Source: a bacterium (lineage in GTDB: Bacteria > Patescibacteriota > Patescibacteriia > 2-01-FULL-39-33). Taken from it: a DNA stretch of 64,000 bases. Below are positions 1 through 64,000 of the stretch, piece after piece (the first letter of the stretch is position 1; each line of letters starts with the position of its first letter). Position numbers and translations under genes: made by a program. The notes beneath the pieces are model-generated. The model saw only the letters and a list, made by a program, of their open reading frames with translations. It was not told the DNA's origin and did no database searches. The DNA is taken from positions 1,909-65,908 of the forward strand of contig JBAXTU010000002.1 in assembly GCA_037130015.1 (NCBI GenBank), written 5' to 3'.

Positions 1-1026
1 ATTTTATCTTCAAAAACTTCTTGACCGATTTGGTTGTGCGCTTGAGCGGTATAATCGCCAAGTTCCAACATATCTCCCAAAACCGCGATTTTTTTGCCAA
101 TGGCTGATATTTTACCAAGCACACGCAAAGCAGCAGACATTGATTCTGGACTAGCATTATAAGTATCATCAATAATAAAAGTATTCTTAATACCATCAAT
201 TAAATGTAAACGTCCCTTAGGCGCCTCAAATAATTGCAAGGCTTGGGAAATTTGCACCAAATTTAAACCATAAACAATCCCCACGGCCGCGGCTGACAAG
301 GCGGAATAAATAAAATGTTCACCCAAAATATTAGGCAACATAATGGGCACTATATTACCTTCATACGACAACTTAAAATTTAAACCGACTGGCACACCAT
401 TACTTTCAGAAAAATTTATTTCCAAAGCTCGCAAATCAGCTTGTTCATTTTTAATTCCAAAAGTAAGTACTCTGGCTTTGGTTGTTTCTTTCATTCCCAA
501 TACTGATTCAATATCAGCGTTTAATATGGCCCAACCATTTTTTGGCAAATGAGACACCATCACTGACTTTTCTCTAGCAATTTTTTCTACTGTTTTAAAA
601 AATTCCAAATGCACCTGACTGACACTAGTGACAATGCCAATTTTGCAAGGTGCCAAATCTGTTAAGTATTTCATATCACCAATACGATCAACGCCCATTT
701 CTAAAACTAAAATCTTGGGATAATTTTTATCATGCCACAATAATAATTCAACGGCCTTAAAAATTGCACCCAACCATAGCCAAGCCGAACGACCACCAGA
801 ACTTGCACCAATAATAGTAAGTGGCAAACCGATTTCGTTATTATAATTTTTAATATTGCGACGCGCATTAAAATGCGGATGAAGCACGGCAAACACCGCC
901 TCTTTAGTAGAGGTCTTACCCACACTGCCAGTAATGCCAATGATTTCAGGACGATATTTTTGTAAAATAGCTCCAGCCAAAAACCGTAGAATTTTTTGTA
1001 AAGCCATTTTTAGGTATTTTTTCATG
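1..1026 (-). CDS. murF: UDP-N-acetylmuramoyl-tripeptide--D-alanyl-D-alanine ligase MurF (C-terminal part cut by window edge)
   Basis: Minus-strand ATG at 1024-1026 gives MKKYLKMALQKILRFLAGAILQKYRPEIIGITGSVGKTSTKE (Mur ligase P-loop); near the window edge it reads VLGDMLELGDYTAQAH (MurF-type signature); follows ftsI in dcw order; absent from ORF track because there is no in-window stop. Confidence 0.8.
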
Positions 1027-1038
1027 TATTTACTATAT

Positions 1039-2961
1039 TTACTTTAATTTTTTTAGTGCCGGATCAGTCGGATTATCATACGGCACATTATAATACTGCA
1101 GAATAAATTTGGCAATATCGCTAAAAACAGGCGCCGAAGAAATAGCCGCTTCTTTGGAATTCTGGGGTTTTTTAAATCTAACAATCATTACAAACCGCGG
1201 ATCGGAAAAGGGAGCAAAACCAGCAAAAGTGACATCAACATCGTCACCATAATGTCCGCTTTTATTAACTACCTGAGCTGTGCCAGTCTTGCCACCAACA
1301 ATATAGCCAGGCACACCAGCCATTTTACCATGACCATTAGCCACCACACTCACCAACATTCCTGACAACACCTGGGCCGTCTTGGCTGTAATTACTTGGC
1401 GCACCTCTTGAGGATAATAATTTGTGACGTTGCCACTAGCATCAATTGTTTGTGACACAATATATGGCTTCATAAGTTTGCCACCATTAGAAAAAGCGCC
1501 ATAGGCCATGGCCATTTGAAGCGGTGTCACCATAATACCTTGACCAAAAGAAGCCGTGGCCTTATAAATTTCTCCTTTACGATCTATATTGCTAAGATCT
1601 CCAGCCACTTCTCCAGACAACTCAATACCAGTCTGTTTACCAAAATTAAAATCCTTTACATATTTAACAAAAACCTCTGGAGTGGCTTGCTTCATAGCAA
1701 AAATAGCCCCGGTGTTAATGGAATTATCCAAAACCTGAACCATGGTTTGCTTGCCATAAACCTTCTTATTAAAATTTTTAATGTTGTATGGCCCATATTG
1801 CGCGCCACCAGTATCAACATAGGTCGTGTCTGGTTGGACCTTATCCACATCCAAAGCGCTAGCCATGGTGACAGCTTTAAAAATAGATCCTGGTTCGTAA
1901 GCGTCAAAAATAAGAGGATTATTATAAACATTAGCATCATCAACCCGGCCGTATTTGTCAGGATCATAATCAGGATAACCACACATAGCAATAATCGCTC
2001 CGGTCTTGGGATTAATCACCACCACCGAGGCTGTTTCTGATTTATATTTTTGCGCGGCAATAGACAGTGCTTGGCAAGCCTTGTGTTGGATAGCGCGATC
2101 AACGGTCAAAATTAAACTAGAACCGTCTTTTTTTTCTTGAAAATAATTATCACCAACCGCTATCAGATTACCAAAAGCATCGCGTTGGGCTTTAATTTCT
2201 CCGGGCGTGCCATTTAAAATTTTATTAAAATATCCTTCCAAACCATATTGGCCTTTTTTGGCATCATCCACAATACCCCAAAAACCAAAAAGTTGCCCGC
2301 CCATGCCAGCCTCAGGATAAAAACGCCAAGTCTCTTCTTGAAAATAAAGACCCTTAATATTCAAATCTTTTATTTTTTGCACCTGATCGTCAGTCAATCT
2401 ATGTCTAATAGCTTTATACAATGAATTAGGCGTGGCCAACAAATTATATATGCGAGTAATTTCTTTGGTATTTTGTTCTTCAAGCCATTTTTGCCGACGG
2501 GTAGTTTTTATTTCTTCGGCCATCACCGGATCCAAATCAGCCGATATATCAGCAAACAAATCTTTTTCAGCTGCTGCCAAATTAACATTATCAGGCAAAC
2601 CAAGAATGGCAAACAAAGCATTGGCTGTTGATGAAGCGTCTTTAATCTCTTTGGGCACGCTATATAGCATTTGTAATTTTTGATTGCCAACCAGTGGAAA
2701 CAATTGCTGTTGCCCATTTCTATTTTCTACCGCATAAATAGTACCGCGCTCCGGCACTAATTTTCTATAAAGCTCGTGCTGATCAGAAGCCAAGGCCGTA
2801 TAAAAATCACCCTTCATTATTTGCAAGTCAAATAATTTTAAAATAATTATAGAAGCTACGGCCACAAAAAAAACGGCTAGAATTTTTATTCTAACCTGAT
2901 CGCCGGAGCCCTTACTATTCCGGCCAGAGCGATTCTGTTGTTTGTTGGCTCGCCAGGACAT
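1039..2961 (-). CDS. ftsI: class B penicillin-binding protein / peptidoglycan transpeptidase FtsI
   Basis: 640 aa; N-terminal TM; SIFK (SxxK), SNG and KTGTA transpeptidase motifs; dcw context. Confidence 0.9.
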   Translation of the reverse strand: MSWRANKQQNRSGRNSKGSGDQVRIKILAVFFVAVASIIILKLFDLQIMKGDFYTALASDQHELYRKLVPERGTIYAVENRNGQQQLFPLVGNQKLQMLYSVPKEIKDASSTANALFAILGLPDNVNLAAAEKDLFADISADLDPVMAEEIKTTRRQKWLEEQNTKEITRIYNLLATPNSLYKAIRHRLTDDQVQKIKDLNIKGLYFQEETWRFYPEAGMGGQLFGFWGIVDDAKKGQYGLEGYFNKILNGTPGEIKAQRDAFGNLIAVGDNYFQEKKDGSSLILTVDRAIQHKACQALSIAAQKYKSETASVVVINPKTGAIIAMCGYPDYDPDKYGRVDDANVYNNPLIFDAYEPGSIFKAVTMASALDVDKVQPDTTYVDTGGAQYGPYNIKNFNKKVYGKQTMVQVLDNSINTGAIFAMKQATPEVFVKYVKDFNFGKQTGIELSGEVAGDLSNIDRKGEIYKATASFGQGIMVTPLQMAMAYGAFSNGGKLMKPYIVSQTIDASGNVTNYYPQEVRQVITAKTAQVLSGMLVSVVANGHGKMAGVPGYIVGGKTGTAQVVNKSGHYGDDVDVTFAGFAPFSDPRFVMIVRFKKPQNSKEAAISSAPVFSDIAKFILQYYNVPYDNPTDPALKKLK

Positions 2962-2975
2962 CTCTACATAAATAA

Positions 2976-3401
2976 TTATTTTAAGGCAACCGCAGAACCA
3001 AGATTACTTACTACTTCCATTTTTTCCACAGCCACCATATTTAAACCTGATGCTTGACTAATAACATTGGACATTGATTGCAACCGAACATATTGTTGTT
3101 GTAATTTTTCATTTTCTGTTTTTAGATCCCTAATTTTATTTTGCAAGCCCTGGATTTGATAACCACGGGTAGCCACATTATTGGTTTGCATTAAATAAGC
3201 CACACCAAAAACAATAGAAAGTGAAACCAAGGCCATCATGGTTCGTTTCCAATTAAAAACTGCCCAAGCGGACTTGAGTAATTTTCCACGCTTATTAAGT
3301 TCTGGAAAATGATGATTAGCTTTTTCTTTCTTCCAAAGTCCGCACATGAAATTATTTTGATTATTCCCGCCAGCTGGCGGATTATTTAAAAATTTTCTCA
3401 A
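2976..3401 (-). CDS. ftsL: FtsL-like cell division protein (small bitopic coiled-coil protein)
   Basis: 141 aa, single TM (MMALVSLSIVFGVAYL) followed by coiled coil; position between rsmH and ftsI. Confidence 0.55.
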   Translation of the reverse strand: MRKFLNNPPAGGNNQNNFMCGLWKKEKANHHFPELNKRGKLLKSAWAVFNWKRTMMALVSLSIVFGVAYLMQTNNVATRGYQIQGLQNKIRDLKTENEKLQQQYVRLQSMSNVISQASGLNMVAVEKMEVVSNLGSAVALK

Positions 3402-4298
3402 TCAAAGTTTTTGCGCCACGCGCAACTTGGCACTCCTGCTCCGAGGGTTTTTCTCCTTTTCATCATGACTAGCAATAACAGGTTTCTTGGTCAGAATTTT
3501 AATGGTTGGATTTTCTTTGCCCCCGATGGAACGAAAGAAATTCTTGACCAATCTGTCTTCGCCGCTATGGAAAGAAATAACCGCTAGCCGTCCGCCCGGT
3601 TCCAATAAGCCAATGGCTTGTGGCAAAACCGAACGCAAATTGCCAAATTCATCATTGACAGCTATGCGTAATGCCTGAAAAACCCTCGTGGCCGGATTCT
3701 TTTTGGATCTGCTCTTAAAAATACGCTTATAAACATTTGAGACAAGCTGGACAAGCACTTCAGCCGTCTCAACTGGCCGGCCCTCGCGGCGATATGCGCT
3801 AATTGTCTTGGCTATCGCACTGGCAAGAGGCTCTTCGCCATAATCTTTAAATATTTGAAACAAATCCTGTTCGCTATATGACCGCAAAATTTCAGTGGCG
3901 GTCGGACGGTCTGAATTGATATCGTATCTTAAATCAAGAAGTCCTTGGCTTTGGAAACTAAATCCCCTATCCCGCTGGCCGAGCTGATCAGAAGATAAAC
4001 CAAGGTCAAGTAGAATACCGTTAATTTTGCCAATTGTTGATACATTATTTAATCCGTTTATAATATCGCTCAAATTTTTATAATTGTCATTGACTAGAAT
4101 CAAATTTTTATTCTGACTCTTTGGTACTGCCTGACTATCCCAATCAATGCCTAGTACTTTTCCTTGTGGCTTAATCTTTTCTAAAATGGCCAAAGAGTGG
4201 CCACCGCCACCAAAAGTGCAATCAACAAAATTCTGGTTGGATGCAGGATCAAGATATTTCAAGATTTCTTCAAGCAAGACTGGTTCATGAATGGTCAT
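3402..4298 (-). CDS. rsmH: 16S rRNA (cytosine1402-N4)-methyltransferase RsmH/MraW
   Basis: 298 aa; MTIHEPVLLEEILKYL...CTFGGGGHS SAM-binding signature; mraZ-rsmH order. Confidence 0.92.
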   Translation of the reverse strand: MTIHEPVLLEEILKYLDPASNQNFVDCTFGGGGHSLAILEKIKPQGKVLGIDWDSQAVPKSQNKNLILVNDNYKNLSDIINGLNNVSTIGKINGILLDLGLSSDQLGQRDRGFSFQSQGLLDLRYDINSDRPTATEILRSYSEQDLFQIFKDYGEEPLASAIAKTISAYRREGRPVETAEVLVQLVSNVYKRIFKSRSKKNPATRVFQALRIAVNDEFGNLRSVLPQAIGLLEPGGRLAVISFHSGEDRLVKNFFRSIGGKENPTIKILTKKPVIASHDEKEKNPRSRSAKLRVAQKL

Positions 4299-4735
4299 AG
4301 GGACACAGATGAGTTCAAGTCGCTCAGAGCTTCGGCAATGTCAGTGGAATTCTTTTCGGTCTTGGCTTTATATTCATTCCAATCTTTTTCATCCCAGATT
4401 TCTAAATAATTATATAAACCGGCAATAACCACATTTTTACTAAGGCCGGCAAATTTTCTTAAATATTCTGGCAGAATAATTCGTCCTTGGCCGTCAAATT
4501 CCACCTCAGTGGCTCCGGCCAACATAAATCTAGACATGGCGCGATTATTGGCCTTATTGATGGGCAATGATGAAAATTTCTGCGCTACTTTTTGCCATTC
4601 TTTTTGAGGATATAAAACCAAGCAGTTATCCAACCCTTGAGTGACAACTGCTTTTTTTAATTCTTTGCGGAATTTGGCAGGCACAGCTAAACGTCCTTTG
4701 TTGTCCAGGTTATGATTGTATTGGCCGACGAACAT
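4295..4735 (-). CDS. mraZ: transcriptional regulator MraZ
   Basis: MFVGQYNHNLDNKGRLAVPAKFRKEL typical MraZ N-terminus; ORF-track start at 4780 is a GTG codon, so the ATG at 4733-4735 was preferred. Confidence 0.88.
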   Translation of the reverse strand: MFVGQYNHNLDNKGRLAVPAKFRKELKKAVVTQGLDNCLVLYPQKEWQKVAQKFSSLPINKANNRAMSRFMLAGATEVEFDGQGRIILPEYLRKFAGLSKNVVIAGLYNYLEIWDEKDWNEYKAKTEKNSTDIAEALSDLNSSVSL

Positions 4736-4760
4736 GCTTTTTTTATTTTTGGTTTTATTA

Positions 4761-4785
4761 TTTTCCCCACTTATCCCCACTTATC
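4761..4785 (-). promoter_or_regulatory. putative MraZ operator: direct repeats GTGGG-N5-GTGGG
   Basis: Minus strand reads GATAAGTGGGGATAAGTGGGG; this matches the established MraZ binding-site architecture (GTGGG repeats with a 5-nt spacer) and lies between the promoter -10 and the mraZ start. Confidence 0.5.
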
Positions 4786-4799
4786 TCCTTAATGATTTA

Positions 4800-4828
4800 A
4801 TTATACACCACTTTTCATTACCTTTCAA
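4800..4828 (-). promoter_or_regulatory. sigma70-like promoter of the mraZ operon (TTGAAA-17-TATAAT)
   Basis: Minus strand TTGAAAggtaatgaaaagtggtgTATAAT; perfect -10 with 17-nt spacer. Confidence 0.5.
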
Positions 4829-4924
4829 CACTTCGTCAACTGTTTTTTAAACAACAAAAAAGCCCCATTTTAGGGCATTTTTTAATTTATCCTGTCAAAC
4901 AGTGGATAACTAGGGGAAAAGTTT

Positions 4925-5335
4925 TTATTTTTTACTCACTGTTATATTTGGTTCGCCGTTATAAGCTGGCAAAACCATTCTACCAGGTTTTGTTTTTAAA
5001 ATTTTCAGAAATATTTTTTTCACCAAATCATCATCATTCTTAAATTCTGACAATTCTATTGAAGCTACCGGCAAATTAAGCGCGTAAGCCAAAGTATTGG
5101 CACAAACCACTCCTAGTCTCACCGAAGAAAAACCAGCCGGGCCATTAACCACACCAATCCCCTTTAAACTTTTAATTTTTATTTTATTTTTCTTCAAAAA
5201 ATCATCTATACCAGTGAGCAACATTTCTGATTGTTTTTTGTCAGAAGTAATATTTTTAACCTTAAAATCAGTCTGGCTTTTGGCCAAGATTAATTTAACT
5301 GTTTTATTGTCGCAAGTATTGATGATTAAATTCAT
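4925..5335 (-). CDS. tsaB: tRNA threonylcarbamoyladenosine biosynthesis protein TsaB (YeaZ-like, short)
   Basis: 136 aa; GVVNGPAGFSSVRLGVVCANTLAYALNLPV resembles the GPGSFTGLRIG motif of the inactive Kae1 paralog. Confidence 0.6.
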   Translation of the reverse strand: MNLIINTCDNKTVKLILAKSQTDFKVKNITSDKKQSEMLLTGIDDFLKKNKIKIKSLKGIGVVNGPAGFSSVRLGVVCANTLAYALNLPVASIELSEFKNDDDLVKKIFLKILKTKPGRMVLPAYNGEPNITVSKK

Positions 5336-5343
5336 AAAACTTT

Positions 5344-5970
5344 TTAATCCTCTGTTTTGGAGTGTCTGTCATTCTTAAAATAAATCTTATCCACAACCAC
5401 CAAATTTTTGCCATCCAAAATATTGTACAAAAACTTATCGGTGACGTCATGGCGGTATTGAAAATCATCTTTGGACATAATGGCATAATTAATGGGCTGG
5501 CCCAATTCTTTTTCAAAATCAGAAACCAGCTTTAAAAATCTAGCCCGATTAACTTGTCCCACCACCAGCAAATCAATGGGCGCATCAACGCGACCGACAA
5601 AAACACCTGACAATAAAAAATAATGAATCTGCCCGCATTTTTCCACTTTTTCCACTAATGATTCTTCCAAAATAAGCTGAGCCTTAATAAGTAAAGCCCG
5701 CAATTCTTCAATGAATACAAACCCAGTGTTGAGTTTGTAATATTTTTTATTATCCTTTAATTCCTTTTCTGCTTCTTTTTCCCAATCCTCTTTAGTTTGG
5801 GATTTAATGATGCCGATTTTTTCCAAATTATTTAATTCACGGCGAATAGAATTCAGATGAGTTTCTAGTCGGCGCTCCAATTCGCGGACATAAAAAAATT
5901 TCTCTGGATTATTCAGAAAAAGCCTCAGTAATAGCACTCTGGTTTTTGAACCAAAAAGTTGTTCAAGCAT
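5344..5970 (-). CDS. winged-helix HTH domain fused to nucleotidyltransferase-like domain, putative regulator
   Basis: 208 aa; N-terminal KTRVLLLRLFLNNPEKFFYVRELERRL HTH-like; C-terminal GRVDAPIDLLVVG nucleotidyltransferase-like. Confidence 0.45.
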   Translation of the reverse strand: MLEQLFGSKTRVLLLRLFLNNPEKFFYVRELERRLETHLNSIRRELNNLEKIGIIKSQTKEDWEKEAEKELKDNKKYYKLNTGFVFIEELRALLIKAQLILEESLVEKVEKCGQIHYFLLSGVFVGRVDAPIDLLVVGQVNRARFLKLVSDFEKELGQPINYAIMSKDDFQYRHDVTDKFLYNILDGKNLVVVDKIYFKNDRHSKTED

Positions 5971-5976
5971 AAGGTT

Positions 5977-6004
5977 TTGTTTTTATTCTTAATTATTGTA
6001 TAAT
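5977..6004 (+). promoter_or_regulatory. putative promoter with extended -10 (TGtATAAT)
   Basis: tgtataat at 5997-6004 upstream of 6083 CDS. Confidence 0.3.
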
Positions 6005-6033
6005 ATAAAAAGATAAGTGTAAACTATTAAAAC

Positions 6034-6062
6034 AATAATGACTTGTTTTATTTGTCATTATT
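6034..6062. promoter_or_regulatory. 9-bp inverted repeat AATAATGAC-N11-GTCATTATT between promoter and start codon
   Basis: perfect inverted repeat read directly from sequence. Confidence 0.3.
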
Positions 6063-6082
6063 TTATCAAAAATTAAACAAAA

Positions 6083-8527
6083 ATGACTAAATTTAGCACA
6101 AAAATCAGCAAATTGGACATGAATTCTGGCAATCCGTCGGCTATCGGCAATATCTTTGTAAAAGAAGATTCTCAACATGTTGAAAAGTTAGGAACAATTT
6201 TTGGCATCATTGAACTATTTTCTCTGCCAGACGATTTTAATGATAAAATATTTTCTATCATAGCTGATTTGCAAACAGAATACTATCTGCCACCATTTAA
6301 TCTAGAAGACGGTTTGGAAAAAAGACTGGAAGACTGCTTACAAAGAGCCAATCGTCGTTTGTATCGCGCCATTCAAGATTCACCCATTCGCATAGAAATC
6401 GGCAATATCAATGTGCTGGCTGGACTTATTCAGCGAGAAAAAATTTACCTGTCACAAATTGGCAAAACCAATGCCTTTTTATTCCATCGTAAAAAAAGAC
6501 ACGATGTCACTATTGTTGATATCTTCGGTCAAACCAGCGAGAAAAAACACAAAATGAACCCGGAAAAAATGTTTTCTAACATTATTAGCGGTTCACTCAC
6601 TGGAAAAGATGATATTTTCCTTTGCAATGATTCTATTTTGGAATTCCGATCTCTTAATGAACTTATGGAAACTGTGACGGAAAATACAGCACTGGCCGCA
6701 TCCAAAGAGCTAGAAAGAGAGCTTGAACCGCAAACAGAAACCAATAATTTTTATGCCATCATTATTCAACCAGAAGAAGAATTTTCTGAAACAGAAGCCG
6801 TGCCAGTGCCAGCCGAAGAACCTCAAAAAATAAGACGCGAAGTCCGACCATCAGTCCCCAGTCAAAAATCTATCAACAATCTTATACGAACAGAAAGAAA
6901 CACAGAAAAATATCTCACACCATCAATGATGCCTGGCTGGAAAAAAGCCTTACTAATCTTTTTGGACTGGCTAATAAAAATTTCCAACCAAGCCGGCGCT
7001 TATGGCCTCAAATATGCACGCATTGTGGCTATAAATATTGCCATCCAAACCAAAGCGACCTGGCTGAAACTAAAAGTCAAATTGGATGAAAAAAAATTAC
7101 AAAGAATAAAGCAAGAAGAAGCTATTATCGGGCAAACAAAAACAGAATTGCACTCTGCCGAAGTAAATTTGGAAAAAGCTGAACAAGAAGAAATAGAAGC
7201 GGAAAAAGAAATTAAACAAGAATTAAAAGAAACCAAAGCTGAAAGTGATGGCTTTGCCAAAAATTTTACCAAGCAATCGTGGTCCTTGGCACAAACAGCT
7301 GTGCGCAAAACCATTAAAATTGATCCCTACAAAAAAATGTTGCCAACACACAGATCTGCCAATCAATCTGGAAATGGAATATCGGCCAGTTTGAGTGATT
7401 GGCTCAACAGGCAATTGGCTGGATTTTTTTCACTGTCAATTTTTAAAAGAATGATGATTATTGTTGCTTTTGCTATGTTTTTGGGTTTTAGTTTTAGTAT
7501 AGCTACCAATGGCCAAGGTCAAAACATCACTCAAACAGCTGACATTCAGCAATTATCTGCTCAAATAGAAAGCCTACTTAATAAAGCTGAAGCAGAAAAT
7601 GTCTTTAATGATGACTCCTCCGCCCAAAAATCACTCGCCCAAGCTCAGGAATTATTCTCTCAAATATCAACTGATAAAAAATTTGCCAGCGCCAAAGCCA
7701 GCTTACAGAAAAGAATAGACAATATTTCAGCCATACTACAAAAAGTGACAAATATTGATACTCCAAATCTTGTTGTGGATTTATCAACTCAAAATCGCAG
7801 TGCCCAAACATTATCTCTGGCCAAAGCCGGCAATCTAATAATTAATTTTGACAATCAGAGCCATACTTTATATAAAACGGATCTGCAAAATAAAAAAACC
7901 ATATCTAGCGTATTAAAAATAGACAGCGTAAAAAAAATCATAGCCTTGAGTGGTAATAGTCTAATCCTGTTTGACGGCAATAATAATTTTTATGCTTACG
8001 CCCTAGACAAGGACACGCTAGAAAAAGTTATCACCGTTGACTCAACTGTCACTGATTTCAGCAACTACGAAACCAAGCTTTATGCCCTTTCAACCAGCAC
8101 CGGACGCGTCTATAAGTATTTACCCACCACAGGTGGCAAATATAATGCTGGCAGTAGCTGGGTAAATGATCAAGCAATTTTAAAAAATACCACGGCCATT
8201 TCCATTGATCTAGGTTTATTTGCTATAGAAAATAACGGTCAAATCAACCATTACACTAGTGGCAAAAAAGACGAAACAAAATTCAATCCCATTAATCCCC
8301 CATTAGGCCCAGCTTCAGAAATTTATACCCGCATGGAATCAAACTATCTTTATATTTTGGATCCGCAAAATTCACGCGTGGTAGTGCTTGATAAAAACGG
8401 CAATTTAAAAATCCAATACACTTCTAAAGAATTTAAAAATTTAAAATCAATGGAAGTGAGAGAAATGGAAAAAAATATTTATGTCTTATCCGATAACAAA
8501 GTTTTTGCTATTCCCACTAATTTTTAA
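6083..8527 (+). CDS. large hypothetical protein: cytoplasmic N-domain, coiled coil, one TM, predicted extracytoplasmic C-domain
   Basis: 814-aa uninterrupted ORF; KE-rich coiled coil around aa 330-390; hydrophobic segment MMIIVAFAMFLGFSFSIA. Confidence 0.6.
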   Translation: MTKFSTKISKLDMNSGNPSAIGNIFVKEDSQHVEKLGTIFGIIELFSLPDDFNDKIFSIIADLQTEYYLPPFNLEDGLEKRLEDCLQRANRRLYRAIQDSPIRIEIGNINVLAGLIQREKIYLSQIGKTNAFLFHRKKRHDVTIVDIFGQTSEKKHKMNPEKMFSNIISGSLTGKDDIFLCNDSILEFRSLNELMETVTENTALAASKELERELEPQTETNNFYAIIIQPEEEFSETEAVPVPAEEPQKIRREVRPSVPSQKSINNLIRTERNTEKYLTPSMMPGWKKALLIFLDWLIKISNQAGAYGLKYARIVAINIAIQTKATWLKLKVKLDEKKLQRIKQEEAIIGQTKTELHSAEVNLEKAEQEEIEAEKEIKQELKETKAESDGFAKNFTKQSWSLAQTAVRKTIKIDPYKKMLPTHRSANQSGNGISASLSDWLNRQLAGFFSLSIFKRMMIIVAFAMFLGFSFSIATNGQGQNITQTADIQQLSAQIESLLNKAEAENVFNDDSSAQKSLAQAQELFSQISTDKKFASAKASLQKRIDNISAILQKVTNIDTPNLVVDLSTQNRSAQTLSLAKAGNLIINFDNQSHTLYKTDLQNKKTISSVLKIDSVKKIIALSGNSLILFDGNNNFYAYALDKDTLEKVITVDSTVTDFSNYETKLYALSTSTGRVYKYLPTTGGKYNAGSSWVNDQAILKNTTAISIDLGLFAIENNGQINHYTSGKKDETKFNPINPPLGPASEIYTRMESNYLYILDPQNSRVVVLDKNGNLKIQYTSKEFKNLKSMEVREMEKNIYVLSDNKVFAIPTNF

Positions 8528-8552
8528 TTTAAATAACTAACTAAAAAAAACT

Positions 8553-9272
8553 ATGATCAAAAACAAAATTGTCATCTTTATGGCTGTGTTTGCTTTTATT
8601 ATGTCATTTAGTATTCTGCCGGCCTTAGCCGTAGAAGATACTACTGTACTTGGCAACACTACTACAACTACCATAAAAACTACAGCTAAAGAAAAATTGG
8701 CCAAAATCAAAGCTAGCAATCAGTGTATATTGGACGCTCAAAAAGTCAGAAATACTGCCATAAAAACTGCAGAGAGTATTTATGCCACTTCAACCAAAGA
8801 CGCCAGAGTTGCCAGAACTACAGCCAATAAATCAGCCAATGACGCTTATAAGGTTGCGACCAAGTCAGCTAAAGATACTTATACTGCAGCCACCAAGTCG
8901 GCCACAGATGCTTACAAAGCTGGCCTACAATCAGCCAAAGATGCTAAAAAAGCAGCTATTGCTGCGGCCAATGCTCTGACAGATGAAACTGCTAAAAAAA
9001 CAGCCTTGGCAGAAGCAACAATAGCTTATACAACTACTGTTAAAACTTTAACAGTCGCCAAATTATCTGCCACAAAGTCAGCTAGAGACATCTACAATAC
9101 TGCCACAAAGTCAGCTAAAGATACTCTTAAGGCTACTAATAAAGCCACTGCTGATGCCTACAAAGTTGCTACCACCTCGGCTAGCGCCACTAGAAAAGCA
9201 ACCATTAAAGTTGCCAACGATCAACTCGTGGCTGCCAAAGTCGCTTGCAAAGCAACACAATCAGTACAATAA
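8553..9272 (+). CDS. secreted Ala/Lys/Thr-rich protein built from 11-residue amphipathic repeats
   Basis: signal peptide MIKNKIVIFMAVFAFIMSFSILPALA; repeats of TKSAKDTYxxA type with 11-aa period. Confidence 0.65.
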   Translation: MIKNKIVIFMAVFAFIMSFSILPALAVEDTTVLGNTTTTTIKTTAKEKLAKIKASNQCILDAQKVRNTAIKTAESIYATSTKDARVARTTANKSANDAYKVATKSAKDTYTAATKSATDAYKAGLQSAKDAKKAAIAAANALTDETAKKTALAEATIAYTTTVKTLTVAKLSATKSARDIYNTATKSAKDTLKATNKATADAYKVATTSASATRKATIKVANDQLVAAKVACKATQSVQ

Positions 9273-9287
9273 ATTTTTATAATAAAA

Positions 9288-9321
9288 ACACCCGACTCAT
9301 TAAGAGCCGGGTGTTTTTTAA
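9288..9321. terminator. bidirectional intrinsic terminator between repeat-protein gene and rplL
   Basis: hairpin acacccgactc...gagccgggtgt followed by T-run on + strand and A-run (T on minus) upstream. Confidence 0.55.
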
Positions 9322-9332
9322 TTTGAAAAAAA

Positions 9333-9725
9333 TTATTTGACAGTCACTTTAGCGCCAGCTGCTTCTAAATCTTGTTTGATTTTATCAGCTTCTTCTTTTT
9401 TGACGCCTTCTTTAACCATCTTAGGAGCTCCATCCACTAAATCTTTGGCTTCTTTGAGACCCAAAGCAGTGATAACTCTCACGGCTTTAATGACAGCGAT
9501 TTTATTATCACCTGAAGCTGTGAGCTCAATATCAAAGCTAGTTTTTTCTTCAACAGCTTCGGCAGGACCTGAGGCAGCCATCATGACTGGGGCGGCGGCG
9601 GAAACACCAAATTTTTCTTCTAAAACTTTGACCAATTCAGATAAATCAATAATTGACAATTTGTCAATTTGCTCTATGAGCGATTTGAATTTTTCTGGAA
9701 TTACGATTTCTTTTTGTTCGTCCAT
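9333..9725 (-). CDS. rplL: 50S ribosomal protein L7/L12
   Basis: 130 aa; full-length match to L7/L12 ([11 protein letters not shown]..., [24 protein letters not shown]). Confidence 0.95.
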
Positions 9726-9755
9726 ATTATTTTTTATTATTTATTAATTATATTA

Positions 9756-10259
9756 TTAAGCGACTTGTTTTTCTTTTTCCTCTTTAATGGCATTAATTAC
9801 TCTGGCCAAACCTGACATAGGATTAGACAAACAGCCAACCAATTTGGCAAGCAATTCTTTTTTGGAAGGAATCTTTGATAGTGCAGTCACCTTGTCCGCA
9901 TCAATATAATTACCTTCAAAAACACCGCCCACAAATTTCAATTTATCAAGCTCTTTTAAGAAACTGGCCACGATCTTGGCTGGAGCAACTTCATCTTCAT
10001 AAGAAAACAAAGTGGCTACTTCGCCATTAAGCGTCTGTTCGTTAGTTGGAGCAATTCCTTTTTCACTCAAAGCTTTTTTTAAAATTGTTTTTTTAGCCAC
10101 CAAATAGTCAATGCCCTCGGCGCGACACTTGTCACGCAAACGATTGACATCTTTAACTGCCACGCCTAAAAAATTAAACATGACAGCCGATTTCATTTTG
10201 GCTATCTTTTCATTTAAAATTTCCAAAACTTGTTCTTTTTGTTCTTTTGTTTTTGGCAT
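9756..10259 (-). CDS. rplJ: 50S ribosomal protein L10
   Basis: MPKTKEQKEQVLEILNEKIAKMKSAVMFNFLGVAVKDVNRLRDKCRAEGIDYLVAKKTI; internal ATG at 10257-10259 preferred over the longer ORF-track start. Confidence 0.9.
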   Translation of the reverse strand: MPKTKEQKEQVLEILNEKIAKMKSAVMFNFLGVAVKDVNRLRDKCRAEGIDYLVAKKTILKKALSEKGIAPTNEQTLNGEVATLFSYEDEVAPAKIVASFLKELDKLKFVGGVFEGNYIDADKVTALSKIPSKKELLAKLVGCLSNPMSGLARVINAIKEEKEKQVA

Positions 10260-10497
10260 ATTTTTATGTTTATTTAAATAAAAAATCTGTGGATAGACCA
10301 CAGACGCGCAAAATTGCCAAAAAGGCATATTTTTCCTGGATAGGTCTGCTTTTTAGAGCAAATTAAGCCTTTTTGGCGCCCATTGTCTGTGGAATTTAAT
10401 TGATTGATATTATTATAGCAAATTTTAAATAAATGTCAATATTTAAGAAAAGACCGCCCAAACTTTGTTTGGACGGCCATACAAGAGGAATTTTCCC

Positions 10498-10596
10498 TCA
10501 GTAAAGAGGCGAAGGCAGTGGAAATAAAAATCCAATCCAGGACATGATAATGCTGAGTATGGCTCCGAAAAAGCCACCTATTGTTGCTGATTGCAT
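10498..10596 (-). CDS. 32-aa hydrophobic small peptide MQSATIGGFFGAILSIIMSWIGFLFPLPSPLY
   Basis: GGAGG 8 nt upstream of ATG; single predicted TM helix; TGA stop; below ORF-track size cutoff; preferred over the overlapping 73-aa ORF (10436..10657), which has implausible composition. Confidence 0.35.
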   Translation of the reverse strand: MQSATIGGFFGAILSIIMSWIGFLFPLPSPLY

Positions 10597-10678
10597 GGTT
10601 TATTCCTCCATGGGTTAAATGTTCAAACACAACTATCTGTATTGACTGAATAAACAATACATTAAAAACTAAAAAATG

Positions 10679-11224
10679 TCAATCATTTGTATCTTCCCTA
10701 AAAACCAAAGCTTGGTACACATAAAATTCAGTTGAAGCGTCCAAATAACATTCGTTGTCCAAATCAGCCTTTTGACATAAGCTGGCCATAAATTCTTTTT
10801 TGTTTTTTAAGTCTTGCCAAACCTGAGGCAAAAAAGTAGCTGTCTTATCACCACTAACAAGCAAGACACCATCACCTGATTTTATTTCCTCAAAAGATGT
10901 TTTTATTTTTTCAGTCAAAATTGAAATTTCAATTTCTATATCTTCTAATTCGGAAAATTCCAATGGTGGAAATCTAGGATCATGTGCCACAGCTATACTC
11001 ATTTCTGAAACAGAAGCAATGAGTGACTGATCCATTTCCAAATGCCCAATACAGCCACGCAACTTGCCATTTTTTAAAATTGTCACAAACACTCCACGCT
11101 TTTCCCAAAGATTCTGATTAACTGTCTGGGGCTGTTGTCTGGTGCCGTTAGATAAATATTCAGTCAAAACACGCCTAGCTGTTTTTAACAAAAATTCCTG
11201 TTCGCCACGAGTGTAATCTTCCAT
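10679..11224 (-). CDS. AMMECR1 domain protein
   Basis: 181 aa; LRGCIGHLE motif characteristic of AMMECR1 family. Confidence 0.78.
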   Translation of the reverse strand: MEDYTRGEQEFLLKTARRVLTEYLSNGTRQQPQTVNQNLWEKRGVFVTILKNGKLRGCIGHLEMDQSLIASVSEMSIAVAHDPRFPPLEFSELEDIEIEISILTEKIKTSFEEIKSGDGVLLVSGDKTATFLPQVWQDLKNKKEFMASLCQKADLDNECYLDASTEFYVYQALVFREDTND

Positions 11225-11229
11225 AAAAT

Positions 11230-12237
11230 TTAATTCAAATATTTATTGATATTAGCCTGATGCTCCTCAAAAGTTTTACTATACACCGTATGGCCGTCTT
11301 TAGCTGTAATAAAAAAATAATAATCATTCCTGGTTGGATAAATAGTCGTCTTAATAGCGATTAGTCCTGGATTGGCAATTGGACCAGGAGGCAAGCCCGC
11401 ATATTTATAAGTGTTGTAAAGTGAATCATTTTGTAAATCAGCGCTACTGGGGCGTAAATCACTATGACCAGTAATATAGTTTACTGTCGCATCTGATTGC
11501 AGTGGCATTTTTTTGGCAACACGTTTCCAAAATACATCTGCCACCATGCCCTTATCGATTTCTGTCTTGGCTTCACGCTCTACTACTGAAGCCATTGTCA
11601 AAATTGAAAGCAAATCCTTATTCTGATCTTTAATATCAGAAAGCATTTTAGCTGTCACTTTTTGAGAAAAATTATCCAAACATTTTTTAATTATTTCCTC
11701 GGCTGTTGGCTTTTTGGAAATTAAATAAGTATCTGGAAATAAAAATCCTTCAAGCGTTTTAGCTTTAACACCAGTTAAAAAATCATACTTATCACGCCAG
11801 TTGTCAGTGCTAATGGCGGACATAAAATCTTTTTTATTAACCAACTCAAGACGCTCCAAATAATCCCCAATTTGGCTGGCTGTCCAACCTTCAATTAAGG
11901 TTATTTTAGTTCCTTTATTAATATTATCGCTGGCAGTCAGGGCATGTAAAATATCAACTGCGTTTAGATTGCCTTTAAATTCATGTTCTCCAACAATTAA
12001 ACGGCTTTGTAAACCAGAAAACCTTGCATAATATTCAAAAACCAATTGGCTTTTAATAAGTCCAGCACTTCTTAATCGCGTAGAAACATCTTTAACACTG
12101 TCACCAGTCGTCACCTTAAAAGAAATTGCCTTAATATCAGAACTAGCCGGCGTAAACAACAAATTATACGTATAAAAACCGCCACCAATAACGACTAAAA
12201 AAATCAGAATAAAAAAAGTTTTAATAATTGACTTCAT
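11230..12237 (-). CDS. mltG: endolytic murein transglycosylase MltG (YceG family)
   Basis: 335 aa; N-terminal TM; YKYAGLPPGPIANPG signature. Confidence 0.9.
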   Translation of the reverse strand: MKSIIKTFFILIFLVVIGGGFYTYNLLFTPASSDIKAISFKVTTGDSVKDVSTRLRSAGLIKSQLVFEYYARFSGLQSRLIVGEHEFKGNLNAVDILHALTASDNINKGTKITLIEGWTASQIGDYLERLELVNKKDFMSAISTDNWRDKYDFLTGVKAKTLEGFLFPDTYLISKKPTAEEIIKKCLDNFSQKVTAKMLSDIKDQNKDLLSILTMASVVEREAKTEIDKGMVADVFWKRVAKKMPLQSDATVNYITGHSDLRPSSADLQNDSLYNTYKYAGLPPGPIANPGLIAIKTTIYPTRNDYYFFITAKDGHTVYSKTFEEHQANINKYLN

Positions 12238-12259
12238 TTTTATGTTTAATTATTTATTA

Positions 12260-13090
12260 CTATTTTATAGAATATATTATAGCCAAAGCCAAAATTACTG
12301 CACCCACAATTATCCGATACCAGCCAAAAACATTAAGGGAATGGTGGCTTAAATATTTCATCAAGTACTTTACAGCCAAATAGCCAACCACGGCTGATGT
12401 TCCAAATCCTAAAAACAGAATTAAAAAATTTGACTCTTGCCAATTGCTAATCTTAACAGCCTTACTAACTCCAGCCAGAGCAATGGCCGGCACACTTAAT
12501 AAAAAAGAAAATTTGGCAGCTTCTTCTCTTTTTAATTTTCTGCCAAGACCTGCTATAATACTAATACCAGAACGTGACGTGCCAGGAATAAGCGCCACAG
12601 CTTGAGCACAACCAATAAATAATACATCTTTAATATTTAAACTAGAATTTTCACGATTATTGTGTTTTGAATACTTTTCCACCACAAAAAATAACAAACC
12701 AACAATAATAAACATCACAGCTACTAAAACTGGCGAACGAAAAACACCATCTATAAACTTGCCAAGAAATAAACCAGCTATAGCAGCCGGGATTGTGCCA
12801 ATAATAACGAACCAAGCCAAACGCTGATCATAATCATTACGCAAATTCCAATTAAAAAAACTGGAAAAAAATCCAAAAAATATTTTTTTAATATCTTGAT
12901 AAAAATAAACAAAAATTGCCACAAGTGTACCCAAATGCAGTATCACATCAAAAAATAAATCATCTGGCAAATTAAAATGTAACAAGTCGTGGAACAAAAT
13001 CAAATGACCTGAACTAGAAATTGGCAAAAATTCAGTGACACCTTGAAGACCACCAGCCAAAATAGCCAAAAAATAATCCATAATAAACAA
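12260..13090 (-). CDS. uppP: undecaprenyl-diphosphatase UppP/BacA
   Basis: 276 aa polytopic; PISSSGHL and GTSRSGISI motifs. Confidence 0.9.
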   Translation of the reverse strand: MFIMDYFLAILAGGLQGVTEFLPISSSGHLILFHDLLHFNLPDDLFFDVILHLGTLVAIFVYFYQDIKKIFFGFFSSFFNWNLRNDYDQRLAWFVIIGTIPAAIAGLFLGKFIDGVFRSPVLVAVMFIIVGLLFFVVEKYSKHNNRENSSLNIKDVLFIGCAQAVALIPGTSRSGISIIAGLGRKLKREEAAKFSFLLSVPAIALAGVSKAVKISNWQESNFLILFLGFGTSAVVGYLAVKYLMKYLSHHSLNVFGWYRIIVGAVILALAIIYSIK

Positions 13091-13103
13091 TTATTTTATA
13101 AAC

Positions 13104-13559
13104 ATGTATTCTCTTATTATCATACCAATTATAGTTGGTTTTGTCACTCAGGTAATCAAACTAGCCACTGACGGCGTTCCCAAAAATTTAAACTGGCAAC
13201 ATCTCATGAGTGACTATGGTGGAATGCCTTCTTCACACACTGCCTATGTAGCCTCCCTAGCCACAGTCGTGGCTCTGCGTGAAGGATTTGATTCTGCCAC
13301 TTTTGCCGTGGCCTTAGTTATTATGGTGGTAGTAATTAGAGATGCTGTTGGTTTTAGGCGAGAAATAGGCAAAGATGCCACACTCACCAATAAAATTGCC
13401 AAGGAAGTCTTTAAAAACAAAAAAGACTTTCAATATTTACACGAAAGAGTCGGCCACACCCCCTTGCAAGTGATAGTAGGATTTATTTTAGGTTGTAGTT
13501 TCAGCGTTTTTTTATACGCTATTTGGATAATTTCAATAGCCATGTTAAAATTAACATAG
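13104..13559 (+). CDS. DUF212/YuiD-like divergent PAP2 membrane protein
   Basis: 151 aa; GGMPSSHTAYVASLA motif. Confidence 0.7.
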   Translation: MYSLIIIPIIVGFVTQVIKLATDGVPKNLNWQHLMSDYGGMPSSHTAYVASLATVVALREGFDSATFAVALVIMVVVIRDAVGFRREIGKDATLTNKIAKEVFKNKKDFQYLHERVGHTPLQVIVGFILGCSFSVFLYAIWIISIAMLKLT

Positions 13560-13601
13560 CTAGCAAGCTCTTTAAGCCAACAACAAGCAGGAGAATTTAT
13601 C

Positions 13602-13811
13602 ATGAATATGGAATCATCACCAATTACAATCAGGAATGAAAATTCCAGAATCGGCACTATTATGCGAATCAAAACGGGCATCAATGTGGACTTGTATGCC
13701 AGAGAACCAGAATCGGTTCAAGAAGTACAAATATGCTCTAATGGTAGGCACCTTACCGTCTGTGTGGGCGTTTTTCCCAAGGGGTATTACGAAGAAATAC
13801 CTTCAAATTGA
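13602..13811 (+). CDS. hypothetical small protein (69 aa); alternatively part of a small RNA
   Basis: AGGAG 8 nt upstream of ATG; followed by terminator at 13870; no recognisable family. Confidence 0.25.
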   Translation: MNMESSPITIRNENSRIGTIMRIKTGINVDLYAREPESVQEVQICSNGRHLTVCVGVFPKGYYEEIPSN

Positions 13812-13869
13812 GAGACATGCCTTAACAACCCTACAAATATGGAGATTATCCCATGTTTAAACCATCATA

Positions 13870-13908
13870 AACAGCCACACCAATAGGTAGTGGCTGTTTT
13901 CCTTTTAT
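13870..13908 (+). terminator. intrinsic terminator
   Basis: aacagccac-loop-gtggctgtt 9-bp stem followed by ttcctttta. Confidence 0.5.
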
Positions 13909-13915
13909 CTCAAAA

Positions 13916-14776
13916 TTATTTTTGACAATCAGGACAAAAATGAGTCCCACGTCCGCCAAGTTTTATTTTTTTAATAACATTATTGCAACGCAAACATTTT
14001 TGACCAGCTCGCTTGTATACTTTTAAATATTTTAACATACCACCTTTGGTGCCATCAGTGCGCACATAATTATCAGAAGTAGTACCGCCTTTAGTAATGG
14101 CGAATTTTAAAATTTTAGGAATAGCCAAATACAAATCTTTAACTTCTTTTTCTTTTAAATCACCTGCTATTCTGGTTGGCAAAATATGAGCCATAAACAA
14201 CGACTCATCAGCATAAATATTACCAATGCCAGCAATTTTTTCCTGATCTAATAAGAGCTGTTTTATTTTTTTGTTTTTATATTTTTTTAATAAATCCAAA
14301 AACCAAGATAATCTGTATTCTTTATCAAACGGCTCCACACCGTATTTTTGTTTGGTAAGTTCACGAGTGGCATTATCAACATATTTTATCCAACCGAATT
14401 TCCTGATGTCATTAAAATACAAAGCCGAACCATCAGTAAAATCAATAACTATGCGAGAAAATTTATTAGGCAATTCACCAACATTACCAATCGCATGTCC
14501 TCCTGAAATCTTCTGGCCTGATTTTGAGGCATACACCAATTGCCCGGTCATTTTTAGGTGAATCAAAATATTATGATCACCGCCCAAATCAATAATAATC
14601 ATTTTGCCACGACGGCCAATGCTATAAATTTTTTTATTTTTTAATTTACGCGCTAAAATAATGGCACTGGGCAAGGCACTCTTGACTGCCGAAGTCACCA
14701 CGATTTTTATAGTTTTATTTTTTATTTTTTTATTAAGTTCAGAAACAATTGTTTGAACTTCTGGAAGTTCTGGCAT
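13916..14776 (-). CDS. mutM: formamidopyrimidine-DNA glycosylase Fpg/MutM
   Basis: MPELPEVQTIV N-terminus (catalytic Pro2); C-terminal zinc finger CLRCNNVIKKIKLGGRGTHFCPDCQ. Confidence 0.9.
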   Translation of the reverse strand: MPELPEVQTIVSELNKKIKNKTIKIVVTSAVKSALPSAIILARKLKNKKIYSIGRRGKMIIIDLGGDHNILIHLKMTGQLVYASKSGQKISGGHAIGNVGELPNKFSRIVIDFTDGSALYFNDIRKFGWIKYVDNATRELTKQKYGVEPFDKEYRLSWFLDLLKKYKNKKIKQLLLDQEKIAGIGNIYADESLFMAHILPTRIAGDLKEKEVKDLYLAIPKILKFAITKGGTTSDNYVRTDGTKGGMLKYLKVYKRAGQKCLRCNNVIKKIKLGGRGTHFCPDCQK

Positions 14777-14787
14777 AAAATATTATT

Positions 14788-17508
14788 TTATTTACCATGA
14801 CAATGTTTATACTTCTTGCCACTACCACAAGGACAAAGATCATTTCTACCAACTTTCTCGCCATTATAATGGCTGGAGTCCTTGATAATTTTGTCCACCT
14901 TGCGATCTTTAATGACCGCATCCTGTTCCATAGGAGATTTAAAAGAAGATTCTTTTTGGGCACCAGATAATTTTATATTTTTAGGATTATTTTCCAATGG
15001 CATTTGATCTGGCGACACCATACCTATTTTATAAATACTATAAGCTATTTGACGATCAACTTCATCTAATAGCTGACGAAACATCTTTAGAGCTTCTCGC
15101 TTGTACTCCACAAGCGGATCTCGCTGACCATAACCTCGCAGTCCAATACCGCCACGCAAATATTCCACCGCATCCAAATGATCCACCCACAAAGAATCAA
15201 TCACGCGAAGCAACATGCCTTTTTCAATTTGACGCATAGGCAAAATTTCCGGATTAGGATTAGGCAACATGTTCACATTTTTTTCCAATTCATTATAAGA
15301 CAACACGGCTAGTTTATCCAAGTGACCAATAATGCCATCACGCGACATTAGATCAGCTTCATAATCACCGCCTTGATTTCTGATTTTTTCAATTTCAGCC
15401 TGATCTTCTTTTTTCAAATGAAAAATAGCACCGACCGATTCAAAAATTATAGGCAATTCCCAATTTTTAGGATCTTCGGTCGCGGTATGCATATTCACAA
15501 TAGCGGCAATTTCGTTTTCCACAGCTGTCATGACCGCTTCTTTGGTTTCGGTTCCGTCTAAAATTTGACGACGTTTTTTATAAATAGTTTCCCTTTGCTT
15601 GTTCATGACATCATCATATTCAACCAAATGTTTTCTAGTATCAAAATGATGACTCTCCACCTTTTTTTGCGCTTCTTCAATTGATTTGGTGATCATGCCA
15701 TTTTCAATAGGCATATCCTCTGGGATACGAAAAGTTTCCATCACTGATTTGAGACGCCCCGAACCAAACACCCGCATCAAATCATCATCAAGAGAAATAA
15801 AGAATTGTGAAGAACCCGGATCGCCTTGACGTCCGGCGCGTCCACGAAGTTGATTATCTATTCGGCGCGAGTCATGTCGTTCTGTCCCAATCACACACAA
15901 ACCACCAGCAGTCACCACGCGTTCATGTTCTGCTTCATTATATGGATAACCACCCAAAATAATATCCACGCCACGGCCAGCCATATTCGTGGCCACAGTA
16001 ATGGCGCCATATTTACCAGCTTGCGCGATAATATGCGCTTCTTTTTCATGATGTTTGGCATTCAAAACTTGAGCTTCAAGTCCTTCACGAGCGAGCAAAT
16101 CAGCCAAGATTTCATTTTTTTCAATAGAAATTGTACCAACCAAAACAGGCTGTCCAACTTGATGGCGAGCTTTAATTTCAGCCACGAGCGCTTGAAATTT
16201 ACCATTTTCATTTTTATAAATACGATCATTTGAATCTTTTCTCAACATGGGCCTATTGGTCGGAATAACCACCACTTCCAATTTATAAATTTTGGAAAAT
16301 TCTTCGGCTTCGGTAGCGGCCGTGCCAGTCATACCAGCCAATTTTTCATACAAACGAAAATAGTTTTGAAAAGAAACCGTGGCCAGTGTTTTGCTTTCTT
16401 TTTGTACGGTGACATTTTCTTTGGCTTCAATAGCTTGATGCAAACCTTCGCTATAACGACGGCCAAACATCATACGTCCGGTAAATTCATCAATAATAAT
16501 TATCTCGCCATCCTTGACCACATAATCTTTATCTTTTTTAAACAGCGCCTCAGCTTTTAGTGACTGTTCAATATGATGCACATCAGAAATCCCTCTATCA
16601 GTGTAAATATTTTCCACGCCCAAAAATTTTTCAACTTTATTAATGCCATTTTCAGTGAGCGTAGATGATCGACGTTTTTCATCAATTACATAATCTTCTT
16701 CATGCTGTAATTTTTTTACAATTTGTGCAAATTGGTAATATTTGTCAGTGGACTCCATGTCGGGCGCAGAAATAATAAGTGGCGTGCGCGCTTCATCAAT
16801 CAAAATTGAATCAACTTCATCAACAATGGAAAAATACAATGGCCTTTGCACCATTTCTTCCACAGACATCACCATATTGTCGCGCAAATAATCAAAACCA
16901 AATTCGTTGTTAGTGCCATATAAAACATCGCAAGCATAAGCTTCTTTTCTAGTACACGGCACTAAATTCTGCACATCCAAAATTGGATCGCCTTCTTGGT
17001 GCTGATATGACGCATCAAATCTATAAGAAATATTTTGCTGTTGGATACAACTAACAGTGAGTCCTAAAAAATCATAAATCTGGCCCATCCAATCAGCGTG
17101 GATACGAGACAAATAATCATTGACCGTCACTAAATGCACCCCGCGACCAGCCAAAGCATTAAGATAAAGCGGAGCAGCAGCAGTTAAAGTTTTACCTTCT
17201 CCAGTTTTCATTTCTGCAATTTGACCACGATGAAGCACGATACCACCAATCATCTGAACATCAAAATGGCGCTGACCAATAACACGCTTAGACGCCTCAC
17301 GGATAGTGGCAAAAGCCTCTGGTAAAATTTCATCAAGTGTCTTGCCACTTGCCAGCCCTGCTTTTAATTTTATTGTTTGGGCTTTTAAAGCTTCATCTGA
17401 CAAAGCGGAAATCTGCTGTTCAAGCGCATTAATTTGCTCCACTGTCTCTTGCAACTCGCCAATCACCTTTTTGTTGGGATCGCCGAATATTTTGGTAAAA
17501 AATGACAT
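14788..17508 (-). CDS. secA: preprotein translocase ATPase SecA
   Basis: 906 aa; DEAD-like motor motifs; C-terminal zinc-binding CPCGSGKKYKHCHG. Confidence 0.97.
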   Translation of the reverse strand: MSFFTKIFGDPNKKVIGELQETVEQINALEQQISALSDEALKAQTIKLKAGLASGKTLDEILPEAFATIREASKRVIGQRHFDVQMIGGIVLHRGQIAEMKTGEGKTLTAAAPLYLNALAGRGVHLVTVNDYLSRIHADWMGQIYDFLGLTVSCIQQQNISYRFDASYQHQEGDPILDVQNLVPCTRKEAYACDVLYGTNNEFGFDYLRDNMVMSVEEMVQRPLYFSIVDEVDSILIDEARTPLIISAPDMESTDKYYQFAQIVKKLQHEEDYVIDEKRRSSTLTENGINKVEKFLGVENIYTDRGISDVHHIEQSLKAEALFKKDKDYVVKDGEIIIIDEFTGRMMFGRRYSEGLHQAIEAKENVTVQKESKTLATVSFQNYFRLYEKLAGMTGTAATEAEEFSKIYKLEVVVIPTNRPMLRKDSNDRIYKNENGKFQALVAEIKARHQVGQPVLVGTISIEKNEILADLLAREGLEAQVLNAKHHEKEAHIIAQAGKYGAITVATNMAGRGVDIILGGYPYNEAEHERVVTAGGLCVIGTERHDSRRIDNQLRGRAGRQGDPGSSQFFISLDDDLMRVFGSGRLKSVMETFRIPEDMPIENGMITKSIEEAQKKVESHHFDTRKHLVEYDDVMNKQRETIYKKRRQILDGTETKEAVMTAVENEIAAIVNMHTATEDPKNWELPIIFESVGAIFHLKKEDQAEIEKIRNQGGDYEADLMSRDGIIGHLDKLAVLSYNELEKNVNMLPNPNPEILPMRQIEKGMLLRVIDSLWVDHLDAVEYLRGGIGLRGYGQRDPLVEYKREALKMFRQLLDEVDRQIAYSIYKIGMVSPDQMPLENNPKNIKLSGAQKESSFKSPMEQDAVIKDRKVDKIIKDSSHYNGEKVGRNDLCPCGSGKKYKHCHGK

Positions 17509-17564
17509 ATTGTTATATTGTTTATTTCACTGGAATTATAATAGAAAAACCCAAAATAATCAAC

Positions 17565-17602
17565 TAAAAAGAAAAAGCCGACAACAAACTTGCTGTCGGC
17601 TT
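17565..17602 (-). terminator. intrinsic terminator downstream of hpf
   Basis: minus strand: hairpin aagccgacagcaag...ttgttgtcggctt then TTTTTCTTTTT. Confidence 0.6.
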
Positions 17603-17613
17603 ATAATTCAATA

Positions 17614-17913
17614 TTAATCCCGTTTTTCTTTGTACTTAATTAATTCACCTTTTAATTTGTCCCGCACTTCATTCATAGACTTGGAAATATTTTCAGTCTC
17701 AGCTGTGGCGCGCAAAATTTTGCCAGGCACGTGCAAATTTATTTCTGCGCGATAAATATCACCCTTTTGATGATGAAAAGTGGTAATACCAACTTCCACA
17801 TCAGCGCTAATAATACAATCACAATATTTAGTCAGCCCCATTATCTTTTCATTAATGACTTCATGGGCTTCTGGTGATAGTTTAGCGTTGGTCGCCTTGA
17901 TATTAATTTCCAT
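17614..17913 (-). CDS. hpf: ribosome hibernation promoting factor (HPF/RaiA family)
   Basis: 99 aa; MEINIKATNAKLSPEAHEVINEKI...DIYRAEINLHVPG typical of the family. Confidence 0.9.
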   Translation of the reverse strand: MEINIKATNAKLSPEAHEVINEKIMGLTKYCDCIISADVEVGITTFHHQKGDIYRAEINLHVPGKILRATAETENISKSMNEVRDKLKGELIKYKEKRD

Positions 17914-17951
17914 AAATTATTTTTATTAAATTAATGATTCTTTGCAGGGAA

Positions 17952-26149: not shown

Positions 26150-27528
26150 ATCAAATTCTTGGCTGTTTCATAAATATTGCCAGCACCCATTATCATTAAT
26201 ACGTCAAAATCGCCTGACATCTTTCTTATTAAATTTTCAGTCGTTATTAAATCGCCTCCATAAATAGCCGACACGCCATTTTTCTTTATAGCCTCAACTA
26301 ATTTTTCGCTACTTATATCAAAATCTTTTGGATTTTCACGGCCCTCAACATAAAAAATATCAGAAATAATCACGTTGTCTGCGCCCACAAAACTTTTGGC
26401 AAAAGCGTCAAAAAAATTCTTGGTACGATTATACTGATGGGGCTGAAAAACAAACAAGATTTTTTTGCCACTAAAAAATTCTTTAACAGCTGTTATATTT
26501 TTTAAAATAGCATCTGGCGTGTGCGCATAATCAGCAATAATTTCTGCGTTTCCCAAAAATCCCAAACGTTCAAATCTCCTCCAAGCGCCATTAAAATCTG
26601 CTAATGATTTTTTAATAATCTCCCAATCAATGTTAAAAATCCTAGCCACAACTATAGAAGCGAGCGCATTATAAACATTAAATTTTCCCGGAATTTTTAA
26701 GCTGAAATTACCAGCCAAATCATTAGCCACAAAAACATCAAAATATTGCCGGCCATTTTCTGTATTAGCGCAAACAGCTTTGAAATCAGAATCATTGTCT
26801 ATACCAAAAGAAAATTTCTTGGCAGAAACATTCTTAGCAACTACGATTGAATTATTATTGTCATTATTAATAATAACAAAACCACTAGCTGGAATTTTTT
26901 TTAAATATGACTCAAAAGCTGAAATATAATCTGATTGATCATGAAAATAATCCAAATGATCCAGCCCGATATTAGTCACCACTGCCACGTTCGGATTGTA
27001 ATTATCAAAAGCTCGGCGATATTCATCACTCTCAAAAACAAAATATTTTGAGTTTCCAAGCCTGGCATTGCCTTCTAAAAAATCAGCTTGACTGCCCAGC
27101 ACCACGGTCGGGTCAAGGCCGGCCGATATAAAAATTTTAGCGATCATGGCTGTGGTCGTGGTTTTACCATCCGTCCCAGATACCCCTATGGGGTATTTAT
27201 CTTGTATAAGCAATCCTAGCAACTGAGGATAAGAAATTAATCTTAAACCCAAACTTTCAGCTTTAATTCTTTCCAAATTATCAACAGGCACGGCTACGCT
27301 ATAAACCACTAATTCTGCATCATTAACAAGATTACTTTCCAACTGAGGAACTTTTATTTCAATCCCCTCACCCCTAAGGCTTGCAATTACTTCGCTCTCT
27401 GACGCATCACTGCCATAAACATCTTTTCCAAGTCGTTTCAAAATTCTGGCCGTGGCCGAAATGCCGATACCGCCAATGCCGATAAAATAAATTTTATTTA
27501 TATTTTTTAAATCAATATTGTCTTTCAT
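26143..27528 (-). CDS. murC: UDP-N-acetylmuramate--L-alanine ligase MurC
   Basis: 461 aa; IYFIGIGGIGISATARIL N-terminus and GTDGKTTTTAMIA P-loop. Confidence 0.93.
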   Translation of the reverse strand: MKDNIDLKNINKIYFIGIGGIGISATARILKRLGKDVYGSDASESEVIASLRGEGIEIKVPQLESNLVNDAELVVYSVAVPVDNLERIKAESLGLRLISYPQLLGLLIQDKYPIGVSGTDGKTTTTAMIAKIFISAGLDPTVVLGSQADFLEGNARLGNSKYFVFESDEYRRAFDNYNPNVAVVTNIGLDHLDYFHDQSDYISAFESYLKKIPASGFVIINNDNNNSIVVAKNVSAKKFSFGIDNDSDFKAVCANTENGRQYFDVFVANDLAGNFSLKIPGKFNVYNALASIVVARIFNIDWEIIKKSLADFNGAWRRFERLGFLGNAEIIADYAHTPDAILKNITAVKEFFSGKKILFVFQPHQYNRTKNFFDAFAKSFVGADNVIISDIFYVEGRENPKDFDISSEKLVEAIKKNGVSAIYGGDLITTENLIRKMSGDFDVLMIMGAGNIYETAKNLIK

Positions 27529-27531
27529 AAA

Positions 27532-28599
27532 TTAATCTTTTCTAGTTAATCCCAAAAGCAAACTAGCAATCTTGTCCGCGCCATCTGGTGGCACCAATTT
27601 AGAAATATTACGTGATAAATTTTCTCTCTCCGGAGCGCTAAAAAGCAATTCTTTTATCATGGATATAAAAATTTCACTATTTAATGATTCTTGCGACAAA
27701 ACCATAACCGCATTATTTTTTTGGAAATACTGAGCGTTTAATTCTTGATGTCCAGGAATAGGAATAACAATGGCTGGTTTGGCCATAACTGCTAATTCGC
27801 ATAGTGATGACATGCCAGATCTACTAACCACCAAATCAGCGGCACAAAAAGCCTCAACTGTTTCATTGGTCAAAAATTCAAACTGATGATAATTTTCAGC
27901 CTCGGCTTGATTTTTTTTGCCAACACCAGTAATGTGCATCACTTGGCAAAACTGCAACAACTCTGCCAATGATTTTTCCACAGTTTCATTTATTTTATTG
28001 GCTCCAGTACCACCACCCATAATCAACACAGTTGGCAAAGAATCACTGAGACCAAATATTTTTTTAGCTTCTGTTTTTTCGCAAACACTAAATTCCTCAC
28101 GCACTGCATTGCCAGTAAAAACAGTTTTACCTTGGCCATAATCACGTAGTGACGGTTCAAAAGATATAGTGATAGTATTGGCGGTGTTGGCCATTAACTT
28201 GTTGGCAAGTCCAGCCAAAATATCCTGCTGATGAATCAAAACCCGACGACCCAAAATAGTTGCAGCCCATGTGACGGGCACACCAGCAAAACTGCCGGCG
28301 ATCATAATAGCATCTGGCTTGAATTTTAAAATAATAATAATTGACTGAAAAAAAGCGAATACAACTTTAAAGGGATCAATAAAATTTTTCCATGAAAAAT
28401 AACGTCTAAGTTTGCCAGAAACAATAACCTTAAACGGTATCTTATAACTCTCTACGGCTGTTTTTTCCGGTCCTTGACTGGTGCCTAAAAAAAGAAACTC
28501 CGTATCTGGCTTAATTTTTTTTATTTTTTGATAAACAGCTATTAAAGGACTCACTGAGCCCATAGTACCACCACCAACTAGCAATATTTTTATTTTCAT
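27532..28599 (-). CDS. murG: undecaprenyldiphospho-muramoylpentapeptide beta-N-acetylglucosaminyltransferase MurG
   Basis: 355 aa; VGGGTMGSVSPLIAV N-terminus; GT28 architecture. Confidence 0.93.
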   Translation of the reverse strand: MKIKILLVGGGTMGSVSPLIAVYQKIKKIKPDTEFLFLGTSQGPEKTAVESYKIPFKVIVSGKLRRYFSWKNFIDPFKVVFAFFQSIIIILKFKPDAIMIAGSFAGVPVTWAATILGRRVLIHQQDILAGLANKLMANTANTITISFEPSLRDYGQGKTVFTGNAVREEFSVCEKTEAKKIFGLSDSLPTVLIMGGGTGANKINETVEKSLAELLQFCQVMHITGVGKKNQAEAENYHQFEFLTNETVEAFCAADLVVSRSGMSSLCELAVMAKPAIVIPIPGHQELNAQYFQKNNAVMVLSQESLNSEIFISMIKELLFSAPERENLSRNISKLVPPDGADKIASLLLGLTRKD

Positions 28600-28611
28600 A
28601 TCCTTAATCTT

Positions 28612-29781
28612 TTAATTATTTTCAACTTGTTTTGATATATTAACTAAAATTCCGGCCGCTGCCAAGCACATCATCAAACTGGTACCGCCATAAGAAATAA
28701 ATGGCAAAGGCACGCCGGTCAGTGGCACTATGGCCACAATGGCGCCTATATTCAAAAAAGACTGTATAATAAACCAGCTAATAATACCAATGGAGAGCAA
28801 ACGGCCGAATTGATCAGGACAATGCAAAGCATTTTTTAAAACCCTCAAAACAATCATAACCAACAGAATAATAAAAGCTGTGGCTATAAAAAAACCAAAC
28901 TCCTCGGAGACAATGGCAAAAATTGAATCACCTGTCACTTCTGGCAAATAAGCAAATTTTTGCCGGCTATGCCCAAAACCCAAGCCAAACAAACGGCCAG
29001 AACCGACAGCTAGAAGCGCTTGATTAATATGATAACCAATGCCCAGTGGCTCTAATTCAGGATGCAAAAAAATAGTAAGGCGCTGGGCGCGATAAGGCGC
29101 CATTTTTATCAGCATCCAAATTCCAAATGCCCCGGCCACAGACAGCCACGACAAATGTTTCCAACTACCACCAGCCACAAAATACACAACTAGTGAAGTA
29201 GCCGCAATAATAGACATGGTGCCCATATCTGGTTCAAGCATAATAAGCAAAGTAATAATACCCAAAACAAAAATAAACGGCAAAAAACCTGTGTTAAAAT
29301 CCTTTAGATGTTGCACCTTGCGAGAAGACAACCAAGAAACCAAATAAATCAAAAAAGTCAGTTTGACTACTTCTGATGGTTGTAATGAATAGCCGAAAAA
29401 ATTAATCCAACTTTTGGCCGTACCATAGCCAGCACCAATACCAGGCATAAAAACCAAAGCCAATAATATAATACTAACTGCTAAAAACGGCACAGCCAGA
29501 GATTTTAGACGATAATAATTGAGACGGGAAAAAATAACAAATAATAATAGCCCCGGCAATAAACCGAATATAATCTGATGTTTAACATGCCAATAACCAT
29601 CATTAAATCTTTGCAAGCCCACGGCCACGCCAGCCGAAGACAAAATAGCCAAACCAAATAATGTTAAAATAGCAAACAGACAAACCAAATACCAATCAGG
29701 CTGTCCGGCATCATGACCACTGACCACGTCTTTTATCCAAGCTTTGGCTTTTTGGCGTAAATTTTTTAAATCAAATTTCAT
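28612..29781 (-). CDS. ftsW: SEDS-family peptidoglycan glycosyltransferase FtsW/RodA
   Basis: 389 aa polytopic membrane protein; dcw context between murG and murD. Confidence 0.88.
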   Translation of the reverse strand: MKFDLKNLRQKAKAWIKDVVSGHDAGQPDWYLVCLFAILTLFGLAILSSAGVAVGLQRFNDGYWHVKHQIIFGLLPGLLLFVIFSRLNYYRLKSLAVPFLAVSIILLALVFMPGIGAGYGTAKSWINFFGYSLQPSEVVKLTFLIYLVSWLSSRKVQHLKDFNTGFLPFIFVLGIITLLIMLEPDMGTMSIIAATSLVVYFVAGGSWKHLSWLSVAGAFGIWMLIKMAPYRAQRLTIFLHPELEPLGIGYHINQALLAVGSGRLFGLGFGHSRQKFAYLPEVTGDSIFAIVSEEFGFFIATAFIILLVMIVLRVLKNALHCPDQFGRLLSIGIISWFIIQSFLNIGAIVAIVPLTGVPLPFISYGGTSLMMCLAAAGILVNISKQVENN

Positions 29782-31178
29782 TATTTTAATTTCTTAACTA
29801 TATTTTTAAATTGGTTGCCTCTATCAAATTCATTTTTAAACAAACCAAAACTAGCGCAAGCTGGCGATAATAAAATAATATCCCCTGCTTTAGCAAAGCT
29901 TTTGGCCAGTCCGACAGCATCAATCATTGAAGCTGTTTCTGTCACTAAAAATTTTGAATTGGGCATTAATAATTTTTTTATTCTTTCTGAGCCAGTGTCT
30001 TTTAAGAGAATAACCACTCTACAATTTTTTTTAATTTCTTTAGCTAATATTTTAAAATCTAATCCTTTATCAGAACCACCAGCTATTAATATGATATTTT
30101 TATTTTTAGCAATGGCTTTTAAAGCTGAGAGTGTGGCTTCTGGCGTGGTAGAAGTGGTGTCATTATAATATTTAATACCACCGATTTCTTTTAAAAATTC
30201 CAAACGATCAGGAATTCCCTTAAAATCCTTAATTACTTTTTTAATATTTAAAATTTTAATACCGCTAATTCTGGCCGTACAAATAGCGCCCAAGGCATTA
30301 TACAAATTATGAACCCCAGGAATTTTAATATCAGACACTGAACAAATATTTTGTTCAACACCATTTTGACGAAAAACAATCTTACCACCTCGGACAAAAA
30401 TTCCGTTTTCATGTTTGAACTCATGAAGCGAAAACCAAAATCTTTGAGCAGACACAAGACGACCCATTTTTTTAGTCCAAGCATTATCACGATTTAAAAT
30501 AACAAAATCATTTTTATCTTGCCAGGCAAAAATATTTTTTTTAGCCTCGGCATAATCTTCCAAATTATCATAAGTATTTAGATGATCAGGATAAATATTA
30601 GTGAACACAGCAATATGGGGCGACAATTTTTTTGATTCCAAAGACTCCAATAACCAAGAAGACAATTCCAAAACTATTTTTCCATTTTTTTTAACCTTAG
30701 CCATTTGCGACAAAGGCGACTTGGTAATATTGCCGCCAAGCACCGAATTTTTATCCTGAGTTTTTATAAACTCATAAATCAAAGTTGTGGTCGTACTTTT
30801 GCCCCTAGTGCCTGTAATAGCCACGATTCTTTTTTTATCAACCAGCTGAAAAAATAAAGAAATATCTGTTTCAATAGGAATATTGTTTTCTTTGGCGATT
30901 TTTAAAAATTTTGAAGTACGTGGCACGCCTGGATTTTTTATTATCAAATCAGCAGATATAAAATCACTTTCACGATGTTCACCCAAAACAAATTTTATTT
31001 TCTTGGCATCACTGCCTAGTCGTTTAATTTGTTCCTGTAATTGCTCTTTACTTTTTAAATCCGTCACAGTCACTTTGGCTTTTTGAGACAACAAAAATTT
31101 AGTGGCGGAAATACCACTACCATCTTCATACAGGCCCAAGCCCATAACCGTGACTTTTTTATTTTTAAGATTAAGCAT
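29781..31178 (-). CDS. murD: UDP-N-acetylmuramoylalanine--D-glutamate ligase MurD
   Basis: 465 aa; VTVMGLGLYEDGSG N-terminus; ITGTRGKSTTTTL P-loop. Confidence 0.92.
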   Translation of the reverse strand: MLNLKNKKVTVMGLGLYEDGSGISATKFLLSQKAKVTVTDLKSKEQLQEQIKRLGSDAKKIKFVLGEHRESDFISADLIIKNPGVPRTSKFLKIAKENNIPIETDISLFFQLVDKKRIVAITGTRGKSTTTTLIYEFIKTQDKNSVLGGNITKSPLSQMAKVKKNGKIVLELSSWLLESLESKKLSPHIAVFTNIYPDHLNTYDNLEDYAEAKKNIFAWQDKNDFVILNRDNAWTKKMGRLVSAQRFWFSLHEFKHENGIFVRGGKIVFRQNGVEQNICSVSDIKIPGVHNLYNALGAICTARISGIKILNIKKVIKDFKGIPDRLEFLKEIGGIKYYNDTTSTTPEATLSALKAIAKNKNIILIAGGSDKGLDFKILAKEIKKNCRVVILLKDTGSERIKKLLMPNSKFLVTETASMIDAVGLAKSFAKAGDIILLSPACASFGLFKNEFDRGNQFKNIVKKLK

Positions 31179-31195
31179 TATTAATTTTAATTATC

Positions 31196-32260
31196 TTAGT
31201 GCCACGCCCCCCTGTCCAGCAAAAAAATCGCAAGTCCCACAATAGACATCATGGCCGATATTACCCAGAAACGCATCACCACCTTGGCCTCGGGCCAACC
31301 CAGCGCTTCAAAATGATGATGAATAGGGGCTGACAAAAAAACTTTTTTGCCATTTCTAAATTTCTTTGATAGCACTTGAATAATCACAGACATTGATTCA
31401 ACCACAAACAAAAAACCAATGATCGGCAAAAGAAAAACCGCATTAGTATAGAGCGCCATAATCGCCAAAGTGACGCCGAGCGCCATAGCGCCAGTATCAC
31501 CCATAAAAAATCTGGCTGGTGGAATATTGAACCACAAAAAAGCCAACAACGCGCCAATAACCACCCCGCAAAAAGCAGCCAAATCATAATGGCCTTGAAA
31601 AAAAGCAATAGCACAAAAAGATAAGAAAGAAGTGAGCAGAGTGCCACCAGCCAACCCATCAAGTCCGTCAATTTCATTAACCGAAAAAGCCGTAGCCACC
31701 ACGATAAAAATCACTAGTGGCAAATACCATAAGCCTAAATTAAAAGTGGCCACAAAAGGCACATGAATAAAATCCCATTGCAATTTGAAATAAAACCACC
31801 AAGCCACGGCCATAGCAATCAGAGTATAAACCATCAGCCGATGCTTCACTGATAAGCCTCCGCCATAAGGCCCGATTTTTCTCACATTTAAATAATCATC
31901 AAAAAGACCAACCAGGGCTGTAGCTACTAGCGCGCCTAGTGGCAACCAAGTCTCACTCCTACTTAAAAAATTCAAACTACTAAACACATGATCAAATATT
32001 TGACTCAAATAAAAAAACCCTAGGGAAATAATTAGTACTGTCAACCAGATAAGAATCCCACCCATAGACGGAGTGCCTGATTTTTTTTGATGCAGGTTGG
32101 AAAAAATAGGCGCCTTCTCAGAAGTCCTGATTTGCTTACCCAATTTATATTTGTACAAAAAATGAGTCAAAAGTGGCGTCCACAAAACAGCTACAGCGAA
32201 TGACAAAAAAATCAAACAGAAAATTTTAATGACATAAAAATTACCGACTGCCTCAGGCAT
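31196..32260 (-). CDS. mraY: phospho-N-acetylmuramoyl-pentapeptide-transferase MraY
   Basis: 354 aa polytopic; NEIDGLDGLAGG and HHHFE motifs. Confidence 0.93.
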   Translation of the reverse strand: MPEAVGNFYVIKIFCLIFLSFAVAVLWTPLLTHFLYKYKLGKQIRTSEKAPIFSNLHQKKSGTPSMGGILIWLTVLIISLGFFYLSQIFDHVFSSLNFLSRSETWLPLGALVATALVGLFDDYLNVRKIGPYGGGLSVKHRLMVYTLIAMAVAWWFYFKLQWDFIHVPFVATFNLGLWYLPLVIFIVVATAFSVNEIDGLDGLAGGTLLTSFLSFCAIAFFQGHYDLAAFCGVVIGALLAFLWFNIPPARFFMGDTGAMALGVTLAIMALYTNAVFLLPIIGFLFVVESMSVIIQVLSKKFRNGKKVFLSAPIHHHFEALGWPEAKVVMRFWVISAMMSIVGLAIFLLDRGAWH

Positions 32261-32271
32261 AAAATAAAAAA

Positions 32272-32649
32272 TTAAAAATTAATATAAATTAATAAAGAAC
32301 CGGCCAACAAAACAATCAAATTAAAAATCAAAGCCGACAAGACAAAAAAATAACTTAACATTCTTTGCTTTAAATAGATATGAAAAATAATCAAAAAATT
32401 AATTACTAAAACAATTAGCCCGCTAGCCGGAAGCAATAGCACTTGTTGCCATGGCCCCAAAGAGCTAATCCCAAAATAAACAGTATAACCTAGAATAATA
32501 TATTCTGTTGATTGCCAAAAATTAAAAAATAATATTATCCACAGAATAATATTAATGATAATGGAAGCAACTAGGCCACCAAGGATGATTTTGTTTCTGG
32601 CCGAGACTCGTGCCAAAGAAAAAACCTCTGAGAGACGCAATAAAAACAT
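32272..32649 (-). CDS. hypothetical 4-TM membrane protein
   Basis: 125 aa, very hydrophobic, tightly spaced upstream of mraY. Confidence 0.45.
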   Translation of the reverse strand: MFLLRLSEVFSLARVSARNKIILGGLVASIIINIILWIILFFNFWQSTEYIILGYTVYFGISSLGPWQQVLLLPASGLIVLVINFLIIFHIYLKQRMLSYFFVLSALIFNLIVLLAGSLLIYINF

Positions 32650-32712
32650 AATTTGACTATATTTGTCTACTATTATTTAATTATAAACGATAATAGTCAT
32701 AATTGTCCACTA

Positions 32713-32741
32713 TTGACAACTTTATGTTTATATTGTAATGT
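32713..32741 (+). promoter_or_regulatory. sigma70-like promoter TTGACA-17-TAATGT
   Basis: read from sequence, 50 bp upstream of 32792 CDS. Confidence 0.4.
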
Positions 32742-32791
32742 AAAAGGTTAAATATTTAAATCTAAAAAAATATCTAAATTTAAACAAAAAT

Positions 32792-33589
32792 ATGGAACAA
32801 GAAAAAATCTTTAGTTTAAAAAACATTCTCACTGTGGCTTTTGTTGCCACTATTGTGACTGTTTTAACTTTGGGCCTTAGTTTATGGCAAACCCCAAAAT
32901 ACAAAGCCTCAGCCAAATTGATGGTGATCATTAATCAAGATAACGTTGATTCCTACACAGCTTCACGCTCTGCTGACTATATCGCCAACATTCTTACTGA
33001 GGTATTGTATTCAAATTCTTTCATGAATCAAGTACTGACCAGCGGATTTAATGTCCAAGACAACTTCGGCTTTTCAACTGATGAGCGCCTAAATAATTGG
33101 GAAAAAGAAGTCAAAACTCAAGTCAAGCAAAATGAAGGCATTATTCTTTTGGATGTTATGGGTGATGATCAGAGCCAAGCTCAAAAAATTGCCCAATCAA
33201 CCAGCTATCTATTAATGACTAGAAACAGCGACTATCATGGTTTGGGCAATAAAATTTCAGTCAAAATTCTAGACAATGCCTCTATTTCTTACACTTGGTC
33301 ACAAAACAAAATTGCCACTAATACTGGCTTGGGCTTTTTAGCCGGCTTAGTTTTGGGCTTCTTCTTTATTATTATCTTCCCTCAACAACAACTCTTGGCT
33401 GTCTTTTTCGGCTATGGCAAAAAAAGAAAAGATGAAACCATTGAACTGACACAGCCAGAAGACTATTGGTCTCAAAATTATGAAACACCTACATTTCCAA
33501 CTGAAATAATTAATGAGACTGAATCAGAACAAGAACAAACAGAAGAAAACAAAACCGACAAAAACGGCAACCAGTACTACGGCTGGTAA
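32792..33589 (+). CDS. Wzz-like polysaccharide chain-length determinant protein
   Basis: 265 aa; N-terminal TM then Wzz-like periplasmic domain, C-terminal TM (GFLAGLVLGFFFIIIF). Confidence 0.55.
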   Translation: MEQEKIFSLKNILTVAFVATIVTVLTLGLSLWQTPKYKASAKLMVIINQDNVDSYTASRSADYIANILTEVLYSNSFMNQVLTSGFNVQDNFGFSTDERLNNWEKEVKTQVKQNEGIILLDVMGDDQSQAQKIAQSTSYLLMTRNSDYHGLGNKISVKILDNASISYTWSQNKIATNTGLGFLAGLVLGFFFIIIFPQQQLLAVFFGYGKKRKDETIELTQPEDYWSQNYETPTFPTEIINETESEQEQTEENKTDKNGNQYYGW

Positions 33590-33620
33590 AAAATAATAAA
33601 ATATTTCTTAACTAAAAGTC

Positions 33621-35057
33621 ATGATTATCGGCAACAGACAAATCAGCCAAACGACTTTTTACCAAACAGTGGCCTATACCTATTTGGCCACTTTTGTTAT
33701 TACCTCAATTTTTTTGGGCCTGTCACCAATTTTATTCGCTTTATTTACCGCAGTCGGAGCAATTTTTATTTTAGCTTACGCTGAACTCGGACTGTGGCTA
33801 ATTATTGTTTTTACCATGTTATTTGAAAGATTTTTCACGCTTCAACCACTTATCATCAACCAAAATACTTATAAACTATACCCACTGGATATTGTCATGG
33901 GCCTTTTAATTTTCAGTATTTTGTTTTCATTAATCAAATCAAAAAATAAAAATAAAATCACCATTGGCTGGCCAGAAAAATTAATCCTGCTGTTTATCAC
34001 TATTTCCGGATTATATTTTATCAGAAGTCTATTTGATATTAATGCCGATTTTGATGTGGCTTTTAGCAGTTTCAAAAATTATGCTTTTTATCCCCTGCTT
34101 TATTTCATTACAATCTATCTTATAAATGACGCTAAAAAATTCAAGCATACCTTGCATACCATTCTAATATCTGGAGTACTGATTATTGGTTTTATTATTA
34201 TCGGTGTCATTACTGGCCAAGGTTTGTGGACAGAATATACTCCGCTTTCTACCGCTGGTGTTCGCTTACTCGCAGGTACACACGCCTTTTATCTAGTTTT
34301 ATGTTCGCTGATTGTTTTGTCACTCCTAGCTTATAAAAGATTTTTCAGCAACCAGTTGCCAACCATGATTTTATGGATCTGGTCATTTGGTATTGCTATG
34401 TCTTTAATGCGCCATCTGTGGCTGGGTTTAGTTTTTGGCGGAGCTGTTATTTTTGCACTCATACCGAGAAAAAATAAAAAAATCCTAGCTTCTTATGGCG
34501 GTAAAAATATTTTAACCGTCTTTGCTATTTTGGTTGTTCTTATTATGGCTGGCAATATTTTCTTTACTTATGATTTAAATAATCCGGTTTTTAATTTTTT
34601 GCAAGATTTGCAAATTAGAGCCGCTTCTATTGGCAACACTTCTATTGACACCAGTGTTGCTTGGCGTTTTAGTTTGTGGCAATCAGCTCAAGAAGTCTGG
34701 TTGACCAATCCTATTTTTGGTATTGGTTTGGGGCATATTATTCCGCTAGAACTTGACGGCTGGAGAACTTTTGAAGAAGTACGCAATCTACACAACTCAC
34801 TATTAGCTATTTTGGTGCAAATGGGACTGCTCGGCTTGATTTCATTTTTAGGACTGATTGCCTCTGTACTGATTACCAGCAGAAAAAAGATTTTTAATGA
34901 TCAAAATTTAACACCATATTATATCGGACTTTATGCTGGCGTAGCAGTCATTCTTTTTTGCAGTTTATTTCAGCCTTATTTTGAAACTAATTTGACCGCG
35001 ATTTTTTTGTGGATTTTCTTAGGCCTAATTGCCACCAGCCGTAATCTCAAAACTTAA
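33621..35057 (+). CDS. O-antigen ligase/polymerase-like (Wzy_C domain) membrane protein
   Basis: 478 aa, >10 TM; NLHNSLLAILVQMGLLGL motif of O-antigen ligase family. Confidence 0.68.
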   Translation: MIIGNRQISQTTFYQTVAYTYLATFVITSIFLGLSPILFALFTAVGAIFILAYAELGLWLIIVFTMLFERFFTLQPLIINQNTYKLYPLDIVMGLLIFSILFSLIKSKNKNKITIGWPEKLILLFITISGLYFIRSLFDINADFDVAFSSFKNYAFYPLLYFITIYLINDAKKFKHTLHTILISGVLIIGFIIIGVITGQGLWTEYTPLSTAGVRLLAGTHAFYLVLCSLIVLSLLAYKRFFSNQLPTMILWIWSFGIAMSLMRHLWLGLVFGGAVIFALIPRKNKKILASYGGKNILTVFAILVVLIMAGNIFFTYDLNNPVFNFLQDLQIRAASIGNTSIDTSVAWRFSLWQSAQEVWLTNPIFGIGLGHIIPLELDGWRTFEEVRNLHNSLLAILVQMGLLGLISFLGLIASVLITSRKKIFNDQNLTPYYIGLYAGVAVILFCSLFQPYFETNLTAIFLWIFLGLIATSRNLKT

Positions 35058-35061
35058 TTTT

Positions 35062-36261
35062 ATGAAGATACTCGTTATCAACAAATTTTTATATCCCAAG
35101 GGCGGAGCCGAAACTTATCTGCTTGCCCTTTCAAAACTTTTGCGCCAAGATGGCCATGAGGTGATTTATTTTTCCCAACAAAATAAAAAAAATATTTCTG
35201 CCTCAACAGCTAAATATTTTTTACCAGATTTGGATTTGTCAGGCCAAAATAAAAAAAATATTTTAGGTCTAGGACGAATTTTTTGGTCTTTTTCAGCTCA
35301 AAAAAAATTAGATCAATTAATTAAAACAGAAAAACCAGACTTGGTGCATCTGCACAATATTTATCATCAAATTTCCCCTTCAATTCTTAAAACCATCAAA
35401 AAACATAACCTGCCAGTAGTCATGACCGTGCATGATTTTAAATTAGTCAAACATGATTATACTCTGCGCGCCGATGGCCAAAAAACCAGACACAAAAATT
35501 CACTGGCTATTGATTTATTACTCAAGGCTGAAATGACTTTTCATAAACTGTTAAAAATTTATGAAAAAAATATTGATTTGTTTATTGCACCATCAGAATT
35601 TGTAAAAAAAGAACTGCTAAAAAAAGGCTTTGACGAAAAAAAAATCATAGTAGTACCACATTTTATTGACTTAACTACTTACCCTAATTCTCAAAATACC
35701 GAAGCTGGAGATTATATTCTTTACGCTGGCCGATTGGACGAAAGTAAAGGCGTTGATCTATTAATAAAAGTGGCCAATCGTATCAATAATAATTTAAAAT
35801 TAAAAATTGCCGGCACGGGCCCGCAAGAGAAAAAACTGCACGAACTGGTAAAAAAACTAGGCGCTGAAAAAAAAGTAGAATTTTTAAAACACTTGGACAA
35901 ACAGCAATTAATCAATGTGATTAAAAATTGTCGCTTCACAGTTTTTCCTTCGCGAGTACACGAAACTTTTGGCTTGGGAATTTTAGAAAGCTATGCTTGT
36001 TTCAAGCCAACCTTGGCTTCTAGGGCAGGCGCCTTTACTGAAATTTTACAAGATGGCCAAACTGGTATATTATTTGAAGTGAACGATGCCATCGGATTAA
36101 AAAAAATAATTGAGACTTTATGGAATGGTCCAAGCTTGGCAGTTATGGGGAAAAAAGGAAGAAAACTAGTAGAACAAAAATATCAACCACAAAAACATTT
36201 AGAACAAATTTTAAACATCTATAATAATTTAAAAGATGAAAAAAATTCTGCTGGCAATTAG
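35062..36261 (+). CDS. glycosyltransferase family 1 (GT4-like)
   Basis: MKILVINKFLYPKGGAETY N-terminus; C-terminal EtfGLgilESyA GT1 motif. Confidence 0.8.
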   Translation: MKILVINKFLYPKGGAETYLLALSKLLRQDGHEVIYFSQQNKKNISASTAKYFLPDLDLSGQNKKNILGLGRIFWSFSAQKKLDQLIKTEKPDLVHLHNIYHQISPSILKTIKKHNLPVVMTVHDFKLVKHDYTLRADGQKTRHKNSLAIDLLLKAEMTFHKLLKIYEKNIDLFIAPSEFVKKELLKKGFDEKKIIVVPHFIDLTTYPNSQNTEAGDYILYAGRLDESKGVDLLIKVANRINNNLKLKIAGTGPQEKKLHELVKKLGAEKKVEFLKHLDKQQLINVIKNCRFTVFPSRVHETFGLGILESYACFKPTLASRAGAFTEILQDGQTGILFEVNDAIGLKKIIETLWNGPSLAVMGKKGRKLVEQKYQPQKHLEQILNIYNNLKDEKNSAGN

Positions 36262-38266
36262 TTTCTGTTTTTTAATTACAGCCATACCAGCCAATGCTAA
36301 TGACAATTCAAATTATACTTTATTGACCACCCGATATCCGCGAGTGGTCAATTTATATTGGAAAACACCCATAACTCAAGCTGAGGCCAAAAAACTGGCC
36401 AAGTGGGATATGTTGGCACTCTCCATGGATGCACAAATTGACAGCTCCGACTCCATAAAATATATCAGGCAATTAAATCCCAAAATAGTTATTTTGGCCT
36501 ATACCTCAGCTACCGAGATTCCGCTTGAAACTCGCCTAAATATTATGGAACCACATGGCCTTGGCCTTTGGCATGATCTTATTAGCGACATCAGTCCAGA
36601 GTGGTATCTAAAAACAACCGACGGGCAAAATATTTCTTGGTGGCCAGGCAATGTTTCTATGAATCTTTATGCTACGGACAAAAACGGTCGCACTTATGGG
36701 GATTATTTATCAGATTTTTTTGCCAAAAAAGTGCTCACCACCGGACTTTGGGATGGTTTGCTTTTTGACAACACTTGGCAGAATATTTCTTACATCAACA
36801 AAAAAATAGACATTGACGCAAATGGAGAAATTGATGCTCCGGAAAAAATTGACGGCTTATGGCATGAAAGTTATGAAAATTTATTTTCACAAATAAGAAA
36901 CCAAATCGGCGCCAAATATTTAATTATCGGCAATGGCGATGGCTATTATCAAACAAATACTAATGGCCGAATGTTTGAAGGTTTTCCCGAGATTGGCGAA
37001 GGCGGTTGGACAGGACAAATGCCAAAATATCAAGACAACATCATAGACGGCTATGTGCCACGAGTTAATATTATAAATTCAGACGCCAATAACACAGACA
37101 ATCAAAACGATTTTAAAGATATGCGCTATGGACTGTCCAACACTCTCATGGGCGACGGTTTTTACAGCTTTGATTACGGCCCGGACTTGCGTGAACAATT
37201 TTGGTGGTATGACGAATATGACGCCAATTTAGGACAACCGATTTCTACGCCATTTAATTTTTTTGATAAAAATAATGCCAGTCTCACGCCTAGCGTTTGG
37301 CAAAGAAATTTCTCCCAAGGCATTGTGCTAGTCAATTCAACAGAACAGCCACAAACCATAAATCTTGATCAGCCCTATGAAAAAATAAACGGCACTCAGG
37401 ATTTAAAAGTTAATAATGGAGAAACAATTGAAAGCGCCACTATCCCCGCTCATGACGGCCTGATTTTATTTAAACCTATTACCAGTCTTGATGATATTAT
37501 TTTTATAAATAATTATAATATCAAAATTTTCAGTGGCGATGGACGAAGCGTGCGCAAAATTTTTTCTATTGATGATCAAAATTTTGCAAGTAATTTAAAA
37601 ATTATTAATACCGACATTAATAATGATGGACAAGATGAAATAATTACCGCTGACAAAAATAAAATTTCCATCTATAACGCCGACCATAAATTAATAAACT
37701 ATTTTTATCCGCTTGGGACAAAATATACTGGGGGAATTTCTTTGGCCATTGGTGATTTGTCTGGCGACAAAAAAACAGAAATCGTAGTTGGTGGCGAAAC
37801 TGGCAATGCCAATCTAATAAAAATATTCAACACTTCAGGAAAACTATTGCGATCGTTTAATGCTTATAATAAAAATTATAAAAGCATTGGCGTGAATGTG
37901 GCTTTAGGAGACACTAATGGCGATGGCAAAATGGAAATTATCACTGGCGCTAGCTATGGCTATGCACCAATTATAAAAATTTTTAGTGATATGGGGAAAA
38001 TTTTAAACAATGGTTTTTTGGCTTATGACAACAAATTCAAAGGTGGAGTCAATGTGGCGTCTGGCAACATTAATAGCGATGGCCGGGCCGAAATTATCAC
38101 CGGCCCAGACCTTGGTGGCGGACCGCAAATTCGCACTTTTGATGCCAAAGGCAAACTATTAAACTCTTGGTGGGCTGGTGAAACCACTGGTAATCAAGGT
38201 ATTAAAATTGGCACAACAGATATTGACGGCGATGGCGAATCTGAAATTTTAACTTTTAAAAAATAA
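36236..38266 (+). CDS. secreted glycoside-hydrolase-like domain protein with C-terminal FG-GAP/VCBS beta-propeller repeats
   Basis: signal peptide MKKILLAISFCFLITAIPANA; repeated D-x-N/D-G-D-G-x-x-E-I motifs (DINNDGQDEIITA, GDTNGDGKMEIITG, NINSDGRAEIITG, DIDGDGESEIL). Confidence 0.65.
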   Translation: MKKILLAISFCFLITAIPANANDNSNYTLLTTRYPRVVNLYWKTPITQAEAKKLAKWDMLALSMDAQIDSSDSIKYIRQLNPKIVILAYTSATEIPLETRLNIMEPHGLGLWHDLISDISPEWYLKTTDGQNISWWPGNVSMNLYATDKNGRTYGDYLSDFFAKKVLTTGLWDGLLFDNTWQNISYINKKIDIDANGEIDAPEKIDGLWHESYENLFSQIRNQIGAKYLIIGNGDGYYQTNTNGRMFEGFPEIGEGGWTGQMPKYQDNIIDGYVPRVNIINSDANNTDNQNDFKDMRYGLSNTLMGDGFYSFDYGPDLREQFWWYDEYDANLGQPISTPFNFFDKNNASLTPSVWQRNFSQGIVLVNSTEQPQTINLDQPYEKINGTQDLKVNNGETIESATIPAHDGLILFKPITSLDDIIFINNYNIKIFSGDGRSVRKIFSIDDQNFASNLKIINTDINNDGQDEIITADKNKISIYNADHKLINYFYPLGTKYTGGISLAIGDLSGDKKTEIVVGGETGNANLIKIFNTSGKLLRSFNAYNKNYKSIGVNVALGDTNGDGKMEIITGASYGYAPIIKIFSDMGKILNNGFLAYDNKFKGGVNVASGNINSDGRAEIITGPDLGGGPQIRTFDAKGKLLNSWWAGETTGNQGIKIGTTDIDGDGESEILTFKK

Positions 38267-38312
38267 AATAATAGCTAAAATAAGCTAAAAAATACCAAAA
38301 AAATACTTCCCC

Positions 38313-38342
38313 TTGACAAAAAAACCTTTATTTGCTAATATA
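38313..38342 (+). promoter_or_regulatory. sigma70-like promoter TTGACA-18-TAATAT
   Basis: read from sequence; ~165 nt upstream of lipoprotein start. Confidence 0.5.
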
Positions 38343-38508
38343 CTTTATTAAACTTTTGTGGCTATTGCCCTATCATGGCAAAATTGCAAAAGATTAATGT
38401 TTGGACATTAACAACATAAGTGAGAAGTCGCAATAAACTCTGACAGAGCCCATCGCTCGACAGAGAATGTGACTTAAAAAAACAGCCCTACGGGCAAGGA
38501 GTAGTACC

Positions 38509-39822
38509 ATGAATAAGAATTTGTTTTTCGCAATGCTTGTAACCCTAACCGCAACCATTCTCATTGGTTGCCCACCCCCGGACACTAACCTGGCCACGAC
38601 ACTGAAAGTGACGGCCGACTTCTACAAGACGACCGCCCACGAGGGAGGAACGGACAGTTATCTGTTTTCTCTAGACGGTGCCAATAATCAAGTGTCCGCC
38701 ACCCAACCAACCAACGGCGCCGACTACTTCATTTTAAGTATTGAGGCGGTCAATAGTGCCAACATACCGGCAGACTTTTCCTGGGACGTGTCCGTCTCGG
38801 AAAACGACGGACCACTACTTCCATTATCTGGGAAGTTCGGGGCTGGCGACGGTGACGCGAAGCTAAGGCTTTACCTTGAGGACTTTTCCTCTGAATTCAC
38901 GATAGTTGTAAATTCCAAGGCCGGCCAACAGAACTCTGATGGAGTAAATCTCAGCGAATGGAAACAGTCGCGGACGATTTCACTCTCACAGTCTGTTGCC
39001 AAAAAACCAACAGAAGGTGAAGGTGAAGGTGAAGGTGAAGCAGTGGTAGCTGGATTACCAGTCATCACAACCCAACCTCCAGCCACTTTGTCGGCCGATG
39101 TTGGTGAACAAGTGACCATTAGCCTGACAGCTACTGGCGCCACTTCGTATCAGTGGTACGACAATAGTGTCGCTATTACCGAGGCAAATTGGCCAGAAAT
39201 AGCCAAATATTCCTCAGGATGGAATACCAATACATTGGTGATCTTTTCCTGCGGAACGCTAAACGCTGGTTTTTATCAGTGTAAGGTCACAAATTCCGCT
39301 GGGACAATACTTTCCAGTGGATGTAAACTGACCATAACTAATGGAAACGGTGCGGTCACTGAAGGTGAGGGTGAAGGCGAAGGCGAAACTGGAGGAGGTA
39401 CTCCCCCTGGAAGTGACGGTGGACGAGTCAAAGTAAATTTGACCGCCACAGCCGGAGCAAAAACTCTAACAGGAGTTTTTGATAACTTCTCCAGCAAGGA
39501 TTTTTCATCCTTGTTTATTAACGGCACTGGTATAACAATGGGATCAGGACTACAGATAAAACTGTGCCTGTTCTATATTGAAAAACCAGGCAACGGTTCC
39601 CAACCAGCCAAGACCATCACTGGAACAGTAGCCAGTGACGGCAAAACAATCACCTGGGATCTGGGAGGATTGACCACGGATGCGGTCAAGACCAACTGGA
39701 AAATAACTATGATAGCCGTTACCAGTAGCAAAGAATACTGGTTAAATACCGGTATGCTAGATGCTTTCTGGAACGGCACTATTATGAGCCGTCTATCAGA
39801 TGGCAACTACGCTGGGTCATAA
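38509..39822 (+). CDS. lipoprotein with Ig-like (I-set) domain and short (EG)n linkers
   Basis: lipobox LIGC; ITTQPPATLSADVGEQVTISLTATGATSYQWYDNS...GFYQCKV Ig-like domain; EGEGEGE tracts; GC-rich. Confidence 0.75.
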   Translation: MNKNLFFAMLVTLTATILIGCPPPDTNLATTLKVTADFYKTTAHEGGTDSYLFSLDGANNQVSATQPTNGADYFILSIEAVNSANIPADFSWDVSVSENDGPLLPLSGKFGAGDGDAKLRLYLEDFSSEFTIVVNSKAGQQNSDGVNLSEWKQSRTISLSQSVAKKPTEGEGEGEGEAVVAGLPVITTQPPATLSADVGEQVTISLTATGATSYQWYDNSVAITEANWPEIAKYSSGWNTNTLVIFSCGTLNAGFYQCKVTNSAGTILSSGCKLTITNGNGAVTEGEGEGEGETGGGTPPGSDGGRVKVNLTATAGAKTLTGVFDNFSSKDFSSLFINGTGITMGSGLQIKLCLFYIEKPGNGSQPAKTITGTVASDGKTITWDLGGLTTDAVKTNWKITMIAVTSSKEYWLNTGMLDAFWNGTIMSRLSDGNYAGS

Positions 39823-39883
39823 ACCCAGCCCAACAAAAAGGGTAAATGACTTTCCCTAAACAAGTCATAAATTCGCACAAACC

Positions 39884-39917
39884 CGCGGAGAACACAAGTT
39901 GTTCTCCGCTTTTTTTT
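39884..39917 (+). terminator. intrinsic terminator
   Basis: gcggagaaca-caag-ttgttctccgc 10-bp stem + TTTTTTTT. Confidence 0.65.
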
Positions 39918-39968
39918 ATTTAAATTTAAACAAAATATACACAAAATTATAAATTAAAAAATTAGCTA

Positions 39969-39997
39969 TTGACAAAAATACTAATCAATGCTATACT
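39969..39997 (+). promoter_or_regulatory. sigma70-like promoter TTGACA-17-TATACT
   Basis: read from sequence. Confidence 0.5.
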
Positions 39998-40130
39998 TTT
40001 CTATTAAATGGTTTTAATAAAAAGCCATTTAAAGCCCCTTACAATTTGGAGCTTACGGACCGTTTCCCTGTCGGAAACGGACTAGTTTGTGTAAAAGAAA
40101 AAAAACAAAGAAACAACAAGGAGAGCAAAA

Positions 40131-42551
40131 ATGAAGAAAATGATGAGTATTGCAACACTGTTGGTAATCGTGATCATAATCACCGGTTGCCCCGCCCCCC
40201 AAACCACGTCCAATAGTAGCCAAACCGGCACCAACGGACAGACCGACACAACCGGCGCCAAAACAGCGCCAAAGTTCACGCTACAGCCAATCCCCCAGAC
40301 AAAAAATCCTGGGGAAACAGCTGAATTTTCTGTTGAAGTGACTGGCACACCAAAGCCAGTACTACAATGGCAGAAAGATGGCAAAGTTATTAGTGGTGCA
40401 ACCACTAACAAACTAACCATCGCTTCTGTTAAGCCGACTGACGAAGGCGAATACAACGCCAAGGCAGCCAGCACAGAAGGTTTTGCGGACTCGGCAGTGG
40501 CTTACCTTTGGGTAAATAAAGCACCTGCCATAACACTGCAACCATCCAACATCATCGCCAAAATTGGCGAGGCAGTGCAGTTCAGTGTGGTCGCCACAGG
40601 CACAGCACCACTCTCCTACCAATGGAGAAAGGGTGCTATACCAATTAGCGACGGCACGAACTCCAATCTCCTAATGTCAAATATTCAGCTGACTGATGTA
40701 GGAGAGTATTGGTGTGAGGTCAGCAATGCCATAGGGCATGTTGACTCCAACACCGCATCTCTCACAATTCAAACTGCTGAAGTCGAAGGAGAGGGAGAGG
40801 GAGAAGGCGAAGGAGAGGGAGAGGGAGAAGGCGAAGGAGAGGGAGAGGGAGAAGGCGAAGGTGAAGGTGAAGGTGAAGGCGAAGGTGAAGGTGAAGGTGA
40901 AGGCGAAGGCATTGCCCCAACCATCACTGGTCAGCCAAGTGATGTAACGGCCACAGTTGGCCAAGCAATACAATTTAGTATCACTGCAACCGGTACAGAA
41001 CCTTTGACCTACCAATGGAGAAAGGGTGCTACAACGGTTAGCAGTGCTACAACCTGTGCGCTGCAACTTTCCAACGTCCAATTAACTGACGCGGGAGATT
41101 ACTGGTGCCAAGTCACCAACCCCATCAATCGTGCCGACTCCAACCCCGCAACCCTCACAGTCAATCCGGCTGTTGAAGGCGAAGGTGAAGGTGAAGGTGA
41201 AGGCGAAGGTGAAGGTGAAGGCGAAGGTGAAGGTGAAGGTGAAGGTGAAGGCGAAGGCGAAGGCGAAGGTGAAGGCGAAGGCGAAGGCATTGCCCCAACC
41301 ATCACTGATCAACCAGTCGGTCAAACCATCAATGAAGGCGGTACGCTGACATTGACAGTGACAGCTACTGGTACGGCGCCACTTGCTTATCAATGGTCCA
41401 ATAATGGCCAGGCAATAAGCGGTGCCACTTTTGCCACATACTCAACACTTCTAGCCGATTCATCGGACGAAGGAAAGTATCGTTGCAAGGTGACGAACAC
41501 TGTCGGCAATGCAACTTCTGACACAGCCAGGGTCTATATCAATGGCAAAGCAGAAGTTCGTATTTCTTATGCTGGTAGTGGAGAAACCTGGTTCTTGGCA
41601 GATTTCAATCCCAATGGACAAACGTTAGAAACGTTTATGTCATCAGATGTTAATACTGATGAAAGTCCGAAGGACATCACTGCTGTCGGGATAGTGGCTA
41701 TGAAAAACGACTATACCATGGAACCGATGGGAGTAGATGGTCTACCAACATCAGCACCGACCGAAGGGTTAGTTTTTGATGGTAAAGGAGTCTATGACTC
41801 GGCCGGCCAAGCACGCGCCGACAGAGCATATGATCCGGCAAAAACTTACAAAATATATTTGGTCTTTCAGATCAAAAACCCAAACACTGGCGTTTCTAGG
41901 ATGCTGATTGGAAACAACAGCATGATCAAGATGACACTGAACGGTGTAGCACTAGCCATGAGCGATGGGTCAAACTATGACCTCAAACTCGGTAGTGCAA
42001 TAATATTAATTAAACCAATCATCACAACTAAACCTCCAGTCAGTTCGTCAGTTGCCACCAATGGCAGTCTGACATTGGAAATCAATGTTGCTATCAACGA
42101 ACCATTGGTATACCAGTGGTACAAAAATGACATCATTGTCGTTGACAGCCCAGCCTCGGCACCGCATATCAGCGGAGCCATGACCGACACACTGATTATC
42201 AGCAACGCCCAACCGGCCGACACTGGTAAGTATACCTGTGTGGTCAACAACGGAGCTGGCGAAACTGTTTCTGCCGAAGCCACGGTGACTGTCACTGGAG
42301 CAAGCGCCCTACCAAGGATTGCTCTAAACCCGACGAGTCAAACCGTCAACCCAAACACTGCTGTCACTTTTTCAGTGAATGCAGAGGGTGGAGTTGGTAC
42401 TCTCGGGTATCAGTGGTTCAAGGTTGTTGGCTCAACCGATCCAATACCGGTGCCCACAGCAACGACCAACAAGCTGGTCATCAGCAACACGACCGATGCG
42501 GATGAGGCAGGCTACTTCTGCCGAGTCTACAACGGCACTATAGTGTCGTAA
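40131..42551 (+). CDS. large lipoprotein with at least five Ig I-set-like domains separated by long (Glu-Gly)n linkers
   Basis: lipobox ITGC; repeated W-x-K-(D)G...D-x-G-x-Y-x-C pattern ([13 protein letters not shown]...DEGEYNA; [13 protein letters not shown]...DVGEYWCEV, x3); two EG tracts of ~21 and ~19 pairs. Confidence 0.8.
40785..40910 (+). repeat. (GAR-GGN)21 simple-sequence tract encoding (Glu-Gly)21
   Basis: read directly. Confidence 0.9.
41175..41288 (+). repeat. (GAR-GGN)19 simple-sequence tract encoding (Glu-Gly)19
   Basis: read directly. Confidence 0.9.
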
Positions 42552-42587
42552 GCTTCAACGGCCCAATATAATGGGCCAAAACAACAC

Positions 42588-42637
42588 ACAGCCAACAAAA
42601 ATCCTACTGGATATTTGTTGGCTGTTTTTCTTTTTTG
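42588..42637 (+). terminator. intrinsic terminator
   Basis: 12-bp stem acagccaacaaa/tttgttggctgt + TTTTTCTTTTTT. Confidence 0.65.
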
Positions 42638-42672
42638 TCTAAATTTAGACAAAAAAGAAAAACCAACGACTC

Positions 42673-42701
42673 TTGACAAAATCATACAAACTTGATAACA
42701 T
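42673..42701 (+). promoter_or_regulatory. sigma70-like promoter TTGACA-17-TAACAT
   Basis: read from sequence, 20 bp upstream of GT gene. Confidence 0.5.
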
Positions 42702-42720
42702 TTAGTGTTAAATAGAATAT

Positions 42721-43863
42721 ATGAAAATAGCATTAATCGGACAAAAAGGCATCCCTGCCAAACAAGGCGGTGTTGAAAAACACGTTCAAGAACTGAGCAC
42801 TCGTTTAGCTCAGGCTGGTTTTGATGTGACTGCCTACTGCCGTCCGCATTATACTGGAGAAAAAAAGAAAAATTACAAAAAAGTAAAAATTGTTAATTTA
42901 CCATCAATCAATACCAAACATCTTGATGCTATCAGCCATACTTTCCTGGCAACCATTCATTCATTATTTCAAAATTATGACATTATTCATTATCACGGCG
43001 TGGGTCCTTCTTTACTTTCGTGGATCCCAAGGTTGTTAAATCCAAAAACCAAAGTGATTGTCACTTTTCATTCAGTGGATAGAAAACAGCAAAAATGGGG
43101 TTTGTTTGCCAGAGTCATGCTGACTGTTGGCGAATGGACTGCTTGCCATTTTCCTCATGAGACTATTACTATTTCTCAGACCTTGCAAAAATATTGCTTA
43201 TTCAAATTTGATACCGAAACTATTTATATTCCTAATGGAGTCCAAATTTCTAATCAAAAAAAGAAAAAGGCTATTTTAGAACAATACGGCCTAGAACCAA
43301 AAAAATATTTTCTGGTGGCTTCAAGACTAGTCAAACATAAAGGCATTCAAACCTTGATCAAGGCTTATCAAAAAATAAAAACAGACAAAAAATTAGTCAT
43401 CGTTGGTGGCGGATCAAACACCGGCAACTTTACTGAGGAATTGAAAAACTTGGCCAGACCTACCAGCAATATTGTCTTTACTGGAGAACAAGTCGGACTT
43501 GAACTGGAAACCTTATTCAGAAATGCTTATTTGTTTGTCCAGCCGTCAGAAGCCGAGGGTTTATCAATTGCCCTATTAGAAGCCATGTCTTATGGACTGC
43601 CAGTCATTGTCAGCGATATTGAAGAAAATCTAGAAGCCATGGATGGCCACGGTTTGTCTTTCAAAAACAAAAATGTCAATGATTTATCCAGACAGCTTAA
43701 TTTTGCCATCAAACATCCGATAATTATTTCTAAAAATGCCAAATTGGCCAAACGTCAAACAGATAAAAAATATAATTGGGATGATATTGTCAGTCGCACT
43801 ATTGGTTTATATGAACAAACAATTATCAGTGACAAACAATTAGTCCTGCAAAAAGCTAAATAA
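42721..43863 (+). CDS. glycosyltransferase family 1
   Basis: MKIALIGQKGIPAKQGGVEKHV N-terminus; C-terminal EAEGLSIALLEAMSYGLPVI GT1 motif. Confidence 0.8.
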   Translation: MKIALIGQKGIPAKQGGVEKHVQELSTRLAQAGFDVTAYCRPHYTGEKKKNYKKVKIVNLPSINTKHLDAISHTFLATIHSLFQNYDIIHYHGVGPSLLSWIPRLLNPKTKVIVTFHSVDRKQQKWGLFARVMLTVGEWTACHFPHETITISQTLQKYCLFKFDTETIYIPNGVQISNQKKKKAILEQYGLEPKKYFLVASRLVKHKGIQTLIKAYQKIKTDKKLVIVGGGSNTGNFTEELKNLARPTSNIVFTGEQVGLELETLFRNAYLFVQPSEAEGLSIALLEAMSYGLPVIVSDIEENLEAMDGHGLSFKNKNVNDLSRQLNFAIKHPIIISKNAKLAKRQTDKKYNWDDIVSRTIGLYEQTIISDKQLVLQKAK

Positions 43864-43873
43864 CACTTCAAAA

Positions 43874-43905
43874 ATCCGTCCGCTACATGCGGGCGGATTT
43901 TTTTG
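43874..43905 (+). terminator. intrinsic terminator
   Basis: atccgtccgc-tacat-gcgggcggat + TTTTTTT. Confidence 0.6.
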
Positions 43906-43946
43906 TTGGCAAACAACTATTGTTTTATGGTATAATTATATTAATA

Positions 43947-43965
43947 ATTCGCCAGCTGGCAAATC
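43947..43965. promoter_or_regulatory. 19-nt motif AATTCGCCAGCTGGCAAAT (palindromic core GCCAGCTGGC) upstream of pilB
   Basis: near-identical copy AATTCGCCAGTTGGCAAAT at 57040..57058 upstream of pyrG. Confidence 0.3.
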
Positions 43966-43979
43966 AACAATCATAACTT

Positions 43980-45707
43980 ATGATCAACCAAAAGGAACTG
44001 GAACAAATTTTGTTGCAAAACAAAATTACTGATGAAGCCAAACTAAAAGAATACAACGAAAGCGCCAAAAAAGTAGGCTCGACTTTGGAGTTTTTTTTAT
44101 TGAATCAAAAAATCATCACAGCAGATTTACTATACGAAACAGCTGCCAAATTCTATAACCTGCCTTTTATTGATTTAAAAGACAAAGTAATTCGTCCAGA
44201 TGTTTTATCCATTATTCCAGAAGTGACGGCTCAAGCACATCAAACAGTGGCCTTTGACCAAAAAGACAAAGAACTATTCATAGCCACTTTAAATATTTCC
44301 AATTTGGAATTGTTTGATTTTTTAAAAAGAAAAACCGGCTTTGAATTAAAATTAAATCTTGCATCTCCAGATAGTATCGATGAAGCCATCAAGCAATACC
44401 ACAAAGGATTATCAATAGAATTGGAAAAAATAAACAAAGACAACACAGCAGAAAATGCGGACAAACCACAAAAATTAAAAGATCTGGCCCAAGATTTGCC
44501 AATTGTCAAAATCGTAGACACCATGCTGGAATATGCTATTTTTGAAAAAGCCTCTGATATCCACATTGAACCAGAAGAAAAAGATGTGGCCATTCGCTAC
44601 CGTATTGATGGTATTTTACGCAGTGTCATGACCCTACCAAAAAACACTCACGCCGGCGTGGTGGCTCGCCTCAAAATATTATCCAATTTAAAACTTGACG
44701 AACATCGCCTGCCCCAAGACGGCCGTTTCAAAATAGATAGAGAAAATACTCAAGTTGCTTTCCGTGTTTCCATTTTGCCAACTTTTGATGGTGAAAAAAT
44801 AGTTTTGCGTTTATTGCCCGATCAAGATCAAGGTTTGACTTTGGAGCAATTGGGCTTTCAACCTCAAATTTTAGAAATGGTCAAAAAAAATATTGGCAAG
44901 CCAAACGGCATGATTTTGGTGACTGGCCCAACTGGATCTGGCAAAACCACCACACTTTATACGATGCTTCATATTCTCAATCGCCCTGAAGTTAATATTT
45001 CTACTGTTGAAGATCCAATTGAATATCGCATGCCAGGTGTCAACCAAAGCCAAGTCCAACCTAAAATAGGTTTCACTTTTGCCAGTGGATTGCGCGCCCT
45101 GCTTCGCCAAGACCCAAATATAATCATGGTGGGAGAAATTCGTGACCAAGAAACAGCCGAGATTTCCATTAATGCTGCCATGACTGGCCATTTGGTTTTG
45201 TCCACTCTGCACACCAACGACGCCATCACAGCCATTCCCAGATTGACAGACATGCAAGTGCCAACATTTTTAATTTCATCCACTCTTAATATTATTATTG
45301 CTCAGCGTTTGGTACGCAAAATTTGCAAAAATTGTATTGAGAGTTATCAACTTGATGAAAATAGTATCAAAGAATTAGAAAGGCAATTTAATTTGGCTGA
45401 AGTGTCAAAATCGCTCACCGAAAAAGGCCTGTTAGTCGCGGGCCAAGATATCAAAACCGTACTTTTTTATCGTGGCAAAGGTTGCCATCAATGCGGAGAT
45501 AGTGGCTACAAAGGACGACTTGGCATTTATGAAGCTTTTGAAAATAACAACAAAATAAGCGAATTAATTATTAAAAAAGCCTCACGAGAAGAATTGGAAA
45601 AAATTGTTTTAGAACAAGGCATGATTACTATGGCCATAGACGGTTTTATTAAGGCCAAAAACGGCATCACTTCTATTGAGGAAGTGCTTCGTGTCACTAG
45701 AGAATAA
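43980..45707 (+). CDS. pilB: type IV pilus assembly ATPase PilB (GspE family)
   Basis: 575 aa; Walker A GPTGSGKTTTLYTM; tetracysteine CKNC...CHQC. Confidence 0.95.
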   Translation: MINQKELEQILLQNKITDEAKLKEYNESAKKVGSTLEFFLLNQKIITADLLYETAAKFYNLPFIDLKDKVIRPDVLSIIPEVTAQAHQTVAFDQKDKELFIATLNISNLELFDFLKRKTGFELKLNLASPDSIDEAIKQYHKGLSIELEKINKDNTAENADKPQKLKDLAQDLPIVKIVDTMLEYAIFEKASDIHIEPEEKDVAIRYRIDGILRSVMTLPKNTHAGVVARLKILSNLKLDEHRLPQDGRFKIDRENTQVAFRVSILPTFDGEKIVLRLLPDQDQGLTLEQLGFQPQILEMVKKNIGKPNGMILVTGPTGSGKTTTLYTMLHILNRPEVNISTVEDPIEYRMPGVNQSQVQPKIGFTFASGLRALLRQDPNIIMVGEIRDQETAEISINAAMTGHLVLSTLHTNDAITAIPRLTDMQVPTFLISSTLNIIIAQRLVRKICKNCIESYQLDENSIKELERQFNLAEVSKSLTEKGLLVAGQDIKTVLFYRGKGCHQCGDSGYKGRLGIYEAFENNNKISELIIKKASREELEKIVLEQGMITMAIDGFIKAKNGITSIEEVLRVTRE

Positions 45708-45724
45708 AAATAAAAATAAATCAA

Positions 45725-46807
45725 ATGACCAGTCTCAACAACCTAAGCGATAAATTTATTATGAAATTCGCCAGAGTACCAATCTCCGGCAAAATATTCT
45801 TTTTACAAAATTTATCAGTCATGATCAAGGCTGGTGTGCCTTTGGATCAAGCCCTAAAAACACTTGGCGAACAAGGTAAAAATCGCAAGTTAGAAATGAT
45901 TATCAATGAAATGATTATCAAAGTTAATCAGGGCAAAAGTTTCTCTGAAAGCCTAGAACCATACAAATATGACTTTGGCGAAATGTTCATAAACATGATT
46001 AAAGCTGGTGAAGCTGGCGGAAATTTGGAAAGCGTCCTACAAAAACTTTATTTACAAACCAAACGAGATCATACTGTCAGATCAAAAATAAAAAATGCCC
46101 TCACCTACCCAGCCATAATTATTGTGGCCATGGTCTTTATTGCTTTTTTCATGGCTTTTTTCGTTTTACCAAATATTACCAAAATGTTTGCCGACATCAA
46201 CACTCAATTGCCACTAGTCACTAGAGTACTTATTGGCTTTTCTGATTTTTGCCAAAACAATGTCGTGGCAATTATAATTGTTTGCTCCTTGCTAGTTTTG
46301 GGATTCATTGAAGCCATGCGCACCAAGCGTGGCCGGCATATTTTTGATTTAATACTACTAGAAATTCCAATTGTCTCTGGTATTATCAAAAAAATCAATC
46401 TAGCTTCTCTGGCCAGAAATTTAAGCTCGCTCATTCAAACAGATATTCCAATTGATCAAAGTCTAGTAATTACTTCTCGTGTTCTTAATAACTCGGTTTT
46501 TCGCTTGGCTCTAGCTGAAGCAGCCGAACAAGTAAAAAAAGGTAAGAAACTTGATTTAATTTTAAAAAATAACAAAAAAATATTTCCACCACTTCTCATT
46601 CAAATGATCGCTATTGGTGAAGAAACAGGATCATTAGAAGAAATTTTGCAAAACCTTGCTGATTTTTATGAAGAAGATGTCTCACAAACCATGGACACTT
46701 TACCCACCATTATTGAACCAGTTTTAATGTTAACCATCGGCATAGGCGTGGCCGGTATTGCTCTGGCTATTCTGATGCCTATTTATTCCCTCAGCTCCAG
46801 TATTTAA
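45725..46807 (+). CDS. pilC: type IV pilus platform protein PilC (GspF family)
   Basis: 360 aa, three TM, duplicated GspF domain. Confidence 0.9.
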   Translation: MTSLNNLSDKFIMKFARVPISGKIFFLQNLSVMIKAGVPLDQALKTLGEQGKNRKLEMIINEMIIKVNQGKSFSESLEPYKYDFGEMFINMIKAGEAGGNLESVLQKLYLQTKRDHTVRSKIKNALTYPAIIIVAMVFIAFFMAFFVLPNITKMFADINTQLPLVTRVLIGFSDFCQNNVVAIIIVCSLLVLGFIEAMRTKRGRHIFDLILLEIPIVSGIIKKINLASLARNLSSLIQTDIPIDQSLVITSRVLNNSVFRLALAEAAEQVKKGKKLDLILKNNKKIFPPLLIQMIAIGEETGSLEEILQNLADFYEEDVSQTMDTLPTIIEPVLMLTIGIGVAGIALAILMPIYSLSSSI

Positions 46808-46817
46808 TTTAGCTTGA

Positions 46818-47267
46818 ATGCAAAATAAAATAAAAAATCAAACTGGCTTTTCCATGGCCGAACTGGTAATAGTACTAGCTATCACCAGTATTATCGCGAC
46901 CATAAGCATTATGATTTATAAACAACTTGAGCCAAATCTTGATTTAGACGCCAACACCAGGCAAGTGGCTTCTGATCTGCGTTATGCCCAACAACTAACC
47001 GTCACCGAACAAGCAATTTATTCGGTACAATTTGATCAAAGCCACTACAGCATCATTAATACGGTTAGTGCAAAAACTATCTTAAGCAGAACTCTAAAAC
47101 AAAATATTACTCTACCAACTATTACCGGCTTTACCGATAATACAGTCAGGTTCACCCCGACTGGCGCGGCCATACAAAGCGGAATCATTTATTTAAAAAA
47201 TTCAAAAAATACCACCAGCAGTGTGGAAATAAAACCATCAGGCTATGTTGAAATCCATCAAAAATAA
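46818..47267 (+). CDS. prepilin-type N-terminal cleavage/methylation domain pilin
   Basis: GFSMAELVIVLAI class III signal (G/F...E5). Confidence 0.8.
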   Translation: MQNKIKNQTGFSMAELVIVLAITSIIATISIMIYKQLEPNLDLDANTRQVASDLRYAQQLTVTEQAIYSVQFDQSHYSIINTVSAKTILSRTLKQNITLPTITGFTDNTVRFTPTGAAIQSGIIYLKNSKNTTSSVEIKPSGYVEIHQK

Positions 47268-47685
47268 CAATTCTGGCATTACTATTCTTGAGGTGGCAGT
47301 GGCTTTAGCCGTCTTATTAATAGGCATTTTAGCCGTGGCTAAAATTTTTCCCTTGTCCATAAAAATAAACCAAGCCGCTGATCAAGGCACTGTGGCCATC
47401 AATCTGGCGCAAGCTGAAATGGAACAGGTTTTTGCTATGAGCTACGACAATATCCTGCCAGTTATTGAAGCCAAACACACTTTAGCATCCACCACTGACA
47501 ATCCTTTTTATTTTTATTCGCGTGAAGCCAAATCTGAATTTGTAAACATAGACACTGATGGCAATATGATAACACCAGCCACAGACACTGGACTAAAAAA
47601 AATCACGGTGAGCGTCTATTATAAAAACCAAGCCTCTAATGCTATTAAAAAAACAGACTTAATCATGCTAATAAGTAAAAAATGA
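47245..47685 (+). CDS. prepilin-type minor pilin
   Basis: SGITILEVAVALAVLLIGIL prepilin signal. Confidence 0.7.
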   Translation: MLKSIKNNNSGITILEVAVALAVLLIGILAVAKIFPLSIKINQAADQGTVAINLAQAEMEQVFAMSYDNILPVIEAKHTLASTTDNPFYFYSREAKSEFVNIDTDGNMITPATDTGLKKITVSVYYKNQASNAIKKTDLIMLISKK

Positions 47686-48263
47686 AAAAAATATCCAACA
47701 ACGCAGGCTTCACCCTACTGGAAACAATCATTGCCGTCACTTTGTCGTCTTTAATTTTTTTACTTATTGCCAACACTTATGATCTCAACCAAAAAATATA
47801 CAATAAAACAGATAACAAATCAGAAATCACCCAAAACGGCCGAGTAATTTTAGACAGACTTAGCCGTGAACTTCGTCAAACTCAATATTTAGTCACCGAA
47901 TTGCCAACCAATACTTCAAACCCAAATACTTTACCAGACGAAATTATGTTTCAAGATGGTCATGATACCAGTCAGATAAAATACATCCGCTATTATCTAG
48001 ACAATGGCAATATTAATCGCCAAATAATTGTTTACTACTTTCCAGCTGATCCTAATACTTTTGTCAGAATTAATGACACTGATCAACATGATCCACTTAA
48101 TCCAGCTTCGTCAACACCATTAGTTCAAGAAGATAAAATTATAGGCGAATATGTTTCAGACATTGAATTCTGGGGAAATAAACTAGTAAATATCAATCTT
48201 TATCTGTCCAAAAATAATGAAACAGAAATACTTAACACCGCAATCTATGGACGCAATCTCTAA
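47682..48263 (+). CDS. prepilin-type minor pilin
   Basis: AGFTLLETIIAVTL prepilin signal. Confidence 0.7.
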   Translation: MKKISNNAGFTLLETIIAVTLSSLIFLLIANTYDLNQKIYNKTDNKSEITQNGRVILDRLSRELRQTQYLVTELPTNTSNPNTLPDEIMFQDGHDTSQIKYIRYYLDNGNINRQIIVYYFPADPNTFVRINDTDQHDPLNPASSTPLVQEDKIIGEYVSDIEFWGNKLVNINLYLSKNNETEILNTAIYGRNL

Positions 48264-49518
48264 TCTATTCAAAAATAAACGTGGCTTTGTCCTACTCGCC
48301 TCAATTATGGTTATGTCACTAATGATGGCTTTGGCTTTGTATTTGACAGAATTTACCATTACAGAAATGAAAATTTCTTCCAGTCAGTCAGTAGCCACCC
48401 AAACCTACTATCTGGCCGAGAGCGCCATTGCCGAAGCAATTTGGAGAATTAAAAATGACTCTACTTGGAAAAATAATTTTGAAAATGATCCCAATTGGTC
48501 AATGACTTACACTCGCCATGATGCCTTATACCCAGGAGCTTCCTATACTATTAATATCCAAAATACTGGGGAAGCCCGCGGACAAATCATTGCTACCGGT
48601 TTTTTGCCCTTAGGCAAAAGCACAGCTCAAAGAGTGACCAAGGCCATTGTTTATAAAGCTCTGGGCACAAGTCTAATAAATGATGATGGCACCTATGCTG
48701 ACACTGGCATGGATGTTTATGGTAGCTATATTCATGTTCAAAATGGCAGTATTTTTGCCAATGGCAATATTGATGTCAGTTTTTGGACAACCTTACAATC
48801 TGATAATACTGTTGGCACAGCCCACAACCTCAATTCAAATTGGTTCTCAAATATTGTCGGCACAAAAATGGCCGCCAATAATACTCCGCCAAATCCTGCC
48901 ACTTCAACACCTATGCCAGCTATTTCTTTTGATAATTTAAGTGATCCAAATTCATATCTTAGTCAAGCCACAGCCCAAGAATTAGCCGATGGCCAAAAAC
49001 ATGTTTTTACAGCCACTGAATTTAGTAATTACATGTGGACCAATAAAAACCTAACAATCAATGGCATTACTTACGTTAAGGGTGATGTTAATATAACTGG
49101 TCCGCAAAGACTGACTATTAATGGAGTACTAATATCTGATGGCAGTATTACTGTTGGCAAAAATACTTGGTTTTGTTGTTGGAATGATTTTGATCGTTGC
49201 GGGCGGTCAGTGGTTATTATAAATCAACCAACAACCACATCTCCTTCCGGACTAGTCGCCAAAAGCAATGTTAATTTTGATTTATGTTTTAATACTTTTG
49301 ATTCAGAGGGATTAATTTATGCTAATAACCAAGTTAACATGCTTAGTCTGCCAGCGAGCTTTGCTGTTGAAGGTGCAGTAGCTGGACGCTACATGGTCTT
49401 TACTAGTTTATGGCAAGGAGTAAATATTCTTTTTAATAATGCCCTAGTTAATGCCACTTTGGGCAACCCAATGTATTCACCTGTCGTCACAGTAGACCAC
49501 TGGGAAGAAGAATATTAA
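48247..49518 (+). CDS. PilX-like large minor pilin
   Basis: KRGFVLLASIMVMSLMMALAL N-terminal hydrophobic segment; operon position. Confidence 0.55.
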   Translation: MDAISNLFKNKRGFVLLASIMVMSLMMALALYLTEFTITEMKISSSQSVATQTYYLAESAIAEAIWRIKNDSTWKNNFENDPNWSMTYTRHDALYPGASYTINIQNTGEARGQIIATGFLPLGKSTAQRVTKAIVYKALGTSLINDDGTYADTGMDVYGSYIHVQNGSIFANGNIDVSFWTTLQSDNTVGTAHNLNSNWFSNIVGTKMAANNTPPNPATSTPMPAISFDNLSDPNSYLSQATAQELADGQKHVFTATEFSNYMWTNKNLTINGITYVKGDVNITGPQRLTINGVLISDGSITVGKNTWFCCWNDFDRCGRSVVIINQPTTTSPSGLVAKSNVNFDLCFNTFDSEGLIYANNQVNMLSLPASFAVEGAVAGRYMVFTSLWQGVNILFNNALVNATLGNPMYSPVVTVDHWEEEY

Positions 49519-49563
49519 AAAATAAAACTAGCCCCTATTAATAAAATACTTTATAATTAGCAC

Positions 49564-50622
49564 ATGGGATTTTTATCAACAACAGAAAGCAGTTTTGGCT
49601 TGGATATTTCACAACGAGATATCCGCTTGGTTCAGTTGGCCAAACATGGCAAAAAAGTAGATATTCAACTTTATAGCGAACTACATTTACCAGTCGGATG
49701 TTTAGAAGCCGGGGAAATAAAAAACCCCAAGGTTTTTTTGGAATCCCTAAAAAAACTAATGCATACCAAACATGGCCGAGGACATCTAAGCGATGAAGTC
49801 ATTACTGTCTTACCTGAACAAAAAACTTTCATGAAAATTTTTGACTTGCCAAAAGAAAATATTTCTGTCAGGGAACAAATAGTAAAAATTCTACCCCAAC
49901 ATTTGCCTTTTGATCCAGAATCTATGTATTTTGATTTTCAAGTTATTAAGCGCGAACCAACCAGACGCACCGTACTCGTGGGCGCTTGCGCCAAAACCAT
50001 TGTTAATTCCTATTTTGAAATTCTTAATCAAGCCGGCTTATCAGTAGTGGCCATGGAGATTGAAGCCTCAGTCATTGATCGCTTGCTTATTGAATATAAT
50101 GACGAAAAAGATCCACAAATTATTATTGATTTTGGAGCCAATCGCAGTGGCTTGTTTCTTTATGATCAAGGTAGTATAAAATTCACAGTCAGTTTGCCGG
50201 TTTCAGGAATTAAAACCGATCAACTTATTGCTAGCACCCTTAGTTTAGATTTGGAAAAAGCCGAACAAGCCAAAATTGCCTGTGGCATGGATCCAGCCAA
50301 AGCTAATGGAGCTATTTGTGATATTTTAAATAAAATCGTTGAAGAAGTGGCCGTCAGCGTCACTCAAGCCATTAATTTTTATGACAATAATTTTCCAGAA
50401 CATCAGCGACCAGCAAAAATTGTACTCTGTGGCGGTGGTGCTAATATGTACAATATCAATCAAACTTTACAAAATAAAATAGGCTTGCCCACCATTATCA
50501 GTGATCCATGGAAAAACATCAAAAATCCTAATCCCAGTTATTTCACCCCGCAAAAATCACAATCATTCGTCACGGCCATGGGCCTGGCCTTGCGTGGTGC
50601 TAATTTAGAAAAATATTTATGA
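49564..50622 (+). CDS. pilM: type IV pilus assembly protein PilM (actin-like ATPase fold)
   Basis: 352 aa; FGLDISQRDIRLVQL start, FtsA/PilM-like. Confidence 0.85.
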   Translation: MGFLSTTESSFGLDISQRDIRLVQLAKHGKKVDIQLYSELHLPVGCLEAGEIKNPKVFLESLKKLMHTKHGRGHLSDEVITVLPEQKTFMKIFDLPKENISVREQIVKILPQHLPFDPESMYFDFQVIKREPTRRTVLVGACAKTIVNSYFEILNQAGLSVVAMEIEASVIDRLLIEYNDEKDPQIIIDFGANRSGLFLYDQGSIKFTVSLPVSGIKTDQLIASTLSLDLEKAEQAKIACGMDPAKANGAICDILNKIVEEVAVSVTQAINFYDNNFPEHQRPAKIVLCGGGANMYNINQTLQNKIGLPTIISDPWKNIKNPNPSYFTPQKSQSFVTAMGLALRGANLEKYL

Positions 50623-51167
50623 TAACTATCAATATTATGTCCCCAGAGCAAAGGGGCATGATTCGCAACAAAAGAATATACAGCACCATCAAAGAAATAA
50701 TAACTTTGTTTATTTTGTTTGCCTGCCTCATCTCTGTTTTTATGATTGTATCGCGTGATTTTTTACAAGAACAACTGCAAACACTTGTAGAACAAAACTC
50801 TTCAGATCCAACATCTTCACAAAAAATCGGCACTCGCATAGCTGTTTTAAACCGACAAATTTCTGATGCCACCAGTGTGCAGAAAGATTTTAAAAAATGG
50901 TCAGCTTTGATTTTGGCTATTAATACGGCTACTACCAAAAATATTGCTTATACTTCTTTTCACGCCTATGGCTCAAACCTGTCTGTAGAAATTAGCGGAA
51001 CCGCAACTACTAGGGATGATTTATTAAAATTAAAAGAATCTCTGACAGCCAGTGGTTTGTTTTTAAACATTGATTTGCCTCTTTCTGATCTTTTAGCCAA
51101 AGGCCAAAACAGCTTTCACATCAAGGCAACATTTGATAAGAAAAAACAATCAATCATCCAACCATGA
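50619..51167 (+). CDS. pilN: PilN-like bitopic assembly protein
   Basis: 182 aa; single N-terminal TM; operon position. Confidence 0.65.
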   Translation: MITINIMSPEQRGMIRNKRIYSTIKEIITLFILFACLISVFMIVSRDFLQEQLQTLVEQNSSDPTSSQKIGTRIAVLNRQISDATSVQKDFKKWSALILAINTATTKNIAYTSFHAYGSNLSVEISGTATTRDDLLKLKESLTASGLFLNIDLPLSDLLAKGQNSFHIKATFDKKKQSIIQP

Positions 51168-51697
51168 ATAAACAAATAATAAAATTTGCCATAAATGTTC
51201 TACTACTATTAGTAGTCTTATTGGGTTTGACTTTTGGTATTATTGTGCCGTCATTCAATGCTATTATAAATGATAGTAAAAAAGTTAGTATTGAACGCTT
51301 AGCTTTGGAAAAAAAAATAGCAGCCAATAGCGATATTAAAAAAACCAAGGCTCAACTAGAAGAAGTTGAAAAACAAATCAACCAATTGGACAAAATCTAT
51401 ATCATCAAAAATCACGAGCTTGAATTTATTAACTATCTTGATAATCTATCAACTAAAAATGGCATTACAGCCAGTTTTAACCCTGATTTTACAATAGCCA
51501 ATAATGCCAAAAAAAATATCCAAACCATACCGCTCAGAATTAATGCTAGTGGCGATTATGCAAAATTAATGCTTTGGCTCCAAAGCATAGAAGCTATGCC
51601 CTATTATTTTAATATTGATGAAATCAACTTTTCTAATCAGGCAACTGATGCTAATTTACAAAATATACAATTGGCTGGCCGTGTTTATTTAAAATAA
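51164..51697 (+). CDS. pilO: PilO-like bitopic assembly protein
   Basis: 177 aa; N-terminal TM + coiled coil. Confidence 0.6.
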   Translation: MNKQIIKFAINVLLLLVVLLGLTFGIIVPSFNAIINDSKKVSIERLALEKKIAANSDIKKTKAQLEEVEKQINQLDKIYIIKNHELEFINYLDNLSTKNGITASFNPDFTIANNAKKNIQTIPLRINASGDYAKLMLWLQSIEAMPYYFNIDEINFSNQATDANLQNIQLAGRVYLK

Positions 51698-51701
51698 TAA
51701 T

Positions 51702-52040
51702 ATGATAAAAGAAGATAAAAAAATCCAACAACTTGAAGAGCAACAAGAAGGCAAGACCAAGATTAATTATTTTAAAATTTTAAAATTAATTTATCCTTTG
51801 GCTTTACTGGCAGTTTCAGGTGGCCTGATCTTTACGGTTTGGTTTATGTACTCCAATTTTTATAAAACTATGACCGAAACTCAGACAGTCACCACCCTAC
51901 AAAAAGAATTAATGCAAAATATTTTAAATAAAGACGGTTTTGATGCTTTAATAAAATCTATGCAAAATAAAACCACGGCCAAATCAATAACACCTAACAA
52001 AAATACTTTTACTCCCCTACCAGCGCCAAAAGTGAAATAA
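51702..52040 (+). CDS. small single-TM protein at end of pilus operon
   Basis: 112 aa; TM LIYPLALLAVSGGLIFTVWFMY. Confidence 0.45.
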   Translation: MIKEDKKIQQLEEQQEGKTKINYFKILKLIYPLALLAVSGGLIFTVWFMYSNFYKTMTETQTVTTLQKELMQNILNKDGFDALIKSMQNKTTAKSITPNKNTFTPLPAPKVK

Positions 52041-52059
52041 AAAATATTATAAAACAAAA

Positions 52060-52132
52060 AAGAGATGTAATAAACTTGCATCTCTTTTTTAGCGCGTAGA
52101 GACGCATTGCAATGCGTCTCTACATTTTATTG
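52060..52132. terminator. tandem hairpins: 8-bp stem terminator plus perfect 28-nt palindrome GTAGAGACGCATTGCAATGCGTCTCTAC, bidirectional (pil operon / iscS)
   Basis: read directly; T-runs on both sides. Confidence 0.6.
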
Positions 52133-53326
52133 TAATGGTGACATTTTCCTCAGCCGTTCAATAATTGGTGGCAATTTTTTTATAATAATATCAATATCTT
52201 TTTTAGTATTAAACCTGCCAATGGAAACACGAATACTTCCATGAGCCAATTCAGGCTTGACACCCATAGCCACCAGTACATGGCTGGGAGCTAGTGAACC
52301 AGAAGAACAAGCTGAGCCAGTGGACACGGCAATGCCAGTATTTGAAAGCATTAATAAAATACTCTCCCCTTCTGCTCCGGCAAAAATAAAACTAGCATTG
52401 CCAGGCAAACGATTTTTTATATCACCTGTCACTATAGTGCGAGGTATTTTATTTTTTATTTCTTTAACTAAATAATCTCTCAGCTGTTTAATTTTTTTGA
52501 CTTCCAGATTTATTACTTTTTTATTCAACAATAATTCTACGGCCCGACCCAAACCCACAATCCCGGCCACATTATAAGTGCCTGAACGTTTATTATTCTG
52601 TTGGCCACCGCCAAGCATTATCGGTTCAATGGGCGTGCCATTTTTTATATATAAAATGCCAACTCCCTTGGGACCATAAATTTTATGAGCAGAAAGAGAT
52701 AATAAATCAACTCCCAATTTTTCAACATTACAATCAAGACAAGCAACTGCTTGCGTGGCATCAGTATGAAAATAAATTTTATTTTTTCTCTTTTTATTTT
52801 CTTCTTTAATAATTTTTCCAATTTCTTTTATTGGCTGGACAGTTCCTATTTCGTTATTGGCATACATAATAGAAACCAAAATTGTATTGGACTTTATGGC
52901 CTGACTTACTTTTTTAACATCAACCAAACCGTTTTTATCAACTGCTAAAAAAGTCACTTCCACACCTTCACGCTGGAGCTCCTTGGCTGGCGCCAAAATT
53001 GCATCATGCTCTATTTGGGAAATAATTATATGAGGTTTAAAGTCATTTTTTTGCCTTTTAAAAGCCCTTGTAAGGCCCAAAATAGCCCAATTGTCGCTTT
53101 CTGTAGCGCCAGACGTGAAATATACCTCTTTTGCCTGGCAACGAAGAAAATCAGCAATTTTAGCTTGTGCTTCATCCACAGCTTGGCGGGCTTTTAAGCC
53201 ACCAAAGTGAAGTGAGGAAGCATTGCCAAAAAATTCAAAAAAGTATGGTTCCATGGTTTTTTTAACCTTTGGATCAATTTTTGTGGTAGCTGCATTATCA
53301 AGATAAATCATATTTATAAATGTCAT
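52127..53326 (-). CDS. iscS: cysteine desulfurase IscS/NifS
   Basis: 399 aa; PLP-lysine SAHKIYGPKGVG; active-site STGSACSSGS. Confidence 0.92.
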   Translation of the reverse strand: MTFINMIYLDNAATTKIDPKVKKTMEPYFFEFFGNASSLHFGGLKARQAVDEAQAKIADFLRCQAKEVYFTSGATESDNWAILGLTRAFKRQKNDFKPHIIISQIEHDAILAPAKELQREGVEVTFLAVDKNGLVDVKKVSQAIKSNTILVSIMYANNEIGTVQPIKEIGKIIKEENKKRKNKIYFHTDATQAVACLDCNVEKLGVDLLSLSAHKIYGPKGVGILYIKNGTPIEPIMLGGGQQNNKRSGTYNVAGIVGLGRAVELLLNKKVINLEVKKIKQLRDYLVKEIKNKIPRTIVTGDIKNRLPGNASFIFAGAEGESILLMLSNTGIAVSTGSACSSGSLAPSHVLVAMGVKPELAHGSIRVSIGRFNTKKDIDIIIKKLPPIIERLRKMSPLQ

Positions 53327-53350
53327 CCCGGGCTTGACCCGGGATCCCGC
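53321..53350. repeat. GC-rich hairpin element GTCATCCCGGGCTTGACCCGGGATCCCGCG at the iscS start
   Basis: 7-bp stem cccggg(a); shares GTCATCCCG and CGGGATCCC with the element at 62914..63028. Confidence 0.4.
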
Positions 53351-53365
53351 GTTTAACAGGTTATA

Positions 53366-53761
53366 TTATTTTTTTAATTTTTTATTTTTTGACCGATAAT
53401 CTTTAATAGCCTCTCCCAAGCCTTCATGTGCCAAAACCGAACAATGCATTTTGACCGCTGGTAATCCGCCAAGTTCTTCAGCAATTTGCAACTTGCCGAT
53501 TTTTTCAGCTTCGGCTATGGTTTTACCTTTGGCCATTTCCGTGAGCATGGACGAGGTGGCAATAGCAGCGCCACAACCCAAAGTTTGAAATTTAATGTCT
53601 TTAATTATCTCCTCCCCTTTTTTATTTTTAGAGACAGAGATAAAAATTCTCATCATATCACCGCAAGTAGGATTGCCCACCAACCCCACACCATCGGCGT
53701 TTTTTATTTCACCCTGATTACTGGGATTACTAAAATGTTTTAACACTTTTTCGTTATACAT
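53366..53761 (-). CDS. nifU: Fe-S cluster scaffold NifU/IscU-like
   Basis: 131 aa; NPTCGDMMRIF and LGCGAAIATSS motifs. Confidence 0.88.
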   Translation of the reverse strand: MYNEKVLKHFSNPSNQGEIKNADGVGLVGNPTCGDMMRIFISVSKNKKGEEIIKDIKFQTLGCGAAIATSSMLTEMAKGKTIAEAEKIGKLQIAEELGGLPAVKMHCSVLAHEGLGEAIKDYRSKNKKLKK

Positions 53762-53778
53762 ATATTTATTATTATTTT

Positions 53779-54180
53779 TTAAACTAAATCAGCCAAAGAA
53801 AATTTCCTGAGCGTTTTAATAATATTTTTTTGCAATTCTTCCCAAACTTTTTTGGTGAGACACCCCTTGACTGAACAAGCAATTTTGTTACTTTCTTTAG
53901 AGACACAATAAAATACAGCCATGGGGCCATCAAGAGCTTCAACGATTTCAAAAATATTTATCTTTTTAGCTGGTCTATACAGTACATAACCGCCAGTAGA
54001 TCCTTTGGAACTTTTCACTAAATTGTTGCTTTTTAATTTGGCAAATAATTGTTCCAAATAGGCTTGAGAAATATGGGTAGCTTTGGCGATTTGTGTGAGC
54101 GATAATGGCTGACTATCTTTATTTTTAGCCAGCATCACCATGGCCCGCAAACCATACTCGGTTTTGGTGGTGAACATCAT
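53779..54180 (-). CDS. iscR: Rrf2-family transcriptional regulator (IscR-like)
   Basis: 133 aa; TKTEYGLRAMVMLA...SQAYLEQLFAKL Rrf2 HTH. Confidence 0.85.
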   Translation of the reverse strand: MMFTTKTEYGLRAMVMLAKNKDSQPLSLTQIAKATHISQAYLEQLFAKLKSNNLVKSSKGSTGGYVLYRPAKKINIFEIVEALDGPMAVFYCVSKESNKIACSVKGCLTKKVWEELQKNIIKTLRKFSLADLV

Positions 54181-54241
54181 ATAATTACTATTATTATTTA
54201 ATACCTACAAGATTAGTTGGTTATATCTTTATCATAACAAA

Positions 54242-54264
54242 CAAAAAAAGTCCTGTCAAGGACT
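54242..54264 (-). terminator. intrinsic terminator downstream of lipoprotein gene
   Basis: minus: agtcct-tgac-aggact + TTTTTTTG. Confidence 0.5.
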
Positions 54265-54333
54265 TTTAAACCCCTGCCTACCGGCCAGGCAGACTCCCTT
54301 TACGAAAGAGAGGTGCCCAAAGGGCGGAGGGTT

Positions 54334-54954
54334 TTAACAAGGATTATTATGAGTTTCTTGTCTAGTGATAGTATCATCAATACGATCAGCAATAATATTG
54401 ACTTGGCCTTCGTATGCCTTTTGTACGCAACACTGACCATCACGAAAATTAAACTGATACTTTCCGCCAGCCAATTCAACTAATTGAATTCCACTAATCT
54501 GACTTATCTTATTATAAATATCAAGTCCGCTAGTCAGATTGTATTTCATTTTTATTAATTTCCAAAGGTCAGGATTACGTCTCTCCATACCAGCAATAGA
54601 TACATCAGCTATTGGAACTGGCAAACCATAACAAACTCCAGGATTATATTTATCAACCAAATATAATTTTACTTTCAATTCATTAGTGACAACAAAAGAA
54701 GGTTGGCTGGCGACTAAGTCAACTTCTCCGGCCGGCGCAGGCGCACTAGTCGGATAAAACTTTTTAACAGGCTTGACTTGACTATTGGTAGCTGGCGGAG
54801 GCGTGGGTGTGGCCACTGAACCATTAATTAAACCAACTGGTGTGTTATCCACATTAACGTCTGGCACATTAGTAGGCGGAGCGACTGGTTTGGCACTACA
54901 ACCAGCCAAAACCGTCATAGAAATAATAAGCAAAAATAGGGCTATTTTTTTCAT
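54334..54954 (-). CDS. hypothetical lipoprotein
   Basis: 206 aa; lipobox LAGC; Pro/Thr-rich linker. Confidence 0.55.
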   Translation of the reverse strand: MKKIALFLLIISMTVLAGCSAKPVAPPTNVPDVNVDNTPVGLINGSVATPTPPPATNSQVKPVKKFYPTSAPAPAGEVDLVASQPSFVVTNELKVKLYLVDKYNPGVCYGLPVPIADVSIAGMERRNPDLWKLIKMKYNLTSGLDIYNKISQISGIQLVELAGGKYQFNFRDGQCCVQKAYEGQVNIIADRIDDTITRQETHNNPC

Positions 54955-55068
54955 AATAATTAATGATTAGTTATGCTTTAATTATAGCAAAACCAAGTGC
55001 CCTTGACTAATATTTCAAAATCAGTTAAAATATCTTTGTTATCAATATTAATAATATCTCTAAATATG

Positions 55069-55338
55069 GCGCATAAAAAAGCAGGCGGTAGTACTAGGCT
55101 GGGCCGCGATTCCAATGCTCAACGCTTGGGTGTCAAACTCTATGGCAGTGAAAAAGCCAAAAGTGGCGACATTATCATTCGCCAACGAGGTACCAGATAT
55201 AGAGCAGGTGAAAATACCAAAGTTGGCAAAGATGACACTATTTTTGCCACCTCGGCCGGTGTGGTCAGCTTCAACAAAAAGAAAGTCAAAAAATTTACCG
55301 GCAAGTTAGAATACGCTCAGATAGTAAACGTAAAATAA
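55069..55338 (+). CDS. rpmA: 50S ribosomal protein L27
   Basis: [27 protein letters not shown]...; internal ATG preferred over longer track ORF. Confidence 0.9.
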
Positions 55339-55354
55339 ACTTATCTCTTTTCAA

Positions 55355-55388
55355 AACAACCCTTCAAATTGAAGGGTTGTTTTTATTT
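55355..55388 (+). terminator. intrinsic terminator
   Basis: aacaacccttc-aaatt-gaagggttgtt + TTTTATTT. Confidence 0.6.
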
Positions 55389-57020
55389 CTATCTTTTCAA
55401 CCCCGCTTCAATCAATCCTACAAACAAGGGATGACCTTGAGGCGGACGTGATTTGAGTTCCGGATGGAATTGCACGCCCACAAAAAACGGGTGCATGGAT
55501 TTTGGCAGTTCAATAATTTCTACTAATTTTTTGTCAGGACTAGTGCCGGCAAAAACCAAACCTTTATTTTGCATCACGTCTCTAAAATCATTATTAAATT
55601 CATAACGATGGCGATGGCGTTCGGAAATTTTGCTGGTGCCATAAAGTTTTGCCACCATGGATTTTGGTTCTAACACACAAGGATAAGCGCCCAGTCGCAT
55701 GGTGTTGCCATATTGTTTTTTGGATAACTTTTCAGCTTGCTCCGGCATAATATGAATGACCGGATTTTTAGTATTGGGATTTATTTCGGTTGTATGTGCA
55801 TCTTTCAAACCACAAACATTTCTAGCAAATTCAATTGTTGCCAGTTGCATGCCATAACACAATCCCAAATATGGAATTTTATTTTCTCTGGCATATTTAA
55901 TGGCTGAAATTTTGCCCTCTATTCCCCGACTGCCAAAACCTCCCGGCACCACCAAACAATCAAATTTTTTAAGTTCTTTTAATTTATTTTTGTCTTTTTC
56001 ATAAGCGTCAGAATTGATCCAGGAAATCTCAGGCTTGACGCCATTTTTCCAAGAGGCGTGTTTGATTGATTCAATGACTGAGATATAAGCATCCGACAGG
56101 ATAAAATCGCCACTGGCAAAATATTTTCCTACAATACCTACTTTGACTTTTTTCTTGGCATGTTTGGATGTATCTATCATTTTTTTCCAAGCAGTCCAAT
56201 TTTTCGGTTTGGCTTTCAAACCAAAACGCTTCATGATTTTTTCGCCCAATTTTTCTTTGACAAAATTAAGTGGCACTTCATAAATAATATCAATGTCCGG
56301 AGCGGAAATAATATCATCTTTGTGCACATTACAAAACAAAGCAATTTTTTCTTTGCGTGGGCCATCCACTGGGCACTCAGCACGACACAAAACAAAATCC
56401 GGCTGAATACCGACCGAGTTCAATTCTTTGGCTGCCATTTGGGTGGGTTTGGTTTTCATTTCGCCGATTTTTGACGGGATTGGCAAATACGATACCAACA
56501 CAAACAGCACGTCATTTTTTTCATCCAAATGCATCATTCTAGCTGCTTCCAAATACAAAACATTTTGATATTCTCCGACTGTTCCGCCCACTTCAATGAT
56601 TGTCACATCAGCCTTGGCTTTGGCCGTGGCTTTTTTGATACGATTGATAACTTCATAGGGAATATGAGGCACGGCTTCCACACATTTACCGCCGTATTCC
56701 AAATTACGTTCGCGATTAATGACTGACTGATACACACGACCAGTGGTCATATAATTGTCGCGATAGATATTGGTGTCCAAAAATCTTTCATAGTTGCCGA
56801 TATCTTGATCGGTTTCGTCGCCATCGTCGGTGACAAACACTTCGCCGTGCTCCACTGGATTCATAGTTCCAGCATCCACATTAAGATAAGGATCGATTTT
56901 GACAGCTGTCACGCTCACGCCTTGATTCTGCAAAATTTTGCCGATACTGGCAGCCACAATACCTTTGCCAACTCCGGACATCACTCCGCCGATGACAAAA
57001 ATAAATTTGTTTTTGGACAT
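55389..57020 (-). CDS. pyrG: CTP synthase PyrG
   Basis: 543 aa; IFVIGGVMSGVGKGI N-terminus; glutamine amidotransferase LGLCYGMQ. Confidence 0.97.
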   Translation of the reverse strand: MSKNKFIFVIGGVMSGVGKGIVAASIGKILQNQGVSVTAVKIDPYLNVDAGTMNPVEHGEVFVTDDGDETDQDIGNYERFLDTNIYRDNYMTTGRVYQSVINRERNLEYGGKCVEAVPHIPYEVINRIKKATAKAKADVTIIEVGGTVGEYQNVLYLEAARMMHLDEKNDVLFVLVSYLPIPSKIGEMKTKPTQMAAKELNSVGIQPDFVLCRAECPVDGPRKEKIALFCNVHKDDIISAPDIDIIYEVPLNFVKEKLGEKIMKRFGLKAKPKNWTAWKKMIDTSKHAKKKVKVGIVGKYFASGDFILSDAYISVIESIKHASWKNGVKPEISWINSDAYEKDKNKLKELKKFDCLVVPGGFGSRGIEGKISAIKYARENKIPYLGLCYGMQLATIEFARNVCGLKDAHTTEINPNTKNPVIHIMPEQAEKLSKKQYGNTMRLGAYPCVLEPKSMVAKLYGTSKISERHRHRYEFNNDFRDVMQNKGLVFAGTSPDKKLVEIIELPKSMHPFFVGVQFHPELKSRPPQGHPLFVGLIEAGLKR

Positions 57021-57039
57021 AAGTTTTTTATATTATTTT

Positions 57040-57058
57040 AATTCGCCAGTTGGCAAAT
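57040..57058. promoter_or_regulatory. 19-nt motif AATTCGCCAGTTGGCAAAT upstream of pyrG (second copy)
   Basis: 18 of 19 identical to 43947..43965. Confidence 0.3.
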
Positions 57059-57146
57059 TTTTCAAAACAAAAATAGAGGCTGGAAATTTTCCTCTATTAA
57101 AATGGTGAGATGGTTTAAAAACAATCTCATTTTCAAACAACGAAAA

Positions 57147-57587
57147 TTATTCGGACACAACAACGATAATTTCCGCTTCCAAACCATGATCCAAACTAAT
57201 AGTCACCTTAAATTCACCTGGCTCTTTAATTGGCTCTGGAAGAATTATATTATTTTTTTGCAATTCAAAACCCTTGTCTTTTAATTTTTTTAAAATAGCA
57301 GATGATGTGACAGAAGCATACAAACGGCCAGCCTCATTGACCTTGGCCATAATTTCCACGGCCGTGCCATTTAATTTTTCAGCTATCTTTTCAGTCAATA
57401 ACAAGCTAACTTCAGCCTTACGAGCCAATTGCTCTTTTTCTTTTTTTTGATTGGCTATATTTTCAGGCGTCGCCAAAATTGCCAATTTTTTGGCTAGTAG
57501 AAAATTGCGGGCGTAGCCGTCATTTACCTCCTTGACGTCTCCAGCCTGCCCTAATGTGTTTACATTTTTCAGGAGGATGACTTTCAT
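57147..57587 (-). CDS. rplI: 50S ribosomal protein L9
   Basis: MKVILLKNVNTLGQAGDVKEVNDGYARNFLL typical L9. Confidence 0.9.
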   Translation of the reverse strand: MKVILLKNVNTLGQAGDVKEVNDGYARNFLLAKKLAILATPENIANQKKEKEQLARKAEVSLLLTEKIAEKLNGTAVEIMAKVNEAGRLYASVTSSAILKKLKDKGFELQKNNIILPEPIKEPGEFKVTISLDHGLEAEIIVVVSE

Positions 57588-57658
57588 AAAATCATTTATC
57601 TTTTATTTATTATACCATTCTTGTTTGAGACTTTTCAAATTGACTTGTCAAGTGCCAT

Positions 57659-57686
57659 TCAAAAACCCTCCCGATTTAATGGGAGG
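57659..57686 (-). terminator. intrinsic terminator downstream of ctpA
   Basis: ccctccc-loop-gggaggg hairpin with T-run on minus strand. Confidence 0.5.
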
Positions 57687-57695
57687 GCTTTAATT

Positions 57696-59027
57696 TTATT
57701 GATTAATCAATTCCTTGGCCTTGTCCAATTGTGGATCTTTGTCTTTATTATAATCTTCTTCTTTCATTTCTACTTTAACATCCGGCATAATGCCTTGTTG
57801 ATCAATTGTTGAACCATTTGGAGTGAACCATTTGGCCACAGTCAGCTTGACTGATGAGCCGTCGCTCAAATTGTCCAATTCCTGCACCGAACCTTTGCCA
57901 AATGTCTTGGCGCCGACCAGTGTGGCTTTGCCCCAATCTTTCAAGGCACCAGCTACAATTTCCGAAGCCGAAGCACTGCCTTCATTGACCAAAACTATGG
58001 TTTTATAATTGGATAATCTGGCAGGCTTATTTGATACATGTTTAGTTTCTTCACCATTTCTCAATTTTTCCGACACCACCGTATCCCCGCTTTTCCATTC
58101 GCCAGCCACATCAATGGCTGATTGCAAATAACCGCCCGGGTCATTGCGCAAATCAAGAATAATTCCTTTTAAACTATTTTGTTTTTGAATATCAACAATC
58201 GCCTGATCAAATAATGGCACAGTGTCATCATTGAACTGACGCATTTTTATAATGGCAACATTATCGGCAATTTCCCAAGTGACACTTTGTACTTTAATAG
58301 TACCACGAGTAATGGTTATTTCTTTGGTTTCTCTGGTGCTTTCGCGATAAATTTTTAAAATGACCTTGGTGTCTTTGGGACCACGGATAAGACTTACGGC
58401 TTTGTCGGTAGTCATACCTTCAGTACTAGTTCCATTAATAGCCAAAATAATATCTTTGGCTTTAAGTCCAGCTTTAATAGCAGGCATATCAGGTAAAGGT
58501 GACACCACAGTTATCAAATTGCTTCTTAATCCTATTTCAGCGCCAATACCTTCAAAATTTCCACTTAATTCATCTTGAAAATCATTAGTGCCTTGAGGTG
58601 TCATAAAAACCGAATAAGGATCATTAAGCGAAGCTACCACGCCTTGAAGCGCGCCATAAAACAATTGAGTCTCGGGAATTTTCTTATCATAATATTTGTC
58701 TTTGACCAAATTCCAGACATCCCAAAAAAGATTGAAATCAACATTTTTTTTCAAATAGTCAGGAATCTGCCCGTCAACACTCACAATTGATCCAGTACTA
58801 GAAGCGGAAGTGCTACTACTAACATTATCACTAGCTAAATCAGCTTTAACAATACCTTTGATGGTTTTGGGACCAGCCATAGACTGAACTACTTGCCCAC
58901 CGCCAGCAAGTACTCCCCCCGCAAAAGCCAAAAAAACGAAAACAACGACCAGCCACAAGGAAACAGACTTGGCAAACCAAGGTTTTTTAATTTTTGGCGT
59001 ACCCGGCCAATTGAAATTTTCAGACAT
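57696..59027 (-). CDS. ctpA: carboxyl-terminal processing protease (S41 family, PDZ domain)
   Basis: 443 aa; N-terminal TM; PDZ region; S41 motif LVNEGSASASEIVAGALKD. Confidence 0.9.
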   Translation of the reverse strand: MSENFNWPGTPKIKKPWFAKSVSLWLVVVFVFLAFAGGVLAGGGQVVQSMAGPKTIKGIVKADLASDNVSSSTSASSTGSIVSVDGQIPDYLKKNVDFNLFWDVWNLVKDKYYDKKIPETQLFYGALQGVVASLNDPYSVFMTPQGTNDFQDELSGNFEGIGAEIGLRSNLITVVSPLPDMPAIKAGLKAKDIILAINGTSTEGMTTDKAVSLIRGPKDTKVILKIYRESTRETKEITITRGTIKVQSVTWEIADNVAIIKMRQFNDDTVPLFDQAIVDIQKQNSLKGIILDLRNDPGGYLQSAIDVAGEWKSGDTVVSEKLRNGEETKHVSNKPARLSNYKTIVLVNEGSASASEIVAGALKDWGKATLVGAKTFGKGSVQELDNLSDGSSVKLTVAKWFTPNGSTIDQQGIMPDVKVEMKEEDYNKDKDPQLDKAKELINQ

Positions 59028-59161
59028 AAAAAATAAGGTTATTTTTAACTTCTATATTATAGCAGAGGCGAGACGGAAAGCAAAATATTGACAAAATAAC
59101 TACCATAGCCAAAAACCGCTTTATCTGCTATAATAATCAATATTATAAATATCCAATAATT

Positions 59162-60415
59162 ATGGAAAAATATATCATAAATGGAGGTCAAAAACTCAAC
59201 GGGGAAATCTCAGTGGCCGGAGCCAAAAATGAAGCTCTAAAAATCATTCCAGCTACTATTCTTTGCCAGGGTGTTTGTGAAATTAAAAACGTGCCAGAAA
59301 TTGAAGATATCTCTAGACTATTAGAAATCATGGAAAATTTGGGCGCCAAAATAGAGAAAAATGGTTCCACTCTAAAAATTGACACCAGCAGTATCAAAAC
59401 CGGCAACCCAAGTCCCGACTTGGTTCGCAAACTGCGTTCATCGGTTATGATTGCTGGGCCACTCCTGGCCCGATTCGGCGAAGTGACTATGTCACATCCA
59501 GGCGGTTGTATTATCGGCAAACGTCCCATTGATATGTTTTTGTCAGGCTTTAAAAGTTTAGGTGCTACCATCATTGAAAATGAAAATTTTTTTATTCTTA
59601 AAGCTAAAAAACTAAAAGGCGCCAAGATCGTTTTGCCTTGGGTGTCCGTCACGGTCACCGAAGCTTTAATGATGACTGCTTGCTTGGCGCAGGGTGAAAC
59701 CAAAATTATTAATACAGCCATGGAACCGGAAATTCCAGCCTTGGCTGATTTTTTAAATTCTTGCGGTGCCAAAATCACAGGTGCTGGCACACCAATCATT
59801 ACTATCAGTGGCGTGGAAAAATTATCAGGCGGACAGTGTGAAATTATTCCTGATCGCATTGAAGCTGGTTCGTTTGCCATCATGGGACTCATTACTGGCA
59901 GTGAAATAAAAATTACCAATTGCCGACCAGAACATCTAGAAACAGTTTTATTAATGCTCCAAAAAACCGGAGCCAATTTGGAAATTGGACCTGATTATAT
60001 TATTACCAAACCTAGCAAATTTATAGGATTGGAATTGCGCACCCATGAATATCCAGGCTTCCCCACTGATCTGCAAGCGCCTTTTTCCGTGCTTCTCACT
60101 CAAGCCGATGGTCAATCATTAATTCACGAAACAATCTATGATGGCCGACTTTTTTATACGGACAAGCTGGTGCAAATGGGCGCCAATATTATTATGTGTG
60201 ATCCTCATCGTGTCATTATCAGCGGACCAACCCAGCTTTTCGGCCGAACACTGGAAAGCCCAGATCTTCGCGCTGGCATGACACTGCTAATGGCCGGACT
60301 TATCGCTAATGGAAAAACATCAATTGGCAATGTTTATCAAATTGAACGCGGTTATGAAAATATTGTCAAGAGATTGCAAAACCTAGGAGCAAAAATAGAA
60401 AAAATTGACGAATAA
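59162..60415 (+). CDS. murA: UDP-N-acetylglucosamine 1-carboxyvinyltransferase MurA
   Basis: 417 aa; MEKYIINGGQKLNGEISVAGAKNEALKIIPA typical MurA. Confidence 0.95.
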   Translation: MEKYIINGGQKLNGEISVAGAKNEALKIIPATILCQGVCEIKNVPEIEDISRLLEIMENLGAKIEKNGSTLKIDTSSIKTGNPSPDLVRKLRSSVMIAGPLLARFGEVTMSHPGGCIIGKRPIDMFLSGFKSLGATIIENENFFILKAKKLKGAKIVLPWVSVTVTEALMMTACLAQGETKIINTAMEPEIPALADFLNSCGAKITGAGTPIITISGVEKLSGGQCEIIPDRIEAGSFAIMGLITGSEIKITNCRPEHLETVLLMLQKTGANLEIGPDYIITKPSKFIGLELRTHEYPGFPTDLQAPFSVLLTQADGQSLIHETIYDGRLFYTDKLVQMGANIIMCDPHRVIISGPTQLFGRTLESPDLRAGMTLLMAGLIANGKTSIGNVYQIERGYENIVKRLQNLGAKIEKIDE

Positions 60416-60424
60416 ACAAATCTA

Positions 60425-61561
60425 ATGACTTTTCTTGGGGATATAAAAAACAGGATTTTAGGATTGGATATTTTACGTGCCGTTGCTATTTTATTAGTAA
60501 TCTATGGCCATGGAGCTCTATTTGTACCTCAAAAATTCATACCATACTACAAACTTCCCTTTCCAGCCATAGATGGTGTTTCTATATTTTTTGTTTTAAG
60601 TGGCTACTTGATCGGTAAAATTCTATTTAAAATAATCCAAAATTCAGAACTCAAACCTAAAGATTTACTTAATTTTTGGATCAGAAGATGGTTTAGAACT
60701 TTACCAAATTATTTTTTAATTCTTGGAATACTACTAGCCATCCCCTTATTAAAATCAGGTATTATTGCTCATGACTTTAATTGGAAATATTTATTATTTC
60801 TACAAAATTTTTCCGGACCACATCCTAACTTCTTTCCAGAGGCTTGGAGTTTATGTATTGAAGAATGGTTTTATTTACTTTTTCCCATCGCCTGTTTTAT
60901 TAATTTTAAATTATTCAAAAATAAGAAAAAAGCAGTGCTATTTTCTGCTTTATTCTTTTTAATTGTACCATTAGCTCTACGTTTATTTTGCTATTTCTTT
61001 AATATCGGCACTGATTTTTGGGATGCTAATTTTAGAAAGGTGACAATATTCAGACTTGATAGCTTAATGTATGGAATAATAGGAGCATATCTGGCCAATT
61101 TTAAAAATAACTATTGGATTAAATATAAAAATATCTGCTTAGTACTAGGACTTGCTATATTAGTAGGTACATCCATCTATACAAAAATTCATGGCGGTGG
61201 CCTAGCCTATTCAGTTGTTTGGCGCTATAACATAAAATCGATGGCTTCATTATTACTTTTACCTTTTTTTTCAGAAATAAAAACCATCAGATTCAAAAAA
61301 ATCGCTTTGGTCTTCACTTTTATCAGCCTTATTTCCTATTCCATGTATTTAATTAATCTTACAATAGTACAAGGAATTTTAATTCCCAAAACTATTTGGT
61401 TATTAGGATTAAAAGAAAATGGCCAAGTTTCCTTATTGGCCTTAAAATATCTGCTACTTTGGTTTTATACAATTTCCGTCTCTTATTTAATCTATCGTTT
61501 CTATGAAAAACCAATCACCGATCTAAGAGACAAAATTAAATTTAATAATAATAAAAATTAA
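60425..61561 (+). CDS. acyltransferase family 3 (OafA-like) membrane protein
   Basis: 378 aa; LDILRAVAILLVIYGHG motif; polytopic. Confidence 0.8.
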   Translation: MTFLGDIKNRILGLDILRAVAILLVIYGHGALFVPQKFIPYYKLPFPAIDGVSIFFVLSGYLIGKILFKIIQNSELKPKDLLNFWIRRWFRTLPNYFLILGILLAIPLLKSGIIAHDFNWKYLLFLQNFSGPHPNFFPEAWSLCIEEWFYLLFPIACFINFKLFKNKKKAVLFSALFFLIVPLALRLFCYFFNIGTDFWDANFRKVTIFRLDSLMYGIIGAYLANFKNNYWIKYKNICLVLGLAILVGTSIYTKIHGGGLAYSVVWRYNIKSMASLLLLPFFSEIKTIRFKKIALVFTFISLISYSMYLINLTIVQGILIPKTIWLLGLKENGQVSLLALKYLLLWFYTISVSYLIYRFYEKPITDLRDKIKFNNNKN

Positions 61562-61564
61562 AAT

Positions 61565-62905
61565 ATGAACCTACTTTACCGCCGAATAATTTATATCTCT
61601 TTCATCATCATTTTTTTAACATTGGCACCCATTATCGTGCTATACACCAGTGGCTATCGTTATAATTTCAAACGATTTAAAATCCAAAAAGTAGGCATGA
61701 TGATTATTAGCTCCGTTCCTAAGGGCGCAGATATTTATCTAAACGATATTTTACAAAAACAAAAAACCACATCTATTACCAGACTAGAAAATTTATTACC
61801 AGGTGATTATGATATTAAATTAAGTAAAGAAGGCTATTTTAATTGGGAAAAAAGATTGCCCGTTTATGAAAATGCCACGGCCTTTGCTGAAAAAGTTATT
61901 TTATGGAAAAAAAGTTCCTCCACGCCAATCGCCACAACTTCACTAAGCCAATGGCTCCCCACTGTTGACGGACAAAAAATCGCTTTCATTGACAGCACTG
62001 GTATTCCCACTATAACCAATTTAGATAACGAAAAAATAATTATTCCAGCTCTAAATCAAAGTCGCAATTTCAATCTTCTTGGCTGGTCAGTTGATAATAA
62101 AAATTTATTACTGCAATCAGATGATCAATTTATGATTTGGGATACTAGCCGTGACAAAAATATTTTTAAAACATTGCCTGGCAAAAATTATACACTGATC
62201 AAATGGGATTTAACTGATGAAAATAAACTCTACGGCATCAACGCTAGTGGACTATGGCAAATCACACTACCAAATTTTGATAGCAAATTAATCAGTGCCG
62301 AAAAAATTACTGACTCTTTAATTATAGATAATGACTTATATACAATTAACTCTGAGGGCAAAATTTTTCATTCTTATTTAAACGGCGACGCATCAATTAA
62401 GGAAATAAACCAAATCAGATGCAATGATTGTAAATTTATTAATAAAAAATCCGCCCGCCTAATTCTCTTAGGCAAAGATAGTCAAAATATTTTTATCATA
62501 GATCCGACAAATGGCAATGCCAATATTCAAAACCAAGCCAAGGGCGTAGCCTGGCTGGATAATAGTTGGCTGGGTCTAACCATCGGCGATCCCAACACAA
62601 TTTTATTTTTCAATGACTTTGAAATTTGGATTTATTCTTTTAATAAAGCCACTCCAGAGCTTGTCACTCGCTTAGGCCAACCTATTATTGGGGCTATATG
62701 GCACAACCAAGGCAGGCATATAATTTTTTCCTCTGACAATAAATTACAAATTATAGAATTGGATAATCGTGAACTGCGAAATATTGTCCAACTAACCGAA
62801 GCAAAAACTATCGGTAATATCAATCTGAGCCACGATAGTAAAACTCTTTATTATTATGGCCAATTAGACAATCAATCTAGAATCTATAAACTCCCTATAC
62901 AATAA
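61565..62905 (+). CDS. PEGA-domain protein with N-terminal TM and beta-propeller-like C-domain
   Basis: 446 aa; PKGADIYLNDILQKQKT...LLPGDYDIKLSKEGYFNWEKRL PEGA-like. Confidence 0.6.
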   Translation: MNLLYRRIIYISFIIIFLTLAPIIVLYTSGYRYNFKRFKIQKVGMMIISSVPKGADIYLNDILQKQKTTSITRLENLLPGDYDIKLSKEGYFNWEKRLPVYENATAFAEKVILWKKSSSTPIATTSLSQWLPTVDGQKIAFIDSTGIPTITNLDNEKIIIPALNQSRNFNLLGWSVDNKNLLLQSDDQFMIWDTSRDKNIFKTLPGKNYTLIKWDLTDENKLYGINASGLWQITLPNFDSKLISAEKITDSLIIDNDLYTINSEGKIFHSYLNGDASIKEINQIRCNDCKFINKKSARLILLGKDSQNIFIIDPTNGNANIQNQAKGVAWLDNSWLGLTIGDPNTILFFNDFEIWIYSFNKATPELVTRLGQPIIGAIWHNQGRHIIFSSDNKLQIIELDNRELRNIVQLTEAKTIGNINLSHDSKTLYYYGQLDNQSRIYKLPIQ

Positions 62906-62913
62906 ATTTTCAG

Positions 62914-63028
62914 TTGTCATTGCGAGCGAAGCCATCCGCCAGCTGGCGGAGAAGCGCGGCAATCCCGTAGAAACAGAAATAACTCGGGATCCCCACGGTC
63001 GGCCTTGAGGCCTCCCTCGGGATGACAA
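62914..63028. repeat. GC-rich structured intergenic element bounded by 7-bp inverted repeat TTGTCAT/ATGACAA, with internal palindromes CCGCCAGCTGGCGG and GGCCTTGAGGCC
   Basis: read directly; sits between convergent gene ends in an AT-rich genome. Confidence 0.45.
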
Positions 63029-63040
63029 TATAAAAGAATT

Positions 63041-63448
63041 TTATAAACTTTTTCTAATTTTTTGAGCCGTTTCTTCCATCTCTCCCATTTCATATTTTTG
63101 ACCGTACCACAATTGCCGTCCATCATTGGCCAAACGAGGCATGATATGAAAATGACAGTGGTCAACAATTTGTCCGGCCACTCCGCCATTATTAAGACCC
63201 AAATTAAAACCAGTGACATTCAATCCCTTCATTACGGCTGGGGCCATTTTTTTAATAGTCAAAATTAATTTGATGACCAAATCATCAGGCAGTTCCAAAA
63301 AGTCTGCATAATGTTTTTTTGGTACTACCAAAGTATGACCAGGATTAACCGGTGCAATATCTAAAAAAACTATAACATCTTCGTCTTCATAGACCTTAGC
63401 AGAAGGCAGTTCACCAGCGATGATTTTGCAAAAAATGCAATCAGGCAT
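63041..63448 (-). CDS. HIT-family (histidine triad) nucleotide hydrolase
   Basis: 135 aa; HCHFHIMPR triad motif; CIFCKI N-terminus. Confidence 0.9.
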   Translation of the reverse strand: MPDCIFCKIIAGELPSAKVYEDEDVIVFLDIAPVNPGHTLVVPKKHYADFLELPDDLVIKLILTIKKMAPAVMKGLNVTGFNLGLNNGGVAGQIVDHCHFHIMPRLANDGRQLWYGQKYEMGEMEETAQKIRKSL

Positions 63449-63470
63449 AAATTTAAATTATGAATTAAAA

Positions 63471-64000
63471 TTATTTATTAAGCTTATATAAATTTTCCGT
63501 CTTATTCAACTGCTTAACTAATTGAGCTTTTAACACAGAATTACTTTCAATATAACTAATTTCTTTCTGTCCGTCAATGCCATAAAAATATAAAGGGACT
63601 ATTTCACCGATAATTTCAATTTCTTTTAAGTATCTTGGATCCTGCCAATAAGTTATAACTTTTCTATCCGGGAAAAAAACCTTGTCATTATAAGAGGTAA
63701 TAATCACGGAATCCACTGGTGTCACAGCTTTGACTTCATTATTTATCTGATAATAATTTTTAACTTGCTTTTGCAAATTTACTAAACTCTCCTCCCCTTG
63801 TCGCCACACACTATTAGCCGATAGACAAACAAATATTAGGGCAGTCAAAATCGCCACTATTATTTTTAAATATTTATTTTTTATACTTTTGATTATGAAG
63901 TCAAAACCATAAACTGCCAGTGGTAAAGATAAAATATACAACGGCAAAAAATATCTCACCTGTGACGAACCAATTAAAGGCTTGGCCAATAAATTATTAG
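63471..64000 (-). CDS. hypothetical membrane protein, N-terminus probably beyond window edge
   Basis: ORF open to the window end; two TM segments then soluble domain. Confidence 0.45.
   Translation of the reverse strand, partial: NNLLAKPLIGSSQVRYFLPLYILSLPLAVYGFDFIIKSIKNKYLKIIVAILTALIFVCLSANSVWRQGEESLVNLQKQVKNYYQINNEVKAVTPVDSVIITSYNDKVFFPDRKVITYWQDPRYLKEIEIIGEIVPLYFYGIDGQKEISYIESNSVLKAQLVKQLNKTENLYKLNK

Follow-up and report, generated by a model that had tools for sequence, protein, structure and literature searches.

Two adjacent genes, A and B, in the window (the whole 64-kb stretch of DNA that was analysed) are likely to fill, in this genome, a surface-protein slot that is specific to the lineage and recombines rapidly. 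The host is a Buchananbacteria-like CPR bacterium, in which their lipid-anchored products would have an adhesin or recognition role. The pair was originally predicted to be a horizontally acquired set of eukaryote-like immunoglobulin (Ig) proteins. Since such domains proved to be very common in bacteria, and since relatives of the host have kindred genes at this very position, A and B do not constitute a rare eukaryote-like import.

The ORF ends of both genes matched the predicted ones exactly, and each gene has its own set of export and expression signals:
38313-38341, forward strand: promoter-like site of gene A, TTGACA-17-TAATAT, extended -10 TG; leader of about 167 nt
38496-38501, forward strand: RBS of gene A, AAGGAG, 7 nt before the ATG, read directly
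38509-39822, forward strand: gene A, 437-aa lipoprotein (NCBI MEI6288053.1, PGAP name "immunoglobulin domain-containing protein")
38509-38571, forward strand: signal peptide of gene A, lipobox LIGC, Cys21
39885-39918, forward strand: intrinsic terminator of gene A (hairpin 39885-39909, 10-bp stem, U8 tail, -17.1 kcal/mol, z -6.5)
39969-39997, forward strand: promoter-like site of gene B, TTGACA-17-TATACT, extended -10 TG; leader of about 133 nt
40118-40123, forward strand: RBS of gene B, AAGGAG, 7 nt before the ATG, read directly
40131-42551, forward strand: gene B, 806-aa lipoprotein with six Ig domains
40131-40190, forward strand: signal peptide of gene B, lipobox ITGC, Cys20, followed by an S/T/Q/N/G-rich tether (aa 21-45)
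42588-42636, forward strand: intrinsic terminator of gene B (hairpin 42588-42625, long interrupted stem, U-rich tail, -23.7 kcal/mol, z -7.6)

The N-termini of A (MNKNLFFAMLVTLTATILIGC, Cys21) and B (Cys20) satisfy a PROSITE PS51257-style lipoprotein rule, in agreement with the predicted lipobox signal peptides. The strong terminators were likewise borne out, as none of 200 shuffles folded as well as either hairpin. Both genes also have the expected promoter-like sites, which rank among the top scorers of a 5-kb scan (13 sites versus 7.1±2.9 in shuffles), but the -10 element of A departs from the strict TAnAnT that had been proposed. A weak hairpin lies in the leader of B (40060-40080). A and B are thus independent transcription units, each with its own promoter, RBS and terminator.

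The domain organization of the two proteins is as follows:
38572-39012, forward strand: N-domain of A, aa 22-168, unannotated
39013-39039, forward strand: first (EG)4 linker of A
39052-39342, forward strand: Ig_3/I-set domain of A, aa ~182-278
39361-39387, forward strand: second (EG)4 linker of A
39394-39819, forward strand: C-terminal copy of a ~140-aa module in A, aa 296-437, ending ...YWLNTG...WNG..MSRLSDGNY
40266-40778, forward strand: Ig1 and Ig2 of B, aa 46-216
40785-40910, forward strand: (EG)21 tract of B, aa 219-260, 21 GARGGN units with a 24-nt higher-order repeat
40914-41168, forward strand: Ig3 of B, aa 262-346, 58% identical to Ig2
41175-41288, forward strand: (EG)19 tract of B, aa 349-386
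41292-41546, forward strand: Ig4 of B, aa 388-472
41547-42005, forward strand: internal copy of the ~140-aa module in B, aa ~473-625
42006-42548, forward strand: Ig5 and Ig6 of B, aa 626-806

The repeated W-x-K-D/G-G ... D-x-G-x-Y-x-C modules recognized in B from the sequence alone correspond to six I-set/Ig_3 domains in Pfam (Ig_3, E 1.2e-68 over six stretches; I-set, E 1.1e-63 over five), that is, to the classical families and not to bacterial Big_2/Big_3 folds; A has a single such domain (Ig_3, 2.4e-7; I-set, 6.8e-7). B contains six [YL]QW motifs, and DxGxYxC is exact in four domains and variant in two. The canonical Ig disulfide is absent because the B-strand cysteine is missing from every Ig domain. 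The Glu-Gly tracts of 19 and 21 pairs have the predicted lengths, but in reverse order, with the longer one first; they have GAAGGT/GAAGGC units and a "GIAPTIT" junction in common. Pfam and PDB searches gave no match for the N-domain of A, which is common only to the slot lipoproteins of the related loci L008 and L010 (30-33% identity), and none for either copy of the ~140-aa module. The latter is undescribed and apparently all-beta; its two AlphaFold models had low confidence (pLDDT 38 and 43).

PilB encoded next to the pair is 67-73% identical to that of MAGs titled Patescibacteria group or Ca. Buchananbacteria, and by this comparison the host is a CPR/Patescibacteria bacterium near Ca. Buchananbacteria. 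The slot lies between two conserved flanks:
36236-38266, forward strand: left flank, secreted GHL15 glycoside-hydrolase-like/FG-GAP protein of native composition
42721-46807, forward strand: right flank, GT4 glycosyltransferase, PilB ATPase and PilC platform

Downstream of the right flank come pilin-like genes and pilM. The slot has a fixed position in the chromosome: exopolysaccharide-type genes (Wzz, Wzy, GT4, GHL15/FG-GAP) lie on one side of it, the type IV pilus operon GT4-pilB-pilC on the other. Integrase, transposase, tRNA and flanking repeat are all absent from the slot, no phage-like genes were found around it, PADLOC returned no matches, and Lgt and LspA were not seen within the window. 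The same window holds a complete DGR, 15 kb upstream of A and B.

We examined the related genomes over ±10 kb around pilB. The order Wzy-GT4-GHL15/FG-GAP-[slot]-GT4-PilB-PilC is kept in loci L002-L019 and L085, and in at least 12 related genomes the same slot is filled by GC-rich lipoproteins or secreted proteins. Twelve further genes there have [LVFA][TVSA]GC lipoboxes, usually with Pro as the next residue, and others have plain signal peptides. Their products combine (EG/GE)n linkers of 4-14 pairs with Ig_3/I-set, Flg_new_2 (InlB B-repeat), Bact_surface_Ig-like (DUF5011) and TSP3 domains. One slot protein each of L008 and L010 (L008_a, L010_a) aligns with A across the N-domain and the Ig domain (30-33% identity, E 1e-24 to 5e-30), and B aligns over aa 131-618 with a slot protein of L003 (L003_a) and over aa 458-805 (module-Ig-Ig) with one of L009 (L009_a). 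The ~140-aa module is carried by A, B and 10 slot proteins, and in the fetched DNA it is confined to the slot and to the clade with PilB at least 67% identical. Cassette replacement within the clade is seen directly between L008 and L010, which are collinear at 79-82% nucleotide identity over 21 kb save for one non-homologous replacement that begins within the lipoprotein gene and stops just ahead of GT4b. An apparent difference in repeat number, 14 versus 13, was a contig-end artefact.

The codon composition of A and B was predicted to be GC-richer than that of neighbouring genes, and GC3 and codon-usage comparisons agreed: the two are the strongest outliers and clearly non-native. Their GC (0.481 and 0.498) and GC3 (0.468 and 0.457) compare with 0.375±0.039 and 0.333±0.060 in the other 42 ORFs of the window, and their codon-usage log-likelihood z-scores (-5.8 and -5.0) are the most deviant. 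Amino-acid composition with host codon usage predicts a GC3 of just 0.35, and the excess survives removal of the EG tracts (0.479). The compositional change falls exactly on the ORF borders; native intergenic DNA separates A from B, and the DNA flanking both is native-like (GC 0.32-0.34 versus a background of 0.319±0.064). Among the relatives, slot genes have a GC3 of 0.52-0.72 regardless of that of the flanks (0.32-0.63), with z above 2 in 9/12 related loci as well as at the slot of the window itself (maximum 14.9). In RSCU, too, slot genes resemble those of other genomes (distance 0.144) more than their own core (0.177); for this genome the two distances are practically equal (0.155 to other slots, 0.153 to its core). 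We read the GC-rich coding composition as a property of the entire family, not as a sign of recent foreign import. The slot GC3 of the window (0.46), the lowest among all slots, would also suit an older, partly ameliorated import. The GC-richness might stem from exchange of cassettes with relatives richer in GC, from GC-biased gene conversion where recombination is frequent or from synonymous-site selection.

More than 5,400 proteins among only 8,000 scored candidates match B, the named ones coming from Verrucomicrobiota, Kiritimatiellia and Acidobacteriota MAGs, and the lone Ig domain of A matches 1,720 cluster representatives. The claim that the I-set/titin-like pattern is rare in bacteria did not survive this search; PGAP already names A accordingly, and the best PDB sequence matches to B are non-eukaryotic (9ncf, "Immunoglobulin-like domain protein", E 3.6e-52; 9c2d, "tail protein", E 2.1e-43). 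The bacterial Ig_3/I-set proteins (PF13927/PF07679; Verrucomicrobiota, Kiritimatiellia, Planctomycetota-like and Acidobacteriota MAGs) resemble A and B in domain type, YQW and DxGxYxC motifs, tandem arrays and presumed surface location. They too usually miss the B-strand cysteine, with two or more cysteines in just 22% of ~2,700 sampled domains. They differ in being mostly at least 1,000-1,400 aa long, in having other partner domains and in lacking the ~140-aa module; (EG)≥4 tracts occur in 0/120 of the best non-CPR homologues. In the databases searched, the module is absent outside the clade, a provisional result as the word-indexed database covers few proteins of these MAGs. Tailed-phage decoration proteins (Hoc-like capsid decoration and the "tail protein" class), to which the two top PDB matches 9ncf and 9c2d point, have the same I-set-type domains as B, and those of Felixounavirus match Ig5-Ig6 at 32-35% identity; they are virion proteins without lipobox, EG linkers or the module. 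Hoc-like Ig domains of phages serve weak surface adhesion. Similarity to eukaryotic I-set proteins is also significant, including the motif pattern, with strong matches to solved structures of titin (I-band; 3b43, E 2.7e-31), Robo, contactin, sidekick and DSCAM. Unlike these, A and B have no intradomain disulfide or FN3, carry a bacterial lipoprotein signal and belong to a bacterial family of thousands, and the homologue searches yielded no evidence supporting a direct eukaryotic origin.

Recent joint acquisition of A and B from a distant, compositionally different donor (PVC bacteria, Acidobacteriota or, at the root, eukaryotes) would account for their codon usage, with GC3 0.13 over background, for the taxonomy of the top-scoring named full-length homologues and for the highest per-domain identities being to non-CPR proteins. 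However, relatives with a PilB of only ~70% identity have proteins of A-like and B-like architecture in the same slot, neither (EG)n linkers nor the module occur in the outside homologues described above, and promoters and flanking intergenic DNA are native in composition and style, in a slot devoid of mobility signatures. Nor did the homologue searches reveal a donor: outside homologues of B are 27-39% identical overall, none exceeding 39% across the whole alignment, and no near-identical outside source of A or B was found. Per-domain Ig identities (best non-CPR 45-55%, best CPR-slot 40-49%, from unequal samples of ~2,700 and ~25 domains) would be compatible with vertical descent or old transfer alike. 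We therefore consider such an acquisition by this genome improbable; as far as these comparisons reach, the foreign-looking composition characterizes a variable locus specific to this lineage and is not evidence of a one-off import. A chimeric join of GC-rich foreign DNA to a CPR contig during assembly or binning might be suspected from the sharp contrast in composition and from the MAG source, but an independently recorded JGI contig has the same sequence with both flanks, the composition switches precisely at ORF borders, and the architecture recurs in at least 12 other assemblies from different studies, leaving practically no room for an artefact.

A tentative possibility, which overlaps our preferred reading and differs solely in naming the cause of the composition, is repeated horizontal exchange within the clade, with the slot as a cassette-exchange hotspot that takes its GC-rich signature from GC-richer members. 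Exchange would proceed by homologous recombination via the conserved flanks, between Buchananbacteria-like lineages of differing GC, possibly after pilus-dependent DNA uptake. The L008/L010 replacement, with a breakpoint inside coding sequence, argues for it, as do the clustering of slot GC3 whatever the host background, the mutual RSCU resemblance of slot genes and the range of flank GC3 within the clade. NCBI strain names, which we take to encode genomic GC, point in the same direction (33-56% in the clade). Natural competence has also been reported in Patescibacteria (PMC10633639). Against it, several slots reach a GC3 of 0.70-0.72, over the highest flank mean sampled (0.63), divergent genomes share no near-identical cassette pair of the kind that recent transfer would leave, and the intergenic DNA within slots mostly has a low GC. 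By analogy with polymorphic toxin systems and with VARTIG, a hypervariable module of Ig-domain genes in Thermococcales (Makarova et al. 2021, PMC8416519), the locus might serve conflict or self/non-self recognition in place of adhesion. Like the CPR slot, VARTIG is clade-restricted, centred on multi-Ig proteins, presumed to act in recognition and subject to swapping of C-terminal parts by intra-clade recombination; it is archaeal, built on arCOG07710 proteins, and has variable downstream genes arranged like polymorphic toxin systems (PMC8416519). The likeness is one of organization. Lipoproteins, EG linkers and fixed flanks (GHL15/FG-GAP, GT4-pilB) set the CPR slot apart, and it is invariably followed by the conserved GT4, with no variable "immunity" genes downstream. 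In A, B and the ten slot proteins scanned, no toxin-like, immunity-like or enzymatic domain was detected, and together with the empty PADLOC result this makes a conflict role unlikely. It is hardly credible that the Ig lipoproteins are diversified by the DGR of the window, despite its proximity and although CPR genomes are known to be DGR-rich. That DGR has its own targets, two 328-aa genes (18/20 mismatches at template adenines), and A and B were rejected as targets of its template repeat, as no sequence resembling that repeat occurs anywhere in 38509-42551.

We thus favour a variable slot whose function is probably that of an adhesin or host-recognition locus. Of the predicted episymbiotic surface adhesin, lipid anchoring and the adhesin role remain reasonable and the CPR host makes a part in episymbiosis plausible; the one-off import does not stand. 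Variable surface lipoproteins with tandem-repeat spacers are known from Mycoplasma (Vlp/Vsa). There, too, a host-dependent bacterium with a reduced genome displays lipid-anchored surface proteins whose in-frame tandem repeats can vary by slippage; A and B have no sequence similarity to Vlp/Vsa, in which Ig domains play no part, and their own length variation is only potential. Judging from the lipoboxes, the products of A and B would be exported and lipid-anchored at Cys21 and Cys20. Tandem, disulfide-free I-set-type domains and polyanionic, presumably disordered (EG)n spacers may then form a long stalk that holds the Ig domains and the ~140-aa module off the membrane, past the wall or surface layer, where their role would be adhesion to, or recognition of, a partner cell or surface. 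The family evolves through shuffling of domains and cassettes within the clade, as seen between L008 and L010; the ~140-aa module and (EG)n linkers are reassorted in its slot proteins together with domains of the Ig, InlB-B-repeat and DUF5011-like types.

The window is core chromosome: it carries a division and cell-wall cluster (mraZ, mraW, a PBP, mraY and murB), secA and CTP synthase, together with a polysaccharide cluster (Wzz/Wzy/GT4) and a type IV pilus operon. Its PilB shares 67-73% identity with PilB of MAGs whose titles give Patescibacteria group or Candidatus Buchananbacteria, and 50-64% with PilB of Falkowbacteria, Kuenenbacteria, Komeilibacteria and others. The position between a GHL15/FG-GAP gene and GT4-pilB-pilC, hereafter the slot, is occupied by two genes, A and B, which the original prediction had presented as a horizontally acquired pair of eukaryote-like I-set adhesins. 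We confirmed that observation in all essentials, and found its headline interpretation overstated. Both ORFs lie exactly at the predicted coordinates on the + strand, with the following signals:

38313-38341, + strand: promoter of gene A, sigma-70-like with extended -10 TG (TTGACA-17-TAATAT)
38509-39822, + strand: gene A, ORF of 437 aa
39885-39909, + strand: hairpin of the gene A intrinsic terminator (U8 tail, -17.1 kcal/mol)
39969-39997, + strand: promoter of gene B, sigma-70-like with extended -10 TG (TTGACA-17-TATACT)
40131-42551, + strand: gene B, ORF of 806 aa
42588-42625, + strand: hairpin of the gene B intrinsic terminator (U-rich tail, -23.7 kcal/mol)

The two promoters rank among the best sites of the scan (13 sites versus 7.1±2.9 in shuffles), an AAGGAG ribosome-binding site precedes each ATG by 7 nt, and none of 200 shuffles folded as well as either terminator hairpin. 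Each gene thus has its own promoter and strong terminator, as predicted, and A and B form two separate transcription units. Their leaders are 167 nt (A) and 133 nt (B) long; Rfam detected no known RNA family in them (the sole match was at chance level, E 0.21), and a hairpin in the B leader (40060-40080) is weak (z -2.2). The same promoter style recurs at the adjacent GT4 gene (42673-42701), with TTGACA matched exactly, 17 nt of spacing, a TG extension of the -10 and a long leader, and three such promoters in succession indicate that canonical sigma-70 promoters are directly readable in this CPR genome.

Lipobox signal peptides are present in both proteins (MNK…LIGC with Cys21 in A, MKK…ITGC with Cys20 in B, and K within the first 7 residues), according to a PS51257-style (PROSITE) regular expression that requires the lipobox [LVI][ASTVI][GAS]C, Cys at 15-35 and a basic n-region. 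Neither Lgt nor LspA is among the annotated ORFs of the window. In A, the lipobox is followed by a ~147-aa unannotated N-domain, (EG)4, one Ig domain, (EG)4 and a ~140-aa unannotated C-domain. B consists of the lipobox, an S/T-rich tether, Ig1, Ig2, (EG)21, Ig3, (EG)19, Ig4, a ~155-aa unannotated region, Ig5 and Ig6.

We assigned Ig families by profile matches above the curated Pfam gathering thresholds. B matched Ig_3 (PF13927) in six stretches (E 1.2e-68, 228 bits, cut-off 30) and I-set (PF07679; E 1.1e-63, 211.7 bits, cut-off 23.7), and the single Ig domain of A passed both thresholds (31.6 bits against 30 for Ig_3, 29.7 bits against 23.7 for I-set). The core motifs of B comprise six [YL]QW, four exact DxGxYxC and the variants DEGEYNA and DEAGYFC. 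Each Ig domain has a single F-strand Cys and none has a B-strand Cys, so the canonical B-to-F-strand disulfide is absent. Only 22% of the sampled bacterial Ig domains of this class have two or more Cys; the one-Cys state is therefore typical of bacterial members and does not exclude A and B from the family. Neither protein matched Big_2 or Big_3, the bacterial families that the original prediction had named as the competing assignment, at E≤0.1 in Pfam (Big_3 and Bact_surface_Ig-like domains occur only in some relatives' slot proteins), and "I-set/titin-like" is a fair description. Among solved structures, the best matches were 9ncf ("Immunoglobulin-like domain protein") and 9c2d ("tail protein"), followed by titin, Robo, contactin, sidekick and DSCAM; from such matches to I-set structures we infer an Ig beta-sandwich fold.

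The further statement that such domains are rare in bacteria is contradicted by thousands of bacterial homologues and by the name that the NCBI pipeline already gives to A, "immunoglobulin domain-containing protein" (MEI6288053.1). More than 5,400 of 8,000 scored candidates were significant homologues of B; the named ones come from MAGs of Kiritimatiellia, Pedosphaera/Verrucomicrobiae/Limisphaerales and Acidobacteriota, often under the same title. In an exhaustive HMMER search, the Ig domain of A alone matched 1,720 representatives of clusters formed at 50% identity. When the whole of A was scanned, Ig matches dominated, and only two of the best 150 (P0190 and P0226) covered the N-domain. Felixounavirus capsid-decoration proteins are 32-35% identical to Ig5-Ig6 of B. 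With bacterial homologues this abundant and the two best PDB matches being 9ncf and 9c2d, the implied eukaryotic origin is unsupported: A and B join a class of Ig-domain proteins that is very common in bacteria.

The long Glu-Gly tracts of B are present as described. They are arrays of GARGGN hexamers with a higher-order period of 24 nt; (EG)21 and (EG)19 share common units and are each followed by the same "GIAPTIT" junction, a sign that an [EG-Ig] unit was duplicated or converted. Identity between Ig2 and Ig3 is 58%. EG tracts are absent from all of the 120 best non-CPR homologues. An apparent length polymorphism between L002 and L085, two of the related loci fetched around pilB in other genomes (14 versus 13 pairs), was rejected as a contig-end artefact, since the L002 contig starts within the repeat.

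The genes stand out in composition. GC is 0.48 in A and 0.50 in B, versus 0.375±0.039 in the other ORFs of the window, and GC3 is 0.47 and 0.46, versus 0.333±0.060; the two are also the most deviant genes of the window in synonymous codon usage (z -5.8 and -5.0). These comparisons bear out the GC-richer codons noted at first reading. The amino-acid composition predicts a GC3 of only 0.35, and the excess persists after removal of the EG tracts (0.479). As the L10 gene (inferred, 9756-10328) and other core genes are not GC3-rich, expression-linked codon bias is ruled out as an explanation. The identity of this rplJ-like ORF follows from an otherwise unremarkable ribosomal protein L10 leader next to it, upstream at 10270-10410 on the - strand (RF00557; 49 bits, exceeding the gathering score). 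The three intergenic regions flanking A and B have a GC of 0.32-0.34, versus a background intergenic value of 0.319±0.064, and the shift coincides exactly with the coding sequences.

We inspected ±10 kb around pilB in 85 fetched loci. Every relative that shares the arrangement (L002-L019 and L085) has the gene order Wzy, GT4, GHL15/FG-GAP, slot, GT4, PilB, PilC, and its slot always holds one to three GC-rich genes. Lipoboxes of the form [LVFA][TVSA]GC, mostly with Pro next, occur in 12 of these slot genes, and others have ordinary signal peptides. Many of the encoded proteins have linkers of 4-14 pairs, either (EG)n or (GE)n, and the proteins draw on a shuffled domain set of I-set/Ig_3, Flg_new_2 (a divergent InlB B-repeat), Bact_surface_Ig-like (DUF5011), TSP3 and PASTA. 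Counterparts of A in L008 and L010 share the N-domain, linker and Ig at 30-33% identity; counterparts of B occur in L003 and L009, the latter aligning with its C-terminal module-Ig-Ig architecture.

Two slot proteins of relatives (L002 2124-3386, also L085 8937-10199; and L011 759-1697) combine an ordinary signal peptide with a C-terminal hydrophobic helix and basic tail, ending in …WWLTIAIIAAALFAIRRTRKLSTN and …GLALLVMAIIAMATGGQRVLRTTKR; this feature suggests a C-terminal anchor or sorting signal, possibly an alternative surface attachment. Most relatives also have an extra gene of native composition between GHL15/FG-GAP and the slot, absent from the window genome, whose product (380-640 aa) has a hydrophobic stretch close to its N-terminus:

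L003, 1633-2910: extra gene
L007, 557-2473: extra gene
L008, 3480-4631: extra gene
L010, 5348-6499: extra gene
L017, 2289-4145: extra gene
L019, 6159-7847: extra gene

Many TPA MAG records with loci clearly syntenic to those of Patescibacteria (e.g., L004, L005, L012 and L017-L019) bear titles such as "uncultured Gammaproteobacteria bacterium" or "Bdellovibrionales", apparently through taxonomic mislabelling.

The slot proteins contain two unannotated modules. One, of ~140 aa and ending …F.NT…NG…DG.NYD, forms the C-domain of A and the internal region of B, and recurs in ten other slot proteins in N-terminal, internal or C-terminal position. It had no match in Pfam, and none in PDB, where the best E was 0.42. 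Its profile recovered only a fragment of A's own cluster from a word-indexed database of 5.8 billion proteins, a weak negative since that database evidently lacks the relatives' proteins; protein databases under-sample this Buchananbacteria-like clade. A motif-based scan of 241 million metagenome records with a 4-row alignment found no copy outside the clade, returning just contigs of the same organisms and L085. Across the 85 loci, the slot alone contains the module, Ig domains and EG tracts, and it does so only in the clade whose PilB is ≥67% identical. The module and the N-domain of A look mostly beta; predicted models are of low confidence (pLDDT 38 for protein A as a single sequence, 43 for the module with three rows). 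The other module, ~100 aa at the C-terminus (…GLELYQ..G..PWIERETF…KFR…RF.VV…NG…AFQV), alternates with the first and matches its profile only weakly (i-E 0.12), too weakly to establish a relationship. It occurs in:

L004, L006 and L014: ~100-aa module
L008, 6567-8084: ~100-aa module, at the C-terminus
L010, 6727-8088: ~100-aa module, at the C-terminus
L016: ~100-aa module, two copies

Recombination in the slot is seen between L008 and L010, which are collinear over 21 kb at 79-82% nucleotide identity with a single break, where L008 5751-8178 and L010 7609-8183 share no similarity. This break starts within the lipoprotein gene, past the part encoding the Ig domain, and stops shortly before the conserved GT4; it exchanges the C-terminal module and adds or removes one whole gene. 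This is a domain-level cassette replacement.

The window also contains a complete diversity-generating retroelement (DGR) at 20620-24590, with genes on the - strand:

20620-20952 and 21062-21601, - strand: DGR reverse transcriptase, split into two ORFs (RVT_1, E 2e-6)
21447-21926, + strand: helical Avd-like ORF
21924-22043: DGR template repeat, 120 nt, 83% identical to the 3' end of each of two target genes
22307-22426 and 23605-23724: DGR variable repeats

Of the 20 mismatches between template and variable repeats, 18 fall at template adenines, and at the protein level template Asn is replaced by D/Y/S/F/V/C. The target gene (328 aa, no Pfam match) is present in two tandem copies, 22306-23292 and 23604-24590, 1,298 bp apart, with identical proteins and identical variable regions. 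This is odd because independent mutagenesis should make copies differ, and it points either to a very recent duplication or to an assembly artefact. Together with an 888-aa hypothetical protein (17952-20618, no Pfam match), the DGR forms a second island of atypical composition between secA and murB (17952-24590; GC3 0.43-0.49, codon-usage z -3.2 to -4.6). We rejected DGR-driven diversification of A and B: neither contains template-repeat-like sequence, and the DGR targets the 328-aa genes instead.

Could the composition of A and B reflect horizontal acquisition, as originally proposed? The atypical composition itself stands (z -5.0 and -5.8; GC3 0.46 versus 0.33). Against acquisition, the slot is neither absent nor patchy in any relative with synteny and holds related GC-rich genes in all of them; the window has no tRNA, flanking repeats or slot ORFs besides A and B that would signal mobility; and we found no close donor, the best outside identity being ≤39% overall and ≤55% per domain. 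Nearest neighbours per domain were 45-55% identical outside CPR and 40-49% in CPR slots; with sample sizes ~100-fold unequal, these values do not point to a donor. We also rejected phage or mobile-element cargo, as there are no such genes, repeats or tRNA and only a generic Ig likeness to capsid decoration proteins, and an assembly chimera, as independent records have the sequence (a 71.7-kb contig of an NCBI MAG with locus tags WCP18_, and a JGI contig of sample 3300021473) and different studies show the same pattern.

GC-richness is instead a family trait of slot genes. In relatives, their GC3 is 0.52-0.72 while flank genes average 0.32-0.63; slot exceeds flank at z >2 in 9 of 12 related loci and in the window's own locus, with a maximum of 14.9 (L019), and the intergenic DNA inside slots is mostly of low GC. 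The mean RSCU distance of slot genes is smaller to slot genes elsewhere in the clade's genomes (0.144) than to the core of the same genome (0.177); in the window genome it is not (0.155 versus 0.153). Related GC-rich genes across the clade mean that a single recent import into this genome does not account for the data, and an ancient import that never ameliorated is unlikely, given the divergence of the clade. Three candidates may account for GC-rich coding as a family trait: cassette exchange among clade members of differing GC, for which NCBI strain names suggest a genomic range of 33-56% (under a naming convention that we take to encode GC); GC-biased gene conversion, a process known in bacteria, at a recombination hotspot; and selection on synonymous sites.

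What might these proteins do? A and B would be exported, receive a lipid at Cys20 or Cys21 and thereby be held at the cytoplasmic membrane of what is presumably a single-membrane CPR cell. Six Ig domains of ~4 nm each, with two polyanionic, glycine-rich spacers (42 and 38 residues), could span several tens of nm, and such a stalk may carry the Ig domains and the module past the wall or surface layer, where they would serve in adhesion or recognition. The location of the slot between polysaccharide genes and a type IV pilus operon fits a role in surface interaction, as does the requirement of cultivated Patescibacteria for pili and multiple adhesins in epibiotic growth (PMC10633639, PMC9894109).

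A conflict or self/non-self role, as proposed for the archaeal VARTIG module (PMC8416519), is the weaker alternative, because we found no toxin, immunity or defence domains in A, B or the scanned slot proteins; PADLOC gave no defence-system matches. As in VARTIG, the C-terminal region is hypervariable by within-clade recombination (the L008/L010 break, and modules swapped among slot proteins). Unlike VARTIG (arCOG07710) and polymorphic-toxin modules, the slot has no variable downstream partner or immunity genes, the downstream gene being the conserved GT4. On this comparison, the slot is an analogue of VARTIG and not a member. Apart from this analogue, we found nothing specific in the literature on CPR Ig lipoproteins, GC-rich or hypervariable CPR loci, or Buchananbacteria biology. 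Extending the surface-interaction reading, the slot might be a host-specificity cassette of Buchananbacteria-like episymbionts and a bacterial VARTIG counterpart, in which hypervariable lipid-anchored Ig/(EG)n recognition and the binding module would choose partner cells, and recurrent cassette exchange or GC-biased conversion, possibly linked to the adjacent pilus or competence machinery, would uphold the GC-richness of coding sequence in otherwise AT-rich genomes whose regulatory DNA is native-like; we consider this full scenario rather improbable.

What is new here is the context: a clade-restricted, recombining surface-lipoprotein slot beside a pilus operon, marked by an undescribed module, characteristic (EG)n spacers and persistently GC-rich coding. 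It shows clearly that atypical GC or codon usage alone does not prove recent horizontal transfer: its "foreign" composition is kept across a clade and limited to coding sequence. New families could be defined for the ~140-aa module and for the (EG)n spacers. A large part of bacterial diversity belongs to CPR/Patescibacteria, whose cultivated members live attached to other microbes; to our knowledge, the molecules of attachment and partner choice are almost unknown outside Saccharibacteria. This conserved, pilus-adjacent slot of fast-changing, lipid-anchored Ig-domain proteins is a concrete candidate determinant of attachment or partner choice, and a defined target for metatranscriptomics, surface proteomics or genetics.
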